DNA of 21,626 bases from Octopus sinensis (lineage: Eukaryota), in NCBI RefSeq assembly GCF_006345805.1, contig NW_021827576.1, forward strand, positions 1 through 21,626, in the 5' to 3' direction. Under the pieces are notes generated by a model, which ran no database searches, was not told the origin of the DNA, and saw nothing but the letters and a program-made list of their open reading frames with translations. Of this stretch, positions 1-21,626 are shown piece by piece; positions within the stretch are counted from its first letter, which is position 1, and each line of letters opens with the position of its first letter. The translations under genes and the position numbers were made by a program.

Positions 1-220
1 GCAGAATCGTTTGTTCACCCGTGAAATGCTTAGCGGCATTTCGTCCGTCTTCGCCTTCCGAGTTCAAATTCCAACAAGGTGGACTTTGTAGTTCATCCCT
101 TTCGGGGTCGATAAAAAAAGCTCCATTTCCACACTGTAGTCGATGTGGTTGACAAACCTCCTCAAAGTGGGTCTCTCTCTCCTAATATTGCCCCTAAATA
201 GAGCCAAAATTTGAAAGCAT
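1..220 (+). mobile_element. Degenerate tRNA-derived SINE, family 1 (Nin/Deu-domain-like), cut by the window start
   Basis: GCAGAATCGTT...GAGTTCAAATTCC (B-box-like)...TTCATCCCTTTCGGGGTCGATAAA is colinear with the better copy at 954-1187. Confidence 0.8.
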
Positions 221-799
221 TATTTCACACTCGAAATATTGAGGAAGTAAATGAAGATTTTATTTTGGGGACAATTTTACACACACATACACACACACAC
301 ACACTCATTAATACATGCGGACATATATAGATATTTGTGTTTTTGTTGTGTGTGAGTGTGTGTGTCTGTGTGTATGTGTAATCGATAGATGATATGATCG
401 AATGCTTTTCGTTACTTCTCCCTACGCATTCTGATAAGGCTGTGCTATTCCTATGACTGTTGTTGCAAGCCCACTGTAGCACCATATGTGTGCATTTCTG
501 TACATATATACATTCACCAGTTTAGCCATTGTAACAAGGTAATAGAGGGTCTGATTATTTGGGAAGGAAACTCTAAGCCATTTGGTTTTGGGAATGAAAA
601 CCGAAACAAATCTCAGTGAAATTCTTCTCTGATTTTCTCCACCCCACCATTTTACATAGATACATACAAACATACATGCATGTTTACATACATACATGCA
701 TGCATGCATACATACGTACACAAATGCATCCGTAAATACATACATCAATGCATACCTCCATAGATATGCATATAAATGAATATATATGTGTGTGTTTTA

Positions 800-934
800 A
801 AGCGCTTCCAACAGATTCGGTTTCCAAACTTTTCTCACAAACAAATTGTTGCCCTAGTTACCGAACATTGGAATTGAACACAAAACCACATGGTCGCAAA
901 GCAAAGTTCTTAACAGCACATCCATGCCAGCGTC
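800..934 (-). mobile_element. Highly degenerate head of SINE family 2
   Basis: GGAATTGAACACAAAACCACATGGTCGCAAAGCAAAGTTCTTAACAGCACATCCATGCCAGCGTC aligns with 17199-17262 (GGGATTGAACCCAGAACCATGTGGTTGGTTAGCAAGCTACTTACCACACAGCCACTCCTGCGCC). Confidence 0.6.
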
Positions 935-953
935 TATATTTATTTTAAACGTA

Positions 954-1187
954 GGCGGCGAACTGGCAGAAACGTTAGCACGCCGGGCTAAATGCGTGGC
1001 AGTATTTCGTCTGTCGTTACGTTCCGAGTTCAGATTCCGCCGAGGTCGACTTTGCCTTTCATCCTTTCGGGGTCGATAAATTAAGTACCAGTTACGCACT
1101 GGGGTCGATGTAATCGACTTAATCCCTTTGTCTGTCATAAAGGACATTCTCCTCTGTGTTTAGCCTCTTGTGGGTAGTATACAAATA
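954..1187 (+). mobile_element. Full-length tRNA-derived SINE, family 1, with probable target-site duplication
   Basis: A-box-like TGGCAGAAACGTTAGC, B-box-like GAGTTCAGATTCC, Nin/Deu-like core GCCTTTCATCCTTTCGGGGTCGATAAATTAAGTACCAG; flanked by TATATTTATTTT at 935-946 and 1188-1199. Confidence 0.9.
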
Positions 1188-1952
1188 TATATTTATTTTC
1201 AATGAAATCCAACCAGCCCGATTGAATATTTTCTCTAGGATGAGACCATTCTACCGCCATCGTAAAGCATCTAATTTTTCTAATATTTTACACCAAAAAC
1301 ATATGAAATAACGCTAAGCAGCAACTAAAGCGAAGAGAATAATGCAAAAATATGAAATATATAAAATTTTATGATAAAGGTAGAACTATAAAAACGTTTT
1401 CAATGAGATTCAATGACTTAATATCCATAAGTTAACCATATTAGATGTACATTATAAAGCTTGCCCTATAGAACTTAAGTATTCTATATGTTTTCTGATC
1501 AAAAAGACTGTTAAAATTTTTTATAGTAAGTTAATTACTGTGATGCAAAGAAAAAGCACTAACGGAAGTACTTAAAAAAATCCATATATTATAAATTAGA
1601 ATCCACAATGGAACGCAAATGTTTACATAACCAATAAATTTATATTTAATTTGTTTTTGCCATTTTTCGCAGATTAATTTTTTTTTTTTTGTCTTTGAGG
1701 TGTCCAAGTATAAGCGATAGTTACGTGATTGTAAGTATTATAATGTGTGTTAAATAATCAACAGATATTAGTAATATGGTCGTGTAAGAGGTCTCGTATA
1801 ATTTTATTATCGGAGAGATATAGACTAATAGATTTGTGTTTGGAAATTAAAGACGGCGAAATAAAAGGGGAGATAAGCGTAGAGAATGATTATTCCGAAT
1901 TCAAATTGAACATTTAAAGTGAATAGTAAAATAACTATTTGCATTTGTTAAC

Positions 1953-2019
<67 letters not shown>
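1953..2019. repeat. (TAT)n microsatellite
   Basis: About 22 perfect trinucleotide units. Confidence 0.97.
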
Positions 2020-2314
2020 GTATATGTTCAATAATTAGCATAAAACATTTGCAATTGTCTGGTGTGTTGGTTTTTACAATTCTATCTATCTGTCTATCTA
2101 TTCCTCTCTCCTCTGTCCGTTTGTTTCTCTTCACACATTCTCTCTCTGTACATACGCAGGCGCACATGCACACACTCAAACACACCACACACACACACAG
2201 ACATATATATAGATATATATATATATAGGGAGAGTTTACGAAAAAAACAAAAGACGAAGACAGGTGGTGTACAAAACAAACAGATGTATTAGAATAACGC
2301 TCAGGAATAGAAAA

Positions 2315-2356
2315 GTCTTTTACGTTTCGAGCCTACGCTCTTCTACAGAAAGGGAC
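2315..2356 (-). ncRNA. Minimal type I hammerhead-ribozyme-like motif with an A6>U core variant
   Basis: Minus strand reads GTCC-CTTT CTGTAGA A GAGC-GTAG-GCTC GAAAC GTA AAAG-AC: stem I CTTT/AAAG, 4-bp stem II, GAAA, palindromic ACGT stem III, GUA triplet. Confidence 0.55.
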
Positions 2357-2984
2357 ACAGAAAACAAAGACAGAAACAAGGAGAGGAAACGGACACAGTT
2401 CTTGTGTCGTATAATCTGCTGGAGACACCGTCTCCTGGAGCTAAACAACAGTAGCATTCGTCCCAAACAGGACTGCCACTTTAGGTTGGCAAATAATCTT
2501 TACCTTAATTGACTGCTACTGAATATCTCTCATTGAGAGGTTTAGGAACAAAAAACGTTTCTATCTATTAGATCAGTGATATTGTAACACATAGAACATT
2601 ATATATATTATCGAACGAGTTTTTAGCAGTCAAAGAGTTATTCAGTGTCGACGAAGAGACAAATAACCCTGTAACAGTGCCGTCCACTTAAATTCTATAG
2701 GTTTTCTAAGGCAAATAAGCATGGACAGCTACGTGGAGGTGCTTATCACCCCAGTTTGAAAACTTATGGGAAAAAATGCTTGTGTCATATAGCCAACTAG
2801 AAACGATGTTTCCTGGGGCTAAATAGCAGTTACATTCTTCCCTTTTATGGGACTGACATATTAAGTTGGTAACAAACCATCTCTCTCTCTCTCACTATAT
2901 ATATATAATATATATATACACATATCCGTAAATTGATATGTGACAATTATATATCTATATGTATATTATGTATATATATATATA

Positions 2985-3025
<41 letters not shown>

Positions 3026-3102
3026 TTGTAAAAACGGTAAGATAACAAAAGAAAGAGACCTCAATATTATGTAAATAGAAGAAATTTATCTGTAAAATAA
3101 TA

Positions 3103-3268
3103 ATGTTACAATTATTCAATAGCCAGATAAAACTCTGAGTTTCCGATGCTGAAGTGGAATCCACAACAGCATTCAGATGGCCAGATAACCGAAGAGATGG
3201 TGTTGTGGATTTCCACTTCGGCATCCGAAACTCAGAGTTTTATCTTGGCTATTGAATAATTGTCACAT
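3103..3268. repeat. About 70-bp inverted repeat (arms 3103-3172 and 3197-3268), probable Penelope-like pseudo-LTR inversion
   Basis: The arms are reverse complements with a few mismatches and indels; the element is flanked by (TA)n on the left and (CA)n on the right. Confidence 0.85.
3180..3249 (+). ncRNA. Type I hammerhead-ribozyme-like motif with a U4>C core variant
   Basis: GCCA-GATAA CCGAAGA GATG..GTGG-ATTT-CCAC..CATC C GAAA CT-CAG-AGT T TTATC-T-TGGC: 9-bp stem I with one bulge, long stem II, palindromic AACTC-A-GAGTT stem III, GUU triplet ending at 3239. Confidence 0.65.
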
Positions 3269-3275
3269 ATTAATT

Positions 3276-3388
<113 letters not shown>

Positions 3389-3756
3389 GCAGACACAAGG
3401 CACACCACACAAACACAAACACACACAGATACACATATATATCTATGTCATATTCGGTTTTGAAATATGCACAGGTAGTGGTAATACGGAACACAAGTAT
3501 TAAGAGAACAGATTTAGTTTAATATATTTCAATATTGCTGCTTTAAATCATTCCAAAACTTCTGACTGAAACCACTACAATGACAAATAATATCTATTTA
3601 AGAGCACAACGCGCAAGGTTCACCATGATTGTATATAAATTTCCTCGAATGAAAGAGCTAAAACGATGTATCACATTCGCTTTCAAATTCAACATTGCAA
3701 TAGGCTGACCATAACAATACCTAGAATTTAGGCATAACACGAACAAGTTTAGTAAC

Positions 3757-3957
3757 TATGATGTGGGGCTGAAAAGTTTCTAGCTTTCAGGGTATCGCGA
3801 AAGATCTAGTTCTTTTAAAAAGCTTAGAAAAACTGAAAGATCGTTAATATAAGACTGTAAATCTGAGACGGGAATGTGTTTAATACAATCGTAATTAACT
3901 GATCCACCTGTATTTTCTTTTACCCCAAACTAGATATTTTCCAGAAACCCTCACATA
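3757..3957 (+). mobile_element. Mariner-derived non-autonomous element (MITE) with a transposase C-terminal relic
   Basis: TA at both ends and degenerate TIRs (TGATGTGGGGCTGAAAAGTTTCTAGCTTT / AAACTAGATATTTTCCAGAAACCCTCACA); 3818-3883 translates KSLEKLKDR*YKTVNLRRECV*, resembling the mariner transposase C-terminus (..KL..RW.KC...G.Y.E). Confidence 0.7.
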
Positions 3958-4169
3958 TGCAGTTAGATAGCAAATATATAGTGCCAGAACAATAACCCCG
4001 GAAGCTTGGGTCCGGATTCATTCGGTATTTTTCAATCTTATTTTTCTGGAGAGAGTAAAAATATAAACTTTGAATATAAAATAAACTATAAAAAGGAAAG
4101 AACTAAATTGCATTTACCATATTCAAGTTAATACGATCCTAAAACAGAATCTGTTCAATATTTATCAAC

Positions 4170-4370
4170 TTTTACTCTTGTACTTGTTTCAGTCACTTGA
4201 CTGTTCCATGCTGGAGCACCGCCTTTAGTCTTCGTATGCCTAGTACTTATTTTATCGGTCTCTTTTGCCGAACAGCTGAGTTACGAGGATGTAAACACAC
4301 CAGCATCGGTTGTCAAATGATGTTGAGGGGACAAATACAGACACACAATCATACACACAAACACACACAA

Positions 4371-4401
<31 letters not shown>

Positions 4402-4498
4402 CGACGGGCTTCTTTAAGTTTCCGTCTACCAAGTCCACTCACAAGGCTTTGGTCGACCCGAGGCTATAGTAGAAGACACTTGCCCAAGTTGCCACGCA
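4170..4498 (-). mobile_element. SINE family 2 (CORE-like), 5'-truncated and internally deleted
   Basis: Colinear with 16857-17197, including the TACTCTTT-type tail, the internal CA/TA tract and GAAGACACTTGCCCAAG. Confidence 0.9.
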
Positions 4499-4567
4499 AA
4501 TTCTTAAAATTTAATATTCTGTAGCATATATATAAAATTTAAATATAACATTTTTAGGTTGACAAAA

Positions 4568-4755
4568 GGCGACAAAATCATTAGAACGTCGGTAAAAATG
4601 CTTAGCGGCATTTCGCCCGTCGCTATGTTCAAATTCTGCCGAGGTTGTCCTTTCGAGGTTGAAAAAAATAGTACCAATTGGTCACTGGGGACAATTTAAT
4701 CGACTTACCTCTTCCCTGAACATGCTGGCCTTGTGCCGAAATGTAAACCGAATAT
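4568..4755 (+). mobile_element. Degenerate SINE family 1 with the older tail type
   Basis: AAATGCTTAGCGGCATTTCGCCCGTC..GTTCAAATTCTGCCGAGG..CACTGGGG..AATCGACTTACC..GCTGGCCTTGTGCC. Confidence 0.8.
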
Positions 4756-5434
4756 TTTTAGGATGAAAATTTAGTGAAGAGCATAATTTTATCTAAGAGA
4801 TGCTGGTAGAATGAATGCAATTATAAAGCAGTGTAAGTTTCATTTTAATCATTCGACTTAAAAACATTAAAGAACAAAATTAGTTTAACACACCATATGC
4901 AAATTAAAGAATTTCAAAAATAGGGTTTATTTACATAATTCAGGGAATCTTATATTGCATGGATTCGCACGTTACTCCAGGTTTTTCTGAATTCCAGAAT
5001 TTCAGAAACCAGAGAAAGGGTCCGTTTCTGTATCACATTATATGAATCTTTCTGAGCAAACACGAAAGTCATTTAGCGAACAATAGCGGGTAGAAGGTCA
5101 ACTTCTTATAAATACACTTGTGAGTCTCTGTTTTTGCTGAACATATACTTACTAATCTTGTGTGAGTTATAGGTGGGAGGATAAGTAACTTTGAGAAAAA
5201 TTCTGCAACAATAGGTTTTGAACAGATATCGATGTATGATTTTATTTTCTGTGATTATGTTACTTATAACCAGCTGTCTTGTATGGAAACAAACATCGAA
5301 CTTGTTCTAAATCAAAACAGTTTATCAAATGTGTCATGAATAATACATTACTATTTGAAAGGCAAAAATTGTGCTTTATAATAAACGCAATTGTATTTAC
5401 ACAGTCACGCAGAAGGCGTAGTCACACTCGTAAA

Positions 5435-6530
5435 CACATGTATGTATGTATGTATGTATACACTCACGTATAGAAGCATCGAATCGTATACACATATACT
5501 TCATATATTGTAGCCAAATTATGTATCGATAAGCATTATAATACTGCATATATATATGTACATCTAATTACAAACGTATAAACTTGAGCGTGGTCACAGA
5601 TAGATATATCGATAGATAAATAGACATATATATAGATGTATAAATAGATAGGTACATAGTCAGATAGATAGACAGATAGATATATACATACATATAGATA
5701 CATATATATAAGCATGCATACATATATAAATAGCTGGATAAATAGATTGGTGCGTAGTCAGATAGATAGACAGATATATATATATATATATATATACATA
5801 CATATAGATATATGTATATATACAAGTATGCATACATATATATATATTCATATACATACGGACACGTGTTTTTAAAATTGCTGCACCATTGTTTATGCGT
5901 AAATATATCTTTGTGGGTGTGTTATACACACATGTAGGTACATATACAATTAAATATCAATATATACATATGTCTCTACATGTATGTATTTATGTATTTA
6001 TGTATGTATGTATGTATATATCTATATATATATATTCATTATATGTATGTATATGTATATATGCGGGTGTGTATGCTTTTAGAAATGTGTTACATATGTT
6101 TATATGTGAATATATGTGCGTTTATGCGAGTATGTGAGCTACAGACACACACGCACCTGCTCCAAAGTTGACTTCTCGTTAGACTCAAATACACAAATAT
6201 ACACCTACGTACACGCACACAAACATACATACATACACACATATGTACATGTACATTTATGATTTCACGAATATTACATTTTTTTTCATATATGTCGTTT
6301 CATGTTAATACTGCTACATAGTGGACCAAAAGGACACATGTACACATATGCACATACATGCAAACATACACCTACACACATATGTACTCTCATTTATATA
6401 CAGACGTGTGTTTAGGAGATTAATGTGTGTATCTGTATTTGTGTCGGAGGAGGTGTACATGCGGTGTATATACAAGCTTAGAGACGTGTCTGTATACAAA
6501 TATACATGTATGTGCGTTGTGTGTTGCTGT
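5435..6530. repeat. Long degenerate low-complexity tract (TA/CA/TATG/GATA) containing a tandem duplication of about 98 bp
   Basis: Alternating purine-pyrimidine tracts; TAAATAGAT.GGT.C.TAGTCAGATAGATAGACAGATA occurs at both 5641 and 5739. Confidence 0.85.
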
Positions 6531-6695
6531 GTAGATCTCCGACTGTGCCAAACAGACAGAATTACGGTCGCTGGAATAGAAATCTATTTATATGTTCCAC
6601 AATATAAACATTACAGACTGTGTGTTTACGTCTACAATTCCGACTCGATATAAAACACGATAGCTAAAGACAATGAAACTAGCAGCACAAGGAAC

Positions 6696-6772
6696 ACAAC
6701 CACGACCACCACCAACAACAACAACAACATCGCAACGCCACCACTGCCACCTCCACCAGGAACAACAGCAAT
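6696..6772. repeat. Degenerate (ACC/AAC/GCC)n trinucleotide tract
   Basis: Directly visible. Confidence 0.8.
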
Positions 6773-7331
6773 ATCTATAATATCAGAGATAGGAACATCA
6801 GCAGTAGTCGTTTATAACAAGAGCAATAAGACGAACCAGTTTTGTGAACGTACTTAATAAATCAAATTGAAAGCTACGCCGATTTCGCTGTCAACAAAGA
6901 CCGGCTAACATTTATATGGAGCGATTCTGATTCATCAATGTTGCGGATTAAAACAAAAGCTATGTTATATTCAAATGACTTTCTTGTATATTTTAGACAG
7001 AGTTACCATAATTGTAAGCATTTTTATCTATCCATGAATATTGTGTTATTAATTCCCTGCTTGACAGCAACAGAAATTGTTTTCAACAAAAGTCAAGTTT
7101 TAGCAATAAAATTATCATTCTTTGTCTCATTTGCATGGATAAAAATATCGGCAAAATCAAAGTCACTTTTCTTCGTCTCTCCAATTCTTCCGTTTCTTTG
7201 TTCCACTGCGTTTTGATTGCATTTTGTTTTTATGTTACCAAGTCTTTTCCTCCATCCGTCTGCTTTTAATTGCAGCCTCTCTTCGCATGTTCGTTACTTC
7301 ATCTTGCAGTATTCCGTTCCTCTGACCGTGA

Positions 7332-7425
7332 CTTCCTGGTCCTTTCATGATAGGCTTCCTCGTGGTCCTTTCATTATTGGCTTCCCCGTGGTCCTTTCAT
7401 TATTGGCTTTCTCGTGGTCCTTTCA
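7332..7425. repeat. 26-bp minisatellite, about 3.6 copies (GGCTTCCTCGTGGTCCTTTCATTATT)
   Basis: TGGTCCTTTCA at 7337, 7363, 7389 and 7415 (period 26). Confidence 0.92.
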
Positions 7426-7578
7426 CAGACCTCCCCAAGGCAACACCAACATCCTCCCAACGATTAGCTAAGGAATATTTTTAAACTGTGAATAACTCAA
7501 TTAAACTCGATTGCTCTCACAAACGAGAATACTAGAAATGAACCCGATCCTCTCAAAAATTACGTTAAAAAAAAACAG

Positions 7579-7686
7579 AAAAAATAATCCAGAATCCTTC
7601 TCCGGTACCGGATCTATCCCAAAATCTAATCGGGTGGTGCCAGTCACGAAAACATACCATTGCTTTCGCTAAGGTGGAGGTAATAA
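7579..7686 (-). mobile_element. Fragment of a Helentron-associated (HINE/DINE-like) non-autonomous element
   Basis: Minus strand starts TTATTACCTCCACC..GGTATGTTTTC and continues GATTAGATTTTGGG..GATCCGGTACCGGA..GGATTCTGGATT; these motifs are recalled from such elements and were not database-checked. Confidence 0.5.
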
Positions 7687-7761
7687 GAATACATAAGAAT
7701 GATTCCTGTCACCGCTTCCTTTTTCATGGAATGCAGGCAGGTGAGAATAATTGACTTTTGT

Positions 7762-7998
7762 CTTTTATCTTTTTTTTTGTCTCAGTCACTGGGCTGCGGC
7801 CATGCTGGATTACTACTTTGAAAGGATCAGACGAATAAATGGACCCTAATACTTTTAAAAATAATAAAAAGTCTCGAACTTGGTTATATCATTCACATTC
7901 TCGAACTACTAATTTGCGGGGATGTGAAATAACAGCACTAGGTATCAACTGACAGGGGAACAAATACTAAAACACACAAACACACGCACGCACATACT
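7762..7998 (-). mobile_element. Old, degenerate 3' half of SINE family 2
   Basis: TGTCTCAGTCACTGGGCTGCGGCCATGCTGGA..GACCC..CGGGGATGTGAA..(CA)n is colinear with 16870-17080. Confidence 0.7.
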
Positions 7999-8267
7999 CA
8001 CCCTGGGAACATGCTCCTTGCATAGCTTCGAAAAATATTATGGACGGTACATTTAGTGCATTAGGCATTTCTTATCACCCTCAGGAGTCATGATATACTC
8101 AATCGGGTACAGTCAATCGTTTACATAACCTGAACATCTTTCTGCCTGTACATCAGTACCCGCGTATGTATTTCCCTATTTTTGTTCTCCATGCATTTTT
8201 ACTTTCCGACCCAACCCAATGCCCTATTTAAGTGCCTGATTCGCTTAAATCCTGATCTATTAGATCT

Positions 8268-8279
8268 ATATATATATAT

Positions 8280-8310
<31 letters not shown>

Positions 8311-8468
8311 GTATATATGTATACATATATATACACACACACACACATATATAACCTACATACACATACATACATATATCTATATCTATTCATCTGTCTA
8401 TCTATCATATATATATATATGTATGTGTGTGTGTATGTATGTAAGTAATATATATATATATATATATA
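8268..8468. repeat. Compound (TA)n/(TG)n/(CA)n microsatellite
   Basis: Directly visible; forms the left flank of the ribozyme element. Confidence 0.92.
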
Positions 8469-8663
8469 AAATTATTACATTATATAAAAGGGCTAGTAAA
8501 TAAATTACTTTGCCGCATACTGAACTCATTAGAATAGCAGCTAAAAAACTTTTTTAAAACTATTTCTAATACTTAAAGAAAACCTCTCTCCTATGTGTTT
8601 GCTCAATTCAACTCACGCAAATATGGGGGTAGAGACATTAAAAAATCAAGTGCAAAGGTTATT

Positions 8664-8716
8664 TGAGAACGTACGTTTTCAGATTAGTCAAAGTCGACAT
8701 TTCTATCATCAGCTCA
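8664..8716 (-). ncRNA. Type I hammerhead ribozyme motif, copy 1
   Basis: TGAG CTGATGA TAGAAATGTCGACTTTGACTAATCT GAAAAC GTAC GTT CTCA; differs from copies 2 and 3 by indels around GAAA. Confidence 0.65.
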
Positions 8717-9207
8717 GACTCCCTGGTTTGGATTTGAAAACACTGAAGTGGGAGCATACCCTTTCGCTTCCTCTCGCTTCTGAAGATCTGCTCGTAACTA
8801 ACAGTGCCAACAAACTCAAAATGCAAGCGAAGAATTTCTGCTCTCCCCTTTCCACCAGCGTGGTTAAAATCAGTAAACACTATGCTTTTTTCGGGTAAAA
8901 TCGCGGCATTATATAGAGAGAGATGATTATAATTTCAACAATTGAGGGTAATAATTATTAATCAATTTCACCAAGTATCATATGCAAAGGGACCATTTAA
9001 GCGAATTCAAATTATTACATTATATAAAAGGGCTTGGTAAAATAAATTACTTTGGCCGCATACTGAACTCATTAGAAATAGCAGCTAAAAAAACTTTTTT
9101 AAAACTATTTCTAATACTTAAGAAACCTCTCTCATATAGTGTTTGCTCAATTCAACTCACGCAAATATGGGGGTAGAGACATTAAAAAATCAAGTGCAAA
9201 GGTTATT

Positions 9208-9262
9208 TGAGAACGTACGTTTCAAGATTGTAGTCAAAGTCGACATTTCTATCATCAGCTCA
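9208..9262 (-). ncRNA. Type I hammerhead ribozyme motif, copy 2
   Basis: TGAG CTGATGA TAGAAATGTCGACTTTGACTACAATCTT GAAAC GTAC GTT CTCA. Confidence 0.72.
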
Positions 9263-9499
9263 GAACTCCCTGGTTTGGATTTGAAAACACTGAAAGTGGG
9301 AGCATACCCTTCGGCTTCCTCTCGCTTGAAGATCTGCTCGTATAACTAACAGTTGGTGGAAAGGGGAGAGCAGAAATTCTTCGCTTGCATTTTTGAGTTT
9401 GTTGGCACTGTTAGTTACGAGCAGATCTTCAGAAGCGAGAGGAAGCCGAAAGGGTATGCTCCCACTTTCAGTGTTTTCAAATCCAAACCAGGGAGTTCC

Positions 9500-9552
9500 T
9501 GAGCTGATGATAGAAATGTCGACTTTGACTAATCTTGAAACGTACGTTCTCA
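9500..9552 (+). ncRNA. Type I hammerhead ribozyme motif, copy 3
   Basis: Stem I TGAG/CTCA; core CTGATGA 9504-9510; stem II AGA/TCT plus GTC/GAC; GAAA 9537-9540; palindromic stem III ACGTACGT; predicted cut after GUU at 9548. Confidence 0.75.
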
Positions 9553-9831
9553 AATAACCTTTGCACTTGATTTTTTAATGTCTCTACCCCCATATTTGCG
9601 TGAGTTGAATTGAGCAAACACATATGAGAGAGGGTTTCTTTAAGTATTAGAAATAGTTTTAAAAAAGTTTTTTTAGCTGCTATTTCTAATGAGTTCAGTA
9701 TGCGGCAAAGTAATTTATTTTACCAAGCCCTTTTATATAATGTAATAATTTGAATTCGCCTTAAATGGTCCCTTTGCATACTGAATACTTGGTGAAATTG
9801 ATTATTAATTAATTTTACCTCAATTGTTGAA

Positions 9832-9833
<2 letters not shown>

Positions 9834-9862
<29 letters not shown>

Positions 9863-9921
9863 ATATGTTGTGTATAATATATGTGTGTGTGTGTGTGTGT
9901 ATGTGTGTATGTATATATATA
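9834..9921. repeat. (TA)n/(TG)n microsatellite
   Basis: Directly visible; forms the right flank of the ribozyme element. Confidence 0.92.
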
Positions 9922-9928
9922 GCCATCA

Positions 9929-10012
9929 ACCAAGTTCAATCATAAGATAATGGTCGACTCACAATTATGGAAGACACTTGCCCAAGCTGGCACGCGGTGG
10001 AACGGAGCCAAG
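9929..10012 (-). mobile_element. Degenerate SINE family 2 fragment
   Basis: TGGTCGACTC..GAAGACACTTGCCCAAGCTGGCACGCGGTGG matches 4450-4498. Confidence 0.65.
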
Positions 10013-10509
10013 AACCCAGCATTTGAAAAGTTTCTCTCTTCTACTTCACTCTGTTATTTACTTTATAACAACAATGAAAACAGCTTAAGGTATAAAGTCA
10101 AAGCGACACTTGTTGAGGCGGAATATAGTCGATTACATTAAACGAAGTACTTGTATCACTTTATCGATGACAGACAAATGCAGACTCGAGTAATAAGCAA
10201 ATTTTCTCTAAAAAAAAAAAGAAAATAAATAACAGTAGCAAAATCAGAAACGCCAGTACTGAAGCCATGTCTATTCAGTGAAATGAAAATTTCTAAGCAT
10301 CATTCAAATATATTACCATAGTTACACACTTTCTGGACAGAAGATAAGCGTTTGATTTTATACGTTCAAGAATGTAGAATTCTGTCTTGATCTTCGAGGG
10401 ATTTAAAATCGGAATCTAAACAAACAGTAGCAAAACGAACCACGATTAAAAGCAAACCATTTTCTCTGTTGCTCCATACTTTACTCCAATTCAACATCCA
10501 CCTTAGATA

Positions 10510-21626: not shown

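What the first reader, a model, noticed from the sequence alone, without database searches (positions are those of the whole stretch)
8469..9833. Hammerhead-ribozyme array (two tandem copies plus one inverted) in a (TA)n tract: candidate retrozyme or Penelope-like circRNA source
Seen: three near-identical copies of a 420-480 bp non-coding unit, each containing TGAG-CTGATGA-[stem II]-GAAAC-GTAC-GTT-CTCA. The two minus-strand motifs are 544 nt apart. Established: this is type I hammerhead topology; minimal hammerheads with a palindromic stem III (here ACGTACGT) occur in Penelope-like pseudo-LTRs and metazoan non-LTR retrozymes and can cleave as dimers, and tandem copies release monomers that can circularise. 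Inference: a minus-strand transcript could self-excise an RNA of about 540 nt and be mobilised in trans by a Penelope RT. Caveats: stem II closes with U-U instead of the usual G-C, copy 1 has an indel at GAAA, and the tandem junction (8908-8931) has a short TA/GA linker.
Basis: partly seen in the sequence, partly recalled or inferred. Interest (0 to 1): 0.8.

Follow-up and report, generated by a model that had tools for sequence, protein, structure and literature searches.

The report
Hammerhead-carrying Penelope-like jumping repeat
This is one insertion of a roughly 557-base repeat, present thousands of times in this animal genome, that carries a hammerhead-ribozyme motif (self-cutting predicted, untested) and likely spreads by borrowing the enzymes of Penelope-type retrotransposons; the kind is already known, but its two fixed ends give a handle on how such elements are copied.

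Summary
The three pieces at 8469-9838 are not a three-copy array but one insertion of a young, dispersed, non-coding ~557-bp tandem unit (2,742 exact core matches in the genome, 0 in the control). The type I hammerhead motif is supported by compensatory changes in stem II across sister families 68-92% alike; cleavage is untested and Rfam gives no hit. Among 85 fetched elements, 61 are head-to-head inversions, 5' ends vary, (TA)n tracts flank them, and 3' ends fall at two fixed sites ~95 nt apart, one of each per inversion (55 of 56 evaluable). That is Penelope-like (PLE) integration anatomy. Intact TA-flanked RT+GIY-YIG PLEs exist here, but none sharing the unit's sequence was found. Corrections: the unit is ~557 nt, the 'linker' is part of it, U-U has precedent, and this locus is a poor circle source (copy 1 motif broken as assembled; read-through RNA would form a long hairpin). 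One locus records a mixed multimer template, against an obligatory monomer circle. Verdict: new family of a known kind (non-LTR retrozyme / non-autonomous PLE).

The parts
8449..8468 (.). Left (TA)n target tract (end of the 8267-8468 microsatellite region)
   Evidence: sequence; TRF
8469..9353 (-). Inverted arm, 885 bp, about 1.6 monomers; starts (5'-truncated) at monomer position 54 and ends at the 'short' fixed end (position 399)
   Evidence: blastn against a natural monomer from L033
8469..8857 (-).
   Evidence: 96% identity to reference monomer
8664..8716 (-). Hammerhead motif 1, disrupted as assembled next to GAAA; U17 at 8668
   Evidence: not matched by the exact pattern
8858..9353 (-).
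   Evidence: 95% identity to reference monomer
9208..9262 (-). Hammerhead motif 2, core intact, 2-nt insertion in the stem II internal loop; U17 at 9212
9353..9354 (.). Head-to-head inversion junction joining the two 5'-truncated arms, no overlap or gap
9354..9838 (+). Direct arm, monomer positions 1-487, ending at the 'long' fixed end
   Evidence: 98% identity to reference monomer
9500..9552 (+). Hammerhead motif 3: stem I 9500-9503/9549-9552, CUGAUGA 9504-9510, stem II 9511-9536, GAAA 9537-9540, palindrome ACGUACGU 9540-9547, U17 9548 (predicted cut)
   Evidence: covariation
9704..9729 (+). Predicted hairpin just 5' of the short end site (site itself about 9735-9752, passed over in this arm)
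   Evidence: folds in most of 10 family representatives; function inferred
9791..9819 (+). Predicted 13-15 bp AT-rich hairpin just 5' of the long end site
   Evidence: folds in 10 of 10 family representatives; function inferred
9834..9866 (.). Right (TA)n target tract
   Evidence: sequence; TRF 9832-9866

Best explanation
The locus is a single insertion of a non-coding, ~557-bp, hammerhead-motif-bearing tandem repeat family with Penelope-like insertion anatomy, which was likely copied from a multimeric RNA and integrated into a (TA)n tract in trans by the reverse transcriptase and GIY-YIG endonuclease of an autonomous Penelope-like element. Steps: (1, inferred) a tandem array is transcribed on the hammerhead strand; (2, inferred) the PLE enzyme nicks both strands of a (TA)n tract and primes two cDNAs at two internal TATA-containing sites of the RNA, about 95 nt apart, each just 3' of a conserved hairpin; (3, shown as anatomy) each cDNA runs a variable distance through successive monomers and the two are joined head to head, giving one long end, one short end and a variable inversion centre, or a simple 5'-truncated copy if only one survives; (4, predicted) the hammerhead is weak as a monomer and cleaves as a dimer through its 8-nt palindrome, cutting some multimers into unit-length RNA that may circularise, but cleavage is not required for every insertion.
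For: Copy number and dispersal: 2,742 exact core matches vs 0 control; 130 matches from 40 scored of 1,549 candidates at mostly 94-99% identity on many chromosomes. Anatomy of 85 elements: 61 inverted, 23 direct, 1 complex; 55 of 56 inversions with both ends classifiable have one long and one short end (5 more had an end cut by the locus edge or atypical); direct copies end at the long (14) or short (9) site. In the subset picked by the hammerhead pattern rather than by a query that favours long ends: 25 of 26. TA tract at both ends in 75 of 82, one end in 7, none in 0 (3 at locus edges dropped). These match PLE features in PMC8557442 (partial tandems, inverted 5'-truncated copy, tail at one end, microsatellite bias) and two internal RT start sites, both-strand nicking and AT-rich targets in PMC11167929. 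Ribozyme: 11 of 11 core positions kept in family B, found without a core pattern, against 143 of 190 neighbouring positions (p about 0.04); 15 of 18 motifs intact in family C copies picked by the 3' block; 4 pairs with two-sided change, covariation score 0.179 (1 of 500 shuffles; slid controls <=0.064). Rough double-hammerhead energy -26.0 vs -23.6 kcal/mol for two free monomers. U-U at the base of helix II occurs in a cleaving axolotl hammerhead (PMC7229834). Machinery present: stop-free 781-aa RT+GIY-YIG frames with a CxxxxCxxC linker in 4 of 4 loci checked, TA-flanked. Template: 2 of 145 5' truncation points lie within 5 nt of the cut site, 2.9 expected; L106 has distinct unit variants repeated in the same order from the outer end in both arms.
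Against: No autonomous PLE sharing the unit's sequence in 105 PLE-bearing loci; every nearby hit that was inspected was a separate insertion set off by a TA tract or ending at one, and L087's PLE has an unrelated terminal repeat. No Rfam hit. The monomer hammerhead is not the predicted minimum fold (-6.7 vs -11.8 kcal/mol; z about 0 against shuffles); U-U or A-A at 10.1/11.1 in 10 of 14 representatives; GUU triplet. Within the young family the core is not clearly more conserved than the rest (1.0% vs 1.5% minority letters, with A6 changed in 12 of 194). The 11-of-11 invariance over 10 families is partly circular, since most families were found with core patterns. In 10.64898/2026.07.22.740005 only 1 of 9 predicted retrozyme dimers cleaved. 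Arm-phase evidence is thin and mixed: 6 sites outer-aligned (4 from L106), 3 centre-aligned, 2 neither; gene conversion or assembly polishing could mimic it.
Confidence: 0.8

Rival explanations
1. Classic retrozyme cycle: arrays are cut to monomers, ligated to ~557-nt circles, and the circle is the obligatory template for rolling reverse transcription into tandem cDNA.
For: Arrays reach about 16 units in one arm (L031) and at least 13 (L139); truncations do not cluster at the cut site, as expected of a circle; 9 private substitutions are shared by all covering monomers of a locus; the monomer folds as a circle at z = -4.4 against 30 shuffles; mussel, coral and axolotl retrozymes make such circles (PMC7229834).
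Against: L106 holds at least three distinct unit types in the same order in both arms; 19 private substitutions are shared by only some monomers (214 single); core-breaking changes are shared by both arms in L063 and L228, and such a unit could not cut itself out; PLE insertion in vitro does not need hammerhead activity (PMC11167929).
Confidence: 0.3
2. The element moves by the PLE route but the hammerhead is a non-cleaving structural relic or protein-binding fold.
For: Weak predicted fold; no Rfam hit; broken cores occur in inserted copies; PLE minimal hammerheads show low or no activity alone (PMC4209133).
Against: Core kept and stem II covarying across families down to 68% identity; position 7 and 17 vary only among permitted letters (U/C/A); family B and E have a 3-bp stem III.
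Confidence: 0.2
3. A DNA-level element (Helitron-like rolling-circle transposon, foldback/MITE, or satellite spread by recombination or circular DNA) that happens to carry the motif.
For: Tandem arrays, terminal hairpins and TA targets also occur in such elements (recalled, not tested); four-unit periodic variants in L139 suggest some local duplication.
Against: Two unequal fixed 3' ends, variable 5' truncation, variable inversion centre and 23 copies with no inverted end fit none of these; arms are polarised relative to the hammerhead strand.
Confidence: 0.05
4. The inverted arm arises by fold-back self-priming of one cDNA rather than by two primings.
For: Self-priming was proposed for PLE inversions (PMC3846280); centre-aligned variants in L038 and L070; changes shared by both arms (L063, L228).
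Against: L106 is outer-aligned at 4 of 4 sites; the one-long-one-short rule (55 of 56) needs both ends set by target priming; junctions are asymmetric.
Confidence: 0.15

Closest known systems
Metazoan non-LTR retrozymes (PMC7229834; 10.64898/2026.07.22.740005)
   Same: Non-coding, low-GC (34.5%) tandem repeats with one type I hammerhead per unit, monomers to multimers, dispersed, thousands of copies; weak palindromic helix III; U-U at the base of helix II as in axolotl HHR_Amex2.
   Different: Unit ~557 nt, above the 150-450 bp range of the first paper (inside the 51-972 bp of the second); most insertions are head-to-head inversions with two fixed ends in (TA)n, which the passages I read do not describe for retrozymes; circular RNA not shown here.
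EN+ Penelope-like elements, Neptune-type and Naiad insertion anatomy (PMC8557442; PMC3846280; PMC11167929)
   Same: 5' truncation, partial tandems, inverted 5'-truncated copy, 'tail' at one end only, (TA)n targets hiding any target duplication, hammerhead in the repeat.
   Different: No ORF; tail ~95-100 nt instead of 30-40; no autonomous element with a homologous pseudo-LTR found.
Non-autonomous Chlamys elements such as MRC1 (PMC8557442, passage)
   Same: Non-autonomous PLE derivatives with multicopy head-to-tail insertions.
   Different: Those share 3' sequence with autonomous families and mostly lack canonical hammerheads; this family has the motif and no identified parent.
PLE minimal hammerheads (PMC4209133)
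   Same: Short 4-5 bp helix I, palindromic 15.2-16.2 segment, long helix II, predicted dimer action.
   Different: No G10.1-C11.1 pair; helix II is split by a 3x3 internal loop; a 2-3 bp helix III can form.

Membership tests
Type I hammerhead ribozyme | Core CUGANGA ... GAAA ... UH | tested here: met
   Exact in 2 of 3 window copies; 2,742 genomic matches vs 0 control; 11 of 11 in independently found family B
Type I hammerhead ribozyme | Three helices around the core, open ends in stem I, pairing supported by variation | tested here: met
   91.7% of cells paired vs 26-44% in slid controls; two-sided changes in 4 stem II pairs; stems I and III invariant and so uninformative
Type I hammerhead ribozyme | Usual purine-pyrimidine pair at 10.1-11.1 (common, not absolute) | tested here: not met
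   Unpaired in 10 of 14 representatives, U-U in the window; A-U, U-A or G-U in 4; U-U precedent cleaves (PMC7229834)
Type I hammerhead ribozyme | Match to an Rfam hammerhead model | tested here: not met
   No hammerhead family at E<=10
Type I hammerhead ribozyme | Loop I-loop II tertiary contact | not tested
   An extended stem I with an internal loop is predicted; contacts not analysed
Type I hammerhead ribozyme | Site-specific self-cleavage | not testable with these tools
   Needs in vitro assay
Non-LTR retrozyme | Head-to-tail repeats, one type I hammerhead per unit | tested here: met
   93 full units, median 557 bp, arrays up to ~16 units per arm
Non-LTR retrozyme | Non-coding, low GC, no LTR pair | tested here: met
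   GC 34.5%; no PLE protein match in the window; only short frames. PBS/PPT not searched
Non-LTR retrozyme | Expressed as unit-length linear and circular RNA | not testable with these tools
   Only contigs of runs not on record as RNA were available
Non-autonomous Penelope-like element | Fixed 3' end, variable 5' truncation, partial tandems | tested here: met
Non-autonomous Penelope-like element | Inverted 5'-truncated copy joined head to head | tested here: met
   61 of 85 elements
Non-autonomous Penelope-like element | Tail extension at one end only | tested here: met
   55 of 56 classifiable inversions; length ~95-100 nt, not 30-40
Non-autonomous Penelope-like element | Microsatellite / AT-rich target | tested here: met
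   TA at both ends 75 of 82, one end 7 of 82
Non-autonomous Penelope-like element | Sequence shared with the pseudo-LTR of an autonomous PLE | tested here: inconclusive
   None in 105 loci sampled from thousands of candidates; the sample is small and biased to three protein families

The most novel reading that the evidence does not exclude
An old, parentless retrozyme lineage (families down to 68% identity, all non-coding) that keeps hijacking TA-targeting Penelope enzymes through two hairpin-plus-TATA signals rather than shared sequence, and whose insertions record coordinated double priming on an uncut multimeric RNA: genomic evidence that animal retrozymes integrate by the PLE mechanism without an obligatory monomer circle.
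Probability: 0.35. Interest if true: 0.65.

Novelty: new member of a known kind. Interest (0 to 1): 0.42.

Why it matters
Animal retrozymes are assumed to be moved by Penelope-like enzymes through RNA circles, but the papers read rest that on co-occurrence, sequence similarity and the existence of circles. This family shows the PLE integration signature directly in a retrozyme-type repeat, with a sharp one-long-one-short end rule, two candidate priming signals and intact PLE reading frames in the same genome. That makes three open questions testable on a 557-nt RNA: how PLE inversions and tails form, whether the hammerhead matters for mobility, and whether the template is a circle. The window's own copy is an ordinary, probably inert insertion.

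Tried and rejected
Rfam: no hammerhead hit; only microsatellite- and hairpin-driven miRNA matches below gathering scores. Expression: no RNA holder listed on record; contigs of 4 runs guessed to be RNA (two organism labels, four studies) cover 30, 27, 30 and 30 of 30 bins of a monomer, and one contig spans the unit junction, but contigs show neither strand nor circularity and a tandem gives the same joint, so this is not used as evidence; A>G and T>C differences there cannot be told from subfamily variation. Partner hunt: the long loose end led to a sister non-coding family (B), not to an ORF; family C first looked like an autonomous pseudo-LTR because L124 has RT and GIY-YIG just downstream, but a TA tract and another repeat end separate them and family C is itself a tandem unit; L087's PLE, the 781-aa family, the L124 family and a third PLE-like protein family show no homologous terminal repeat. 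Shared minority variants across loci do not sit at the same array index (84 of 378 pairs, 96.8 expected), so no common master array was traced. Within-element divergence (1.25-1.4%) against nearest other element (median 0.67%) was not used, because the minimum over 84 elements is biased low and assembly errors dominate. Target-site duplications cannot be read inside (TA)n. Earlier findings of the scan: none. The supplement of PMC7229834, which may list further species with retrozymes, could not be read; bioRxiv supplements are closed.

Full report
Observation. The window is a whole 21.6-kb contig of a 2.72-Gb animal genome; I take the host to be an octopus from recalled repeats, not from any call. 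Between (TA)n tracts lie three segments 93-96% alike. The motif TGAG-CTGATGA-stem II-GAAAC-GTAC-GTT-CTCA matches exactly at 9500-9552 (+) and 9208-9262 (-), with 0 matches in 100 shuffles; the third copy differs next to GAAA. U17 falls at 9548, 9212 and 8668, so the 544-nt spacing and the predicted cut are right. Rfam finds no hammerhead.

The family. A search with the right-hand segment gave 130 matches from the 40 scored of 1,549 candidates, many in tandem at about 557-bp spacing. An exact core pattern has 2,742 matches against 0 for the reversed control. Mapped on a natural monomer, the window reads positions 399-1 and 559-54 on the minus strand and 1-487 on the plus strand. Sister families were found at 75-92% (A2-A4, B, D, E) and 68-73% (C) identity to the reference; tandem junctions were seen for A, B, C and D, and all have the same end sites where examined.

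Insertion anatomy. Of 85 elements of at least 300 bp in the fetched A- and D-family loci, 61 are head-to-head inversions, 23 are direct and 5'-truncated, 1 is complex (my gap rule split L137 in two). Hammerhead-strand 3' ends fall at two sites, about 383-404 (short) and 483-487 (long; alignments run on into the TA tract). In 55 of 56 inversions with both ends classifiable there is one of each; 5 others had an end at a locus edge or atypical. Half of the loci came from a query that favours long ends, so I recounted the 40 loci picked by the core pattern: 25 of 26, with direct copies ending 7 short and 5 long; independent choice would give about half (my arithmetic). TA tracts flank both ends in 75 of 82, one end in 7. 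Each end site has its own TATA and follows a predicted hairpin and CCCT-like run; the long-end hairpin folds in 10 of 10 representatives. PMC8557442 (passages and section 15) describes partial tandems, an inverted 5'-truncated copy, a 30-40 bp tail at one end and microsatellite bias as PLE features. PMC11167929 (parts 1-2 of 4) shows a PLE protein nicking both strands of AT-rich DNA and starting cDNA at two internal RNA sites that define the tail, with hammerhead activity dispensable in vitro.

The ribozyme. In 14 representatives, 91.7% of pair cells are paired (26-44% in slid controls), four stem II pairs change on both sides, and the covariation score is reached by 1 of 500 shuffles, a control that ignores relatedness. 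Stems I and III are invariant. Pair 10.1-11.1 is unpaired in 10 of 14; U-U has a cleaving precedent in axolotl (PMC7229834 passages and section 14). Core invariance over ten families (11 of 11 against 195 of 370) is partly circular because most families came from core patterns; family B did not (11 of 11 against 143 of 190, p about 0.04), and family C copies picked by the 3' block keep the core in 15 of 18 motifs. Within the young family the core is only slightly more conserved than the rest. The monomer hammerhead lies about 5 kcal/mol above the best fold and is no more stable than shuffles; a rough double-hammerhead sum is favourable (-26.0 against -23.6), as expected for PLE-type motifs acting as dimers (PMC4209133, parts 1-2 of 4). 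Cleavage is untested; in 10.64898/2026.07.22.740005 (parts 1-3 of 5) only 1 of 9 predicted dimers cleaved.

Template: circle or multimer. Truncation points avoid no region and do not gather at the cut site (2 of 145 within 5 nt, 2.9 expected), so cleaved linear monomers were not the template. Of 242 private substitutions at positions covered by two or more monomers, 9 are shared by all, 19 by some, 214 single (singles include assembly errors). L106 carries three unit types, repeated in the same order from the outer end in both arms: a mixed multimer copied twice from the same terminal unit. Core-breaking changes are shared by both arms in L063 and L228. Across loci the phase signal is mixed (6 outer, 3 centre, 2 neither), and conversion or polishing could mimic it. 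I therefore favour multimers as a usual template and leave monomer circles open.

The partner. The genome is rich in PLEs (5,029 first-look GIY-YIG candidates), including a young family with stop-free 781-aa RT+GIY-YIG frames flanked by (TA)n (the RT score is just under Pfam's cut-off). None of 105 PLE-bearing loci, nor L087 or L124, has a terminal repeat homologous to the unit; neighbours that were inspected are separate insertions in shared TA tracts. The partner is inferred from anatomy, not identified.

This locus. Releasing a 544-nt monomer needs motif 1, which is disrupted as assembled (the contig has many one-base indels, so this may be an error), and a transcript entering from the flank would pair copy 2 with antisense copy 3. 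Long arrays elsewhere (L031, L034, L139) are better candidate sources.

Novelty. It is a new member of a known kind: a non-LTR retrozyme-type, non-autonomous Penelope-like repeat. Six paper searches listed no description of such a family in cephalopods; PMC13282606 (passages) counts active Penelope-like families in an octopus and has no occurrence of 'hammerhead'; PMC3846280 (passages) offers self-priming as an alternative for inversions. Supplements that could list more species were not readable. What is somewhat new is the clear PLE integration signature in a retrozyme, the long tail, and the multimer record. Interest 0.42.

Noticed in passing
L087:3217-7530 (G000:C1:29140600-29150599): Near full-length Neptune-like PLE (RT, CxxxxCxxC linker, GIY-YIG; broken by a stop and frameshifts) lying between two arrays of the studied repeat in a TA tract; its own end holds a different hammerhead-like motif with a U3/A8-type core.
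   Followed up: partly
L202-L206, L210-L213 (e.g. L204:2343-6240): Young ~3.9-kb TA-flanked PLE family, 96-99% alike, stop-free 781-aa frame in 4 of 4 checked; long 3' UTR with internal repeats and a variant hammerhead-like motif about 100 nt from the end.
   Followed up: partly
L204:6851-8271: Another, unrelated TA-flanked inverted element with a type I hammerhead motif in each arm: probably a second retrozyme-like lineage.
   Followed up: no
L164:2588-2850, L197:165-480, L191:1136-1350: More distant relatives of the unit that keep the end hairpins, suggesting the lineage is older than family C.
   Followed up: partly
L139: Array of at least 13 units whose private variants recur four units apart, suggesting a four-unit duplication or tetramer template.
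   Followed up: partly
family A, core position A6: A6 is changed in 12 of 194 copies, more than any other core position, at varying array positions; mutation hot spot or assembly artefact, unexplained.
   Followed up: partly
window 18043-18536 (related copies at 965-1131, 16308-16451, 19688-20004): 183-bp tandem of 2.7 copies of a dispersed repeat that I recall as a tRNA-derived SINE; not checked.
   Followed up: no
window 3085-3285: Long imperfect hairpin (about 90-bp arms), MITE-like.
   Followed up: no
window 11557-11884 and 16857-17187: Inverted pair of another dispersed repeat, 89-94% complementary, about 5 kb apart.
   Followed up: no
window 7337-7425: 26-bp minisatellite, 3.4 copies.
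   Followed up: no
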